Shown here: positions 1 to 64,000 of the stretch, piece after piece
Layout of the letters: every line of letters begins with the position of its first letter
Position numbering within the stretch: position 1 is the stretch's first letter
Source of the DNA: Mobula hypostoma
Taxonomy: Eukaryota
DNA: 64,000 nucleotides
Reading direction: 5' to 3'
NCBI RefSeq assembly: GCF_963921235.1
Contig: NC_086097.1
Span: 101,124,001-101,188,000 of the forward strand
Notes under the pieces: generated by a model
The model's database searches: none
What the model was told of the DNA's origin: nothing
The model's input: only the letters and a program-made list of their open reading frames with translations
Made by a program: the position numbers and the translations under genes

Positions 1-1030
1 CTTACCAGGTACTCCATCGAGACCTTCCGCCTTGTGAGGGTTCACACTCTTTAAAGACAGCCTAACATTAGCCTCTGAGACGGAGATCACAGAATCAGCA
101 GGTGCAGCAAGGATCTTCATAGCTGTAGTTGCGTTCTCCCTTTCAAAGAGTTCATAAAAGGCATTGAGTTCATCTGGTAGTGAAGCATCGCTGCCATTTA
201 TGTTATTGGGTTTTGCTTTGTAGGAAGTAATGTCTTGCAGACCCTGCCAGAGTTGCCGTGCATATGATGTCACCTTCAACCTCGTTCGAAATTGTCTCTT
301 CCCCGTTGAAATAGCCCTCTGCAAATCACACCTGGTTTTCTGGTACAGGCCTGGGTTGCCAGACTTGAATGCCACAGATCTAGCCTTTAGCAGACAACGT
401 ACCTCCTGGTTCATCCATGGCTTTTGGTTTGGGAATGTACAGTAAGTCTTTGTGGGCACACACTCATCCACACAGGTTTTAATGAAGTCAGTAACAACTG
501 CAGCATACTCATCCAGGTTCAAAAAATACAGTCCAGTCCACCGATTCAAAGCAGTCCTGTCGGTGCTCCTGTGCTTCCCTCGTCCATACCTTCTTGGTTC
601 TCACTGCTGGTGCTGCAGTCTTCAGTCTCTACCTATACTCGGGGAGTAGAAGTATAGCCAGGTGAACAGACTTCCTGAAGTGAGGGCATAGAAATAGCAT
701 GGTAGGCATTCTTGATGGCGGTGTAGCAATGGTCTGGTGTGTTGTTTCCTCTAGTGATCTGTTGATGGTGGTTGCTTAGTGAGTTTTTCAGACTGGCCAG
801 GTTAAAATCTCCCAAAATGATGGTGAAGGCATTAGGGTGCACTGTTTCATGCCTGTTGATCCCATTACTCAGATCATCGAAAGCCTGCTTGATATTAGCC
901 TGAGGTGGAATGTAAACTGCTACCAAAATGACCCCAGAAAACTCCCATGCTAGGTAAAAAGGACGGTACTTTACTACTAGATATTCCAGGTCTGCTGAGC
1001 AGAATTGGGACAGCACTGATATATTTGTGT
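1..1030 (-). mobile_element. Rex1/Babar (L2-group) LINE fragment, AP endonuclease region, decayed
   Basis: ORF 633-1016 reads RPFYLAWEFSGVILVAVYIPPQA...ILGDFN...RGNNTPDHCY, a typical Rex1/Babar endonuclease; frameshifted. Confidence 0.8.
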
Positions 1031-1355
1031 ACCAAGATATTAACTTCCATAATATTGACTGGGACTACCATAGAGCCAGCGTGGATGACTTCACTCACCT
1101 TAATGCTGAAGTGATTCCACAACCTATAGACTCACTATGATGAACTCTACAACTCAGTATTACTTATTTCCTTTTTTACTATTATTTGCATGACTTGTCT
1201 TCTTTTGCATATTGGCTTTGCCAGTCATTGTTAATAAAAGTTTTTCACAAAATCTACTGTATTTATTATCTTGAAAATGTCTGCAACAAAACTAAATTCA
1301 AGGTAATATATGGTGACATATGCATATACTAATAATAAATTTACTTTGAACTTTA
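1030..1355 (+). mobile_element. Rex1/Babar LINE 3' tail
   Basis: Ends in ATAATAAATTTACTTTGAACTTT; the same tail recurs at ~2200-2516/7180-7207, 10950-11570(-), 18940-19530 and 50185-50820. Confidence 0.7.
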
Positions 1356-1680
1356 AAGGACTTCAGAAGGCAGAATGTGTTAAGCATGCCAAGGAAAGTT
1401 TTCTCAAGCAACATGTAGTTGACCCTACAAGACAGGAAGCACACTGGATCTTCTCATGGGAAATTAGGCAGGAAAAGTGACTAAAGAAATGGTAGGGGAG
1501 AACTTTTGGCAATGATTATATTCTATTAGCTTTAAAATAGTCATCGGAAAAGACAGGACTAGTTCATAAGCTAATGTCCTAATTTGGGGCATGGCTAACT
1601 TTGGTGGCATTAGAATGGAACTTGCAAAGATTGATTAAGAGAGGTTGGTTGCAAGTACGGAAACGCCTGGCAAGTGGGAT

Positions 1681-2516
1681 TATTTCACTCAACATCTCTC
1701 TCTATATTAGCAAAACTAAACAGCTGATTATTGACTTCAAGAGGAAGAAGTCAAAGGTCCATGAGCCAATCCTCATTAGAGGATCAGAGTTGGAGAGGGT
1801 CAGTAGTTTTAAATTCCTTGCTGTTATCATATAAGAGGATTTATCTTGGAACCAGCAAGTAAGTGTCATCACAAAGGTGCCCCTACTTTCTTAAAAATTT
1901 GCATAGATTGAGCATATCTTCTAAAATGTTGACAAACTTCTACAGGTGGAGTGCACAGTATCTTGATTGGTTGCATCACAGTCTGGTATGGAAACAGCAA
2001 TGCCCAGGAACAGAAAGGTCTACAGAAAGAGGTGGATCCAGCCAGTCCATCACAGGAAAAGCCCTCTCCACCACTGAGCACATTTACAAGGAGCACCGTC
2101 TCATGTGGTCTCTTTATTACAAGAAAGCAGCATCCATCAAAGACCCCACTAGCCAGGCCATACTTTCTTCTTGCTACTAAAAATCGGACAGGAGGTACGG
2201 GAGCCCTACATTCCACATCACAAGGTTTGGGAACAGTTATTACTCTACAACCATCAGGCTCTTGGACCAGTGTGGATAACTGCACTCACCTCAACCCTGA
2301 ACTGATTCCACAAACTACAGGCTCACTTTCAAGGATTCTACAACTCATATTCTCAGTATTATTTATTTACTTTGTATTTACATAATTTGTCTGGTTTTGC
2401 ACATTGATTGTCAGTCTTCATGTATAGTTTTTTCATAAATTCTATTATATTTCTTCATTTTCCTGTAAATACCTGAAAAAAATGAATCTCAAGGTAGTAA
2501 TGGTGTTGTAATTAGT
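1681..2516 (+). mobile_element. Rex1/Babar LINE 3' fragment; its tail resumes at 7180-7207 after the LTR element
   Basis: Peptides KTKQLIIDFKRK..ERVSSFKFL and SILIGCITVWYGNS; the tail AATGAATCTCAAGG..TAGT|ACTTTGATTATAAA is interrupted by the LTR element. Confidence 0.8.
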
Positions 2517-3118
2517 TGTAAGGGTTTCTTTTATGTTACTGCTAAGGTGAATAAAATGGCTTCTCTGTACTGTTAACTGCTGAGACAGTGGTTCTCTATA
2601 GCAGTATGTCTGGATTATAATTAGTGATAACGGGACTTGTATTCATTTGTTAACCAATTGGGATAGATGTTATTATTTCTGTCTGTGTGAAAGCTGTTAG
2701 TTGCGTGGGCTTTGGGGAGAAGGCACGAGAAGGATGAAGAGAGAAGACGTGGCTTGAAGAGACAGTTGCTGAACCCACTGGGCTTGGGCTCGGGGCGGGA
2801 TCCCAGGGATCGACGACGAGCAAAGGAGGATCAGCCAAAGGGAATCCGTGAGCTCCAACGTTTGTGCACTGGATATGTTTATGAGATTATTGGCACCTTT
2901 TATTTGTTTTCCTTTTCTTTTGTTTCTCTACTATTCCCATACTTAAATATAAAATCTTAATCATTTAACCGCACATTGCGGACTGAATGTTATTTCGGGG
3001 TACTGATGTTACACAGGGGACACAACATGCAGCATCCACCCAAACAATAATGCGAAGGTTTGGTCGGGGAGGGGGAGCCACCCCTGAGATCATGCCACTG
3101 GGCAAAGCAAGTCCTACG
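2517..3118 (+). repeat. 5' LTR (602 bp)
   Basis: Starts TGTAAGGG, ends CCTACG; direct repeat of 6547-7175. Confidence 0.95.
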
Positions 3119-3121
3119 TTG

Positions 3122-3139
3122 TGGGGGCTCGTCCGGGAT
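3122..3139 (+). promoter_or_regulatory. Primer-binding site complementary to tRNA-Pro
   Basis: TGGGGGCTCGTCCGGGAT, the canonical 18-nt tRNA-Pro PBS (as in MLV), 3 nt after the 5' LTR. Confidence 0.93.
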
Positions 3140-3189
3140 CTGGATTTTCGTAGGGTGCTGCGTGTTTGCCCTGTTTAAATCAGAGCCAG

Positions 3190-3990
3190 TGTGTCTCTGG
3201 GGGATTGCGGTTAGTAATGTGTACCTCTGTGGGATTGGGGTTAGTAACCGACTGAGTGGGGTGGATATTCATACCTTGGATGAATTGTTAACTCGATTTT
3301 TGAGTACGGTTAAAGCTGATGGCGAAGTTGAAAACCGCAGCGCAAAAGTTTGATAAAATGGCGGGCTCAGACCTTGCTTCAGCGCCGGCTAGCGCTGACG
3401 TCACAGAGGTGGGATTGTCAGTGTCTATTGGTGCCCTGGGTGAGGCGGGGCCAAGGGCTGTCCATACTGTCAGGAGGGAAGGGAAAGAGTGGTCGGAATA
3501 TTCCTGCTATGGCAAGCTCCACCTGATCTTTGGAATAATGTCCACCCCTAAAGGGGCGGAGCGGACCTCTCAGTTGTTAGGTGAGTGGCAGTGCTTGGCT
3601 GAGGGAAAGCGACAGGGATTGGTTGAAAGTTTGAATGGGCAGGCTACTGATGGTGTTAGAACTGTCAGGTTCAATTACCCCGTAGTGACAGCTGCCAGTT
3701 ATCTGAAAGCAGGGGAAAATGCATTTGGTTCGACTGGAAGCAAAATGCAGCACCTGGGGAGCTTTCCGTACCTGTGTCAGGAGATTGGGGAAAGGCTTTC
3801 AGTGTATCTTCTCTGGCTAGGGGTCAGCTAGATTGTTTGCAGCGCCAGGGGGATCATTTAAGGGGATCAGCCCCTCCCTCAGTTGTTCAGCTGATTAGAG
3901 AGATGTCGGGAAACTTAGTGGAGGCCCAGTGGGGGAAACAGCTTGGGGTCTCTGGGGGAACATGTTCCCAGCAATGTACCAAGGAACTCC
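3190..3990 (+). pseudogene. PNMA (paraneoplastic Ma)-type Gag, frameshifted and internally deleted
   Basis: LSGVDIHTLDELL...; YGKLHLIFGIMSTPKG..LLGEWQC..KRQGLVESLNGQA..ENAFGSTGS..QEIGERLSVYL resembles the PNMA-like capsid. Confidence 0.85.
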
Positions 3991-3994
3991 CGAA

Positions 3995-5215
3995 AGGAAA
4001 AAACCCTATTCCTGAAGGCTTAGAGGGACCACACCCCCGTGTGTCGTTACAGATAGATGGAAGCTCTGCTAAGGCCATCCTTGACACCAGGGCGCAGGTC
4101 AAGTTGCTGCACAGTTCCTTTTGCAACCGGTATTTGAAGCATTTACTCTCGACACCATTCAGGGCACTGGAAATTCGGAGTATCAGTGCTAGGGATTATT
4201 CAGAAGACGATTATTGGTCAGTGAAACTGGAGTTCTCGGAGGCCAAGGTGGGGGTGTCTGAACTTCGTGAATCGTTAGTGCTGATGTGTCCGGACACTGT
4301 TGAGACGGGCAGCGTTTCGATTCCAGAGAGGACCAACACCCCACTGATGCAGAGGCGCATGGGGGCCTGCCAGGAGGAGGCGGGTGAGAGTTGTTTGGGG
4401 GCGTTGTCTGTGCACCCCATGTTTCGAGGTGCTTGTGAGGACGTGTGTAGCAGCATTGGGCGGGTACCGAATTTAAACGAGAGCCGATGATGGTATGGCC
4501 CGGGGGAAGTATCTGAGGGTGAGACCCTCTTAGTGGATGCTCCAATGTACCACGTGGGGGGGGGAGTTGACTGCTGAAGACACCTCACAGAGAGAGAGGT
4601 TGCGGGGACTGGCCCCTGTAGCTGTGGAAGACGTAGTGTGTGTGGGTTATAGGGCTCTGAACAGGCGCACGGTCATTGACCCGAATACGGTCCTGAGGGC
4701 CGAAGACGCTATGGCCTGTTAGTGTGGTGCGACGTGGCTTAATGTGCTGGATCTGAGGAGTGGATGTTGCCAGATCCCGATGAGTGAGGCCAACAAGAAG
4801 ACGGCCGTTATAGGTCCCCTAGGAATTTTCCGGTCCGAAAAGATGCCAAAGGGCATTTCCAGAGCGCCTGCAACCTTCCCACGGGGTGTGGGGAAGACCA
4901 TGGGGGATGTGGAAGTGTTTGGAGTTCTGCCGTATGTGGATGACCGCCTAGGGTTTGGATTCGCCTTGGGGGACTATGACGCGAGGCGAGTGGCGAAGCC
5001 CGGGTGACAAAGAGTTAAAGAACTAAAACTTTCTTTGGACAGGTGCCAGGTCTGGAGAAAGATGCAGTTCATGTGTGCTCTGTGTTCAGCTGTGGAATTC
5101 TACGGTAATCCTTGGAGATTCGCCAGGGACTACGGCACAGTGCGGCACGCCTTGAATCTGCTGCTGTGTGGCTACCCTCCCTTGGAGAAGAAAGGGAGGG
5201 GGGAAAAGCGACAGA
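3995..5215 (+). pseudogene. Gypsy aspartic protease and reverse transcriptase, decayed
   Basis: AILDTRAQV (degenerate DTG motif); [41 protein letters not shown] (YxDD); connection region FARDYGTVRHALNLLLCGYPP. Confidence 0.9.
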
Positions 5216-5244
5216 AGCAAAGTGTAAAATGTGGAGTAGTTTTT

Positions 5245-6055
5245 GGCCGGCAGAGTTTGGTGCAATCTGAGAGAAATGACCCGATATACCAGTTGAACTT
5301 CCTGGTGTTGGAACAGACAATGGTGGACCTGGGGCTGGAAACCCAGGTCGTCAATCGGAATGAGACACTGGAGAGAGATGGGATTTGCACCGCTGAACTG
5401 AGCGCTCAGAAATGCAGGCTGGAGACTGCAAGAGTGCCGCACTTTTGGGGCAGACCTCGAAGACTTAGAGTCCACACTCATCAATGGAGACGGAGAACCA
5501 AAATTTTGAGCAGGAACTGCGGCCACTTACTGATGAATTAATCCAGAAAAGATTGGAAGACTTACAAGTTGGGGAAGACGAAGGAAGCTGTCTAGGCCAA
5601 CAGAAAACCGAGAGCCCAGAGAAGGGAGTTTGATTACATTTCCGAGGAGGTGAAGCAATCGAGGACAGATCTTGGAAAAGGGAAGCAGATGCTTGAAGGG
5701 AACCTGAAGATGACCATCGACAGTTTAAATGAAGTGGAAAAACTGAAAGTTGACCTGGAAAAAGTCATCAGGAAGAAAAAGCTAGAGATAAGTTCAGTGG
5801 ACACTAAACTGGAGGCTGAACATTCTTTAACTGCTGCTTTTCAGGTCGGCATGGAAGAAGCTGGTGGAGTAACTATGTCTCAGATTGAGACGGCCAAGAA
5901 GCGTGAGTCAGAACTGCTGAGACTGTGACGAGAGGTGGAGGAGTCCAAGAAGAAGCTGACGTCTCGATTACAGGAGGCTGAAGAGGCTGTAGAAGCAGTC
6001 CAGGCCAAGTGCTTCAGTTTGGAGAAAATCAAACAGCAGCTACCAATTGAGGAAA
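5245..6055 (+). pseudogene. Captured intronless sarcomeric myosin heavy chain rod fragment (MYH16-like)
   Basis: [61 protein letters not shown] and [27 protein letters not shown] are recognisable myosin II rod segments. Confidence 0.9.
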
Positions 6056-6533
6056 TGAGGAAAAATACGGATTCGAAGGATGATGTGCTGGATGTGTGGT
6101 ACATGCTGCCTTTCACTAACTTCCCCTTGATTGAGGAAGAGACTTTTGGCCCTTCTCCCACTGAGTGAGGTGCAGTGGGGAGGACTAGCTGTGGGCAGCC
6201 TGGGTTACAGCAGGACCCTGAAGGAAAAGAAGGGGGCTCCCGGACACGGGAAAGGGGGCTCCGAGTTACAGTGGGGGCATGAGTGAGAGATTGAGAGAGG
6301 AGTTGGCAAGCAGACCCAAGGTATCCCCAGTTGCGTCCGAGCCTGAAGGGTTTAGGTGAGGGGGTACGGAGGTTTTGGAGGATTAGGAAACTCCCAGATA
6401 AGTTGGCCTATGTAGCGCCTGGGGAACAGGGTGTAAGGTCTACTGTTTGGGGAGCAATGTCACTGTTTGGGTTTTTGTATCTGCAGGAAGGGTTGGCGAG
6501 TTATTTAGAAGTCATGAGGACATGACTAAATTT

Positions 6534-6546
6534 GGTGGGGGGAGAG
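6534..6546 (+). promoter_or_regulatory. Polypurine tract
   Basis: GGTGGGGGGAGAG immediately before the 3' LTR. Confidence 0.85.
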
Positions 6547-7175
6547 TGCAAGGGTTTCTTCTTTTATGTTACCGCTAAGGTGAATAAAATGGCTTCTCTG
6601 TACTGTTAACTGCTGAGACAGTGGTTCTCTATAGCAGTATGCTTGGATTATAATTAGTGATAATGGGACTTGTATTCATTTGTTAACCAATTGGGATAGA
6701 TGTTATTCTTTCTGTCTGTGTGAAAGCTGTTAGTTGCGCGGGCTTTGGGGAGAAGGCGCAAGGAGGATGAAGCGAGAAGACGTGGCTTGAGGAGACAGTT
6801 GCCGGACCTGCTGGGCCTGGGCTCGGGGCGGGAGCCAGGCCTGGGCTCGGGGTGGCAGCCCAGGAGTCGACGACGAGCGCAGGAGGATCAGCGAAAGGGA
6901 ATCCGTGAGCTCTAACATTTGTGCACTGGACATGTTTATGAGATTATTGGCGCCTTTCATTTGTTTTCTTTTTCTTTTGTTTCTCTACCAACCCCATACT
7001 TAAATATAAAATCTTAATCATTTAACCGCACCTTGTGGCCTGAATGTTATTTCGGGGTACTGATGTTACACAGGGGACACAACACGCAGCATCCACCCAA
7101 ACAAGAATGCGAAGGTTTGGTCGGGGAGGGGGAGCCACCCCTGAGATCATGCCACTGGGCAAAGTGAGTCGTACA
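6547..7175 (+). repeat. 3' LTR (629 bp)
   Basis: Starts TGCAAGGG, ends GTACA; has a 24-bp tandem duplication (6814-6861) and 3 extra bases relative to the 5' LTR. Confidence 0.95.
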
Positions 7176-7834
7176 TAGTACTTTGATTATAAACATACTT
7201 TGAATTTAAAAAAAGAAAAAGAATTCCAAGTTAATATGTTCCTGTTAGAGAGGAGGGCAAGCTGGCAGGATTGGGGAACCCTGGTTGATGTAGGATTTTG
7301 ATGCTCTGGTCAGGAAAAGGTGAGAGACACTCATGTATCATCAGGTAGGATCAACTGATTCCCTAAGTAGTATAAAGGATGTAGGAGTACACAAGAGGGA
7401 AATCAGGAGGGCAAAAAGAGGATGTGAGACAGTTTTGGCAAATAAGATAAAGGAGGATTCTATTACATTTATCTATTCTATACCAACTGTCCACAACCAG
7501 AGCCTTTTGCAGTCTGAGGAAGAGCATATTTAAAGACTAAAAGCTTGAACCCAGCTTAAAGCTCAAGGTCTACTGGGCAGCGATGATCTCTGTCCCCTGT
7601 ATGTTTAAGTAGCAAGGACTAGACACATCAAACCACTGGAAACACAAAATCGCAAAATCCTGCAAATCCATCAGCAGGTTTAAGTAAAACAATATTGTAT
7701 GCTTTAATCACACCAACTGAGGGTCTAATTATACTTAATCAACCTCAATTGACCAGCCATGCCATTGGAAAATCCAACATCAGATTGTTAGCTCCCAAAA
7801 AGGGCAATACTCCAGGCTCTATCATGGGAAAAAG

Positions 7835-9872
7835 ATTAGACCATAAGGCACAGGTGCAGAATTGGGCCATTTGGCCCACCAAGTCTGCTCCTCTATTCAA
7901 TCATGGCTGATCCCTTTGTCCCCCTCCTCAGCCCCACTCCCCAGCCTTCTTCCTGTAACCTCTGAAGCTGTGTCCAATCAAGAACCTATCAAGCTCTGCC
8001 TTAAATACACCTAATGACCTGGTCTCCACAACTGCCCGTGGTATAAAATTATACAAATTCACACTCTCTGGCTCAAGAAATTTCTCCATATCTCCATTTT
8101 AAATGGATGCCCCCCTAACCTAAGACCTCTTGTCCTAAACCCCCACCATGAGAAACATCCTTTGCACATCTACTCTGTCTAAGCCTTTCAACATTCAAAA
8201 GGTTTCAAAGAGATTCCCCGTCTGTCTAGGTACCATATCCGATGCGGACTTTGGTGACCATGGTTTTCCATATAGATCCTTCATTTTTTTGGATGACTTC
8301 CATTTCCTCGATGTGTAGCCACCTGGCTATGCTTTTGATGTACATAAGCCGAGGTCTTCCTGCAGGTTTACTCCCCTCAATCTTTCCAGAGTATGAGTTT
8401 TTCTAGTTCATCTTTCCGCATGATGTGTCCTAGGAATCTGAGTTGTCTTTCTCTTATTGTTGGTATGAGTGATCGAACTGCTTGGGCTCTTCTGAGAACT
8501 TCTTCATTTGATGTGTGTGTGGTCCATGATATTTTTAACATTCTCCTGTAGAACCATAATTCAGCTGCTTCTAGTCTCTTTTCCATTGCTGTGGAAATGA
8601 TCCAGCACTCACTTCCATAAGTCAGGATAGAATAAATGTAGCACTGCAGTATTCTGTTTTTAGTGTACATGCTCATCTTTCTGTCTGTTAATATGGTCTT
8701 CATTTTTTGGAAAGCTTCTTTCGCCATTGCTATTCTGTATTTGATATCTGTGTCACACCTGCCATTACTTGTTATTAGGCTGCCAAGATATCTGAATTTG
8801 TTGACTTGTTTGATGTTTGTATTTCTGATCTTGATCACACATTGTGGGATGTTTGTCTTTCTGGAGATGACCATGCTTTCTGTCTTCTTGGTGTTGATTG
8901 AGAGGCCTCTACGATTACTTTCTGCCGCCACTATAGTGAGTAGTTCTTGAAGTTTTGTTTCTGAGTCAGCTATTAGTACAATGTCATCAGCATATCTGAT
9001 GTTATTTATATTATGGCCTCCAATTGTGAATCCTATGTCTTTGATACTTCTCAAGATATTTTCACTATACAGGTTGAATAAGTCTGGCGAAAAGACACAA
9101 CCTTGCCTGACTCCTCTCATGATATTCACATACTCACTCACTTCTCCTTCTATTCTGATTGATGCTGCCTGATTCCAGTATAAGTTTCTTAAAAAACGTA
9201 TATCTTTCCCATCTATGTCAAGATCTTGAAGCATTTCCAGAAGATCTTGCTGTCTGACAGTGTCAAAAGCTTTTGTATAGTCAATGAAACATAGGTAGAC
9301 GTCCGTAGCATGAAAGTTGCATTTCTGGTTCCAGTGTTTTCCACAAAGCTGCATTGTTCCCCCTCTTCATTCTAAGTTCCAGTGAGTACTGACACAAAGC
9401 CATCAAATGTTCCTCCTATGGTAACCCTTTCATTCCCAGAATTATCCTTGTAAACCTCCTCTGAAACCTCTCCAATGCCAGCACAGCTTTTCTTAGATGA
9501 GAAGCCCAAAACAGTTCACAATACTCAAGGTGAGGCCTCATCAGTGCCGTATAAAGTCTCAGCATCACATCCTTGCTCTTGCATTCTAGCCCTCTTGAAA
9601 TGAATGCTAAAATTACATTTGCCTTCCTCACCACTGACTCGACCTGCAAGGTGTTCTGCACAAGGATTCCCAAGTCCCTTGGCATCTCAGATTTTTGGAT
9701 TTTCTCCCCATTTAGAAAATAGTCTGCACATTTATTTCCACTACCAAAGTGCATGACCATGCATTTTCCAACATTGTATTTCATTTACCACTTTCTTGCC
9801 CATTCTCCTAAACTGTCCCAGTCTTTCTGCAGCCTACCTGTTTCCTCAACACACCCTGCCCCTCCACCAGAT
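7835..9872 (-). mobile_element. CR1 LINE 3' end, interrupted by an RTE element
   Basis: ORF 9416-9784: KCMVMHFG...RLYTALMRPHLEYC...QRRFTRII; CR1 3' tail near 7835. Confidence 0.9.
8220..9356 (-). mobile_element. RTE-clade LINE, 5'-truncated, RT frame open for 325 aa
   Basis: CFIDYTKAFD, RGVRQGCVFSPDLFNLYSE, IRYADD, LTYGSECW; TSD TTCCCC (8214-8219 and 9357-9362). Confidence 0.92.
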
Positions 9873-10357
9873 TACCAGGAGAACAGAGGAAAAAAATTCT
9901 TAGGGCCTTTGTACAAACTTATATCTCCACTAACTCATAAGAATTCTTAGCCCACAAATGGACAAAATGGAGCACTATTTAGGATGTAACTGATAACCAA
10001 GTCCTTACATCAGAAACCTAGCAAAAGCAGCCGGGGTGAGGGGAGGGGGGTGGGCAGTCCAGATTCCATCTCATGACGCCTCCTTCCTACCCATATTGAC
10101 CTCATCAGTCATCTTAGAACCCACAGAATTGGAAACATGACTCCAGGGTCTGTGCAAGAAGCTTCTAGCTTCATTTCTAACACCTGAGGACATATTCCAT
10201 CCTGATTGTGTGACTTTCTCACTTCTATTGAAAATTGAAAATATAAATCTGTCAGTTTGGATTGACTCTTGAAACTGAATGTGGCTGGAAGTTTTCTGAA
10301 TAAAGTACATAAAGGACCCATGGAGCATCTTAACATGAATAACTGAACTTATTGAAA

Positions 10358-10899
10358 AGCTGGCTTAATTCATTAAGAGTGGCCCGGAAGGGGCGGACCC
10401 GAGTCTGTCCATTCAGGAGCCAGTGTTGGAACAATTTTCATCTGGCCGTCCACAGCCGTTCCAATATGCGTGGCCCTAAGCTAACATCACCTGATTGAGT
10501 CTTTGAAGAACGCAAGCCTCCACATGATGTCAACGAACATAGCGAATGGTGTCAATACTGGCACACCAACATACCTCCCTGTGGAGATCTGATTGTTGAC
10601 ATCACCTCGCTCCTTCCGGGCTTTACTGCAGCCACCAGAAAAAGAAAACTGGACAGCTGCAAATAGACCTAGAAGTCAACAAGCCAAAACAGCACAATCA
10701 TTACACCGATGGGATGCCCGTCAAACCCCAGCTTGCCCCTGTGGTGCCCCAACCCAGGACATTCTCTACCTGGTCCAAACATGCCCTCTCACCAAGGTCC
10801 GAGACAACTTTGCCACGGTCCATCCAGCTGGATGAGTGGCTTGACAAACACCAATGAGAGGTGTGAAGAAAAAAAACACCTGCCATACAAAACTACAAC
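10358..10899 (+). mobile_element. Internally deleted Ingi/Vingi (I-group)-like LINE derivative
   Basis: C-terminal WTAANRPRS..SLHRWD..PACPCGAPTQDILYLVQTCPLTK zinc-knuckle-like region; (CAA)n-like tail; imperfect flanking repeat AACTGAA(C/A)TTATT(G/A)AAA. Confidence 0.6.
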
Positions 10900-10949
10900 A
10901 ACTGAAATTATTAAAATCCACTGCACACACTGGCCAATAAAGAACTCTT

Positions 10950-11570
10950 CACATTCAAAGATTAAAGTAAAATTTATTATCAGAGAACATACATGTCACC
11001 ACATACAGCCCTAAGATTCTTCTTCTGTGGGCATACTTAGTAAATCTATAGAACAGTAACCGTAAACAGGATCTGTAAACATCAGGAACTGTAAACAAAC
11101 TGTTCAAATGCAGGTAATGATTAAATAGCAATAAATAATGAACATGAAATAACAAGATAAGAGTGCAGTTATCCCCTTTTGTTCAAGAGCCTGATGGTTG
11201 AAGGTTAGTAACTTTCTTGAACCTGGTGGTGTGAGTCGTGAGACACCTGTAACTTCTACCTGATGGCAGCAGTGAAAAAAGAGCATTGTCTGGGTGGTGA
11301 GGATCTTTAATGATGGATACTGCTTTTCAACAGCAATATTTCAAATACCTGTGCTCAATGGTTGGGAGGGTTTTACCCATGATGTACTGGGCCAAACCCA
11401 CTACCTTTTGTAGGATTTTTCACTCAAAGACATTGGTGTTCCCGTACCAGGCTGTACTGCAGCCAGTCAGCACACTTTCCACAACTTCAACATCTTTAGA
11501 AGTTTACCAAGGTTTCTGATGTCATGCCGAATCTCTGCAGACTCCTGAGGAAGTAGAGGTGCTGTTGTTC
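10950..11570 (-). mobile_element. Rex1/Babar LINE 3' end
   Basis: Reverse-strand QQHLYFLRSL..FGM and tail GATAATAAATTTTACTTT. Confidence 0.75.
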
Positions 11571-11599
11571 CCAGTACTAATTATAATCATGTTGGTTAT

Positions 11600-12060
11600 G
11601 GTATATCAAGTGCTCATCCAGCATCAAAATTTGAAATATACACACTGCTTAGATACAATTACTTTTTCAAGGCCTATGTTATTATTATCCAACAGACTTT
11701 CTATGAAGTATTATTATTCTATTGGATAATAGTACTTTATGATACCAATATGTTCCCCAGTGAATAGACATCTTTGATCAGTAGAACTTATTTAAGAATG
11801 TACTGTTATCTGATCAATGCCCAACGTATCAAGCTCCAAAATGACCCCTCCCCCAATATTTTTGAGTATTTTATTAATTTCACCTTTAACATTTGTCTAT
11901 ATTGACCAATCTATCAAATTTATCCAAAAGTTTATGCTCTTAATTAAAATATCTTGACTTTTTTTTAAACAATTACATTCTGTATACAAGATATATAATT
12001 ATGAATGTACCATTACTATCTTTGTCAGGCAATAAATAAACAAGATTAAAATAATAACAC
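11600..12060 (-). mobile_element. Possible highly decayed L1 ORF2 fragment
   Basis: AT-rich, with only weak resemblance to the post-RT region of fish L1. Confidence 0.3.
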
Positions 12061-13614
12061 TCACTATATTTAAGAAAGGCATTTAGATAATATGTACTCA
12101 ATCCAGAACATGGTCATAAAAACTTGCTCTGTATACAAGCAATATTGAGCTAGTTAGCAATAATCATATACAGATACAGAATATCAAATTAGAATTTGAA
12201 CTTTAACCTTTGTTTCCCACTTGCAGGGGATTAGATACAATTGGGTTTACCAAAGCAGAAGAGAAAGGCACGAGCTACTTAACAAATTACATTATGAAAG
12301 TTGAAACCTGAAAAGACTAGACTTTGAGCTTATCAAAATATTTCTAAACTCTTTAAATCCAGACCCTAACTCCTGTTCATTTCTGTACGGCAAGAAGTCT
12401 TAACTAGCAGGCAATCTTACGTTGTTTTCAGGATTGTCCTGATAGTGTAACAACTGCATTATGTATGCAGATCTATTTAAATCATAAGGAAATTTACTCT
12501 TCAGAGAGCAGCAGGACACATACATATAGAAGGCCGTCGGGGGAAAGAATTTGGCTAATTAAACCATAACTTCCCGATGAGCACAGATCTATCTTTAGTG
12601 CTATTCCCTCCTCACTTTTACTTCATTACATCTAACCAAATTTGATTGGCTTACAACTTTGAACATTCACTTCGTAATTTCAGTACGCATGCTATGGCAA
12701 AAAATCTGGAATTCTTCCATATTCCACTGTAAGCTTGCACATTTCTTTTGATAATAAACAATTTAAAGATCTCAAATTTCTAATAGTATCAAATCCAAAG
12801 TCTTGTGGAACACAAGCAAGAAGGCAAAATGCAGAGCACAAGAACTGAGTATTGATTTTAATAAATTTAGTGAAAGCAGGCAGCAGAATGTTAACTCATT
12901 AAAACTAGTGCAAAACAATCACAAACATGTCATTTGCTTTACAGCCAAATGCTATGACTGCTGCAGCCTCAAGGGTATCAAATGGCTGAAGCTGAACAAA
13001 ATAATTTAAGGCACCAACATTAGTGCTGCATTAGAGAATCCCAGAAAAGTTACAACACAGGAGGGTATTCAGCATGTCTTGTTTATGACAGTCAGGGAAG
13101 TAGTCTTTAGCTTAACTGCCATCCAGCACCTGCAGGTCCTGGTTCATCAAGCCCACGTCCAATATTGTTTAAACATGATGAGGTTTTTGCTTCTAATATC
13201 CTTGCTGGAAGTATGTTCCAGACACTTCACTACCTCTGGGGTGGAAACACGTTTCCTCATCTTCCAGTACAATAACAACATGAATAGGCAGGGTTAGGAG
13301 GGATATACATCACATGCAGGCAGACAGGAGTAGTTTAAATTAGCATTGTGTTTGTAGACATTGTGGGATGAAGAACCCGTTTCTGCACTGCAATCTTTGT
13401 GTTCCCTAAACTCTGATTACTCAAATTCTCTGCCCCTTGGTTCCTAAACTCTCTGCCAAAAGAAACAGATACTTCCTATTTATTCTTCCTCAGCTCCTCA
13501 ATCAGGTCTCTTCTCAGCCTTCTAAATCTAACAATAATTCCTATGTACTGTATTAAACAATAGAACAGTAGTGCAGAAAAGGCTCTTTGACCCACAATTC
13601 TGTCCTGAACGAAC

Positions 13615-14924
13615 AGGAGGGGGGAGAAGATGGGGCGCGACAACAGCACACACGGCCACTTCGATGATGAATATCTGTAATCTGTCAAGTAGGGGACCGT
13701 GCACAATCCTGATTTGATGGAGACAGACATGAGAGCACAGCAGAACATCTGGAAAACTTCTGAAATATCTGCTTTGCTACCGCTGCTGCTGTGTGGTAAC
13801 CGGAATCTCTGGAGCTGAAGGCCTCGAAATCCTCGGCTTTGCGTGTTTCAGTGGCTGGGGAGAGGTCGAAGGCGCTCAGCAGAGGATGGCGCTCAGGAGG
13901 CTGTATCGGAGAGGCTGCTCAAAAGCTCGGAGTTTTCGGACGCATGGACTCAGGGTCAGCTGCTTCCAAGTTATCGGCAAGTTGACGGTGCCTGGAGGTT
14001 TAGATTATGAAGACACGTAGTCCTCTTTTATTGTCATTTAGTAATGCATGATTTAAGAAATGATACAATATTTCCTCCGGTGTGCTATCACAAAACACAG
14101 GACAGACCAAGACTGAAAAAACTGACAAAACCACATAATTATAACATATAGTTACAACAGTGCAACAATACCATAACTTGATGAAGAAGTCCATGAGCAC
14201 AGTAAAGTTCAAAGTCTCTCAAATGTCCCACATCTCACGCAGACAGGAGAAGGAAGAACTCTCCCTGCCATGCCGACCACGGTCCGACTCTGGGTCATCC
14301 AAAAACTTCGAGCTCTGATCAGCTCTCCAACACCAAGTACTGAGCGCCGTCTCTGTCTGAACGATTCAACCTCAACCTCGGTTGCCACCAGCAAGCAAAG
14401 CCGTGGATTTTGAGGCCTACCCTCCGAAAGATTCCTGACCACGCAGTAACGACAGCAACGAACAAGCGTTTCAGAAATTTCTCCAGATGTTCCTCTGTGC
14501 TTTCACATCCATTTTCCATCAAATCAGAATTGTCCACGGCCCCTATTTAACAGATACAATATAATTTTCACCGGAGAGCTGCGCAAGCGCACGGTGCGCT
14601 GCCTCTCTCCTCCTGCCTTCCTTCTCAATTTATGGCAGGGAGTTTCTCCCTTTTGCCGCATGCTATCGGGGACTTGGGAGTCGATCGACTCGGGACTTTG
14701 AGACTATTTTGTTTTACTGTGCCTATGGTCTGTTCTTTATCAAATTATGGTATTGCTTTGCACTGCTGTAACTATATGTTATAATTATGTGGTTTTGTCA
14801 GTGTTATTCTTTGGTCTGTACTGTTTTCTGTGATATCACTCCGGAGAAACATTGTATCATTTCTTAATGCATGTATGCATTTCTAAATGACAATAAAAGA
14901 GGACTGAGTGTTCTCATAATCTAA
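13615..14924 (+). mobile_element. ~600 bp non-autonomous retroelement (copy A), split by copy B
   Basis: Head GGAGAAGATGG.., core GTGCACAATCCTGATTTGATGGAGAC, tail CATAATCTAA; homologous to 25855-26420 and 56794-57400. Confidence 0.85.
14000..14617 (-). mobile_element. ~600 bp non-autonomous retroelement (copy B), inserted antisense in copy A
   Basis: Reverse complement is closely similar to 56794-57400. Confidence 0.9.
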
Positions 14925-14929
14925 ACTAG

Positions 14930-15425
14930 CAATTAAAACACCTAGCCAAGCTAATCCTTTTTGCCTATACAATTCCCTCATTCTCTGTGCAATCATGATC
15001 CTCTCAAACACCTGTCATATTTGCCCCTTTTGGCAGTATATTCCAGACACCCACCAATCTGTAAAAAAAAAATTCCTCCACACATCCTTCCTTTGAACTT
15101 ACCCCCACCCCTTACCCCCTTAAATGCATGCTCCCTAGTATTACAACTTTCAAACTTGGGAAAAAGATACTGTTTGCAAACTCTATTTGTGCCTCTCATA
15201 ATCTTATAGAACTGTTATTAGTTCTCTGCTCAGCATCTGCCACTACTGAGAAAATAACCCAACTTTGTCTAATCACTCCTCATACCACCTGCCCTTTGAT
15301 CCAAACAGCATCCCAGTAAACTTCTTCTGCACCTTCTAGAAGGCTTTCAAATCCTCCTTATATTGACAGAGCTATAATGCTCCAGATGCAGCCTCACTAG
15401 TATTTTATAAAGCTGCAACATAACA
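14930..15425 (-). mobile_element. Decayed CR1 3' fragment
   Basis: LFPKFESCNTREHAFKGVRGGGKF-type CR1 C-terminus. Confidence 0.65.
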
Positions 15426-15440
15426 AGAATGACTAATCAA

Positions 15441-16300
15441 GGCCAAAAAGTTCTATTTTAACTTCATCAATTCACAGGACTTGTTTCCAAAATGCATCAG
15501 GCTTGTTTAGATGTTCCTTTGAATCTTCTGAATAGTACTTTTTGGCCGCAATGAGCAAAGGTACGTTTGGAGGGAAAAAAGGGTGCAGAATTTCATGAAA
15601 AGAACCCCTCTCCAACTGTTAAGTACGGGGGTGGATCGATCATGCTTTGGGCTTGTGTTGCAGCCAGTGGCACGGGGAACATTTCACTGGTAGAGGGAAG
15701 AATGAATTCAATTAAATACCAGCAAATTCTGGAAGCAAACATCACACCGTCTGTAAAAAAAGCCGAAGATGAAAAGAGGACGGCTTCTACAACAGGATAA
15801 TGAACCTAAACACACCTCAAAATCCACAATGGACTACCTCAAGAGGCACAGGCTGAAGGTTTTGCCATGGCCCTGACAGCCCCCTGACCTAAGCATCATT
15901 GAGAATCTGCGGATAGACCTCAAAAGAGCAGTGCATGCAAGACGGCCCAAGAATCTCACAGAACTAGAAGCCTTTTGCAAAGAAGAATGGGCGAAAATCC
16001 CCCAAACAAGAATTGAAAGGCTCTTAGCTGGCTACAGAAAGTGTTTACAAGCTGTGATACTTGCCAAAAGGGGTGTTACTAAATGCAGGGTGCCCAAACT
16101 TTTGCTTCGGGCCCTTTTCCGTTTTTGTTATTTTGAAACTGTAACAGATGGAAATAAAAAAGTTTTCTTGCTTAAAATATTAAAGAAATGTGTCATCTTT
16201 AGCTTTATGCCTTTTGGAAATCAGTTCATCTTTTACTCGCTTAGCTATTCACAGTAACAGAAATTTTGACCAGGGGTGCCCAAACTTTTGCATGCCACTG
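15441..16300 (+). mobile_element. Tc1 (DD34E) transposon derivative: right IR/DR end with an inverted left segment
   Basis: TVKYGGGSIMLWAC, QDNEPKHTSK, PDLSIIENL; TIR ..GGGTGCCCAAACTTTTGCATGCCACTG followed by TA; inner direct repeat at ~16088. Confidence 0.92.
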
Positions 16301-16319
16301 TATACACGCATATATTGTG

Positions 16320-16867
16320 TACCCTGGATTCCGGTTAAATGGGACATGTTGAGACCGGTATATTTTGGCCCAATTAAGCAGCTGCTCTAAATAGCTAAAG
16401 TTTCATCAAAATTATACAAAAGACAAACTACTTTTTAAACTGAATAATAAATTGTATTTAAATGAAATACAGAGCAAATCAGAACACCATTAATATCACC
16501 ACAGTACTACAAAACATTAGTTCCAAATAGCTATTGACAGAGGAATTACATCCGGTGTACACAGCTGTGATATTTTGATTTACTGTAAAGGCACAATCAG
16601 CACAGACATCTAGTACAGTTAATGCTTTTTGAGTTGGTATCCATCGGCCCAAAGGGATAACATAGCACAAGCACATGTAACTGCTACTATTTAAAAACTG
16701 CTTGCTCCAAGCAAAGTGTACTGTCTAACTGCCACACAAATGCACACAGTTGACTCTAGTTAGAAACTGTTCAGCAACTGTCTCCTGTCGCAATTAAGCA
16801 GAGTGCCCCAAATACATGAAGCTAACCCTACCTATCTTCTCAATTAGTCCTTGTTCTTTAAGATTAG
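16320..16867. mobile_element. Tigger/pogo-like non-autonomous element remnant
   Basis: End motif TGGATTCCGGTTAAATGGGAC with subterminal CCCAATTAAGC repeats. Confidence 0.45.
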
Positions 16868-16869
16868 TA

Positions 16870-17022
16870 CAGGTCGACCTTCATGAATCCGGCACCATTG
16901 GGACCTGAGGAGTGCCGGATTAGTGAAAATGCTGAATAACAGAAGGATCACATTAAGCATAATCAGTGCCAGATTATCGAAGGAACTAGATTACAGGTAG
17001 TCGGATTAGTGAAGGTTGACTG
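16870..17022. mobile_element. 153-bp MITE (Tigger/pogo-like)
   Basis: TIRs CAG(G)TCGACCTTCA..AATCCG and CGGATTAGTGAAGGTTGACTG, flanked by TA on both sides. Confidence 0.8.
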
Positions 17023-17110
17023 TATTGTTAAAATCAGCTTTTGTTCTTTAACAAACAGTGAAGGTCCCAGGAGAACTCCAACAGATTCCTCCCAAACACC
17101 ACCGATTACA

Positions 17111-18757
17111 GATAATAGTGGCCAGAGGACCTAGGGTAACAGAGGAACTGAAGAAAATTCGCATCAGGCACAAAATGGTGTTGGGTAAACTAATGGGACT
17201 GAAGGTTGATAAATCCCCAGGGCCTGATGGTCTGCATCCCAGGGTACTTAAGAAGGTGGCTCTAGAAATCGTGGATGCATTGGTAATCGTTTTCCAATGT
17301 TCTATAGATTCAAGATCAGTTCCTGCGGATTGGAGGGTAGCTAATGTTATCCCACTTTTTAAGAAAGGAGGGAGAGAGAAAACAGGCAATTATAGACCAG
17401 TTAGTCTGACATCAGTGGTGGGGAAGATGCTGGAATCAATTATAAAAGATGTAATAGCGGCATATTTGGATAGCAGTGGCAGGATAGTTCCAAGTCAGCA
17501 TGGATTTACGAAGAGGAATCTTCTGAAATTTTTAGAACGTAACTATGAAAATGGACATGGGAAAGCCAGTGGATGTAGTGTACCTGGAATTTCAGAAAGC
17601 CTTTGATAAGGTTCCACATAGAAGGTTAGTGTGCAAAATTAGAGCAAATGGTATTGGGGGTAGGGTACTGACATGGATAGAAAATTTGTTGGCAGACAGG
17701 AAACAAAAAGTAGGGATTAATGGGTCCTTTTCAGAATGGCAGGCAGTGACTAGTGGGGTACCGCAAGGCTCGGTGCTGGGACCTCAGCTATTTACAATAT
17801 ACATTAATGATTTAGATGAAGGGATTAAAAGTAACATTAGCAAATTTGCAGATGACACAAAGCTGGGTGGCAGTGTGAAATGTGAGGAGGATGATACGAG
17901 AATGCAGGGTGACTTGGACAGGTTGGGTGAGTGGGCAGATGCAGCTTAATGTGGATAAATGTGAGGTTATCCACTTTGGTGGCAAGAACAGGAAGGCAGC
18001 TTACTATCTAAATGGTGTCAAGTTAGGAAAAGGGGAAGTACAACGAGATCTAGGTGTCCTTGTTCATCAGTCACTGAAAGTAAGCATGCATGTACAGCAG
18101 GCAGTGAAAAAAGCTAATGGCATGCTGGCCTTCATAACAAGGGGAATTGAGTATAGGAGCAAAGAGGTCCTTCTGCAGTTGTACAGGGCCCTGGTGAGAC
18201 CACACCTGGAATATTGTGTACAGTTTTTGTCTCCAAATTTGAGGAAGGACATTCTAGCTATTGAGGGAGTGCAGCGTAGGTTCACGAGGTTAATTCCTGG
18301 GATGGCGGACCTGTCATATGTTGAAAGATTGGAGCGACTGGGCTTGTATACACTGGAATTTAGAAGGATGAGAGGGGCTCTGATTGAAACATATAAGATT
18401 ATTAAGGGATTGGACACGGTAGAGGCAGGAAACATGTTCTCAATGTTGGGGGAGTCCAGAACCAGAGGCTACAGTTTAAGAATAAGGAGTAGACAATTTA
18501 GAACGGAGTTGAGGAAAAACTTTTTCACACAGAGGGTTGTGGATCTGTGGAATGCTCTGCCTCAGAAGGCAGTGGAGGCCAATTCTCTGGATTCTTTCAA
18601 AAAAGAGTTAGATAGAGCTCTTAAAGATAGCAGAGTGAAGGAATATGGGGAGAAGGCCAGAAAAAGGTACTGATTGTGGATGATCAGCCATAATCACAGT
18701 GAATGATGGTGCTGGCTCAAAGGGCTGAATGGCCTACTCCTGCACCTATTGTCTATT
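17111..18757 (+). mobile_element. CR1 LINE, 5'-truncated (RT and C-terminus), frameshifted
   Basis: [45 protein letters not shown]; tail CTATTGTCTATT. Confidence 0.95.
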
Positions 18758-18939
18758 ATCTCCAGCCAGAATAAATCCCATTGACCAATATCCTCTCTCT
18801 TCTATGGCAAAGTCACTGTGGATCCAATGTATCTTTAACTTCTGGATGAGCCTTACTAAAACCCATGTAGACAATACTCACATCTCTATCCTCACCTCTT
18901 TTTGGAAACACTTCATCAAATTTGAGTTCTTTATGATCA

Positions 18940-19530
18940 GTCTATAGATTTGTGGCAGAGAATATATTGACTGGTTACATCACAGCCTGATATGAAACCA
19001 CCAATGCCCTTAAATGGAAAATTGTACAAAAAGTAGTGAATATAGAGCAGTCTGTCACAAGTAAAGCCCTCCCCACCATTGAGCACATCTACATGAAGCA
19101 TTGTTGCAGGAAAGCAGCATTATCAGGAACCTCCACCATCCAGGCTATGATCGCTTCTCGCTGCTGCCTTCAGGAAGAAGGAACAAGAGCCCTAGGACTC
19201 TCACCATCAGGATCAGGAACAGTTTAGCCCTCAAACATCAGGCTCCTAAGCCAGAGGGGATAACTTCATTCAACTTCACTTGCCCCATCACTGAACTGTT
19301 CCCACAACCTATGGACTCACTTTCAAGGATTCATCATCTCATGTTCGTGCTATTTATTGCATTTTTTCTTTCTTTTTTATTTGCACAGTTTGTCTTTTGC
19401 ACACTGGTTGTCTGCCCTGTTGGCATGAACTTTCATTGATTCTCTTCTGGTTACTGGATTTATTGAATCTGCCCACAAGAAAATGAATCTCAGAGCTGTA
19501 TATGGTAACATATATGTACCTAACTTTGAT
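18940..19530 (+). mobile_element. Rex1/Babar LINE 3' end
   Basis: LPTIEHIYMKHC, FSLLPSGRR and the shared tail. Confidence 0.8.
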
Positions 19531-19589
19531 CATATAGAAAATTAAGGCCTAATTAGGGACGGTCAACATGCCTTTGTGCAGGGCAATCA

Positions 19590-21200
19590 ATACTTGCCTC
19601 ACACAAAGCCATGCTGCCTGTCCTTAATTAGACCATGATTTTATAAACTTACAAATCTAATCCCTAAAAAATCCCTTCCAATAGTTTCTTTATCATGGAT
19701 ATGGGACTCTATAATTATAATATAATTTCTGGGATTAACCTCATTTCCTTTCTTGTATAATGGAACAATATTAGCTACTCAGTAGTCTTCCAGGGCCTTA
19801 AGTGTGGCCAAAGACCCAAGAGATCTTTGTCAGGGCCCCAGCAATCTCATATCTTGCCTATCTCAAAAACTTGGGGTATATCCCATCAGACCTTGGGGCT
19901 TACCCATCATAATGTTCAGCAACCAAGCGAAGTCCTAGCATATAAGTGCACTTCACATTGATTTCCCTATCCTCTATTTGGTAAATACCAATGCAAAGTA
20001 TTCATGTAGGACCTCTTCCATATCCTCCACTTCAAAGCATACATTCCCTTCTTGGTCCTTGAGTGTTCCTACCTTCTTCTTAGTTATTCTCTTACTTTTG
20101 ATGCATGTATAGAATGCCTCAGAATTTCTTTGATCCTACTTGCCAAAGACTTTTCATGGCCTCTCTTGCTCTCCTAGTTTCTTTCAAGTGTTTTTCCAGT
20201 TTATAGTCTACCATTTCTACCTTTATAATCCTCAAGGGTTCTATTTGATTTTAGCTTCCTAAGCCTTATGTACTTTTCTTCTTGACTAAATTCACCACCT
20301 CTTTCAATATACAAGGTTCCCTCACCTTGCCATCCTTTTCCCCGCCTTCTTACTAAAACAAACCTATCCTGGGCTCTGTGCAGTTGGTCTTTAAACACCA
20401 TCCACCCAACAGATGTGGACTCGACCAAAAGTAGCTGTTATTAATTAACTCTCCTTAGTTCCTACCCAATACTCTGTTCAAGATCCACACGTACCTTATC
20501 CATAGCTATCTTAACACTTAAGGAGTTCTGGTCACTGTTCCCTAATGTTCTCCCATTGATAGGTCAGGCTCATTTCCCAATATCAGGTCCAATATACACC
20601 CTGCCAGATACGCCTAACAAATTCCAGCCCATCTAAACCCCTTACACTAAGGTGGTCCCGGTTTATTTTGGAGAAGTTGAAGTCCCCTGTGACAACAACC
20701 CTGTTGGGTTTACAGCAATCCCTAATCTACTTGCATTTTATGTCCTAACAGCTATTAAGGGACCTCTGGAATTATTGGGAAATCGCGCCAGATTGATTGC
20801 ACCTTTCTTATTGTTGAGTTTTATGGAAGGTGAGCCCTCTATTATGACCCCTCAGTGAAGCTATGATTTCGTCCCTGATTAAAAGTGCCATTTCAGCTCT
20901 CTTTTTTAAGCTCCTTCTGGTCACAATTACACCGATCACAGTTTACTTCCTGCCACCAAAGATTTTGGATCCAATTTGCCACTCTCCCTTAGATCCAATA
21001 CCCATTCATTTTTTTTTTTTGATCTGTCTGGCATGCAGGGCCTTGGAGAAATCCAAGACTTCAGCAAACACTACCTCACTGAATTCTCTGAAGAGGGTCA
21101 ATCACATCAGTCAGACACAACCTTCCCTGAACTGATTGTTGCTGATCAATCTGTACCTCTCCTGTTAATCCTGTCCTTTAGAGCAGAGTCTACTAGTTTA
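19590..21200 (-). mobile_element. Decayed CR1 ORF2 fragments
   Basis: Reverse-strand similarity to the intact CR1 copies in the window (endonuclease to RT). Confidence 0.65.
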
Positions 21201-21954
21201 ACCTACAAAGGAGTGTACTTGCATTGATAGTCCTTCCTCCTTTTTTAAACTAATGTTCAACACCAGCAGTGCTCCAGTCCTCTGGCACTACTCCTACAAG
21301 CAGAGGTTTGAGCCTCTCCAAGGTCCTCCCTTTCTTCTTTTAACAGGATCTGATCTGATCCACAGTCAGGGATGCAAATCCGCATTAATGTACTCAGTTA
21401 AGGTTAACCCAACCAATACTTCAAAAATTCCAGAAATTTTGCATACAATCCTTGTATAAATCATGCTGCTCAATCTAGGCACAATCAGGCATAATCTAGA
21501 ACATGGAAAACTTGATTCCAGCAAACAAAATTCAAGTTATGCAATTAGTTATGTGAAAATTTAACATACTTCAGATACATTAATATGGATTATAGGAACT
21601 CTTTTGAAGTCAGAAAAGACCCACTCAAGCAGAAACAGATTCATTAAAAACCACACAGCAGGTTATTCTTCAATACAGGAACATAGGAAAAGGATTAAGC
21701 CATTGTGCCCCTTGAGACTGTTCCTCTGTTCAATAAAATCAGAGGCAATCCAATACCTCGAAACTGCATTCCAATTATTCCTATGTACCTGATCCCTTTA
21801 TGTGGTGAGAGAAGGGGAAAGATGGGCAGAATGGCCACCATGGTAAATTGGGGTGACACGCAAGGCAAAGGGGAGCAATGCAGTTTTGGTTGAGGAGAAA
21901 GTGAATTGAGGCACAGACAAGAAGATAACAAGTGGGAGGAAGGTGGATGAGGGA

Positions 21955-22190
21955 GATGGCAGCAGTTGGATCCACTGGCACACTGTTCCAGAAACTAGGG
22001 TCAATCCTGGGAGTGCAAGTTCTCCCCTTAACTGCTCCGGCTGTCCTGGCTTCCAACCACATTCCAAAGTCAGGTAGGGTGGTAGGCGGTAGGCCTGGGA
22101 AAAGTGCCCTCCTGTGTGAGCGAAGGGTAGAATCTGGAGGGAGTGGATGGGAATGTGGGGAGAATAAAGTGGGAGTGGTGTACGATTGGT
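21955..22190 (+). mobile_element. Degenerate V-SINE
   Basis: GTTCTCCCC..TGCTCCGG..CCACATTCCAAAG V-domain-like core; related pieces at 27790-27850(-) and 28820-28930. Confidence 0.5.
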
Positions 22191-22398
22191 GTAATCAGAG
22201 AAACATCACCTGGGGTGGGTCTGACAGTAATGACGTCGTGGACCTGGAGGGCTCCCTGCCCTGCCGGTCAGTGTGAGCTGTGAGACAGCGGCCTTGTCTA
22301 ATTTGGTTGGGGAACGTTAGATGACCCGTGGAGAGGCTGGGTTGGCAGAGGCGCTGGGCTGGGCGATGCAGTACGTACCCGGCGTGGCCGTGAGTCAC

Positions 22399-22522
22399 CT
22401 CCGCTATGTTCACACTTCGGTGCTGACCAGGCTCAATGTCTGCCCCCCACCCCCTCTCTTTATTTCTCTCGGCCGCTCCTTCCGTCCATCTGCCAACGTG
22501 CCCGTGCGGCCGACCCAACTGT

Positions 22523-22553
<31 letters not shown>

Positions 22554-22630
22554 TCGCTGCCCCGGTCCCGCTCCCGCTCCCGCTCCCGCTCCCGCTGTCA
22601 CTCGCACAACAGCCAGCGGCGTGCGCCCCA
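22399..22630 (-). other. Putative first (5' UTR) exon of an unidentified host gene
   Basis: GC-rich segment next to the CCAAT cluster, ending at candidate donor GGAG|GTGACT (22399/22398). Confidence 0.45.
22522..22595 (+). repeat. Hexamer microsatellites (TCCGGC)5 and (TCCCGC)5
   Basis: Directly visible at 22522-22551 and 22566-22595. Confidence 0.95.
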
Positions 22631-23877
22631 CCACGCGGGAGCCTGTCATTTCCCTCCACCAATCACATCCCTAGACTTCTCAATTGACCGCGAGACAGCC
22701 AATAAACGACAAAGCCTTCTTATTGGTTCGGAACTTCGGCCTAACAAGCAAACTCTACAGCTGATTGGCTCTAATTGGCCCTACGAATACTTGATTGGAC
22801 AATCAAACCCGGTGTTTTCCATCCTCTTCACTGATTGGAAATCGGTGTAGCACGGTGAGTCATGATAAAACGTCGGCTCTTCCAGAGATGTTGCTTGACT
22901 TGAATCAGCATTTTGTGTATATGTCACTCAAGTTTTCCAGCATCTGCAGAATCTCTGTGTCTGAGATCACCGCTTCTTATTGGAATATTTATAAGGATAA
23001 CGTAAGGCTGCTGCAGTTGGCTGGTTCTGGCGCCCGACGTGTGCAGGGCTAAGTAAACCACCAGCTTGTCGAAGCGCTGTTGGTGTTCAGGATGGATAAA
23101 GGGACATTGGGGGCCGTGCACTGGGGGCGGCTGGGTCTCAGGTTACGTCGGTTGGCAGGGTGGATGAATGCGGCTGTGGAGGTTCATTGGACTGTCGCAT
23201 CCACAGCGCAGTGTGGGGAAAGAGCGTGTGCGGAGGCTGAGAACCACCGATGCGAGGATAGTCATAGAAACATAGAAAATAGGTGCAGGAGTAGGCCTTT
23301 CGGCCCTTCGAGCCTGCACCGCCATTCACTCGCTTCCTCCGCATAGTTATGGGAACTTGTGCCCCCTCATTGAGTGCTCCTTCCCGGAAAATGCCATGTT
23401 TCTACCTGACTTAACTTTCTTGGCATATCTGTCAGAGCCTAAGAGAGCAACTAAAATCAATTATAGACTACGGTTCCCACGACCATGGGTTCTCCTCCGA
23501 CACTGCCTCGCGTTCCTTACTTTTAGTTTCTCTAGTTCTTTCATTTCTGTCCTGATGCCGTTTGGGTTTTTAAAGAGATTTAATATTTAAAGATTTGCTT
23601 TGTCACACGTGCATCGAAATTTAGAGTGAAATGCATTGTTTGTGTCAAATCAAATCAGCCAAGATTGTGCTTCCAGCGCCATCATGATATGCCCACAGTT
23701 CACTAATTGTTAGTTTTTAAAACTCCAAAACTTTAAACTAATTGAAAGGAAAAGACTGGAGTCCGAAATGTGAGTCTTAACTATCTTTTTATCCTTTAAA
23801 CAAGGCGCGTGCGTATCACATGGTAGCATCATGACGTATGCAATTCAATTTTTACATATAATCCGTGATGAATTATT

Positions 23878-26800
23878 ATGGCAGGTTCGGTAACTGAATT
23901 TATGACGGAGAAGGTGGATGAGCTACGACCTCAAATGCCAACGGCTATAGTACAGGCGAATGAACATTTGGGAAGAGAAATGGCGATTTCTTTTGTTCGC
24001 CCAACGGTAGGCAATAGCAAACCACCATTGCAATTTGCTAAGAAAACCATGGTCAAACTCACAAACTATATCACACAACAACAGCGTCAAGAGGATCGTA
24101 AAGACAACTCTGAAGATGTTTCGCAAACACCAGGAATTCTGCGGGAAACGTCGACTGTACCTCAAAGTTGCGTTCACCAGCAAATTTGATGTCTGAATAT
24201 GTTTCGCTCGGTAGGGTTGATTCTGGCTACTGCTCATAAAATTAAAGTAACACAAAAGAAAATTATTGCCACTTGGAATGTAAGAACCCTATATCAAGCA
24301 GGAAGATTGGACAATGTGATAAATGAAATGGAAAGACTAAAGATTAACATCATGGGAATTAGCGAAGTTCGTTGGATAGGTGCTGGAACATTTCAGATTA
24401 GAAATAAGACACTAGTTTACTCTTGTGGAACATCCCAAACTAATAGAGTAGGAATTGTTATGGATGGAAAAACATGGCAAAAAGTGTTTTAGGACATTAG
24501 GCAATATCAAAAAGAATGCTCCTTGTTAGATTCAGAGGACAACCATTTGATTTAGCAATTATACGGGTATATGCACCAACAACAGATGGAACAAATGAAG
24601 ATGTACAAACTTGGTAGATAAATTCTATGAAGAGCTTGAACAAGCAAAGAATGGATGCAAATCTCAAGATATTGTTATTGTCATGGGAGATCTAAATGCT
24701 AAAGTTGGACAAGGTGCTGATAGAAATACCATAGGAAAATTTGGACTAGGGGAAAGAAATGAAAGAGGTGAGAAATGGGTAGAATGGTGCAAGATGAATA
24801 ATCAGGTCATTATGAATACCTACTTTAAAAACCATCCAAGACGCTTGTGGACCTGAAAAAGTCCAGGTGATAACACTAGAAATCAAATTGACTTTATTAC
24901 TATAAACCAAAGATTTAGAAACTCAGTGACTCAATGCAAAACATATCCAAGTGCAGACTGTAATAGTGACCATAACCCAGTAGTATGTCTTGTAAAAGTA
25001 AAACTTTAAAAAACTAAAGAAGCAAAAACCTGAACAATCCCTTGACTACTTGCAATTAATTAAAGAAGAAAACTTAAGACAAAGATTTACAATTGAGGTA
25101 AGGAATAGATTTCAAAGTCTAGAAGTAGAATCAGTTGAAGATGATAGCAATCATGTAGAAATGAAATTTAACTCTCTAAAGGATGCCTTAGTAGAATCAG
25201 CAAAGTCAGTGATTCCTAAAAAAGAAAAAAAAAGCACAAAGAATAAATGGATGACGGATGAAATCAAAAATCTAATGGAAGAAAGCAAATGCTATAGAAT
25301 ATAAGTCCTTAGACAGAAAAGTTAAAAGCTTATGTCAAAAAGCCAAAGAATGGTTAAACCAGGAATGTGAGCAAATAGAAAGAATCCCTATTACTGATCC
25401 AAAAAGGTTACATCAACAAATCAAGAATATCACTGGTAAAAAGCTCCTCTGTTCTTCAGGTGGATGTTTGAAAGCAAAGGACGGTACCATTATCATGAAA
25501 AAAGATGAGATTATGAACACATGGACTGAGTATATTCAGAAATTGTTTGAAGACAATCAAGGAGAAAAACTAGAAATTTAAAAAAAATATTGAAGGTCCA
25601 AGTATTTTGAAATCTGAAGTTCGTAATGCAATAAATAAGATGAAGAAAGGAAAGGCAGCAGGTCCTGATGAATTAGTAATAGAACAAATTATTGCCCTTG
25701 AAGATAATGGGATTGAAAAACTTGCTGATTTAATCAATGACATTTATGAGAATGGAATAATACCAGAAGATATGAAAAGATCAGTATTTATCACTCTTCC
25801 TGGAGCAATAGAATGTGAATTACACAGGACCGTAAGTTTAATAAGTCATATCATTAAAAAGTAGGGTGCCGTGCACAATCCTGATTTGATGGAGACAGAC
25901 GTGAGAAGCACGGAGAAACATCTGGTGAAACTTCTGAAATGCCTGTTTCACTGCTGCTGCTACTATGCGATCCAGAATCTCCAGAGGGGAAGGCCCCGAG
26001 TCCTCAGCTTTGCTTGTTGCTTGGCGGCCGGGGTGGGGTTGAAGTGCTCTGTGCTCAGTGTCGGAGGGCTGGTCGGAGGCTCGAAGTTTTCGGATGGACT
26101 CGAGAGTCGGCTGTGGTCGGGTGCTGCATCGGCAAGTTTGCAGCGCTGGAGGTTCATGGCAGGCAGAGTTTCTCCCTTCTACTGTCTGTGTGAGATGATG
26201 GGGCTATCGGGACTTTGAGACTTTTTTTTACCATGCTCATGGTCTGCTCTTTATCAAATTACGTTATTGCTTTGCACTGTTGTAACTATATGTTATAATT
26301 ATGCGGTTTTTGTCAGTTTTAGTCTTGGTCTGTGTTGTGTTTTTGTGATATCATACTGGAGGAACATTGTATCATTTCTTAATGCATGCATTTCTGAGTG
26401 TCCTCATAATCTAATATAATCACCAAGATACTTCTAAGAATTTTGATGACGAGCTAAAAGTAAGATACAAGCTGAAATAGGTAAAGAACAATGTGGTTTT
26501 GTGAAAGACAAAGGTACAAGAAATGCAATATTGATGTTAAGGATACTATCAGAACGAGCTATTCAAGTGCAAAAAGATTTGTTTGTTTTATCGACTACAC
26601 AAAAGCATTTGATAAAGTGAAGCACAATAAGTTATTTGAAATATTACAGAAAATTCTAGATCTAGATTTGAAAAACCTCTGCCTAATCAGAAATCTGTTC
26701 TGGGAACAAACTGCTGCTGTAAGAATAGGTGGAGAAGTGAGTCAGTTTACGAAAATCAAGAGAGGCATTAGACAAGGGTGTGTTTTTTCCCCTGATTTGT

Positions 26801-27696
26801 TTAATGTGTACAGTGAAACAATATCACAAAAAATAAGAGACATCTTGGGAATCAAAGTTGGCAGTGAAAACATCAATAATTTCAGATATGCAGATGACAC
26901 TGTGTTAATTGCAAGTACGGAGGAAGAACTACAAATCTTAATTGATATAATTGTTGAAGAAAGTGCAAAAACGGGTCTATCTATCAATTGCAAAAAGACA
27001 ATGTGTGGTGATATCCAAAAAGAAGGAGAATCCTATCTGCAGGCTGAGAATAAATGGGGAAGATATAAAACAAGTGAAGAACTTTTGCTACTTAGGAAGC
27101 TGGGTGACACAGATGGCAGGTGTGACTTGGACATCAAAAGAAGAATAGGGATGGCAAAAGACACCTTTACGAGAATGATCAATACCAAATGGTCATGGAA
27201 TGATCAATGACCAATACTGACCAATACTAAACTAGGCATGACAACCCGCCTCAGAGTACTGAAATGTTATGTTTATCCAGTTATGTTATATGGCTCAGAA
27301 TGTTGGACAATATCTAGTAACATGAGGAAATGAATTGTAGCAGCAGAAATGTGGTTTTTGAGGAGGATACAAAGAATGTCATGGATGAAACGAATATCTA
27401 ACAAGGATGTCATGAACAGAGCAAGCACAAAAAGAGAAATAATGTATGAGATCATGAAAAGGCAACGTAACTTCATTGGACATGTGATTAGGAAAGAGGA
27501 GTTAGAATGCACGGTAATTATGGGAAACATTGAAGGGAAGAAAGCAAGAAGAAGACAAAGACAAATGATGATGGAGACAGCAGCCAGAGAATTGGAAATG
27601 AATACCAATGAATTGATCCACTTGACCCGAAACAGGAGTGTGTGGGCCATGGCAGTCAAAGCTCAAACTGGGCACAGCACCTGATGATGATGATGA
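23878..27696 (+). mobile_element. Near full-length RTE-clade LINE (endonuclease + RT), disrupted
   Basis: ATWNVRTL..GISEVRW, MGDLNAKVG, KAAGPD, RQGCVFSPDLFN, RYADD; (GAT)n tail; TSD TGATGAATTATT (23866-23877 and 27697-27708). Confidence 0.95.
25855..26420 (+). mobile_element. ~600 bp non-autonomous retroelement (copy C, 5'-truncated) inserted in the RTE
   Basis: Same core and CATAATCTAA tail; the RTE frame resumes at ATCACCAAGATAC; short ATCA duplication. Confidence 0.88.
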
Positions 27697-27889
27697 TGAT
27701 GAATTATTTAACCGAATAAGAATAATTAATCAAGAGGTTTATTTTCAAAATTACACAAATGTTGCTGGTACTAAAGTGCGCAGTACTAACCCTAACCATA
27801 CGTCTTTGGAATTTGGGAGGAGACTGGGAAACCCAAGCGGTATCCCTCATTCATCTCCCTTTATTTACACACCTAGCAGGATAAATTTT

Positions 27890-28800
27890 GATTAATAACT
27901 ATAAAACGTAGGAGCAGAATTAGATCATTTGCCTCGCCCCCTTGTACCAAGAAAATCACTTCATAGTTCCATCTGCTACAACTCTGCCCATTCCACTAGT
28001 CGGTCTCTGTCCTGTTGCAGAAATATAGTAAGCAGTCACCCTAGCATGGAATCTTGGATTTCACTGCTACTATCCTCCAACCATTTACCATAACTCTGTT
28101 TCCTGTTCTTAACCCAACTGCCTATCCAAGATGACCTTCCTATGACAAGAGCCTTAGATTTTTAACCACTCTTTATAGGATACTTTATCAAATGTTTTCT
28201 TAAAATCCACATTATTAACATATACTTCAGCTTATTTTAAAAATATATTGTATTTTGTTAGTTCATCAAAAAGTATCTAATTAGGTAAGTCAAATGTGAT
28301 TTGCTTTTCACAGACCTCTGCCAGTTCTCCTTAATGGGCTTAAAACCTAACTTTCTCCCTGATTATTTCCAGAGTCTACCCATTGATGTTAACTTGACTA
28401 GAAATAGCTGACATCCTTTCTTGAATAGTCGCAATACTCACTTTAGAATTGTCTGCATGTCATACCTAGGGGAGCATTAGAAGACTGGAGCTCTTCCAAT
28501 ATCTCTAACCTGACTCCCTTTCTCAATCAGTCACCTGAGTCAGGCAACTTTTCCTGTCTAAACAAAGCCAGTCTTCCCAGCACATCCCACTTACCAAGTA
28601 TCAGCCCATGCATGACAGTTGTCAGTGTCCTCTTCCTTAACAAACAATGTGCTTACTTAGTATTCTAGCCCTTCCTTGAGCCTCAGAATATCTTCTCTAT
28701 CCCTGAAATTCCTTTCATTTATTTCCTGCCGACTCTACAGATGCCAGAAGAATTACCTTTGTTAATGGCCCTTTTATTCTCATTTAGAAAATTAAAGATC
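27890..28800 (-). mobile_element. Highly decayed CR1 fragments
   Basis: Remnants of the CR1 tail and RT on the reverse strand. Confidence 0.5.
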
Positions 28801-28946
28801 ATAATGTAACTTCCTTCTTTCTACATTCCAAAGGTACGTTGGTAAGTAGGGTAATTGGCTGCTATAAATTATCCCTAGCGCAGAAGTAAGTGGTAGAATC
28901 TGGTGTTTTGATGATTATGGGAGAAAGTAAAAATGAAATTAGTGAA

Positions 28947-29649
28947 CAACACACATGCACACGCACACACACACAGCTGAAGGAACGCAGCAGGCCAGGC
29001 AGCATCTATGGAAAAGGCACAGCTGATGTTTCGGGCTGAAACCCTTCGTCCATTCTGGAGGGGGAAAAAAGGCTGAGGAGTAGATTTGAGGGGTGGAGGT
29101 AGGGGAGAGAGAAATGCCAGGTGATGGGTAAAACTTGGAGGGGGAGGGATGAAGTAAAGAGCTAGGAAGTTGATTGGTGAAAGAGAAAGGGCGGGGGGGG
29201 GAGGAGCACCAGAGGGAGGCAATGGGTGAGCAAGGGGATAACATGAGAGAGGGAAAAGAGGATGGGAAATGGTGAAGGGGGGTGGGGGAGGCATTACTGG
29301 AAATTTGACAAATTGATGTTCATGCCATCGGGTTGGAGGCTACCCAGACAAAATGTAAGGTGTTGCTCCAACCTGTATGTGGCCTCATCGCGACAGTGGA
29401 GGAGGCTGTGGATGGACATATTGGAATGGGAAGTGGAATTAAAATGGGTGTTTTTCTCTCTCCCCTCTTCTCCCCACCCCCACCCCACCTTTCAAACTAC
29501 TACTTAGCATTTTTTCTCCAGTCCTACCAAAGGGTCTCGGCCCAAAATGTTAACTGTGCTTTTTTTCCATAGATGCTGCCTGGCCTGCTGAGTTCCTCCA
29601 GTATTTTATGTGTTGTTTGGATTTCCAGCATCTGCAGATTTTCTCTTGT
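28947..29649. mobile_element. Penelope-like element insertion with inverted arms
   Basis: Minus arm encodes THFNSTSHS..LGSLQPDGMNINLSNF; plus arm is the inverted terminal region; TSD ATGAAATTAGTGAA (28933-28946 and 29650-29663). Confidence 0.88.
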
Positions 29650-29879
29650 ATGAAATTAGTGAAAATTAGTATTTATGGTTGATGTGGACTTGATGGGCTG
29701 AAGGGCTGTAGACTGTAACTCATTTGGCGATCCACAGGCCTCTAAAGGTGCAATGATATTGATGGGTGCAAAATACTCATGTCATCTGGGATATATGAGA
29801 AATATCTTCCCTTAAGGTTATGAATCTTTGGAATTCTTATTCAAAGTGTTATGGAGGTAGAATCATTAGAAGTTTTCAA

Positions 29880-30330
29880 TCTCAGAACTCCCTGACCTTT
29901 AGCATAAACATGGAAAAGAATAGGAGGGGAAGTATTTAATTGGTGGATGCTAATAACAATGGTTTTAGGCAAGAATTTTGGAGTGTAAATTTGGACCATC
30001 TATTCTCAGGGAAATGCACAACAGAAATGTGGAGGTTGTTTAGGGACCAATTCCATGGGGTTCTGAATAGGGTTGTCCTATTCAGACAGGGAAAGAATAG
30101 TAGGGTGAAAGAACCATGGTTGACGGGAGAGGTGAAACATTTAGTCAAGCGGATGAAGGAAACATACTTAAGATTTAGGAAGCAAAGATCAGACACTCCT
30201 TGAGATTTATAAGGTAGACAGAAGGGAGATTAAGAAGGCACTTAGGAGGGCGAGAATGGGACATGAGAAGGTTGGCACAATATCGTAGGCTGAAAAGCGT
30301 CAAATAAGTAACTGCTATACTATTCTATGT
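29880..30330 (+). mobile_element. CR1 ORF2 fragment
   Basis: MWRLFRDQFHGVLNRVV..RVKEPWLTGEVKHLVKRMKETY. Confidence 0.7.
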
Positions 30331-32004
30331 TCTGTATTCTATGACAGATGTTTGTCCCACAGGGAACTTTGTACGTGGGCTGGAAAATGGACCCGAGGCC
30401 AGGACAGAATCAACTGTGAACTTAATGAATGGTAGTAAAGCCTGAAGGACTAAATGCCCTCTTCTGCTCTTATTATGGTTTTGGAAACAAAAATTATCTT
30501 CTGTGATTCCGGGCTCCCTTTGTTTTCCACCCTGCTTCTCTCGGCACTCTATACTACTGAATGCCAAGTGCTCTGTATCCACAATTTATAAGCTGTGCTT
30601 CCAGTATTACCACTGCATACTCCCACGTGGCAGACTAGACTCCAGCCTATTGTACACGCTGTAGTTTCTCTTGGTCTGTGCCAGTCTCATATGGCACTGC
30701 TTCCTCCTCTGGTACTGTCAACACTCCTTTACTCATCTTGTTTTGCCTCAGTGCACTGGTGCCCACCCTCATAGAAGCCCCAACTTCTTTGTCCGAACTC
30801 CTTGCCAACCAAGATGTCTAGCTATGGTGATCCCATTGGCCTTTTCCCTCTGAAGCTTTTTCTATCCATGTACCCTTTAAACATTGTAATTATGCAAACT
30901 TCTATCACTTCTTTCCATGGCAGCTCTTTCCATATACCTAGCACCTTCTGTGTTGGGAACAGTTGTCCCTCAGATCAATTTTATTTTTTAATATGAAGGC
31001 TTCTAAACCATGCCTCCAGTTAATGTTCCTGATTATCTGACCTCCTGATAATTGCCCTCTGTGTTTTCGCCACTGAAATGTATCACTATCTCTGCCTCAC
31101 CTTCCAGACTGTTCAGTGCAGTGTTCCATAGCTTTGAGGAGGTTGGTCCAGAGTGACTTGTTTCTGCAGAATGCTACAGGCCACAACTAAGGGATTCAGG
31201 ATTGTGATCCCAAAATGTGATTTTTTTTTTTCCCCCTAAGGGAAAAGGACTCCATCATTTGTTGAATCACTAGAAACTGCAGATGCTGGGAACTGCAGAT
31301 ATTCAGCAGTAAGAGAAAGAAACAGAGCCGGCAGTTCTTAGTTAATGTTTGCATCATTTTTATTGGAATTAATATTAAATGTTTCCATGAGCGCTGGCTG
31401 TTTATTAATAGGAAAGCAGGGATTTCAGAACATCTTAACCAGGGTCCTCCAGCTCCCCACCCATGTATCCTCGAAGATGTTCCAGTTACTGTCGAAGACA
31501 CACCAGCCAGCCCATGGTCTTACTTCCTTTTGATGAGGCTGTGTGTTGGAATATTTGTTTTCCTTTGGATTGTCTTGAAATATTACGAGATCAACATAGG
31601 CTAGATACTGATTGATTTCTCAATCAAATGCACTAATTGCTGCAAACTCAGGGGCCAAATTACCTCTTGGGGAATTCTAGGGAGCCTGAGGGTGGTTCAC
31701 TAAGAAATTAAGAGGAAAAGCAAAGTGTCCTGAAAGCTGAGGACTTGATGCACAATTTACCCACGTGCAGTGAGAGACAAGAATGATTCAGCCAGTCCTG
31801 GGCAGTGGTTGTGCCTTTGCAATCCAACATGGAGCCACCAAAATGGACAATCCCTGGCAGACACAAGCACCCTGGGGTCACCCTTCGAGATGACTGTAAA
31901 CGGACTGCAGCAGCTGTCAGAACAAGCAGCAAATCACCTCTGGCATCACAGCAGCCACACAAAGGAGTGGCACAAAGTAATTCCCAGCAACTTGCAAATG
32001 GAAG

Positions 32005-32630
32005 TAACACAAACAAAATGCTGGAGGAACTCAGCAGGTCAGGCAAAATCTATGGAAAAGAGTGCTGTACAGTCGACTTTTCGGGCCGAGATCCTATTCC
32101 CATTCCGACATATCTATCCATGGCCTCCTCCACTGTTAGGTTGGAAGATGACACATTATATTCCAGCATCTGCAGAATTCCTCGTGTTCACATTATATTC
32201 GGTTTGGGTAGTCTCCAACCTGATGAATTTCTCAAACTTGCAGTAATGCCCCACTCCTTCACCATTCTTCATTCCCTTTTCCCTCTCTTACTTTAACTCC
32301 TTGCCTGCCCATCACCTCCCTCTGGTGCTCCTACCCCCCCCCCACAGCCTTTTTCTTCCATGGCCTTTTGTCTCTTTCACCTATCAACTTCCCAGCTCTT
32401 TACTTCAACCCTCCCCCTTCAGGGTTTACCTATCACTTCGTGTTTCTCTCTCCCCTCCCTCAGCTTTTAAGCTACTCTCTAGCTTTTTTTCTCCTGTCCT
32501 GCCAAAGGGTTTCAGCCCGAAACGTCGACTGTGCTTTTTCTCCCCCACAGATGCCGCCTGGCCTGCTGAGTTCCTCCAGCATTTTGTGTGTGTTGCTCGG
32601 ATTTCCAGCGTCTGCAGATTTTCTCTTGAT
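32005..32630. mobile_element. Penelope-like element remnant with inverted arms
   Basis: Short minus arm (32005-32090) and a plus arm with IFGLGSLQPD and the terminal GATGCCGCCTGGCCTGCTGAGTTCCTCCAGC. Confidence 0.8.
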
Positions 32631-33143
32631 TCTAAGTGGTAAGTGGAGTGCGATCTTGGCATCGCACATGAGGATTCCCACAGGACCGAGCAGTAGGTGT
32701 GAACTGCACACGCCATTTCCCCCACTCCTTGGCAGCACGTTGCTCAGAGTGAATTCCACTCCACAACAAGCAACCAGCCTCAGGGACTGGTAGTCCTCAT
32801 TCCTGAAATCTAGGGTAATACCACAATTGTATGACCAGTTGTTTAAAACAAATGTATTAAGTTCGGCATGGTACAACAAAATCAAGAAATATAAAATGAT
32901 TTTATATTAAAACAATACACTTCTGTATTTCTGTTCTGCTACCTTATAATAATGTGTACTTTATTGATCCTGAGTGGGAAATTATTTCGTTACAGCAGTG
33001 ACATTTAAAAACACACTTAACAATAGCAATAAATATATTAATAAAGTACAGAATAATAATATACACAATACTAAGTTAGTAATGTGTAATACTAATGTAT
33101 GAAATAATAAACAGAGAGTACAAAGTAGTATCACAACAAGGGA

Positions 33144-34066
33144 CACACATAAAAGTTGCTGGTGAATGCAGCAGGCCAGGCAGCATCTCTAGGAAGAGGT
33201 GCAGTTGACGTTTCAGGCCGAGACCCTTCGTCAGGACTAACTGAAGGAAGAGTGAGTAAGGGATTTGAAAGTTGGAGGGGGAGGGGGAGATCCAAAATGA
33301 TAGGAGAAGACAGGAGGGGGAGGGATGGAGCCAAGAGCTGGACAGGTTGATAGGCAAAAGGGATATGAGAGGATCATGGGACAGGAGGTCCGGGAAGAAA
33401 GACAAGGAGGAGGGGGGACCCAGAGGATGGGCAAGGGGTATATTCAGAGGGACAGAGGGAGAAAAAGGAGAGTGAGAGAAAGAATGTGTGTATATAAATA
33501 AGTAACAGATAGGGTACGAGGGGGAGGTGGGGCATTAGCGGAAGTTAGAGAAGTCGATGTTCATGCCATCAGGTTGGAGGCTACCCAGACGGAATATAAG
33601 GTGTTCCTCCAACCTGAGTGTGGCTTCATCTTTACAGTAGAGGAGGCCGTGGATAGACATGTCAGAATGGGAATGGGATGTGGAATTAAAATGTGTGGCC
33701 ACTGGGTGATCCTGCTTTCTCTGGCGGACAGAGCGTAGGTGTTCAGCAAAGCGGTCTCCCAGTCTGCGTCGGGTCTCGCCAATATATAAAAGGCCACATT
33801 GGGAGCACCGGACGCAGTATATCACCCCAGTCGACTCACAGGTGAAGTGTCGCCTCACCTGGAAGGACTGTTTGGGGCCCTGAATGGTGGTAAGGGCATG
33901 TGTAGTACATGTTCCGCTTACACGGAAAAGTGCCAGGAGGGAGATCAGTGGGAAGGGATGGGGGGGACGAATGAACAAGGGAGTTGCGTAGGGAGCGATC
34001 CCTGCGGAATGCAGGGGGGTGGAGGGAAAGATGTGCTTAGTGACAAGGGAGTTGCGTAGGGACTCA
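33144..34066 (-). mobile_element. Penelope-like element 3' part with GIY-YIG endonuclease
   Basis: GVIYCVRCSQCGLLYIGETRRRLGDRFAEH..LQPDGMNIDFSNFR; TSD ACAACAAGGGA (33133-33143 and 34067-34077). Confidence 0.93.
33203..33238 (-). ncRNA. Minimal type I hammerhead ribozyme motif
   Basis: Minus strand AGTC-CTGACGA-AGG.GTCTCGG.CCT-GAAA-C-GTC-AACT; one mismatch in stem I. Confidence 0.7.
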
Positions 34067-34149
34067 ACAACAAGGGAACGTGTTCCACCAAGAGCTCATT
34101 GGCCAATTTAGTATAAACAGTGCAAACTTTTCGACGTGCTTGTGGGTAG

Positions 34150-34590
34150 AATTCTGTGTGGAGAACTGGACTGGACCAATGTCACTATGCTAGGCCAAGC
34201 CCGAGAATTCTTAGAGGCTTTGTTCTCCACACACAATCCTGTCAACAAGCGCATCGAAATGAACCCAGTTTACATCCCACTTCAGCGTCAAGTCGTCTGT
34301 CCAGAGCCAAGAGCCAATTCACACCTGCTTACACGCGTCAATCAATGAGGACGATGTTAATCCTACATAACGGTCAACTAACACAGCCCGGATAACAATT
34401 ATCACCTAATCGGATTTTAACGAATCAATCGCGGATTACATAATTGGTAACCAATGCGCGCACACACACACGACACACAAAAGAAGAACAATGTTTCATT
34501 CGAAGTTGTACTGATGATGTTCCCCAGTTGGGTAACGAAACGTCTTCCAGCTCACACGCCAGCTCGACGAGCTACTCAATAACAAGATCT
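34150..34590 (+). mobile_element. Second Penelope-like family (Penelope/Poseidon-type) 3' end
   Basis: DWTNVTMLGQAREFLEALFSTHNPVNKRIEMNPVYIPL resembles the GIY-YIG C-terminus; followed by a hammerhead core. Confidence 0.75.
34505..34550 (+). ncRNA. Hammerhead ribozyme core with degenerate stem I
   Basis: CTGATGA(34511)-T-GTTCCCC.AGTT.GGGTAAC-GAAA-C-GTC(34544). Confidence 0.65.
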
Positions 34591-36842
34591 GGGTTACTAC
34601 ACAACACCCAATCTAAGATGGCCTTTCTCTGAGTAGCTAAAGCACAAACTGCTCCAAAAAGCCACTCGTAGGCATTCAAAAAAAAACCCCTCTTGCGATC
34701 TGACACCAACTTGATTTCCCCACTGCCTTTGCAAATTGAAGTTCCCCCATTACAATTGTGTCATTACCCTTATTACTTGCCTCTTCCAGCTCCCTTTGCA
34801 ATCTCAACCCCACATACTTGGAGGTCTATATATGATTCCTTGACGAAGGGTCTTGGCCCGAAATGTCGACTCTGTTTCTTCCTATGGATGCTGTCTGGCC
34901 TGCTGCGTTCCACCAGCATTTTGTGTGTGTTGCATGATTCCCATAATTTTTTTTTACCCTTGCAGTTACTTAATTTCTCCCACAAAGATTCAATATTCTC
35001 TGACGCTGTCACTTCTGTCTAAAGGTGTAATTCCATCTCTTACCAACAGAGCCACACCACCACCTATGCTTTCCTGCCTGTTCTTTTGATACAAAGTATA
35101 TCCATTGATGTTAAGTTCCCAACTATGGCCGCCTTTCACCCGTGACTGAATGATGCCCACAACGTCAAACCGACCAATCTTATTCTGAATGCTACACGCA
35201 TTTAAGTACAGCACCTTCAGTCCTGCATTCTACACCTTTTGAATTTTGCCTCTGTGGTACAACTTAACTCTTTACTCTGTCTGTATTTGTAGCCAATCAT
35301 TGGCTTGTCCTTCCTTACATTCATGTTACACCCATCATCTACTTGTAAACCTGTTGGCTCATCCGCAGCTCTATCGTATTGTTTCCCATCACCCTGCCAT
35401 ATTAGTTTGGAGGTCTATATATAGTTTCCATCAGGGACTTTTAAACTTTGCAGTTTCTTAGCTCGACTCACGATTCTACTCGATCCAATGTTTGATTTGC
35501 TTTCATTTTTTACCAACAAAGCCATGCCACCCCTCTGCTGCTTGCCTGTCCTTTCAATACAATATGTGTCCTTGGACATTAAGCTCCCAGCTATAATCTT
35601 CCTTCAGCCATGATTCAGTGATGACTACAACATCATACAAGCCAACCTGTAACTGCGCTACAAGTTCATCTACCTTATTCTGTGTACTGTGTGCATTCAA
35701 ATATAACTCCTTCAGTCCTGTATTCACTCGTTTTGACTTTGTCCCCCTTTTGCATTGCAGCTCATCCCATTGACTGCTATTTTGCTCTGTCATCGGCCTG
35801 TCTTTTCTGGCAGTCTCACTACACACTGCCTCTGTTTGTAAACCAACTACTCCATCCACTGCTTCATGTCCCCCTGCCAAATTAGTTTAAACCCACCCGA
35901 ACAGCTCTCACAATCCAACTCGCAAGGACATTGGTCCCCTTGGGTTTAGGTGCAACCTGTCCCTCTTGTGCAAGTCATACCTCCCCCAGAAGCGATCCCA
36001 ATGATCCAGAAATCTGAATCCCTGCCCCTTGCACCAGTTCCTCAGCCAGACATTCATATGCTAAGTCATTCTATTCGTATCCACATTGGCAAGTGGCACC
36101 AGCAGCAATCCAGAGATTACCACTCTGGGGGCCCTGCTTTTCAGCTTTCTACCTAGCTCCCCGGCATCTCTCTTTGGGAGCTCCTCACCTTTGGTGCCAA
36201 TATGTACCAAGACTTCTAGCTATTCACCTTCCTCCTTTAGAGTGCCATGGACCTGATCCAAGACATCCCTGACCCTGGCATCTCAGAGACAACATACCTA
36301 ATGGGTGTCTTTATCACTCCCACAGAACCTCACCTCTGTTTCACTGACTATGAAATCTCCTATCACCACTGCAATCCTCGTCACTTCTCTTCTCTTCTGA
36401 GCCACAGCACCAGGCTCGGTGTCAGAGACACGGCCACTGTGGCTCCCTCTGGTAGGTCGTCCCCCTCAGTGTCCAAAGTTGTATACTTATTATTGAGAGA
36501 AACGGCCACAGTACTCTGTACTGGCAGTCCATTTCCCTTCCCCATGACAGTCACCCAGTTATCTGCCTCCTGCAACCTAGGGGTAGCCACGTCCCTGTAG
36601 CTCCTGTCTATCACCTCCTCAGTCTCCTGTATGAGGAGCTGCAGCTCCAGTTCCTTAGTATGTTCTCTCAGGAGCTGCAACTTGATGCATCTGGTGCAGA
36701 TGTTCCCGGAGGCTAAACATCTCCCAGACTTCCCACATCCCACACACAGAATAACACACTGTCCCTGGAGCCATTCTCACCACGATAACTGTGATAGATG
36801 AGGAATGAAGAATACAGGAGAAAAAGTAAATTTACCAGATAT

Positions 36843-37293
36843 GAACATCGACTTCTCTAACTTCCGCTGATAATGAACACCGACTCCTCTAACTTCCGCT
36901 GATGCCCCACCTCCCCCTCGTACCCCATCTGTTACTTATTTTTATACACACATTCTTTCTCTCACTCTCCTTTTTCTCCCTCTGTCCCTCTGAATATACC
37001 TCTTGCCCATCCTCTGGGTTCCCCCCCGCCCCGGTCTTTCTTCCCGGACCTCCTGTCCCATAATCCTCTCGTATCCCCTTTTGCCTATCACCTGTCCAGC
37101 TCTCGGCTCTATCCCTCCCCCGCCTGTCTTCTCCTATCATTTTGGATCTCCCCCTCGCCCTCCCACTTTCAAATCCCTTACTCACTCTTCCTTCAGTTAG
37201 TCCTGACGAAGGGTCTCGGCCTGAAACGTCGACTGCACCTCTTCCTAGAGATGCTGCCTGGCCTGCTGCGTTCACCAGCAAATTCTATGTGTG
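36843..37293 (+). mobile_element. Young Penelope-like terminal fragment
   Basis: Near-identical inverted copy of 33144-33560; TSD TTACCAGATAT (36832-36842 and 37294-37304); ~30-bp tandem duplication at its 5' end. Confidence 0.9.
37199..37234 (+). ncRNA. Minimal type I hammerhead ribozyme motif, intact
   Basis: AGTC-CTGACGA-AGG.GTCTCGG.CCT-GAAA-C-GTC^GACT: stem I AGTC/GACT, stem II AGG/CCT, conserved core, GUC cleavage triplet. Confidence 0.8.
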
Positions 37294-37439
37294 TTACCAG
37301 ATATTTACCTCACCCAAGCCTAATTTCTCCTAAGCCTGATGAACCAAAACCACTCCAACACCCGATCACTCACAACGATGGCTGCTCCAAGAATGGATTC
37401 TCCACTTGTGCCTACCGTCTTTTTATTCATTGTTTCTAA

Positions 37440-40086
37440 TAGAAACATAGAAACATAGAAAATAGGTGCAGGAGTAGGCCATTCGGCCCTTCGAGCCTGC
37501 ACCGCCATTTATTATGATCATGCCTGATCCTCCAACTCAGAACCCCGCCCCAGCCTTCCCTCCATACCCCCTGACCCCCGTAACCACAAGGGCCATACCT
37601 AACTCCCTCTTAAATATGGCCAATGAACTGGCCTCAACAGTTTCCTGTGGCAGAGAATTCCACAGATTCACCACTCTCTGTGTGAAGAAGTTTTTCCTAA
37701 TCTCGGTCCTAAAAGGCTTCCCCTCTATCCTCAAACTGTGGCCCCTCATTCTGGACTTCCCCAACATCGGGAACAATCTTCCTGCATCTAGCTTGTCCAA
37801 TCCCTTTAGGATCTCATACGTTTCAATCAGATCCCCCCTCAATCTTCTAAATTCCAACGAGTACAAGCCCAGTTCATCCAGTCTTTCTTCATATGAAAGT
37901 CCTGCCATCCCAGGAATCAATCTGGTGAACCTTCTTTGTACTCCCTCTATGGCAAGGATGTCTTTCCTCAGATTAGGGGACCAAAACTGCACACAATACT
38001 CCAGGTGTGGTCTCACCAAGGCCTTGTACAACTGCAGTAGTACCTCCCTGCTCCTGTACTCGAATCCTCTTGATATAAATGCCAGCATACCATTCGCCTT
38101 TTTCACCGCCTGCTGTACCTGCATGCCCACTTTCAATGACTGGTGTATGATGACACCCAGGTCTCGTTGCACCTCCCCTTTTCCTAATCAGGCACCATTC
38201 AGATAATAATCTGTTTTCCTATTTTTGCCACCAAAGTGGATAACTTCACATTTATCCACATTAAATTGCATCTGCCATGAATTTGCCCACTCACCCAACC
38301 TATCCAAGTCACCCTGCATCCTCTTAGCATCCTCCTCACAGCTAACACTGCCGCCCAGCTTCGTGTCATCCGCAAACTTGGAGATGCTGCATTTAATTCC
38401 CTCATCCAAGTCATTAATATATATTGTAAACAACTGGGGTCCCAGCACTGAGCCTTGCGGTACCCCACTAGTCACCGCCTGCCATTCTGAAAAGGTCCCG
38501 TTTATTCCCACTCTTTGCTTCCTGTCTGCTAACCAATTCTCCACCCACACCAATACCTTACCCCCAATACCGTGTGCTTTAAGTTTGCACACTAATTTCC
38601 TGTGTGGGACCTTGTCAAAAGCCTTTTGAAAATCCAAATATACCACATCCACTGGTTCTCCCCTATCCACTCTACTAGTTACATCCTCAAAAAATTCTAT
38701 GAGATTCGTCAGACATGATTTTCCTTTCACAAATCCATGCTGACTTTGTCCGATAATTTCACTGCTTTCCAAATGTGCTGTTATCACATCCTTGATAACT
38801 GACTCCAGCAGTTTCCCCACCACCGACATTAGGCTAACCGGTCTATAATTCCCCAGTTTCTCTCTCCCTCCTTTTTTAAAAAGTGGAGTTACATTAGCCA
38901 CCCTCCAATCCTCAGGAACTAGTCCAGAATCTAACGAGTTTTGAAAAATTATCACTAATGCATCCACTATTTCTTGGGCTACTTCCTTAAGCACTCTAGG
39001 ATGCAGACCATCTGGCCCTGGGGATTTATCTGCCTTCAATCCCCTCAATTTACCTAACACCACTTCCCTACTAACATGTATTTCGCTCAGTTCCTCCATC
39101 TCACTGGACCCTCTGTCCCCTACTATTTCTGGAAGATTATTTATGTCCTTATTATTATTTTCCCCTTCCTAATTAAGCCCTTTGTCCTCCTCTGCTGAAC
39201 TCTGAATTTCTCCCAGTCCTCAGGTGAGCCACTTTCTCTGGCTAATTTGTATGCTTCCTCTTTGGAATAGATACTATCCCTAATTTCTCTTGTCAGCCAC
39301 GGGTGCACTACCTTCCTTGATTTATTTTTTTGCCAAACTAGGATGAACAATTGTTGTAGTTCATCCATGCAACCTTTAAATGCTTGCCATTGCATATCCA
39401 CCGTCAATCCTTTAAGTGTCATTTCCCAGTCTATCTTAGCTAATTCACGTCTCGTACCTTCAAAGTTACCCTTCTTTAAGTTCAGAACCTTTGTTTCTGA
39501 ATTAACTATGTCACTCTCCATCTTAATGAAGGATTCCACCATATTATGGGCACTCTTACCCAAGGGGCCTCTCACGACAAGATCGCTGATTAACCCTTCC
39601 TCATTGCTCAAAACCCAGTCTAGAATAGCCTGCTCTCTAGTTGGTTCCTCGACATGTTGGTTCAAAAAACCATCCCACATACATTCCAAGAAATCCTCTT
39701 CCTCAGCACCTTTACCAATTTGGTTCACCCAATCTACATGTAGATTGAAGTCACCCATTATAACTGCTGTTCCTTTATTGCACACATTTCTAATTTCCTG
39801 TTTAATACCATCTCTGACCTCACTACTACTGTTAGGTGGCTTGTACACAACTCCCACCAGCGTCTTCTGCCCCTTCGTGTTACGCAGCTCTACCCATATC
39901 GATTCCACATCTTCCCGGCTTATTTCCTTCCTTTCTATTGCGTTAATCTCTTCTTTAACTAGCAACGCCACCCCACCTCCCCTTCCTTCATGTCTATCCC
40001 TCCTGAATATTGAATATTCCTGAACGTTGAGCTCCCATCCCTGGTCACCCTGGAGCCATGTCTCTGTGATCCCAACTATATCATAA
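37440..40086 (-). mobile_element. Young CR1 LINE ORF2 (endonuclease + RT), 5'-truncated
   Basis: ORFs 39141-40118, 38188-39099 and 37537-38172; FADD motif; (TTTCTATG)n tail. Confidence 0.96.
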
Positions 40087-40299
40087 TGAATCCCCCTCAG
40101 TGATCGGTCCCAGTACATCTCTGAAAAACATCATGAAGTGCTGCCTTTTCTCTCTTGAAGGTGATGTAGCCCTCTTCTCATGTTCCCGCCTAGTGATTGG
40201 TCGCAGTCCACCTCCTGTGTGGTGATGTCGCTCCAGTCAGGATGGGATCAATGAACCTGAGACCACTACCTACCTGTTGAAGTGCAGTGAAACATCTGA

Positions 40300-43035
40300 G
40301 TTTTAAAAAAAGAAGCAGCATAGCACGTGCTTCTTCACAAGGGGACAGAGACAGCAAGTTAAGAAAAAGCAGAAAATGGACTAAATTCATTGGTTCATAA
40401 ACAGTGAGCACCTTGTGATAATAATCATAAATTAATACAAAAGCAGAAATGGCTGGTTACATTGGAAAGATAAACGCCTTTGATTGCATGAGAGATAATT
40501 GGAATATGTATACTGAGCAAATTGAGCAGTATTTTAAAGCAAATGGAATAGCCAATGAGAAACAAGTAACAGTTTTGTTGAGTGCATTGGATGAAAAAGT
40601 ATACAGTTTGCTTAAAAATGTCACTGCACAAACCAAACCAGCTGAAATGAGTAATGCGGGAACATTTAGAACCAAAGTCATTGTTGGTTGCAGAATATTT
40701 TAGGCTTCATAAATTGAATCAAAAGCAAGGGGAATCCGTTTCAGCATACGTGACTGAATTGAAGAGATTGTCTGAACATTGTCAGTTCAGTGATGGACTT
40801 TAACAATGCACTGAGAAATTGTTTAGTTTATGGAACCTTACAAGAAAGCATTCAAAAATGTCTCCTAACTGAAGTACAACTTACATTTAAAAGAGCAGTT
40901 TGGATTGCTGTGTTAATGGAAACAGCAGACAGAGACATATTTGAGTTGCAGCCAGGAATGCAAGTGAACATGAGCAAATGTGCAATGTTTAAGCAGAAAG
41001 TAGCCTGGCCAACCAAAATTGTGGTACCTTTGTGGCAGGGGCTCACATGCACCAGACCAATGCAGGTTTAAAGTTGAAACTTGCAGAAAATGCAACAAAG
41101 TAGGACACGTACAAAGAGCACGTCGGGCAGTAAGCTTGCCATGTGCTGTCAGGATGCCAACAAATCCAGAAGAAAGGTGTCCTGAGCTGTCAGAACCACT
41201 TCCTGCAGTCCCAGCATCAACTCCTACAAGCTCCACAGAGGAGGCCCCAGAACATGAGATTGTTTCACAGCCACATGTCTCACCTGCCAAGCAGAGTGAC
41301 CTTCCCTATCAGGAAAGGTGTTAACCCACAAGAGCAAGAAATCTCCACAGCGATTAAATCTTTAGGCCTGAAAGGGACAAATTAAAATTTACTATGCTGT
41401 GAATTTCTGTTTAGTGTACCTTACAGTGTACTATATATTTTCTCCTCACCCCTTATGGGTGGTGTGTATGTGTATTTTTCCCTCAATCTTGCATCCTTTA
41501 CCAGAGGCCTGGGAGCTTGAGGGTTTGGCTCAGTATCCTTGCTGTTCCTAATAGTGCACTCTTCTGATCTGAGGTCTCAGATGTTGTTTTTGGGATTTGT
41601 TGGAGTCGCTCTTCTGATCCAGGTGTCACAGCACGAAGTGCTTCTATCACCACTGGGATTACTCTGGCTCTAACCTTCCACATCCTTTCTATCTGCTCTT
41701 TCAAGCCCTGGTATTTCTTCAGCTTCTCACATTCTTTCTTCCTGATGTTACTGTCACTTGGGATTGCCACATCTACTACTATTGCTTTCTTCTGCTCCTT
41801 GTCCAGTATTCCTGTGTCTGGTTGGTTGGCCAGCACCTGTTTATCAGTCTGTATTTGTAAGTCCCACAGGATCTTAGCTCTGTCGTTCTTCACTACCTTC
41901 TCGGGTGTTTCCCATTTGGACTTGGGAGTGTCCAATCCATACTCAGTGCAGATGTTCCTGTACATAATTCCTGCAACTTGGTAGTCCTGTTCAGTCTATG
42001 CCGTCCCTGCCTGCATCGTGCACCTTCCTACTACATGCTGAATGGTTTCAGCGGATTCCTTGCCGTCTGCATCTTGGGTCTCGCCTGGGGTGATACACCC
42101 CTGCTTCTATTGCTCTTGTGCCCAGCGCCTGGTTCTTGTGCAGCCATAAGCAGCGCCTCTGTGCTGTACCTCAGCCCTGCCATTTCCAGCCATTGGTAGG
42201 ACTTCACATCAGCCACCTCTGATATCTGGCGATGGTACATCCCATGCAGCGGCTTGTCCTGCCCTGGCCTCTGGGCCTCTGGGCCTCTGGCTCTGCTTCA
42301 CCTACTTCCATTTCCATACCCCCTGCCTGCTGTCTGAGGTGTCTCCTAGCAGGTCGTCCTTAGGGGCCACCTTCCTGACATACTTATGGATGTTTCACAA
42401 ATTTTCCAAGACTGTGGCCTTGACACTTCCCAGCCCTGTCCTCCTTTATTCCGGTGGATATACAGTCGCTTGACATTGAACTTTGGATGGAATCCTCCAT
42501 ATATCGTTAGTAGTTTCTGGGTCTTGATGTCAGTGGCTTCCAGTTCATCCCTTGGCCAACACACTATTGTAGCTGGGTATCTGATGACCAGTAGGGTGAA
42601 TATGCTGATAGCTCTGATCTTGTTCTTCCCATTCAGCTGGGAATATAAGTTGAGATGCATTCTATATTGAGTTGGAGTTTATGGCTAAGCAGGGAGGAGT
42701 GTTGTATATTAACTATTTCAGTAATACAGTATTTGAGTAAGAAGGGTCTCAGCGGAAATGTCGACTGTTTTATCGTTTCCATGGGTGCTGCCTAACCTGA
42801 TGAGTTCCTGCAGCATTTTTGTGTGTTGCTTTGGATTTACAGCATCTACAGAATTTCTTAATTTTTTAAACATTCTTTTTTGTTACATGTAAAAGTACGT
42901 GCATGTCTAACATCATGACGCCATTCATGCGCACCACACTTAAAGTGAAAGCGAAGATATGTGAGTTATCTCCTGCCTCTGCTTTTTCTCCTTTACTTAG
43001 TTTTTTTTTGTGTTTCGAAGTTATAAAACATAAGA
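40300..43035 (+). mobile_element. Internally deleted Gypsy (Mag/K02A2.6-like) element: gag remnant, PPT (42687-42699), 3' LTR (~42700-43035)
   Basis: MAGYIGKINAFD..WNMYTEQIEQYFKANGI..VLLSAL; double knuckle YLCGRGSHAPDQC..CRKCNKVGH; AAGCAGGGAGGAG|TGTTG. Confidence 0.8.
41441..42641 (-). mobile_element. R4/Dong-clade non-LTR retrotransposon 3' part (restriction-like endonuclease)
   Basis: LNGKNKIRAI..FHPKFNVKRLYI..GGQG; STEALLMAAQE; KILWDLQIQTDK..NQPD..VVDVAIP..EKLKKYQGL. Confidence 0.88.
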
Positions 43036-43069
43036 CTTATAATCAGACCTAAATCTCGTTCTCAAGTCC

Positions 43070-43825
43070 CTTATCGGCCCTGTTTCCCATATTCATTCGA
43101 AACTCCCTGGGACCCCGTCCCTAGGCTCATTATAAACACAGCAATGCCCCCTTTTCTAAAATCCCTCTGAATACAGGTGCCATCTCAGTGGCTCCTCACT
43201 TAGGTCTGGAATGTCAGGACAATGAAGACACATACGTCTGGATGCTATTCCTGCTACAGCTCAGCATTTATTATTAGGATCCCATCAAAACTCATCAATT
43301 AGCTCCTTACCACCCTGGGCAATTCGATTCTTGATTTCCTCACTGGCAGGTCACAGTCAGTATGGATTGACGGCAGCATCTTCTCTACACTCAGGTGTGT
43401 GTGCTTAGCCCCCTGCTCTGCTTGTTTTATATGTATGATTGTGTGCCTAAGTACAACCATATTTATTTTTGCCGACGACCACAGTTCCAGCGCCCCTAAT
43501 AAACACACCCGTATTCTGTTCTCATGTTCACAGTGACCCCGTTCCCACATTACTTTGGAACACACCACACCCTACAAGTTTCCATGCTCATAAACAGCTG
43601 GACTCATTTCTACATTCCTTATAAACACACAGGGACCAGATCTCATTCTCCATCGGTTTCCCATTCCTGGGTTAATTCAAAACTCATCGGGACATCCGTT
43701 CTCAGCTCCTCTTCAACACATAGATACTCCGTTCCCACATTCGTTCGAAACACACTGGCTCCTTAAAAAGACACCGGGACCTCGTTTCCATGTTCATTGT
43801 AAACAAAGAAAGGCCCTTTCCCTCG
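43070..43825 (+). repeat. Degenerate ~35-bp minisatellite interrupted by a Rex1/Babar RT fragment (~43240-43490)
   Basis: Recurring units like AAACACAC.GGGACCCCGTTCCCACATTCCTTAT. Confidence 0.55.
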
Positions 43826-44224
43826 CATCATCATCCATCTTCCTGGAAGGTTGATTAAAATGCAGTACTGTGTAAGTTTAAGAATGGTTGAACTGGATTT
43901 TATTGTTGGTAGAGGAACATCTGCCAGTCAGGCACTGACAAATTCTGTAGGGTGGCGGATCATCCATCTTTAATTATACTGGAGATACACTATTTCAACT
44001 CTTGTTCACACCTAGCAACTCACAATCATCATTTCTTTCACTATTATAGACAGGCTGCTTCTTTTGGGAACCCATTCTTGGAATCATTTTTAGATGGAAT
44101 TGCGTTTAAATAGCACCTTTCATAATCGGAGAATGCTGAAAGGCACTCATTCTCCAAAGGAGTATTTCTGAAGCTTATTTGCAGTTATGAGGTAGGAAAT
44201 ACATGACCAACTTCCTCACACAGT

Positions 44225-44530
44225 GGAAACGGAGAGCATGTTTCCTATAGTGGGGGGTCTTAGACCAGAGGGCACAGCCTCGGATTAGAAGGATGGACCC
44301 TTAGAACAGAGGTGGAAGGGAATTTCTGTAGACAGAGGGAGGTTGCTTCAGATGGCTGTGAGGCCAAGTCATTGGGTATATTTAAAGCAGAGGTTTATTA
44401 GTCAGGGTGTCAAAGGTTACAGGGAGAAGGCAGGAGAATGGAGCTGAGAGAGAAAATAAATCCACTGTGACAGAATGGTGGAGCAGACTCAATGGGCTGA
44501 ATGGCCAATTCTGTTCCTATGTCTTATGGT
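44225..44530 (+). mobile_element. CR1 3' tail
   Basis: ACCAGAGGGCACAGCCTC..GGGCTGAATGGCC..TATGTCTTATGG. Confidence 0.8.
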
Positions 44531-44945
44531 TTTGTAACAAGACCCCCATGAATAACTGAAAAATAAATGACTGAACTACAGAGTAATGGTCAACCCAAAG
44601 TAAATCCTTTGGCCCACCATGTCTCCTGCTGAGCAGTGAGCAGTGGGTATGAAACTGTCTCTGTTAACTTATGTACTGGTCTAGATCCTTATTAAATGTT
44701 ATTAGAGAGCATCCACCACACAGCATTTTACTGACATTGCTTATGGATAACTATTCATTAGCACCCAGGGAGATCTCCTTCAATCTTACTTTGAATCCGA
44801 AGTCAAGGTCCACAGTGTATGTTCGCTCAATTAGTACTCCACATATTGAAAACCTTCTTCAGAATACTGGTGAATTGGCCCAGGTTTTGCATTTAATTTT
44901 GTGGATTAGGGTAATAATACGTAAGAAATTCCTTTCTTTGTTTAC

Positions 44946-47900
44946 AATGAACGTGAGAGACTGGTGTAGGGGGGCAGAGCTTCAGATTCTTGGATAATTG
45001 GGATCTCTTCTGGGGGAAGTATGACCTGTTCAAAAAGGACAGGTTACACCTGAACCCGAAGGGGACCAATATCCTGGCGGGAAAGTTTAATAGAGCTGTT
45101 AGGGAGGGTTTAAACTAATTTGGCAGGGGGATGGGAACCGGAATGATAGAGCGGAGGAAGGGGAAAACAGAAATAAATCTAAGATAGTGAGCAGTAAAGA
45201 TGTCAGGAAAGACAGGCAGGTGATGGGGCAAATGTGTAGCCATTGGGATGAGTTGCAGTGCAATAAAGTTGCAGTGAAATCAAAGCAAAAAGTGTCAAAT
45301 ACTGGTCTTAAACGCACGCAGCATAAGGAATAAGGTGGATGATCTTGTTGTACAGCTACAGATTGGCAGGTATGATATTGTGGCCATCACTGAGACGTGG
45401 CTAAAGGATGCATGTCTCGGGGAGCTGAACGTCCAAGGATACACGGTGTATCGGAAGGATAGGAAGGTAGGCAGAGGGGGAGGCGTGGCTTTATTGGTAA
45501 GAAATGATATTAAATCATTAGAAGGAGGTGATATAGAATCGGAAGGTGCAGAATCTTTATGGGTTGAGCTAAGAAATCGCAGGGGTAAAAGGACCCTGAT
45601 GGCAGTTATTTATAGGCCTCCAAACAGCTGCAGTGATGTGGACTACAAATTACAACTGGAAATAGAAAAGGCTTGTCAGAAGGGCAGCGTTATGATAATT
45701 GTGGGGGATTTTAACATGCGAGTAGATTGGAAAAATTAGGTCGGCACTGGATCTCAAGAGAGAGAATTTGTAGAATGTCTGCGAGATGGCTTTTTAGAAC
45801 AGCTTGTTGTTGAGCCCACTAGGGGATCGGCTGTACTGGATTGGATATTGTGTAATGAACCGGAGGTGATTGGAGAGATTGAGGTGAAAGAACCCTTAGG
45901 AGGCAGTGATCATAACATGATTGAGTTCACTGTGAAATTAGAAAAAGAGAAGCCGAAATCTGATGTGTCGGTGTTTCAGTGGAGTAAAGGAAACTACAGT
46001 GGCATGAGAGAGGAACTGGCCAAAGTTGACTGGAAAGAGACACTGGCGGGAAAGACGGCAGAGCAGCAGTGGCTGGAGTTTATGCAAGAAATGAGGAATG
46101 TGCAAGACAAGTATATTCCAAAAAAGAAGAAATTTTCAAGTGGAAAAAGGATGCAACTGTGGTTGACAAGAGAAGTCAAAGCCAAAGTTAAAGCTAAGGA
46201 GAGGGCATACAAGAAAGCAAAAATTAGTGGGAAGGCAAAGGATTGGGAAGTCTTTAAAACCTTACAAAAGGAAACCAAGAAGGTCATTAAGAGAGAAAAG
46301 ATTAACTATGAAAGGAAACTAGCAAATAATATCAAAGAGGATACTAAAAGCTTTTTCAAGTATATAAAGAGTAAAAGACAGGTGAGAGTAGATATAGGAC
46401 CGATAGAAAATGATACTGGAGAAATTGTAATGGGAGATGAGGAGATGGCAGAGGAACTGAACAAGTATTTTGCATCAGTCTTCCCTGAGGAAGACAGCAG
46501 GATACCGGACACTCAAGGGTGGCAGGGAAGAGAAGTGTGCGCAGTCACAATTACGACAGAGAAAGTACTCAGGAAGCTGAATAGGCTAAAGGTCGATAAA
46601 TCTCCTGGACCAGATGGAATGCACCCTCGTGTTCTGAAGGAAGTAGCTGTGGAGATTGCGGAGGCATTAGCGATGATCTTTCAAAAGTCGATAGATTCTG
46701 GCATGGTTCCGGAGGACTGGAAGATTGCAAATGTCACTCTGCTATTTAAGAAGGGGGCAAGGAAGCAAAAAGGAAATTATAGACCTGTTAGCTTGACATC
46801 GGTGGTTGGGAAGTTGTTGGAGTCGATTGTCAAGGATGAGGTTACAGAGTACCTGGAGGCATATGACAAGATAGGCAGAACTCAGCATGGATTCCTTAAA
46901 GGAAAATCCTGCCTGACAAACCTATTACAATTTTTTGAGGAAATTACCAGCAGGCTAGACAAGGGAGATGCAGTAGATGTTGTATATTTGGATTTTCAGA
47001 AGGCCTCTGACAAGGTGCCACACATGAGGCTGCTTAAGAAGATAAGAGCCCATGGAATTACGGGAAAGTTACATGCGTGGATAGAGCGTTGGCTGATTGG
47101 CAGGAAACAGAGAGCGGGAATAAAGGGATCCTATTCTGGTTGGCTGCCGGTTACCAGTGGTGTTCCACAGGGATCAGTGTTGGGGCCGTTTCTTTTTACA
47201 TTGTACATCAACGATTTGGATTATGGAATAGATGGCTTTGTGGCTAAGTTTGCTGACGATACGAAGATAGGTGGAGGGGCCGGTAGTGCTGAGGAAACGG
47301 AGAGTCTGCAGAGGGATAGATTGGAAGAATGGGCAGAGAAGTGGCAAATGAAGTACAATGTTGGAAAGTGTATGGTTATGCACTTTGGCAGAAAAAATAA
47401 ACGGGCAGACTATTATTTAAATGGGGAAAGAATTCAAAGTTCTGAGATGCAACAGGACTTGGGAGTCCTCGTACAGGATTCCCTTAAAGTTAACCTCCAG
47501 GTTGAATCGGTAGTGAAGAAGGCAAATGCAATGTTGGCATTCATTTCTAGAGGAATAGAGTATAAGGAGCAGGGATGTGATGTTGAGGCTCTATAAGGTG
47601 CTGGTGAGACCTCACTTGGAGTACTGTGGGCAGTTTTGGTCTCCTTATTTAAGAAAGGATGTGCTGACGTTGGAGAGGGTACAGAGAAGATTCACTAGAA
47701 TGATTCCGGGAATGAGAGGGTTAACATATGAGGAATGTTTGTCTGCTCTTGGACTGTATTCCTTGGAGTTTAGAAGAATGAGGGGAGACCTCATAGAAAC
47801 ATTTCGAATGTTTAAAGGCATGGACAGAGTGGATGTGGCAAAGTTGTTTCCCATGATGGGGGTGTCTAGTACGAGAGGGCATGATTTCAGGATTGAAGGG

Positions 47901-48177
47901 TGCTCTTTCAGAACAGAAATGCGAAGAAATTTTTTTAGTCAGAGGGTGGTGAATCTATGGAATTTGTTGCCACGGGCAGCAGTGGAGGCCAAGTCATTGG
48001 GTGTATTTAGGCAGAGATTGATAGGTATCTGAGTAGCCAGGGCATCAAAGGTTATGGTGAGAAGGCGGGGGAGTGGGACTAAATAGGATAAAATGGATCA
48101 GCTCGTGATAAAATGGCGGAGCAGACTCGATGGGCCGAATGGCCTACTTCTGCTCCTTTGTCTTACGGTCTTATGGA
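44946..48177 (+). mobile_element. Young CR1 LINE: end of ORF1 plus nearly complete ORF2
   Basis: ORFs 45335-45739, 45848-47596 (582 aa, FADD) and 47577-48032; few disruptions; (GGTCTTAT)n-like tail. Confidence 0.97.
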
Positions 48178-50151
48178 AATTGAAGCAGGAGTGGGTCATC
48201 CACTTTCTAATGCCAACCCGGCCATTCAATCAGTGAGGGGTGATCTTTAACTCAGTGCCATTGGTGTTTTCTTAGCAACTAAAAATCTGTTGAACTAAAC
48301 TCTGCTTGGCATTAACTCCGCAGCTGAGTCTCCATAGCCCTCTTGCTTAGAGATTTTCAATGAGTCATCAGCCACTGGGTGATAACTTTTAACTCAGCTC
48401 AATCCTGAATGATTGATCCCTTTCTTAGAGACTCTGATCCCCAGTCCTAGACACCAAGTTAGGTCAACCCAATGCTCAAGTAACAAGAGCAAAACCAGTA
48501 AACTTTGCAGTAGCCTGAAGGTGTCCAGGAATGCCAGGGCTGCTCACTCGAGTTGTGATGCACAATCCCAGTCTTCTAATCCCCAGCGGGGACAGGAAAG
48601 TTCCTTTCCATCGAACAACAAATCCCATGTCCCGGTTTCAAATGATCTGTACCAGGCAATGTTTTATTTGCAAGCTGCACAAACCCCAAGACAGAGGAAA
48701 GCTGAGCCAAGAACCCAGAAGCAACACTTATTTTTATTAGTGTCAGTGACCCGTACTGGTTCATTTCCTATGATATGAACACTTTTTCATCCAGTATGTT
48801 TAAGTTCTGATATTTTCAGACATGATTTATAAAACTATTTATATTTATCAAATTTTAAAGCAAACATTAAAGCATTTTGTTACATCACTCAGTATCATTT
48901 TATTTTAAATCTAATTCTCTTCTTTTTGGTTGCAAGGTGACAGGACAACTACACAGCCACGTTCTGTCCCAGTTTCTGCTATATCTGCTCTTGAATTGCT
49001 AGGGGCAAAGGAGCAAAGTCCAGTTGGCACTCACTCCCTCAATACATTCAAAGAACTTGGTATGCACTGGCCAATCATGGAGGCAAGATTTAGCTCTTCA
49101 CAAAGCCAGAGGGCCAAGGTGCTGCAATATTGCTGTGCTCATTGTGCTCCAGTTGCTTTGTAACACTACAAAGTATGGAGGGGCACATTACAGAAATAGA
49201 TGGGGAAGGAGCAAAGATGTAAGAAACCCACAGAGAAAACTGATAGAACCACAAATAGATACTGAAAGAAAATATAACTAGAGACATGAGAGATGCTGGA
49301 ATATAAATCCTTCTAACAAATATAAATTGCAATCTCGGTAAAACAGTGCTAACTAAAATAACATGAATTATAAGCAAAGTAAATAATGATTAGATCTTTC
49401 ACAGATTTCCATGGATGTTGTGGATGAGACCATATTTCTCAGACTGTGGACATTTCAGTCACACTGTTGTACAGGAACACAGCACTGTTGATGGGCTCAG
49501 CTCAATGTCATGCTGAGCTGATTATCCACAACTTTAAAGTTACAGAAGTCAAATATTTATAAATAGTTTAGATAGTAATGAGATACATATTTAATCATCC
49601 ATGAAACAAATTCTTCCATAAATAACATTTATAGAACATTTCGTTATAATCATTGCAATGGTCAAACGAATATATGGCTTAAATTATTCTTCTTGTATTG
49701 CACAGTTTAAGCACTGTTTGTTTTCTACTGTTCCCCAGTTTCATTTTTGAAATGTAAGTAGCACAGGTTATGATTATACCTCTATTGCCCCACTGTCGCC
49801 AAGAGTGTGAAAATGTGCTAACTGCTGTATATAATGGCACCCAGTCCCAGCTAGCATGGAAATAACTCTCCCACAGATCAAACCTGGAAACAAGGTAATG
49901 GGATTGATTTTACACATATGATATCATGTAATTTCACAAAACCTGCAACATTTCTATAATGAAATAACATTGATTTTATCAGCAGATACCTCTGTAGTTT
50001 CAGTGAATTTTGTGGTTGCCATGGTTGATTCTGAATCGTTAAATAGACTTGCTCTGTTATACCTCTCCAGCATTGTCAAGTAGAGTAGGCTCAATAGATT
50101 TTTGTCACATAAACTGGGAGAAAGTGGCATGAGTTTGATATTGTGTGTGTA

Positions 50152-51275
50152 CACACTCAATGGCTACATTAGTAGGTACACTTGTGCGTCCATCGTCAAG
50201 GATCCCAAAAGCAAAGTCATGCTCCCTTCTCACTGCCACCATCGGGAAGAGGGTACAGGAGCCTCCGGACTCACACCACCAGGTTCAAGAACAATCATTA
50301 TGCCTCAACCATTCAGATTCTTGAGCCAGAGGGGATAACTTCACTCAACTTCACTTGAACCATAACTGATCTGTTCTCACAACCCATGGACTCACTTTCA
50401 AGGAATCTTCATCTCATGTTTTTGATATTTATTGTATATTTATTATTATTTTTATTTTTTCTGAGCTCAAGCAGTTAAAACCCGAGGTGCATGCACAGCC
50501 AAGCACACTCATTTCTCAATTCCAAGGAACTTTCTAGTGTTATGGTTTTCTGAAGATTTACATAAAATATTGCTGTATAGGCCTAATTGTTTAATGCTAT
50601 TGAGTAATGACTTTTAAATGATACTTTATTATTATTATCATTTATTATTTCTCTTTCTTTTTGTATTTTCACACTGGTTGCCCACCTTGTTGGTGCGGTC
50701 TTTCAATAATTCTTTTATGGTTATTAGATTTATTGAGTATGTCTGCAAGAAAATAAATCTCAGGGTTGTATATGGGGACATAAATGTTCTTTGATAATAA
50801 ATTTTCTTTGAACTTTGGATGTTGAACACCTGATTGTTAATGCAAATATCTAATCAGCCAGTCATGTGGCAGCAACTCAATGCATAAAAGCATGCAGACA
50901 TGGTCAAGAGGTTCAGTTGTTCAAACCAAACATGAGAATGGGGAAATAATGTGAGCTAAGTGATCTTTGACTTTGGAATGATTGTTGGTGCCAGAGGAGA
51001 TGGTTTGAGTATGCTGCTGATCTCCTGGGATTTTCACACACAACAGCTTCTAGAACTTTCAGGGAATGGTGCGAGAAACATCCAGATCAGAGGAGAATGG
51101 TCAGACTGGTTCAAGTTCACAGGAAGGTGTCAGTAACTCAAATAACTACGCATTACAACAGTGGTGTGCAGAAGAGCATCTCTGAGTGCACATGTCGAAC
51201 CTTGAAGTGGATGGGCTACTGCAGCAGAAGTTCACAAACTTCTCAGTGGCCACTATGTTAGGTACAGGAGGTTTG
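50152..51275 (+). mobile_element. Non-autonomous Tc1-like element with a Rex1/Babar tail inserted (~50185-50820)
   Basis: End motif CACTCAGTGGCCACT(A/T)T..TAGGTAC; decayed transposase N-terminus (GMIVGARG..ADLLGFS..MGYCSR). Confidence 0.7.
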
Positions 51276-51605
51276 TGTGAATGTGTGTGTGTGTGAGCAT
51301 TTATGAATTGTATATGTGTGTCTGTGTGTGAATGTATACTTGTGAGTGTGTGTGAATGGATGTATGTGTTTATATGTGTGAATGTACATTCAGTGGCCAT
51401 TTCTTCCCCATTCTGATGTTTGGTCTGAATAACAACTGAACCTCTTGATCATAGAAACATAGAAAACCTACAGCACAATACAGGCCCTTCGGCCCACAAA
51501 CTTGTGCCAAACATGTCCTTACCTTAGAAATTACTAGGCTTACCTATAGCCCTCTACTTTTCTAAGCTCCATGTACCTATCCAAAAGTCTCTTAAAAGAC
51601 CCTAT

Positions 51606-54531
51606 TTTTCTTTCATGTCCATCATACATGTTCCAGGACTGATTACCTTTTTATTGATAGCCAAATGATTCCATTAGTTCGATCCTGTGTATATAAAGAC
51701 ATTATTGTCTCAGATCATGATCCTGTGCTCTTATCTTTAAATCTCCCTGGCCTTCTTCAAACAAACAGGTTTTGGCGTTTTAATCTAACTTTGTTATCTG
51801 ATAAAGGTTTAGAATACGTTGGAGAAGACTTCTAGTCTTATCAGATAGGATGCCTTTAAGGCATATACTAGAGGACAAATTATTTCTTATACTGCAAGTA
51901 GTAAGAAAAAAGCTAATAAAGAGAGAAGTGATTTAGCTAACCAGTTGAGACAATTAGACCAGCAGTATGCCTTGGTTCCAGAACCTGTTTTATATAAAAG
52001 GCGTGTTGAAATTAAAACTAAATATGATCTCCTTTTAACTTATTCAATTGATACTCAACTCCTAAAAGATAAAAGTCAATTTTATATTCATGGAGACAAA
52101 GCAGGTAAATTATTGGCTAATCAAATTAAAACTTTTATAGCTAAACAGCAGATTAAAGAAATACGTAAAGCTAACTGTGGTAGAACAATTGATCATTTAG
52201 AAATAAATGATACTTTCAGAGAATTTTATTCTAGACTCTATAGCTCTGACTCTCCTAAGGATAACACTGTAATGAACAATTTTTTAGACCAATTAAACAT
52301 TCCCACAATCTCTGTTGACAACAGAAAGCAGTTGGAACAAACCTATTTCTTTTGAGGAAATTGTCGAGGCTGTGCGCTCATTGCACTCGAGGAGAGCTCC
52401 GGGTCCAGATGGATTTTCTGGAGAGTTTTATAAGACCTTTTCCCCACTGCTTATACCTCATTTGTGTTCAGTTTTTTTTTCAGATTCATTTAAGTTGGGC
52501 AGGCTGCCTCAATCTTTCTATGAGGCTTCCAGTTCGCTTATCCTCAAAAAGAATAAGGATCCAATTGAATGCTCTTCCTATAGACCAATTTCTTTACTTA
52601 ATATTGATACTAGAATTCTATCTAAAGTTTTGGCCCGTAGAATTGAAAATATTTTACCATCTGTCAGTTCTGATAATCAGACTGGATTTATCAAAAATCA
52701 ACATTCTCATTTTAATATTCATCATTTATTAAATGTTATCTATTCTCCTTCTAAGGAGATATCAGAATGTGTGGTATCCCTAGACGCTGAGAAGGCTTTT
52801 GACAGAGTTGAATGGAATTATTTATTTAAAATTTTAGAAAAATTCAATTTTGGACCTGATTTCATTCAATGGATTAAATTACTTTATTTAGCTCCCTCTG
52901 CTAGGGTTATTACTAATTCTCAGAACTCCAAACCATTTAAGCTTCAACGTGGCACCAAACAAGGCTGTCCATTGAGTCCTTTGCTTTTTGATCTGGCTTT
53001 AGAACCCTTAGCCAAAGCCTTTTGAGAATCTAATGATATCACTAGTATTTTAAGGAGAGGCACTACCCACAAAGTTTCGCTTTATGCTGATAATGTATTG
53101 TTCTTTATTTCTAATGTCGAGACTTCGTTATCCCATGCACTTCCTTTACTCTCCTGTTTTAGCCAGTTCTCAGATTATAAACTGAATTTACATAAGAGTG
53201 AACTTTTTCCTTTGAATAATTGGATATCAACTAATTCTAACCTTCCTTTTAAAATTGTAAGAAACCAATTTACTTCCTTAGGTATAACAATTACTAAAAA
53301 ATTATAAGTGCTTATTTAAAGAAAATTTTCTTACACTATCAAATTATGTAAAAAGGACACTATCAAATTGGTCGCCTCTTTCGTTATCATTGATTGGTCA
53401 AATTAATTCTATTAAAATGAATATTTTACCTAAATTTATATATCTTTTTCAGGCATTACCTATTTTTATCCCTAAATCGTTTTTGATTCCCTTGATTCTA
53501 TTATATCATCCCATATATGGAAAAATATCATGAAATTCTGCACCCTTTTTTCTCCAAACATACCTTTGCTCACTGTGGCGAAAATGTTCTATTTTAACTT
53601 CATCAGTCCACAGGACTTGTTTCCAAAATGCATCAGGCTTGTTTAGATGTTTCTTTGAACCGTTTGAACAGAACTTTTTGGCTGCAATGAGCAAAGGTAT
53701 GTTTGGAGAAAAAAGGGTGCAGAATTTCATGAAAAGAATCCCTCTCCAACTGTTAAGCACCGGGGTGGATCCATCATGCTTTGGGCTTGTGTTGCAGCCA
53801 GTGGCACGGGGAACATTTACTGGTAGAGGGAAGAATGAATTCAATTAAATACCAGCAAATTCTGGAAGCAAACATCACACCGTCTGTAAAAAAGCTGAAG
53901 ATGAAAAGAAGGTGGCTTCTACAACAGGATAATGAACCTAAACACACCTCAAAATCCACAATGGACTACCCCAAGAGGCGCAAGCCCTCACAGTCCCCTG
54001 ACCTAAACATCATCGAGAATCTGTGGATAGACCTCAAAAGAGCAGTGCATGCAAGACGGCCAAGAATCTCACAGAGCTAGAAGCCTTTTACAAGGAAGAA
54101 TGGGCGAAAATCTCCCAAACAAGAATTGAAAGGTTCTTAGCTGGCTACAGAAAGCGTTTACAAGCTGTGATACTTGCCAAAGGGGGTGTTACTAAGTTCT
54201 GCCGTGCAGGGTGCCCAAACTTTTACTTCGGGCCCTTTTCCTTTTTTGTTATTTTGAAACTGTAAAAGATGGAAATAAAAAAGTTTGCTTGCTTAAAATA
54301 TGAAAGGAATGTGTCATCTTTAACTTTATGCCTTTTGGAAATCAGTTCATCATTTACTCGCTTAGCTATTCACAGTAACAGAAATTTTGATCAGGGGTGC
54401 CCAAACTTTTGCATGCCACTGTAGAGTAAGGAGTTTGTATGTGTGATTCAGTATAATGTATTTGATATATTTCTTTTTTCTTGAACTCTGTATTTTCCTA
54501 TGTAGAAAATGAATAAAAATATTGGAAAAGA
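51606..54531 (+). mobile_element. L1-clade LINE, 5'-truncated, with an internal deletion
   Basis: APGPDGFSGEFY, SYRPISLLNID, SLDAEKAFDRVEW, RGTKQGCPLSPLLF; AATAAA and A-rich end; TSD AAAAGACCCTAT (51594-51605 and 54532-54543) at a TT/AAAA site. Confidence 0.93.
53528..54421 (+). mobile_element. Tc1 (DD34E) derivative, second copy, with an inverted left segment
   Basis: WTDEVKIE on the minus arm; LQQDNEPKH and SPDLNIIENLW on plus; same TIR followed by TA as 15441-16300. Confidence 0.93.
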
Positions 54532-56793
54532 AAAAGACCCTATCGTATCCACCTCCACCACCGTTACTGGCAGCCCATTCCACGCACTCACCACTCTCTG
54601 AGTGAAAAACTTACCCCTGACTTCTCCTCTGTACTGACTCCCAAGCACCTTAAACCTGTGTCCTCTTGTGGCAACCATTTCAGCCCTGGGAAAAAGCCTC
54701 TGACTATCCACACGATCAATGCCTTTCATCATCTTATACACCTCTATTAGGTCACTTTTCATCCTCCGTCGCTTCAAGGAGAAAAGGTCGAGTTCACTCA
54801 ACCTATTCTCATAAGGCATGCTCCCCAATCCAGGCAACATCTTTGTAAATTTCCTCTGCACCCTTTCTATGGCTTCCAGATCCTTCCTGTAGTGAGGCGA
54901 CCAGAACTGAGCACAGTACTCCAAGTGGGGTCTGACCAGGGTCCTATATAGCTGCAACATTACCTCTCGGCTCCTAAATTCAGTTCCACGATCGATGAAG
55001 GCCAATATACCATATGCCTTCTTAACCACACAGTCAACCTGCGCAGCTGCTTTAAGCGTCCTATGGACTCGGACCCCGAGATCCCTCTGATCCTCCACAC
55101 TGCCAAGAGCCTTACCATTAATACTATATTCTGCCATCATATTTGACCTACCAAAATGAACCACTTCGCACTTACCTGGGTTGACTCCATCTGCCACTTC
55201 TCAGCCCAGTTTTGCATCCTATCAATGTCCCGCTGTAACCTCTGACAGCCCTCCAACTATCCACAACACCTCCAACCTTTGTGTCATCAGCAAACTTACT
55301 AACCCATTCCTCCACTTCCTCATCCAGGTCATTTATAAAAATCACGAAGAGTAAGGATCCCAGAACAGATCCCTGAGGCACTCCACTGGTGACCAACCTC
55401 CATGCAGAATATGACCCATCTACAACCACTCTTTGCCTTCTGTGGGCAAGCCAGTTCTGGATCTCTGGATCCAAAAAGCAATGTCCCCTTGAATCCCAAG
55501 CCTCCTTACTTTCTCAATAAGCATTGCATGGGGTACCTTATCAAATGCCTTGCTGAAATCCATATACACTACATCTACTGCTCTTCCTTCATCAATGTGT
55601 TTAGTCACATCCTCAAAAAATTCAATCAGGCTCGTAAGGCACGACCTGCCCTTGACAAAGCCATGCTGTCTATTCCTAATCATATTATACCTCTCCAAAT
55701 GTTCATAAATCCTGCCTCTCAGGATCTTCTCCATCAACTTACCAACCACTGAAGTAAGACTCACTGGTCTATAATTTCCTGGGCTATCTTTACTCCCTTT
55801 CTTGAATAAAGGAACAACATCTGCAACCCTCCGATCCTCCAGAACCTCTTCTGTCACTATTGATGATGCAAAGATCATCACCACAGGCTCAGCAATCTCC
55901 TCTCTTGCCTCCCACAGTAGCCTGAGGTACATTTCATCGGTCCTGGCGACTTATCCAACTTTATGCTTTCCAAAAGCTCCAGCACATCCTCTTTCTTAAT
56001 GTCTACATGCTCAAGCTTTTCAGTCTGCTGCAAGTCATCACTAAAATCACCAAGATCCTTTTCCATAGTGAATACTGAAGTAAAGTATTCATTAAATACC
56101 TCTGCTATTTCCTCCGGTTCCATACACACTTTCCCACTGTCACACTTGATAGGTCCTATTCTTTCACGTCTTATCCTCTTGCTCTTCACATACTTGTAGA
56201 ATGCCTTGGGGTTTTCCTTAATCCTGCCCGCCAAGGCCTTCTCATGGCCCCTTCTGGCTCTCCTAATTTCCTTCTTAAGCACCTTCTTATTAGCCTTATA
56301 ATCTTCTAGATCTCTAACATTACCTAGCTCTCTGAACCTTTCGTAAGCCTTTCTTTTCTTCTTGACTAGATTTATTACAACCTTTGTACACCATGGTTCC
56401 TGTACCCTACCATAACTTCCCTGTCTCATTGGAACATACCTATGCGAACTCCACAGAAATATCCCCTGAACAATAGCCACATTTATATAACCATATAACA
56501 ATTACAGCATGGAAACAGGCCATCTCGGCCCTTTTAGTCCTTGCCGAAATATTTAATCTCACCTAGTCCCACCGACTGACATTTCTTCCGTACTTTTCCC
56601 TGAGAACATCTGTTTCCAATTTAAGCTTCCAATTTCCTGCCTGATAGCCTCATAATTCCCCTTACTCCAATTAAATGCTTTTCTAACTTGTCTGTTCCTA
56701 TCTCTTTCCAATCATAGAATTATGATCACTATCTCCAAAATGCTCTCCCACTTACAGATCTGACACCTGACCAGGTTCATTTCCCAATACTAA

Positions 56794-57400
56794 GGCGGGA
56801 GGAGAAGATGGTGGCGCGCCGCGTGTGCGCAGCCCTCCGGTGAAAAATGATATTGTATCTATTAAATAGGGGCCGTGGACAATTCTGATTTGATGGAGAA
56901 TGGACGTGAAAGCACAGAGGAACATCTGGAGAAATTTCTGAAACACCCGTTCGCTGCTGTCGTTACTGTGTGGTTGGGAATCTTTCAGAGGGTAGGCCTC
57001 AAAATCCCCGGCCTTGCCTGCTTTTGGCGACCGAGAAGGAGGTCGAATCGTTTGGACAGTACTTGGTGTCGGAGAGCTGATCAAAGCTCGAAGTTTTCGG
57101 ATGACTCAGAGTCGGATTGTGGTCGGCATGGCAGGGAGAGTTTTTCTTCCTTCTTCCGTCTACATGAGATGTGGGACATTTGAGAAACTTTGACTTTACT
57201 GTGCTCATGGACTTCTTCATCAAGTTATGGTATTGTGCACTGTTGTAACTATATGTTATAATGATGTGGTTTTGTCAGTTTTTTCAGTCTTGGTCTGTCC
57301 TGTGTTTTGTGATATCACACCGGAGGAAATAATGTATCATTTCTTAATGCATGCATTACTAAATGACAATAAAAGAGGACTACGTGTCTTCATAATCTAA
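56794..57400 (+). mobile_element. ~600 bp non-autonomous retroelement (copy D, full length) inserted in CR1
   Basis: GGCGGGAGGAGAAGATGGTGGCG head, CATAATCTAA tail, CTAAG junction microhomology. Confidence 0.9.
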
Positions 57401-59594
57401 GTCAAGTACAGCCTCTCCTCTTGTAGGCTTATCTACATATTGTGTCAAGAAACCTTCCTGAACATACCTAACAAACTCCACCCCATCTAAACCCCTTGCT
57501 CTTGGGAGATGCCAATCGTTATTTGGGAAATTAAAATCTCCCATCATGACAACTCTGTTATTATTGCACCTTTCCAGAATCTGTTTCCCTATCTGCTGCT
57601 CGATATCCCTGTTACTATTGGGCAGCCTATAAAAAACACCCAGTAAAGCTATTGACCCCTTCCTGTTCCTAACCTCCACCTACAGAGACTCCGTAGACAA
57701 TCTCTGCATGGCGTCCACCTTTTCTGCAGCCGTGACACTATCTCTGATCAACAGTGCCATGCCCCCACCTCTTTTGCCTCCTTCCCTGTCCTTTCTGAAA
57801 CATCTAAAACCCAGCACTTGAAGTAACCATTCCTGTCCCTGAGACATCCAAGTCTCTGTAATGGCCACCACATCATATTTCCAAGCACTGATCCACGCTC
57901 TAAGCTCATCCGCTTTGTTCATAACACTCCTTCCTTTAAAATAAACGCATCTCAAACCTTCAGTCTGAGCGCGTATCTTCTCTATCACCTGCCTATCCTC
58001 CCTCTTGCACGGTCTGCAAGCTTTCTCTATTTGTGAGCCAACCGCCTCTTCCCCAGTCTCTTCAGTTCGGTTCCCACCCCCCCAACAATTCTAGTTTAAA
58101 CTCTCCGCAGTAGCCTTAGCAAACCTCCCCGCCAGGATATGGTCCCCCTGGGATTCAAGTGTAACCTGTCCTTTTGGTACAGGTCACATCTGCCCCAAAA
58201 GCGGTCCCGATGATCCAGAAATCTGAATCCCTGCCCCCTGCTCCAATCCCTCAGCCACGCATTTATCCTCCACCTCATTCTATTCCTATTCTCACTGTCG
58301 TGTGGCACAGGCAGTAATCCCGAGATTACTACCTTTGCGGTCCTGCTTCTCAACTTCCTTCCTAACTCCCTGTACTCTTTTTTTGGAATCTCTTCCCTTT
58401 TCCTACCTATGTCATTGGTACCAATATGTACCACGACCTCTGGCTGTTCTCCCTCCTACTGCAGGATATCTTGGGTGTGATCTGAAACATCCCAGACCCT
58501 GGCACCTGGGAGGCAAACTATCATCCGAGTTTCTTTCCTGCATCCACAGAATCGCCTGTCTGACCCTCTAACTATAGAGTTTCCTATCACTACTGCCATC
58601 CTCTTCCTTTCCCTACCCTCCTGAGCCACAGGGCCAGACTCTGTGCCAGAGGCACAGCCACTGTCGCTTCCCCCAGGTAGGCTGTCTCCCCCAACAGTAC
58701 TCAAACAGAAGTACTTATTGTCAAGGGGTACAGCCACAGGGGTACTCTCTCGTACCTGACTCTTCCCCTTCCGTCTCCTGACTGTGACCCACTTGTCTGT
58801 CTCCCATGGCCCCAGTGTGACCACCTGCCTGTAACTCCTTTCTATCACCTCCTCGCTCTCCCTGACCAGGCGAAGGTCATCGAGCTGCATCTCCAGTTCC
58901 CTAACTCAGCCTCTCAGGAGCTGCAGCTCGACACACCTGGTGCAGATATGGCCGTCCGGGAGGCTGGGAGACTCCAGGACCTCACACATCTGATACCGAG
59001 CACAGAAAACTGGCCTCACACACATACTTCCTCATTTCCGCAAATAACCCCAGTAAACCTACCTCGCTTCATCCCGTTACTGCCTAAGCCCATTGAGCCA
59101 AAGCCCGATCACTCTGCTGCCTCTCACTCCGCTGGTCGCTGGATATGGCAGTCTTCTTTTTAATACCTTTCGCGCTCTACTGGCTGACATCACGTGCCTG
59201 CACAGTCTTGCCTCTCTTTTACCCCAAGTGATAAAAACTGCCCTTGCTCCGAAAACCAGCCATTCACTCGCAGCCTTCTTGCTCCGAATCCATGCCCGCA
59301 TGCTTCTATGAATTGAGTTACAGCCACATGATTGGCTGATTAGATATTTGCGTTGATGAGGTGTACGGTCGTACTGGCTGCTGAGTGTATGTCTGAGCGT
59401 GTGCGTATATATATATGTGAGAGAGATGCTGGTCAGATGTTGAAGGTGTCTCCTTTTCTCAGAGAATGTGGAGCTTGGTAGCAGGATGTTGGCTTGTGCA
59501 GTAGAAGCTGATGCCTGTTGTATGTGCACTTGAGAGGTGGAGCTGTTTCTGGCTGGAGCAGACCGTAAGTGTCAGGTCATGTTGATCAGGGCCA

Positions 59595-59970
59595 CCACCC
59601 TCTGTGTGAAAAAAAATCCTTTTCAAATTTCTCCCCTATCACCTTAAATCTATGCCCTTTAGTTTTAGACCCCTTACTTTGAGGAAAAGACTGTGACTGT
59701 CCATGTTATCTACGCCCCCCTTGCTCTATAAGGTCACCTCTCAGCCTCCTCCACTCCACGGAAAACAGCCCAGCCTATCCTGCCTCTCATTATAGCTCAA
59801 GTCCTCCAGTCCCAGTGACATCCTCATGAATCTTTTCTGTACCCTTTCCGTCCTTCCTGCAGCTGGGCAGCCAGCACTCCACACAATTCTGCAAGTGTGG
59901 TCTCACATATATCTTGTATAGTTGTAACATGGCATCTCAATATTGTATCTGTACTCAGTGCCGTTGACCA
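59595..59970 (-). mobile_element. Decayed CR1 3' fragment
   Basis: Similar to the CR1 C-terminal region of other copies. Confidence 0.65.
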
Positions 59971-60913
59971 ATAGCCTAAACAATTCTTAGACTCAGTCAA
60001 CAAGATGGCAATAAGATGGAAGTCTCCATTGACCTCATGTTGACAAGCCCTGATCCTGGCTCACACAGGTTAAGTTGGTTTTACCGAATGTGCAGTCAGT
60101 GACCTGACACATTGGTCAGGGTCAGTATAGATAGGATGTGCCAGAGAGACTGGGGAACATGAGGCCAGATTGTGAGTGCAAATTGGTTGAAATAGTTATT
60201 ACCTAATTTCTGTGGTTCCTTGTGTCCTTTCTACACAAGTAGCAGAGCATAAACCACCTCAGAAACTCCTTCACTTGTGCTGTTTGAAAGTTTTAGCTAG
60301 ACTTGACAATTGAGAACTCACTAAGCAAATTCACCAGACACATCTCTAGAGAGTCTCTTTTAACTTGTTTAGTATTATATTACATTGGCCTTATCAATAA
60401 AGCACGCTCCTTCACAAGTAGCTTGCTCATTTTAATCGATCACATTCATTGTTTCAGTGAAGATATTAGAGTTTCAAATCAAACAGATTCTTGGTTTGAC
60501 AACTAGGGTTGATAGAACACAGGGTTATAAAGTGCAGAGTAAATACTGTTTGCTGTTTCCATCAAACCCCAGCCAGGTTTTGGCACTGATATTTCAAGAA
60601 CTGTTCCACACCAGGCTTTCAGTGAGTTCTGACCATGCTGGCAAACTAGGAAATGGCTCACACTGTTACAGGGAAATGTGTCGTAATCCTTAAACTCATC
60701 TTGGATGGAGTTCTACCTTACCAATGAACAGCAGAGATTTGGGTAAAGGAGCCAGAGGTTGGATGGAAGACTGAGGTGAAACTGAAAAAAGTTCTTAAGA
60801 TGTACTGCATTAGTCTACTCATGCCGGTCAGCTTTACAACAGCTGAAAATTGGGAAGAGCTCCTAAAGTGTAAGCATGACATTACAACATAGCAGGACCT
60901 TCTCTTACACGCA

Positions 60914-61065
60914 TCAGGACTTCGAGGAACCTTTGAGAGTCATGTACTTATAGACAGTCTCACGGAAACGTCGGTCCCTGCTCAGTTTCCTGGCTGTCTC
61001 CTTCAGTTCCTCCATCTCTTCTTCCCCTTCACCTTGGGGGACGGCCAAGGAGTGGGAATTGGTCA
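60914..61065 (-). CDS. Putative terminal coding exon of an unidentified gene
   Basis: Strong pyrimidine tract and acceptor TTCCTTACCTTCATCTCCGCCTTTATTCCAG; reads TNSHSLAVPQGEGEEEMEELKETARKLSRDRRFRETVYKYMTLKGSSKS*. Confidence 0.45.
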
Positions 61066-61259
61066 CTGGAATAAAGGCGGAGATGAAGGTAAGGAATGTG
61101 AACATCTTTGACCAGTTAATGATCACTGGTGCAATATTGTGTATTTCTATAGCACCTTCTGAACTGGGGCAGCACGTAGATTTCTTGCCCTTGGTAGTTC
61201 ATCAGCTGGTCCAGGGCAAGGTAATTTTCCCCCTGAACCCCAAGATTGACATAGATATC

Positions 61260-62200
61260 GTGGCTCACCAATGTCCCTACTTCCTCAGGACCCGAAAGAA
61301 ATTTGACCTGTCCCTATCTGCCGTTCATTTTTATTGATGCTCCATGTCCAGAAGCATGAGGGCTTGGTACAGCAATATGCGCTGCCCCTGACCAAAAGAA
61401 ACTGCACATCACAGAAACAAGCCTCCCCTCCACGGACTTGTCTACAATCATTGCTGTCTCAATAAAACAGGCATCCAAGACCCTTCAGCAGACACTCTTT
61501 CTCCTCCCCTCTTCCTTTGGGCAGAAGATAGAACAGGCCGTACTAGCAGGTTCATTTTAGCCTACTGCTATAAGACTAGTAAATAGTTCTCTAGTGAGAT
61601 ACGCTGGACTCTTCACCTCACAATCTACCAATTTATATTCAGAATCAGAATCAGGTTGATTATCACCGGCATTTGTCGTGAAATCTGTTAACTTAGCAGC
61701 AGCAGTTCAATGCAATACATAATATCGACAAAGAAAAATAATAATAATAATAATAAATAAATAAGTAAATCAATTACAGTATACACATAATGAATAGAAT
61801 TTTTTAAATCATGCAAAAACAGAAATAATATATATTGGAAAAGGTGAGGTAGTGTCCAAGGATTCAATGTCCATTTAGTAATCGGATGCAGAGGAGAAGA
61901 AGCTGTTCCTGAATCACTGAGTGCGTGCCTTCAGGCTTCTGTACCTCCTACCTGATGGTAACAGTGAGAAAAGGGCATGCCCTGGGTGCTGGAGGTCCTT
62001 AATAATGGACTCTGCCTTTTTGAAACACCTTTCATGCACCTTATTGTTTACCTGCTTTGCACTTTCTCTGTAGCTGTTACACTTTATGACTGATTACTGA
62101 TCTGTTACTGATTTACCTTGTTCTACCTCAGTGCACTGTGTAATGATCGGATCTGTATGCAAGACAAGCTTTTCGCCGTACATGTGACAGTAATGAACCA
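61260..62200. mobile_element. Rex1/Babar 3' fragment (+) with a second Rex-type tail inserted antisense (~61640-62025)
   Basis: AHQCPYFLRTRKKF; (ATTCTG)n tail on the minus strand. Confidence 0.7.
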
Positions 62201-62949
62201 ATCCAATTGCAATATTTACACTAACCCAAACTTGCTAATGCCCTGATTATTCCCGTGTAGATCCAATTGTGGAAAAGATACTCTGGGTGAACAGATTACC
62301 ACATTCATCAAGTTACCACAGCAATCAGATCTAACCATCTTTCATAGGTCGGAAGGCATCTTGGGATGTCCTGAGCATTTTGGAAATGCAAGACTTTCAT
62401 TTAAACAATAGCCTTTAAGATACAAGAAAGATGTAATGAAGGATAAGCAAACAGATTGATACTCTACACAATGCAGCAGTAGCAATTGTGGCATGAAGAG
62501 ATAAAGAACGTTCATCAGAATCTGCGCTTTGTCCTGATACTAGATTATGCATCTTCTATTGAAACCTGCCCCTCTTTGACCTTTTACTGACCTCCCTCCA
62601 TGTACACCGTGTATTTTCTCAATTGTCCACACTGGACAGAACTCACTCCTCACCCAATTGAATTTAGCATTTCAATACCTTTCATTCATCTACTTTCCCC
62701 TTTCGTTTATCTGTAAATTGTCTGTACCACATTCAAAAACAACACACAATACATTCACACCCTTGATATACCTGAAAATTGCATTGTTCTATTCTGACAG
62801 TAACCTGCTACAATCTCACCCCTACCCCCTCCACCTCTAGCCCCCTAACCCATGGTAATGAGGGAGTGTGGCTTGCAATTGTAACAAAAGCTACAGGGGG
62901 CTTGCAGTCATACCAAAATATCAACATGCACACACGGGAAGTGGGAACA

Positions 62950-63380
62950 TAAGAAGGCTACCAGACAGAAAGGGCCAGTAATATCATGAAGGATCCCACC
63001 CACCCTGCTTATGGACTGCTTGTCCCACTCCCATCAGGGAGGGTACTATGTAGCATCCACACCAGGACGAGGTGACTCAAAAACAGTTACTTTCCCCAAG
63101 CAGTAAGGCTGATCAACACCTCCATCCACTAACATACCCCTAACCACCACTTCTTATCATTTCCTGTCAGTCACCTTATATACAGCTTCTCCTGTACCTA
63201 CTGTCACTTTATAGACATACAATTGATCTATTTATTTATATTTATTGTGCTTTTATTATTATTGTATTTATCTTTTGTATTTTTTTATGCTGCATTGGAT
63301 GTGGGGTAACAACTATTTCATTCTCCTTTACCCTTGAGTAGAGGAAATGACATAAAACCATCTTGAATCTTGAATCTTGC
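62950..63380 (+). mobile_element. Rex1/Babar 3' tail
   Basis: IMKDPTHPAYGLLVPLPSGR; (ATCTTGA)n terminus. Confidence 0.75.
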
Positions 63381-63783
63381 TCAATTATTTAATAATAGTA
63401 ACATTATCTCCAGATACATGCCTGCCTCCATCACCTTTCACCTCATTGATAATACCTCTGTGATACAATTATTTATTTCAAACCTTTGGCTTCCATGTTA
63501 ATTGAAGAAGTGAGTTCAAAGACTATCAACTCTAGAAAATAGGGAAAAAATGCCTCATTTCTTTATTAAATGAATGACTCCTTATTTTTTACAGTGACCC
63601 TGGGTTCCAGATTCCCATCCTCTCCACCCTATCAAAACACTCAGGATTTTACAAGTCTCAGTCGAGTCCTCCCCCCCTCTTTCAATCTCCAGATACAAGC
63701 CTTCCCTGTTCAGTTCCATGCGCCACCACTGTTCCTCTGAGCCGTTCAGGTGTGTAGCTGCACAGTAACCGGAATGCTCTTAC

Positions 63784-63880
63784 CATTTGTTGCCACACGG
63801 CTGGAACTTTTAATGTTAATAGTATTTTGCAATAATGCTAACGTAATTTTGTAATCCATGTTAATGTAATTGTGAATTAC
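63784..63880 (-). CDS. Putative internal exon upstream of 60914-61065
   Basis: CCAG acceptor and ATG|GTAAGA donor; open frame VIHNYINMDYKITLALLQNTINIKSSSRVATN; phase matches the downstream exon, but AT-rich and the acceptor is uncertain. Confidence 0.3.
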
Positions 63881-64000
63881 CTGGTAATTAATTAATATAA
63901 TCCATACATTTTCTATGTATACGATAGTATAATCTTTACTTTGAAACATTTTAGAGCTCCAACATCGGTGAAATTATTATGGGGAACAAGGAAATGGCAG

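Follow-up and report, generated by a model that had tools for sequence, protein, structure and literature searches.

The large junctions of a defective Gypsy element in Mobula hypostoma, among them those that enclose and interrupt a captured piece of host myosin, have kept the reading frame far more often than chance would predict. In the alignments analyzed here this excess of in-frame junctions is real, and it is seen in the pol remnants and in the myosin cargo alike and is not specific to the myosin. We consider it rather probable that the element depended on a helper and that its ancestors could multiply only when a single long frame headed by Gag was translated from their RNA, with the myosin as in-frame filler. 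As far as sequence comparison can tell, the likely cause is selection for end-to-end translation rather than for a working myosin-like protein. If true, this would be a natural example, replicated many times, of selection that acts on translation as such: in a vertebrate LTR family that is not autonomous, about twenty independent rearrangements would have left the frame intact, and the residues encoded by it would have become neutral. It is already known that LTR elements capture genes and that non-autonomous elements can have fusion ORFs acting in cis. New is that frame-keeping was counted along a whole element and separated from the constraint on the residues.

Anatomy of the element and its cargo

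The element occupies positions 2517 to 7175 of the window, that is, of the whole stretch of 64,000 nt that was analyzed (contig NC_086097.1, positions 101,124,001 to 101,188,000, forward strand), and it is complete with respect to its LTR pair, target-site duplication, primer-binding site and purine tract. The 5' LTR (2517-3118, 602 nt) has TG...CG ends in this copy, the 3' LTR (6547-7175, 629 nt) has TG...CA ends, and the two are identical in 561 of 602 columns (93.2%). Both outer borders carry the same four letters, TAGT, at 2513-2516 and 7176-7179. The primer-binding site (3122-3139), which we take to be tRNA-Pro-like, lies directly 3' of the 5' LTR, and a purine-rich tract (6534-6546) precedes the 3' LTR. 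The LTRs and everything between them are read on the plus strand. The insertion interrupts a LINE-like repeat in its 3' end (1680-2500 and 7176-7210), and more LINE fragments are found on the minus strand (633-1064, 8377-9366 and 9416-9784); the assignment of these flanking repeats to LINEs is our presumption.

The coding part begins with a shortened PNMA-type gag (3304-3905), which is delimited by alignment blocks against P0023 and P0036 and changes frame near 3820. A profile search places a Pfam PNMA match (8.5e-13) at 3559-3819. A CCHC zinc knuckle was not found in any plus-strand frame of 3250-4100, the region from gag to protease; five of the six related Gag-Pol proteins checked have one. 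Protease and linker (3945-4544, with a stop at 4488) share 92 of 166 residues with positions 6-171 of P0161, a full-length Gypsy Pol in which the integrase comes last. Reverse transcriptase and connection (4576-5220, placed by alignment to Pol) retain the YVDD motif and have internal deletions of about 35 and 30 residues as well as stops at 4720 and 5005. An RNase H stub follows at 5236-5328 and corresponds to P0161 700-730 (14 of 31 residues identical), with 48-52% identity to P0023 and P0025. The part of RNase H that precedes this stub and everything after it, integrase included, are missing from this copy, and 726 nt of myosin (5329-6054) stand in place of P0161 residues about 731-1330. With no counterpart of these residues and with large gaps in reverse transcriptase and RNase H, the copy is not autonomous. 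Behind the cargo and in frame with it lies the C-terminal tail of Gypsy Pol (6076-6282, with stops at 6166 and 6280-6282), and the remainder of this tail (6349-6548) is located 3' of the latter stop. A preliminary description of this DNA had only presumed such a pol tail; protein alignment confirms it, matching 6076-6198 to P0161 1334-1374 and 6349-6507 to P0161 1451-1508. All pol parts are colinear with P0161, and the gene order, a PNMA-like gag followed by protease, reverse transcriptase and RNase H, is that of a Ty3/Gypsy LTR retrotransposon of the PNMA-gag type. The models P0008 and P0017 terminate where this copy has its stop at 6280-6282, which suggests that this shared stop is the terminus of the element family itself.

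The cargo is an intron-free piece of a myosin rod whose segments correspond to MYH16 residues ~907-1098, ~1141-1175 and ~1384-1419, so that it is colinear with MYH16 907-1419 between RNase H and the Pol tail. We presume that this span crosses several exons in the myosin gene structure. The arrangement, an intron-free piece of host mRNA flanked by discontinuous element sequence, is that of an LTR-mediated retrocopy. Relative to Callorhinchus MYH16 (P0167) the FQ/VG jump omits 42 residues and the EES/KKKL jump 208 residues, and near 5540 a further 20 residues are deleted relative to P0007. In P0002, P0009, P0018 and P0020 the RNase H stub is longer, and the myosin joined to it begins later. Both sides of the junction formed at capture therefore probably reached further at first and were then trimmed separately in the subfamilies.

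In a tree of 83 columns the cargo joins the Narcine protein P0041 (XP_069785580) at 99/99 and falls neither within the MYH16 set (87/90) nor within MYH7/7B/15 (99/99). Its identity is 66% to P0041 versus 52% to Callorhinchus MYH16. P0041 is a diverged rod protein of the MYH16 family, and its N-terminus is unrelated. Judged by these comparisons, the cargo is best described as MYH16-family, and its donor may have been a separate batoid paralogue. A direct search with a family protein found no full-length myosin; the host myosin set was obtained via P0041, and no full-length ray orthologue was among the proteins returned. In P0146 a MYH16-like rod piece follows a start that looks to be of the dematin/ABLIM type.

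Reading frame across the junctions

The preliminary description had listed two ORFs, 5035-5541 and 5935-6168, and had pointed to four joins, the two pol-myosin junctions and two internal myosin deletions, as keeping the frame. Both ORFs exist, the former reaching from 5008 to 5541 when taken from stop to stop, and the two sides of each of these joins share one frame (codon start at position mod 3 = 1). The connection peptide with its GYPP motif does not run straight into myosin, as had been thought, since a pol deletion and the RNase H stub intervene and myosin begins at about 5329 (MYH16 residue 907). That the first ORF carries myosin is correct for 5329 to about 5428 and incorrect beyond, where the myosin continues in another frame and the final ~110 nt of the ORF are off-frame text. 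The myosin switches frame at about 5428 and again at about 5484 and returns at about 5593, and a stop at 5926-5928 is located just before the second jump. Compensatory frameshifting was considered and rejected: the frame is restored after about 165 nt, yet two stops of the original frame, at 5539 and 5593, lie within this interval. Cereblon, the only PDB match for ORF 5008-5538, has an E value of about 0.7-1 and is a chance hit.

Taken alone, four of four named joins in frame are weak evidence (P = 0.012 at an in-frame chance of 1/3 and 0.041 at 0.45). Along the whole copy, alignment to P0161, P0023, P0167 and P0007 puts 10 of the 11 large junctions before the shared stop in frame (P = 1.3e-4 at 1/3 and 2.2e-3 at 0.45), some of them having short flanks of 10-15 residues. 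The junctions counted are gag-to-protease, the protease linker, 4544-4576, 4635, 5050, 5220-5236, 5329, 5540, 5844, 5946 and 6057; a weak junction near 3850 inside gag was left out. Only 4544-4576 is out of frame in this copy, and the models P0003, P0013, P0014 and P0016 read through there.

Related RefSeq models are found in Mobula, Hypanus and Hemitrygon, but such models favour open frames and may include predicted introns. Contigs of four runs carry no gene annotation and contain thousands of pieces at 82-99% identity to the element. The best 15 of 122 joints and the best 12 of 34 filled joints, picked by support, comprise 21 distinct joints, and 15 of the 16 located before 6170 are in frame, where unknown letters between the pieces, present in 5 of these 16, were counted as none. 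Three of the in-frame joints correctly bridge frame changes of this copy. Out of frame before 6170 are one of the four joints in the event 5062-5382 and one joint from the piece table. Manual grouping of the joints listed before 6170 gives 11 deletion events, 10 of them in frame, and combined with the junctions of this copy 20 of 22 keep the frame (P = 3e-8 at 1/3 and about 9e-6 at 0.45). Further in-frame losses of 114-300 nt are present at many places in other copies. The contig comparison covered 4380 onward; a single Gag-led fusion frame is found from protease to tail, and its link from gag to protease is seen in this copy only, which has the frame change at ~3820 and no zinc knuckle. In one of the runs (X3), possibly of RNA, most of the depth at 5840-6130 comes from a single contig, which has a length difference at 6058. 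The models P0054 and P0060 change frame at this same position.

It might be that no selection was involved and that template switches at microhomologies of the heptad-coded DNA, or an exon-skipped donor mRNA, together with chance, generated the pattern. Shared residues do flank some of the joins (EE at the 208-residue jump, IQ at 5540), and the FQ/V join can be read as one deletion of 42 residues or as two of 7 and 35. Microhomology lifts the in-frame share to about 45%, and for this DNA the expected share is raised only to about 0.36-0.46; a null model from the DNA of this copy (4576-6170) gave 33-46%, according to the shared length. However, 20 of 22 in frame has a P of 6e-5 even at 0.5, and most joins are located in pol, which has neither exons nor heptads. 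An origin of the 42- and 208-residue jumps by exon skipping also found no support, albeit in a weak test: no gap ends at 1141 or 1384 in any of the 63 MYH16 models checked. We consider an origin without selection very unlikely.

In the tail, from 6206 on, two of the five joints listed are in frame. It is suggestive that the frame appears to be kept upstream but not here, although the contrast is not significant (Fisher, P = 0.055 by rows and 0.15 by events).

The stops and frameshifts of this copy look private or recent, which agrees with the earlier view of them as later decay. The contigs of other copies differ from it at 4490, 5928, 5428, 5484 and 5593, and at 4490 and 5928 this holds for about 96-100% of the contig depth in each of the four runs. 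Each of the five stops from 4488 to 6166 is read through in RefSeq models of other copies.

Residues of the myosin rod

An open frame could have been kept for the sake of the protein that it encodes. The preliminary description had proposed that the ancestral element may have expressed a Gag-PR-RT-coiled-coil fusion under selection. The myosin coiled coil would then have been a working domain, one that oligomerized Gag for instance. The first half of this proposal, a continuous Gag-led frame, does seem to have been favoured; the coiled coil as such does not, given the free drift of its residues. The sense orientation of the cargo fits a working domain, as do the in-frame state of both its ends and of both large internal jumps and the presence of some cargo in every family model with sequence at this position. 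The heptad phase is preserved across the 42-residue jump, but it is shifted by 3 across the 208-residue jump, and other gaps in the models (3, 4, 9, 13 and 20 residues) are not multiples of 7.

Constraint on the residues was judged for 5596-6054 by protein-level proxies on family rows that are gene models and hence biased to open frames. In the comparison with the host, rows lacking part of the cargo were masked and P0016 was left out. Proline accounts for 57 of 2090 residues in 19 family rows versus none of 1835 in 12 host MYH16 rows, and it occurs in two or more family rows in 10 of 153 columns. The differences between family pairs (60-82% identity) have a mean BLOSUM score of -0.39 versus +0.63 for host pairs at similar identity, where the neutral single-step expectation is -0.15 to -0.23. 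Residues common to at least three family rows score -0.24 against the host, versus +0.69 for host-shared residues (P = 6e-4). The drift is therefore not just decay after insertion. The a/d positions of the family are not more conserved than the rest (0.275 vs 0.284), in a test of low power in which the hosts themselves reach only 0.12 vs 0.17 (P = 0.18). Variability of the family columns is unrelated to host conservation (rho -0.01). The reverse transcriptase remnant drifts likewise, with 59-95% identity among family rows. The codon positions of the substitutions listed before 6282 are uninformative (10/11/16, P = 0.43; 37 places, from 40 listed of 448).

Thus, neither purifying selection on residues nor a maintained heptad register, the marks of a functional coiled-coil retrogene, was found with these proxies. 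The parts of the cargo that are deleted differ among the architectures, and deletions in pol, which cut conserved reverse transcriptase, RNase H and all of the integrase, are in frame just as regularly. We would therefore give little credence to a selected coiled coil, and the best reading of the alignments is that the myosin residues show no constraint and that the cargo is neutral filler. It had also been held that shared frameshifts or stops in the myosin, together with a dN/dS near 1, would refute the fusion. This criterion was mis-set, since an open frame combined with a dN/dS near 1 is what selection on translation predicts. One could still imagine that at the time of capture the rod was an oligomerizing coiled coil on a Gag without knuckle, that it aided the hijacking of helper particles, that this advantage drove the chimera through stingray and manta genomes and that the constraint was relaxed later; we regard such a history as a long shot.

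Translation of a helper-dependent element

Selection on translation could have come about as follows. Gypsy RNA and myosin mRNA would have recombined during reverse transcription, by the mechanism proposed by Tan et al. (PMC5131818). The chimera would have lost its integrase and become dependent on a helper, presumably an intact relative that supplied the enzymes in trans. Pieces of pol and of the cargo would then have been lost separately in the subfamilies, almost solely in frame. The Gag part might act in cis and carry its own RNA into helper particles, in analogy to the mouse IAP 1Δ1 elements. This cis model does not explain the missing zinc knuckle. An early stop would be costly, most likely via a 3' UTR of up to 3 kb that would expose the RNA to nonsense-mediated decay. 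The 3' UTR measures 0.9 kb behind the shared stop versus 3.3 kb behind gag, and long retroviral 3' UTRs are reported to be targets of nonsense-mediated decay (PMC2925335). If early stops were costly, frame-shifting captures and deletions would for this reason have dropped out of the replicating lineage, amino-acid changes would have been free, and each copy would decay neutrally after its insertion.

Alternatively, co-assembly with helper particles may have required a fusion protein of great length, or with the bulk of a Gag-Pol, any sequence being suitable and RNA decay playing no role. This would account equally well for a frame that stays open and for amino acids that change freely, and IAP 1Δ1 is reported as a protein acting in cis. 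However, length was not kept, as is evident from the further in-frame losses in the copies, and the amount of cargo varies among the models by more than 100 residues. We therefore judge a demand for bulk to be improbable and prefer a cost of early stops.

Several known systems can be compared with the ray element. Non-autonomous IAP 1Δ1 elements of the mouse were reportedly described by Saito et al. in 2008. An internal deletion in them leaves a Gag-led fusion ORF, with the fusion reportedly helping in cis (PMC6466679, PMC7411935). One Gag-led fusion ORF after deletion and the need for enzymes in trans are common to both. According to the published accounts, however, IAP 1Δ1 belongs to the betaretrovirus-like ERVs, is defined by one deletion of 1.9 kb and carries no host cargo, whereas the ray element belongs to Gypsy, has about 20 in-frame junctions that are separate from one another and includes a piece of host myosin; its cis action is assumed by analogy. 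The animal LTR-mediated retrocopies of Tan et al. (PMC5131818) likewise consist of an intron-free host mRNA piece in sense between discontinuous LTR-element parts, with in-frame ORFs. That report explains their in-frame state by a young age (<1% divergence) or by constraint on the protein (KA/KS 0.15-0.26). In contrast, the ray copies are 50-70% apart in protein and have kept the frame with no residue constraint seen, and the ray chimera, unlike those retrocopies, has proliferated in at least three genera of rays. Maize Bs1 (PMC13317346) is also an LTR element with transduced host gene pieces in a chimeric ORF. It is a plant element with three donors and is reported to be transcribed and translated, while the ray element has one donor and gives no sign of a host function. 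In hepatitis C virus subgenomes (PMC4583497), deletions of a helper-dependent genome are reported to be invariably in frame; these subgenomes need the downstream replicase genes, whereas the ray element has no recognizably functional sequence downstream of gag and protease.

Selection on translation has so far been described mainly from the single IAP 1Δ1 deletion. If our reading holds, the question why defective retroelements keep open frames becomes countable within one genome. Our reading would also offer an explanation for the tendency of LTR elements to carry captured host pieces in sense and in frame, a state in which these are raw material for chimeric genes. Because the frame has been kept, copies figure in RefSeq as 'MYH16' or 'myosin heavy chain-like' genes, both in Mobula and in Hypanus, and element copies listed in this way can inflate myosin counts. 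In the literature searched, mostly openly readable papers, we found no description of this element family or of its frame pattern, and the main text of a manta genome preprint (10.64898/2026.10.27.761883) contains neither 'myosin' nor 'MYH'. Metagenome scans for DNA of other copies gave no matches; the sole 20-mer match of the DNA search (L001) is unrelated and due to chance. Element sequence is also present inside the RefSeq models P0014, P0069 and P0040, which are annotated as glutathione S-transferase theta-2 X1, SDHAF3 X1 and an uncharacterised protein, and these may be exonised copies or annotation errors.

Follow-up and report, generated by a model that had tools for sequence, protein, structure and literature searches.

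A Ty3/gypsy-type LTR retrotransposon family of rays that carries a piece of a spliced host myosin heavy chain transcript

The window, as we call the whole 64,000-nt stretch of Mobula hypostoma DNA analysed here, contains at positions 2517-7175 an old, decayed, non-autonomous copy of a Ty3/gypsy-type LTR retrotransposon. Within its pol region, some 720 nt (c. 5330-6052) encode part of the rod of a sarcomeric myosin heavy chain. This captured DNA derives from a spliced transcript of a host gene that the ray genome still carries at C68:14.61-14.71 Mb. Very probably the copy belongs to a non-autonomous LTR family whose ancestor exchanged most of its RNase H and all of its integrase for a piece of spliced host myosin mRNA.

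Results

The anatomy of the element, with direct LTRs, a 4-bp TSD, and a PBS and PPT at the expected places, is that of an LTR retrotransposon, as the original prediction had described it.

2513..2516, + strand: 5' TSD, TAGT, identical to the four bases at 7176-7179
2517..3118, + strand: 5' LTR, 602 bp, which starts with TG and terminates in CG
3122-3139, + strand: PBS tgggggctcgtccgggat, two bases past the 5' LTR, read directly
6534-6546, + strand: PPT ggtggggggagag, read directly and immediately adjoined by the 3' LTR
6547..7175, + strand: 3' LTR, 629 bp, with TG..CA termini
7176..7179, + strand: 3' TSD, TAGT, which pairs with 2513-2516

The two LTRs differ at 41 of 602 aligned bases (93.2% identity, with 27 gap columns besides; K2P 0.072). 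TAGT stands on both sides, in agreement with the proposal that the chimera was inserted as a single unit with a clean TSD, and the sequence flanking the two TSDs joins into a single continuous repeat tail. The PBS tgggggctcgtccgggat presumably pairs with tRNA-Pro; the complement of its 16-mer has 803 exact sites in the genome, all resembling PBS sites of the element, and no tRNA gene was found at the three of these loci that were scanned. The 64,000 nt of the window hold no further copy of the element, and the copy present is internally broken, its myosin part requiring three frame changes and containing a TGA at 5926-5928.

Remnants of gag and pol lie upstream of the myosin-derived stretch and a short tail follows it.

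3304..3828, + strand: gag remnant, PNMA-type (Pfam PF14893, E 8.5e-13, ORF residues 86-172)
4008..4300 (approximate), + strand: protease-like region (IPEGLEGP...DTRAQV...), by homology with the sister ORF P0007
4534..5230, + strand: RT remnant and connection region, interrupted by stops (Pfam RVT_1 and alignment to relatives)
5236..5330, + strand: N-terminal RNase H motif of pol (VVFGRQSLVQSERNDPIYQLNFLVLEQTMVD), its 3' limit uncertain by about 10 nt
6053..6168, + strand: in-frame tail, conserved in the sister ORFs P0001-P0007

The match of Pfam RVT_1 to 4723-5004 (E 0.0049) was under the cut-off. The protease of the sister ORF P0007 is 37% identical to that of polyprotein P0015 over 94 aa (E 3e-16), and its RT is 41-46% identical to those of P0017 (E 6e-37) and P0015 (E 3e-34) but lacks 33 residues at the N-terminus relative to P0017; the connection region matches P0017 1040-1127. 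The polyproteins that align to P0007, 37-46% identical in PR and RT, carry RVT_1, RT_RNaseH, Integrase_H2C2 and rve.

The first segment, SLVQSERNDPIYQLNFLVLEQ (SLVQSERND..., 5245 to ~5330), had been taken for myosin in the original prediction, but proved to be the N-terminal RNase H motif of a Ty3/gypsy pol: residues 42-77 of P0011, from a sister copy, match P0015 732-766 at 18 of 36 positions (50%, E 2e-6). Because these first ~85 nt are RNase H, the myosin part starts near 5330 and not at 5245. The RNase H of the element is cut after about 30-50 residues, and the element lacks the complete RT, RNase H and integrase of an autonomous retrotransposon. Only 365 nt separate the stop of the tail from the PPT, and the ORFs there match no Pfam family; since this interval is too short and yields no such match, the element has no integrase. 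The supposed replacement of RNase H and integrase thus stands as regards integrase, whereas RNase H was truncated and not wholly replaced. What had been read downstream as a pol C-terminal tail (6053-6168) does not resemble the C-terminal ends of the autonomous polyproteins closest to the element (three compared, P0015 and P0017 among them), and no Pfam family was found in it.

The myosin-derived stretch corresponds to about residues 920-1424 of MYH7, a part internal to the mRNA, and keeps to the reading frame of pol at either end. It is made up of the following pieces.

5331..5626, + strand: myosin rod matching exons 'a' and 'b' (AELSAQKCRLE, DLEDLESTL, TENQ|NFEQEL, RLEDLQVGEDE), with three frame changes
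5629..5774, + strand: myosin rod, exon 'c' of the source gene (85.9% nucleotide identity over 149 nt, window 5627-5775 against C68:14612356-14612504), stopping at exon borders
5775..5844, + strand: myosin rod, exon 'd', of which the initial 70 nt are present (87.1% identity to C68:14615500-14615569), directly joined to exon c
5851..5925, + strand: myosin rod, inner piece of exon 'e' (64% over 25 aa to exon e of the host paralogue C40), preceded by an internal deletion
5929..6052, + strand: myosin rod, end of exon 'h' and exon 'i' (88.8% over 116 nt, window 5940-6052 against C68:14707333-14707448; MYH7 1385-1424, E 4e-8)

In the comparison with the host gene, which the original prediction had proposed, exons c, d and i of the C68 gene share 86-89% of their nucleotides with the element where they align, and the matches are bounded by exon borders, so that the processed host myosin heavy chain origin is upheld. 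Rival donors are weaker: the host MYH genes C40 and C2 are 72-74% identical to the element over 68 nt, and C36:112.72 Mb is 78-79% identical over 36-43 nt. The reading through of an intron at LKK|K had likewise been foreseen correctly, as the 2,995-bp intron at LKK|KE, between exons c and d of the C68 gene, is missing from the element exactly at the exon borders. Exons c and i, 95 kb apart in the C68 gene, are separated by 165 nt in the element, which also reads through all four canonical splice sites TENK|VKNL, LDD|LEG, LKK|KDF and LEEAK|KKL of C40; junctions a/b, b/c and h/i were placed only on the exon map of C40, and c/d on the source gene itself, in which no further myosin exon (a, b, e or h) was found within 6 kb upstream of exon c or 10 kb upstream of exon i. 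Since matches end at exon borders, the intron is missing and distant exons are brought close together, the donor was a spliced mRNA.

Protein comparisons place the pieces along the rod. With tblastn against C40, the intervals 5329-5424, 5432-5497 and 5535-5612 match in order at 38-41%. With phmmer against PDB chains, 5596-5925 resembles MYH7 residues 1035-1111 (E 2.4e-4), with a second stretch at about 1148-1175, and 5929-6165 resembles MYH7 1385-1424 (E 4e-8) and the MYH7 1361-1425 construct (E 3e-10), 30 of the 38 residues of MYH7 1385-1422 being identical. The pieces are colinear with the native order of the gene across at least five exons; the order of the rod segments thus agrees with the original prediction, but they are not consecutive, the rod being interrupted by internal deletions that lie off the exon borders. 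Contigs aligning from 5852 carry a different upstream sequence, which we read as translating like exon-e text before EEAGG. On its 3' side the captured stretch ends at 6052/6053, inside exon i, the host exon diverging past ..ATCGAGG; loose contig ends at 6052 match exon i of the donor and are uninformative on splicing.

A coiled coil native to the retroelement, or a generic one resembling myosin by composition only, would fit the lack of any Pfam Myosin_tail_1 match reaching E 0.1 in the element ORFs tested, as well as the finding that one supposed myosin piece was RNase H. Such an origin is exceedingly unlikely in view of the close identity to three exons of one MYH gene, the agreement with MYH7 1385-1422 and the colinearity of the pieces, and it is refuted by the exon-bounded nucleotide matches to the C68 gene. 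Transfer in the reverse direction, in which the C68 'exons' would be element fragments exonised at the host locus, might be thought of because no full-length protein of the C68 gene was found in the protein collection searched and because its exons are so far apart. However, the borders and phases of the C68 exons equal those in other sarcomeric MYH genes, and the exons run past the element junctions as genuine myosin sequence (IEVEELGIDLEK and QRKIKEYQ) with no element sequence flanking them. An electric-ray homologue, 88-90% identical to exon c and 80% identical to exon d, is likewise free of element parts, and we consider this direction of transfer to have next to no probability.

The donor is a divergent sarcomeric MYH gene, and plausibly an 'MYH16-like' one, a label that comes from automatic database names only. 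The automatic NCBI name for related ORFs and for the electric-ray homologue is 'putative uncharacterized protein MYH16', and others are called myosin-6-like or myosin-7B-like; in a representative search, in the names of clusters and in the Atlas, all names were automatic or those of myosins in general, and the top full-length database match was a lungfish 'myosin-7-like' protein at 39%. A Pfam PF01576 search of the ray's own genome returned non-muscle MYH genes and intron-less pieces, the donor gene not being among them. A back-translated EEAVEAVNAKC pattern had no match in the genome, and a looser form of it found three sarcomeric exons, two of which belong to more distant paralogues. When the genome was searched with the electric-ray protein P0025, only element copies were present among the 150 matches listed.

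The original prediction had also suggested a mobile myosin-carrying family, to be checked by counting copies of both junctions with distinct TSDs, and this suggestion is confirmed. The 3' junction is found at 374 dispersed sites (up to 3 mismatches) and the 5' junction at 429 dispersed sites on many chromosomes, with 0 for the controls in both cases. A first-look search gave 46 matches from the 40 scored of 1978 candidates, and the PR-RT protein was 86-100% identical in 132 of 132 scored copies (of 5127 candidates); first-look candidates number up to about 5,000 in a 3.5-Gb genome. Among nine other copies, the TSD is a perfect 4-bp repeat in two (CCAG and TGAC), agrees at three of four bases in two, is unclear in four and is ambiguous in one. 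The ...QQLPI-x-x-MRKNTDS... junction is present in proteins of Hypanus sabinus and two Mobula species, and contigs from four further public runs, possibly of RNA and made for another study, bridge 6052/6053 with at least 31 bases on either side. Nothing was found in favour of an assembly artefact fusing a retrotransposon with a myosin gene; its probability is practically nil, and it is refuted by the recurrence of the junctions across sites, species and runs.

Because both junctions recur at so many sites and one is shared by Hypanus and Mobula proteins, the sequences point to a single capture followed by amplification as a family. In better-preserved copies, gag, protease, truncated RT, RNase H stub, myosin coiled coil and tail form a single frame. 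Subfamilies differ at the 5' side, type A having more myosin and less RNase H, and another having more RNase H (..DCLYGIKFEVETE) and less myosin. This complicates the model of one ancestor, which must have carried both stretches; no copy holding both of the longer stretches was found. Many later deletions are evident within the family. No autonomous partner appeared among the 132 scored copies, in which the longest open frame is 836 aa, and the nearest database polyproteins are 41-46% identical in RT. Public gene models named MYH16, myosin-6/7-like, SDHAF3 isoform X1 and TMEM192 isoform X1 contain the reading frame of the element.

Three comparisons bear on selection. Between the myosin part and the donor exons, dN/dS is 0.45-0.46 over 97-109 codons, an estimate by NG86, which is biased for codons rich in Glu and Lys. 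Pairwise dN/dS among 15 young copies that were picked for open frames is 0.51 for myosin, 0.72 for PR-RT and 1.03 for the tail, with the same NG86 bias. In these 15 copies, shared variants fall on the three codon positions as 8/18/26 and singletons as 41/38/40 (chi-square calculated by hand, p about 0.03, uncorrected). Together these figures hint at most weakly at selection on the myosin part.

Discussion

In our preferred explanation, the ancestor of the family received about 0.7-0.9 kb of the mRNA of the C68 sarcomeric myosin heavy chain gene. The piece follows in frame on the initial 30-50 residues of RNase H and leads, again in frame, into a short tail. The capture most likely occurred through two template switches of the RT, with the RNA of the element and a co-packaged myosin mRNA as templates, and was probably followed by internal deletions, several of them between similar heptad-repeat words. 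With LTRs, PBS and PPT retained, the chimera could have been copied whole with RT and integrase that an autonomous relative provided in trans, and this would have led to hundreds to thousands of copies, each integration producing a 4-bp target duplication. Mobilization in trans is inferred, no autonomous partner with the same LTRs having been found.

An origin at the DNA level, in which all or part of a processed myosin retrocopy entered an element already resident in the genome, by insertion or recombination, and deletions then shaped the fusion, would need no template switching and would leave an identical-looking end product. Other intron-less Myosin_tail_1 stretches do exist in the genome (for example C18:48745523-48746731), and the many later deletions in the family did happen. 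LINE-made retrocopies usually retain the 3' end. The piece in the element, however, comes from the middle of the mRNA, with both ends within coding sequence and the 3' end mid-exon; no poly(A), 3' UTR or TSD of its own was found around it, and the frame of pol is kept on both sides. The lack of poly(A) and the mid-exon 3' end running into the tail ORF favour capture by the LTR element over LINE retroposition, and we regard the DNA-level origin as improbable.

Under the preferred reading, capture by template switching, the myosin piece is best regarded as a passenger sequence. It is interesting to speculate that the coiled coil was instead kept in frame for the benefit of the element, for example as a dimerizing or oligomerizing module that aids entry of Gag-PR-RT' and RNA into helper particles. 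If true, such a module would explain the success of the family, with its thousands of copies, long activity and open frames of 600-836 aa, but we think it rather doubtful. A second bold speculation is that antisense-capable copies, which number in the hundreds and are 80-89% identical to the donor, feed small RNAs that act on the MYH16-like gene.

LTR elements are known to have captured host mRNA in plants, yeast, flies and a few vertebrates, nearly always with one or a few copies seen, and capture on such a scale is rarely seen in animals. No published account of this case was found in the literature searched. In the ray family the donor gene can be named and the splice junctions can be read exactly, as can the two junctions of the capture, which makes it a dated natural experiment in how a defective chimera out-competes its helper. 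The family also offers a clean marker with which to study batoid phylogeny and date the activity of transposons, and the incorporation of its reading frame into public gene models is a warning for annotation.

In acutely transforming retroviruses, oncogene transduction places spliced host sequence in the stead of viral genes and gives rise to a defective chimera that depends on a helper. The ray element resembles these in carrying spliced host sequence in place of its own genes and in its presumed dependence on a helper. It differs in that nothing points to read-through capture starting from an insertion upstream, and its host piece is a structural coiled coil without a growth-control function, spread as a germ-line genomic repeat.

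Close parallels are the cases of LTR-mediated retroposition in metazoans, described by Tan et al. (2016, PMC5131818) as young loci of single or few copies in fly, mosquito, zebrafish, chicken and mouse, with microsimilarity documented at switch points. There, too, a host mRNA retrocopy lies inside a discontinuous LTR retrotransposon after capture by inferred template switches, and the chimera can be a non-autonomous element that is recopied, with in-frame products possible; the ray chimera, in contrast, has hundreds to thousands of copies and is common to ray genera. Maize Bs1, as summarized in that paper (PMC5131818), is likewise an LTR retrotransposon with partial host exons and the same switch points in all copies, but it has 1-5 copies and draws on three genes, whereas here one gene of an animal host is involved and at least 374 copies share a junction.

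Crocodilian ERVs with nectin3 and KIT-ligand mRNAs, as described by Chong et al. (2014, PMC4299795), also have a spliced host mRNA replacing an element gene, are mobilized without a full gene set of their own, and stem from a capture that predates a speciation. These are retroviruses in which a complete ORF replaces env, with six insertions for nectin3 and with purifying selection, whereas the ray element is of Ty3/gypsy type, has a deleted rod fragment fused into pol, and combines far more copies with weak evidence of selection.

Finally, LARD and TRIM elements and mouse MaLR with MERVL (MaLR as cited in PMC5131818) retain LTRs, PBS and PPT without integrase and can outnumber any autonomous partner, features that the ray family shares; they are not known to have a recognizable piece of a host gene, and the ray family in addition keeps a long gag-PR-RT' frame. 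The type of mechanism, LTR-mediated retroposition, is already known, and it is the copy number that is the unusual part.

Structure of the element and its insertion site

Positions 2517-7175 of the window form one LTR element, in a vertebrate host genome of 3.48 Gb assembled to chromosome scale. Its landmarks are:

2517-7175: LTR element bounded by direct repeats, one of 602 bp and one of 629 bp, with TG at the start of the 5' LTR and CA at the end of the 3' LTR
Two bases 3' of the 5' LTR: tgggggctcgtccgggat, an 18-mer that we take to be a primer-binding site (PBS) of the tRNA-Pro type
3304-3828: gag ORF of PNMA type (Pfam PF14893, E 8.5e-13)
6052/6053: 3' junction of the captured myosin piece, in mid exon i
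Directly adjoining the 3' LTR: ggtggggggagag, the purine run (PPT)

TAGT is present at both flanks, and with one TAGT taken out the flanks join as the tail of another repeat, so the insertion is clean; the LTRs, PBS, PPT and TSD of the original prediction, and integration as a unit, are upheld. That repeat tail (..ctcacct..aac..tgattccacaa..) occurs twice in the window, at 1090-1350 and at 2286-2516 plus 7180-7230, the element lying inside the second copy. The LTR pair shows 41 differences over 602 aligned bases (31 transitions, 10 transversions; 27 gap columns), an identity of 93.2% and a K2P distance of 0.072, which would correspond to some tens of millions of years at an assumed neutral rate of ~1e-9 per site per year.

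The window copy gives a weak reverse transcriptase (RT) match (RVT_1, E 0.0049, below the Pfam cut-off). A 729 aa sister frame in the protein collection, P0007, has the order gag, protease, RT, myosin and tail (a short in-frame stretch, 6053-6168 in the window), and aligns to three long polyproteins bearing RVT_1, RT_RNaseH, Integrase_H2C2 and rve, at 41-46% identity in the RT (E 6e-37, 3e-34) and 37% in the protease (E 3e-16), with a 33-residue gap at the RT N-terminus. The window element appears to be of the Ty3/gypsy type with a damaged RT. Other retrotransposon remnants in the window are of non-LTR type:

8380-9366 (-): remnant with a 329-aa frame carrying RVT_1 (E 3e-27)
636-1064 (-): remnant of the endonuclease-RT type (Exo_endo_phos_2, E 2e-4, below cut-off)

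The original prediction placed a myosin rod at 5245-6055 instead of RNase H and integrase. The part concerning integrase stands: just 365 nt separate the stop codon of the tail (6168) from the PPT, the ORFs in this interval match no Pfam family, and integrase is absent from the element. The part concerning RNase H does not. The initial segment that had been read as myosin (SLVQSERND..., here VVFGRQSLVQSERNDPIYQLNFLVLEQ..) aligns to the RNase H start in two of the related polyproteins, at residues 1203-1222 of P0017 and 746-766 of P0016, and a longer stretch in the sister ORF P0011, RNYPTYQLNFLALEQTTVAEELNDCLYGIKFEVETE, aligns to P0015 residues 732-766 (18/36 identical, E 2e-6). We therefore reject this segment as myosin and place the myosin start near 5330 (..LETQVVNRNETLE.. 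against ..LEAKVKELGERLE..); RNase H is shortened, not missing. The 5' side varies by subfamily: type A, which the window copy resembles, retains more myosin, and another type retains RNase H to F-E-V-E-T-E, its myosin beginning later. Two separate deletions from one longer ancestor would account for both types; a copy holding both the RNase H and the myosin stretches was not found.

Identification of the donor gene

At the protein level, phmmer searches against PDB chains gave the following matches:

5596-5925: Myosin-7 residues 1035-1111 and a second stretch at ~1148-1175 (E 2.4e-4)
5929-6165: Myosin-7 residues 1385-1424 (30/38 identical, E 4e-8)

The Pfam Myosin_tail_1 profile gave no match on the myosin ORFs of the element, and by protein evidence alone the identification is moderate. 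What we regard as decisive for a myosin origin is the nucleotide-level match to donor exons. The Pfam profile, used first to search the genome, returned non-muscle MYH genes only; pattern and exon searches found sarcomeric MYH genes on contigs C40 (one), C2 (one) and C68 (a cluster of eight at 15.3-15.9 Mb), as well as two divergent loci, at C36:112.72 Mb and C68:14.61-14.71 Mb. The latter is the donor, with these matches:

Exon c, C68 14612356-14612504, window 5627-5775: 85.9% over 149 nt, E 1e-47
Exon d, C68 14615500-14615569, window 5775-5844: 87.1% over 70 nt
Exon i, C68 14707333-14707448, window 5940-6052: 88.8% over 116 nt, E 1e-39

For the paralogues other than the donor, identity is no higher than 72-79%, over 36-68 nt. 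The second divergent sarcomeric-type gene (C36:112718211-112729026; L065, L066), which carries LKMTIENLNEMERAKLDLEE, is a relative of the donor, but was rejected as the source at 77.8-79% over 36-43 nt.

The signature that the original prediction linked to MYH16 stands in donor exon c. Related database models carry the automatic name MYH16, and by these automatic NCBI names the donor is a putative MYH16 orthologue; among full-length proteins, the closest relative found was a lungfish 'myosin-7-like' protein (39%). The best element-free match to exon c, a short model of the electric ray Narcine bancroftii (90% identity), looks like the host gene. The donor (C68:14612358-14707477; L067-L069, L080, L081) has very long introns, with 95 kb from exon c to exon i as against 7 kb in C40. 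No full-length protein of this gene was found in the protein collection, and for the electric-ray homologue the only models are pieces of 225-234 aa. The donor may be a decaying gene, as is MYH16 in humans.

Spliced origin and internal deletions

The match to genomic DNA stops at the borders of exon c and restarts 2,995 bp further downstream with exon d, the two exons being fused in the element at the shared G of ..AAGAA/G..; the read-through of the LKK/K intron claimed earlier is confirmed. The stretch from exon c to exon i, 95 kb in the donor, is 165 nt in the element. The exon map of the C40 paralogue has canonical AG/GT sites at QA/EQDN, TENK/VKNL, LDD/LEGS, LKK/KDF and LEEAK/KKL, and the element reads through all five in order, although QA/EQDN is not counted as a myosin junction because it lies within the stretch reassigned to RNase H. 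The piece is further shortened by deletions off exon borders:

Deletion 1: between ..LTAAFQ, within exon d, and ..MEEAGG, within exon e
Deletion 2: between ..ELLRL in exon e and ..EVEESK at the end of exon h, ~210 residues removed
Deletion 3: inside exon b, shorter, in the window copy relative to copy L070

Similar words (RLEE.., LEEA..) bracket several of these deletions, as would fit slippage or template jumps on the heptad repeat. Past the 3' junction the host reads ..ATCGAGGTAGAGGAGCTG.. (IEVEEL) against ..ATTGAGGAAATGAGG.. (IEEMRK) in the element, and poly(A) is absent at this junction.

Copy number and age of the family

The mobile family that had been proposed is evident from the junctions: allowing 3 mismatches, a 29-base word spanning the 3' junction has 374 sites in the genome, and a 30-base word at the 5' junction has 429 sites, the reversed controls giving 0 in each case. 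Of the 1978 first-look candidates for a 1-kb query, 40 were scored; these gave at least 46 matches, which are 82-91% identical and spread over many chromosomes. All 150 scored candidates matched when the donor-like exon c of C36 was the query, three being host genes, and the protease-RT (PR-RT) protein of L070 found 132 of 132 scored (5127 candidates) at 86-100% identity; open frames extend to 836 aa at most, and none of these 132 therefore looks autonomous. The 16-base complement of the PBS has 803 exact sites. As this exceeds the count for each of the junction words, the PBS may also belong to other families of elements or to solo internal fragments.

Misassembly of the junctions had also been considered, and contigs from four public runs of one other study, presumably of RNA, span both the 3' and the c/d junctions, which adds weight against it. 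Distinct TSDs were recovered among nine other copies: two had perfect 4-bp TSDs (CCAG, TGAC), two matched at 3/4 bases, one was ambiguous in an AT-rich site and four could not be called. Copies fall into structural types by differing internal deletions. In L002, L005 and L010, which are otherwise of window type, alignment to the window LTR end (7103-7175 / 3046-3118) fails over the final ~72 nt of the LTR, and this points to variant LTRs or recombinants among the family members.

The family appears to stem from one capture. Fifteen copies of a young group (L070 type) are 92.7-96.2% identical to one another and stand at 79-80% nucleotide identity to the donor, farther than the window copy (86-88%), which fits a lineage evolving on while active. 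Constraint on the myosin passenger is hinted at by weak and mixed results, the copies having been chosen for open frames, the sample being small and the counting method biased for Glu/Lys-rich codons: dN/dS is about 0.45 against the donor (about 100 codons) and, pairwise among the 15 young copies, 0.51 for myosin, 0.72 for PR-RT and 1.03 for the tail. By codon position in these copies, shared variants number 8/18/26 in myosin and 27/24/25 in PR-RT, and myosin singletons 41/38/40.

Myosin_tail_1 stretches that are long, lack introns and contain stop codons (L031-L035, L046), a single piece covering as much as profile positions 514-920, lie at C18:48745523-48746731, C50:30689110-30689772, C184:304888-305403, C157:172388-172903 and C21:138691427-138692201; they resemble processed pseudogenes or further fragments carried by elements, and L031 is non-muscle-like in appearance.

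Occurrence in other rays

The myosin-tail junction is present in database proteins of Hypanus sabinus, Mobula birostris and Mobula hypostoma, with shorter related fragments in Hemitrygon akajei, so either the capture predates the stingray-manta split or the element moved between them. Some of the junction-bearing proteins are named 'putative uncharacterized protein MYH16' or 'myosin-7B-like' by NCBI, and still others form part of fused gene models called SDHAF3 or TMEM192 isoform X1. The stingray models P0001 and P0007 ('succinate dehydrogenase assembly factor 3 isoform X1' / 'transmembrane protein 192 isoform X1') contain the myosin-tail or the whole gag-to-tail frame, through either exonisation or annotation artefact.

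Discussion

In the literature searched we found no report of this myosin-carrying family in rays. The case is real and well resolved, and belongs to a known kind, LTR-mediated retroposition; its chimera has been unusually successful and its donor gene can be identified, whereas the mechanism of capture, a helper for its movement and a role for its passenger are putative. In published accounts, LTR-mediated retroposition is described from flies, mosquito, zebrafish, chicken and mammals, maize Bs1 is put at 1-5 copies (PMC5131818), and crocodilian ERVs captured nectin3 (six insertions) and KIT-ligand (PMC4299795). The ray element shares the anatomy, and probably the mechanism, of LTR-mediated retroposition and gene capture in yeast, plants and animals, but differs from earlier LTR captures in its scale and persistence, and in carrying a rod fragment that has suffered deletions and is joined in frame to pol.
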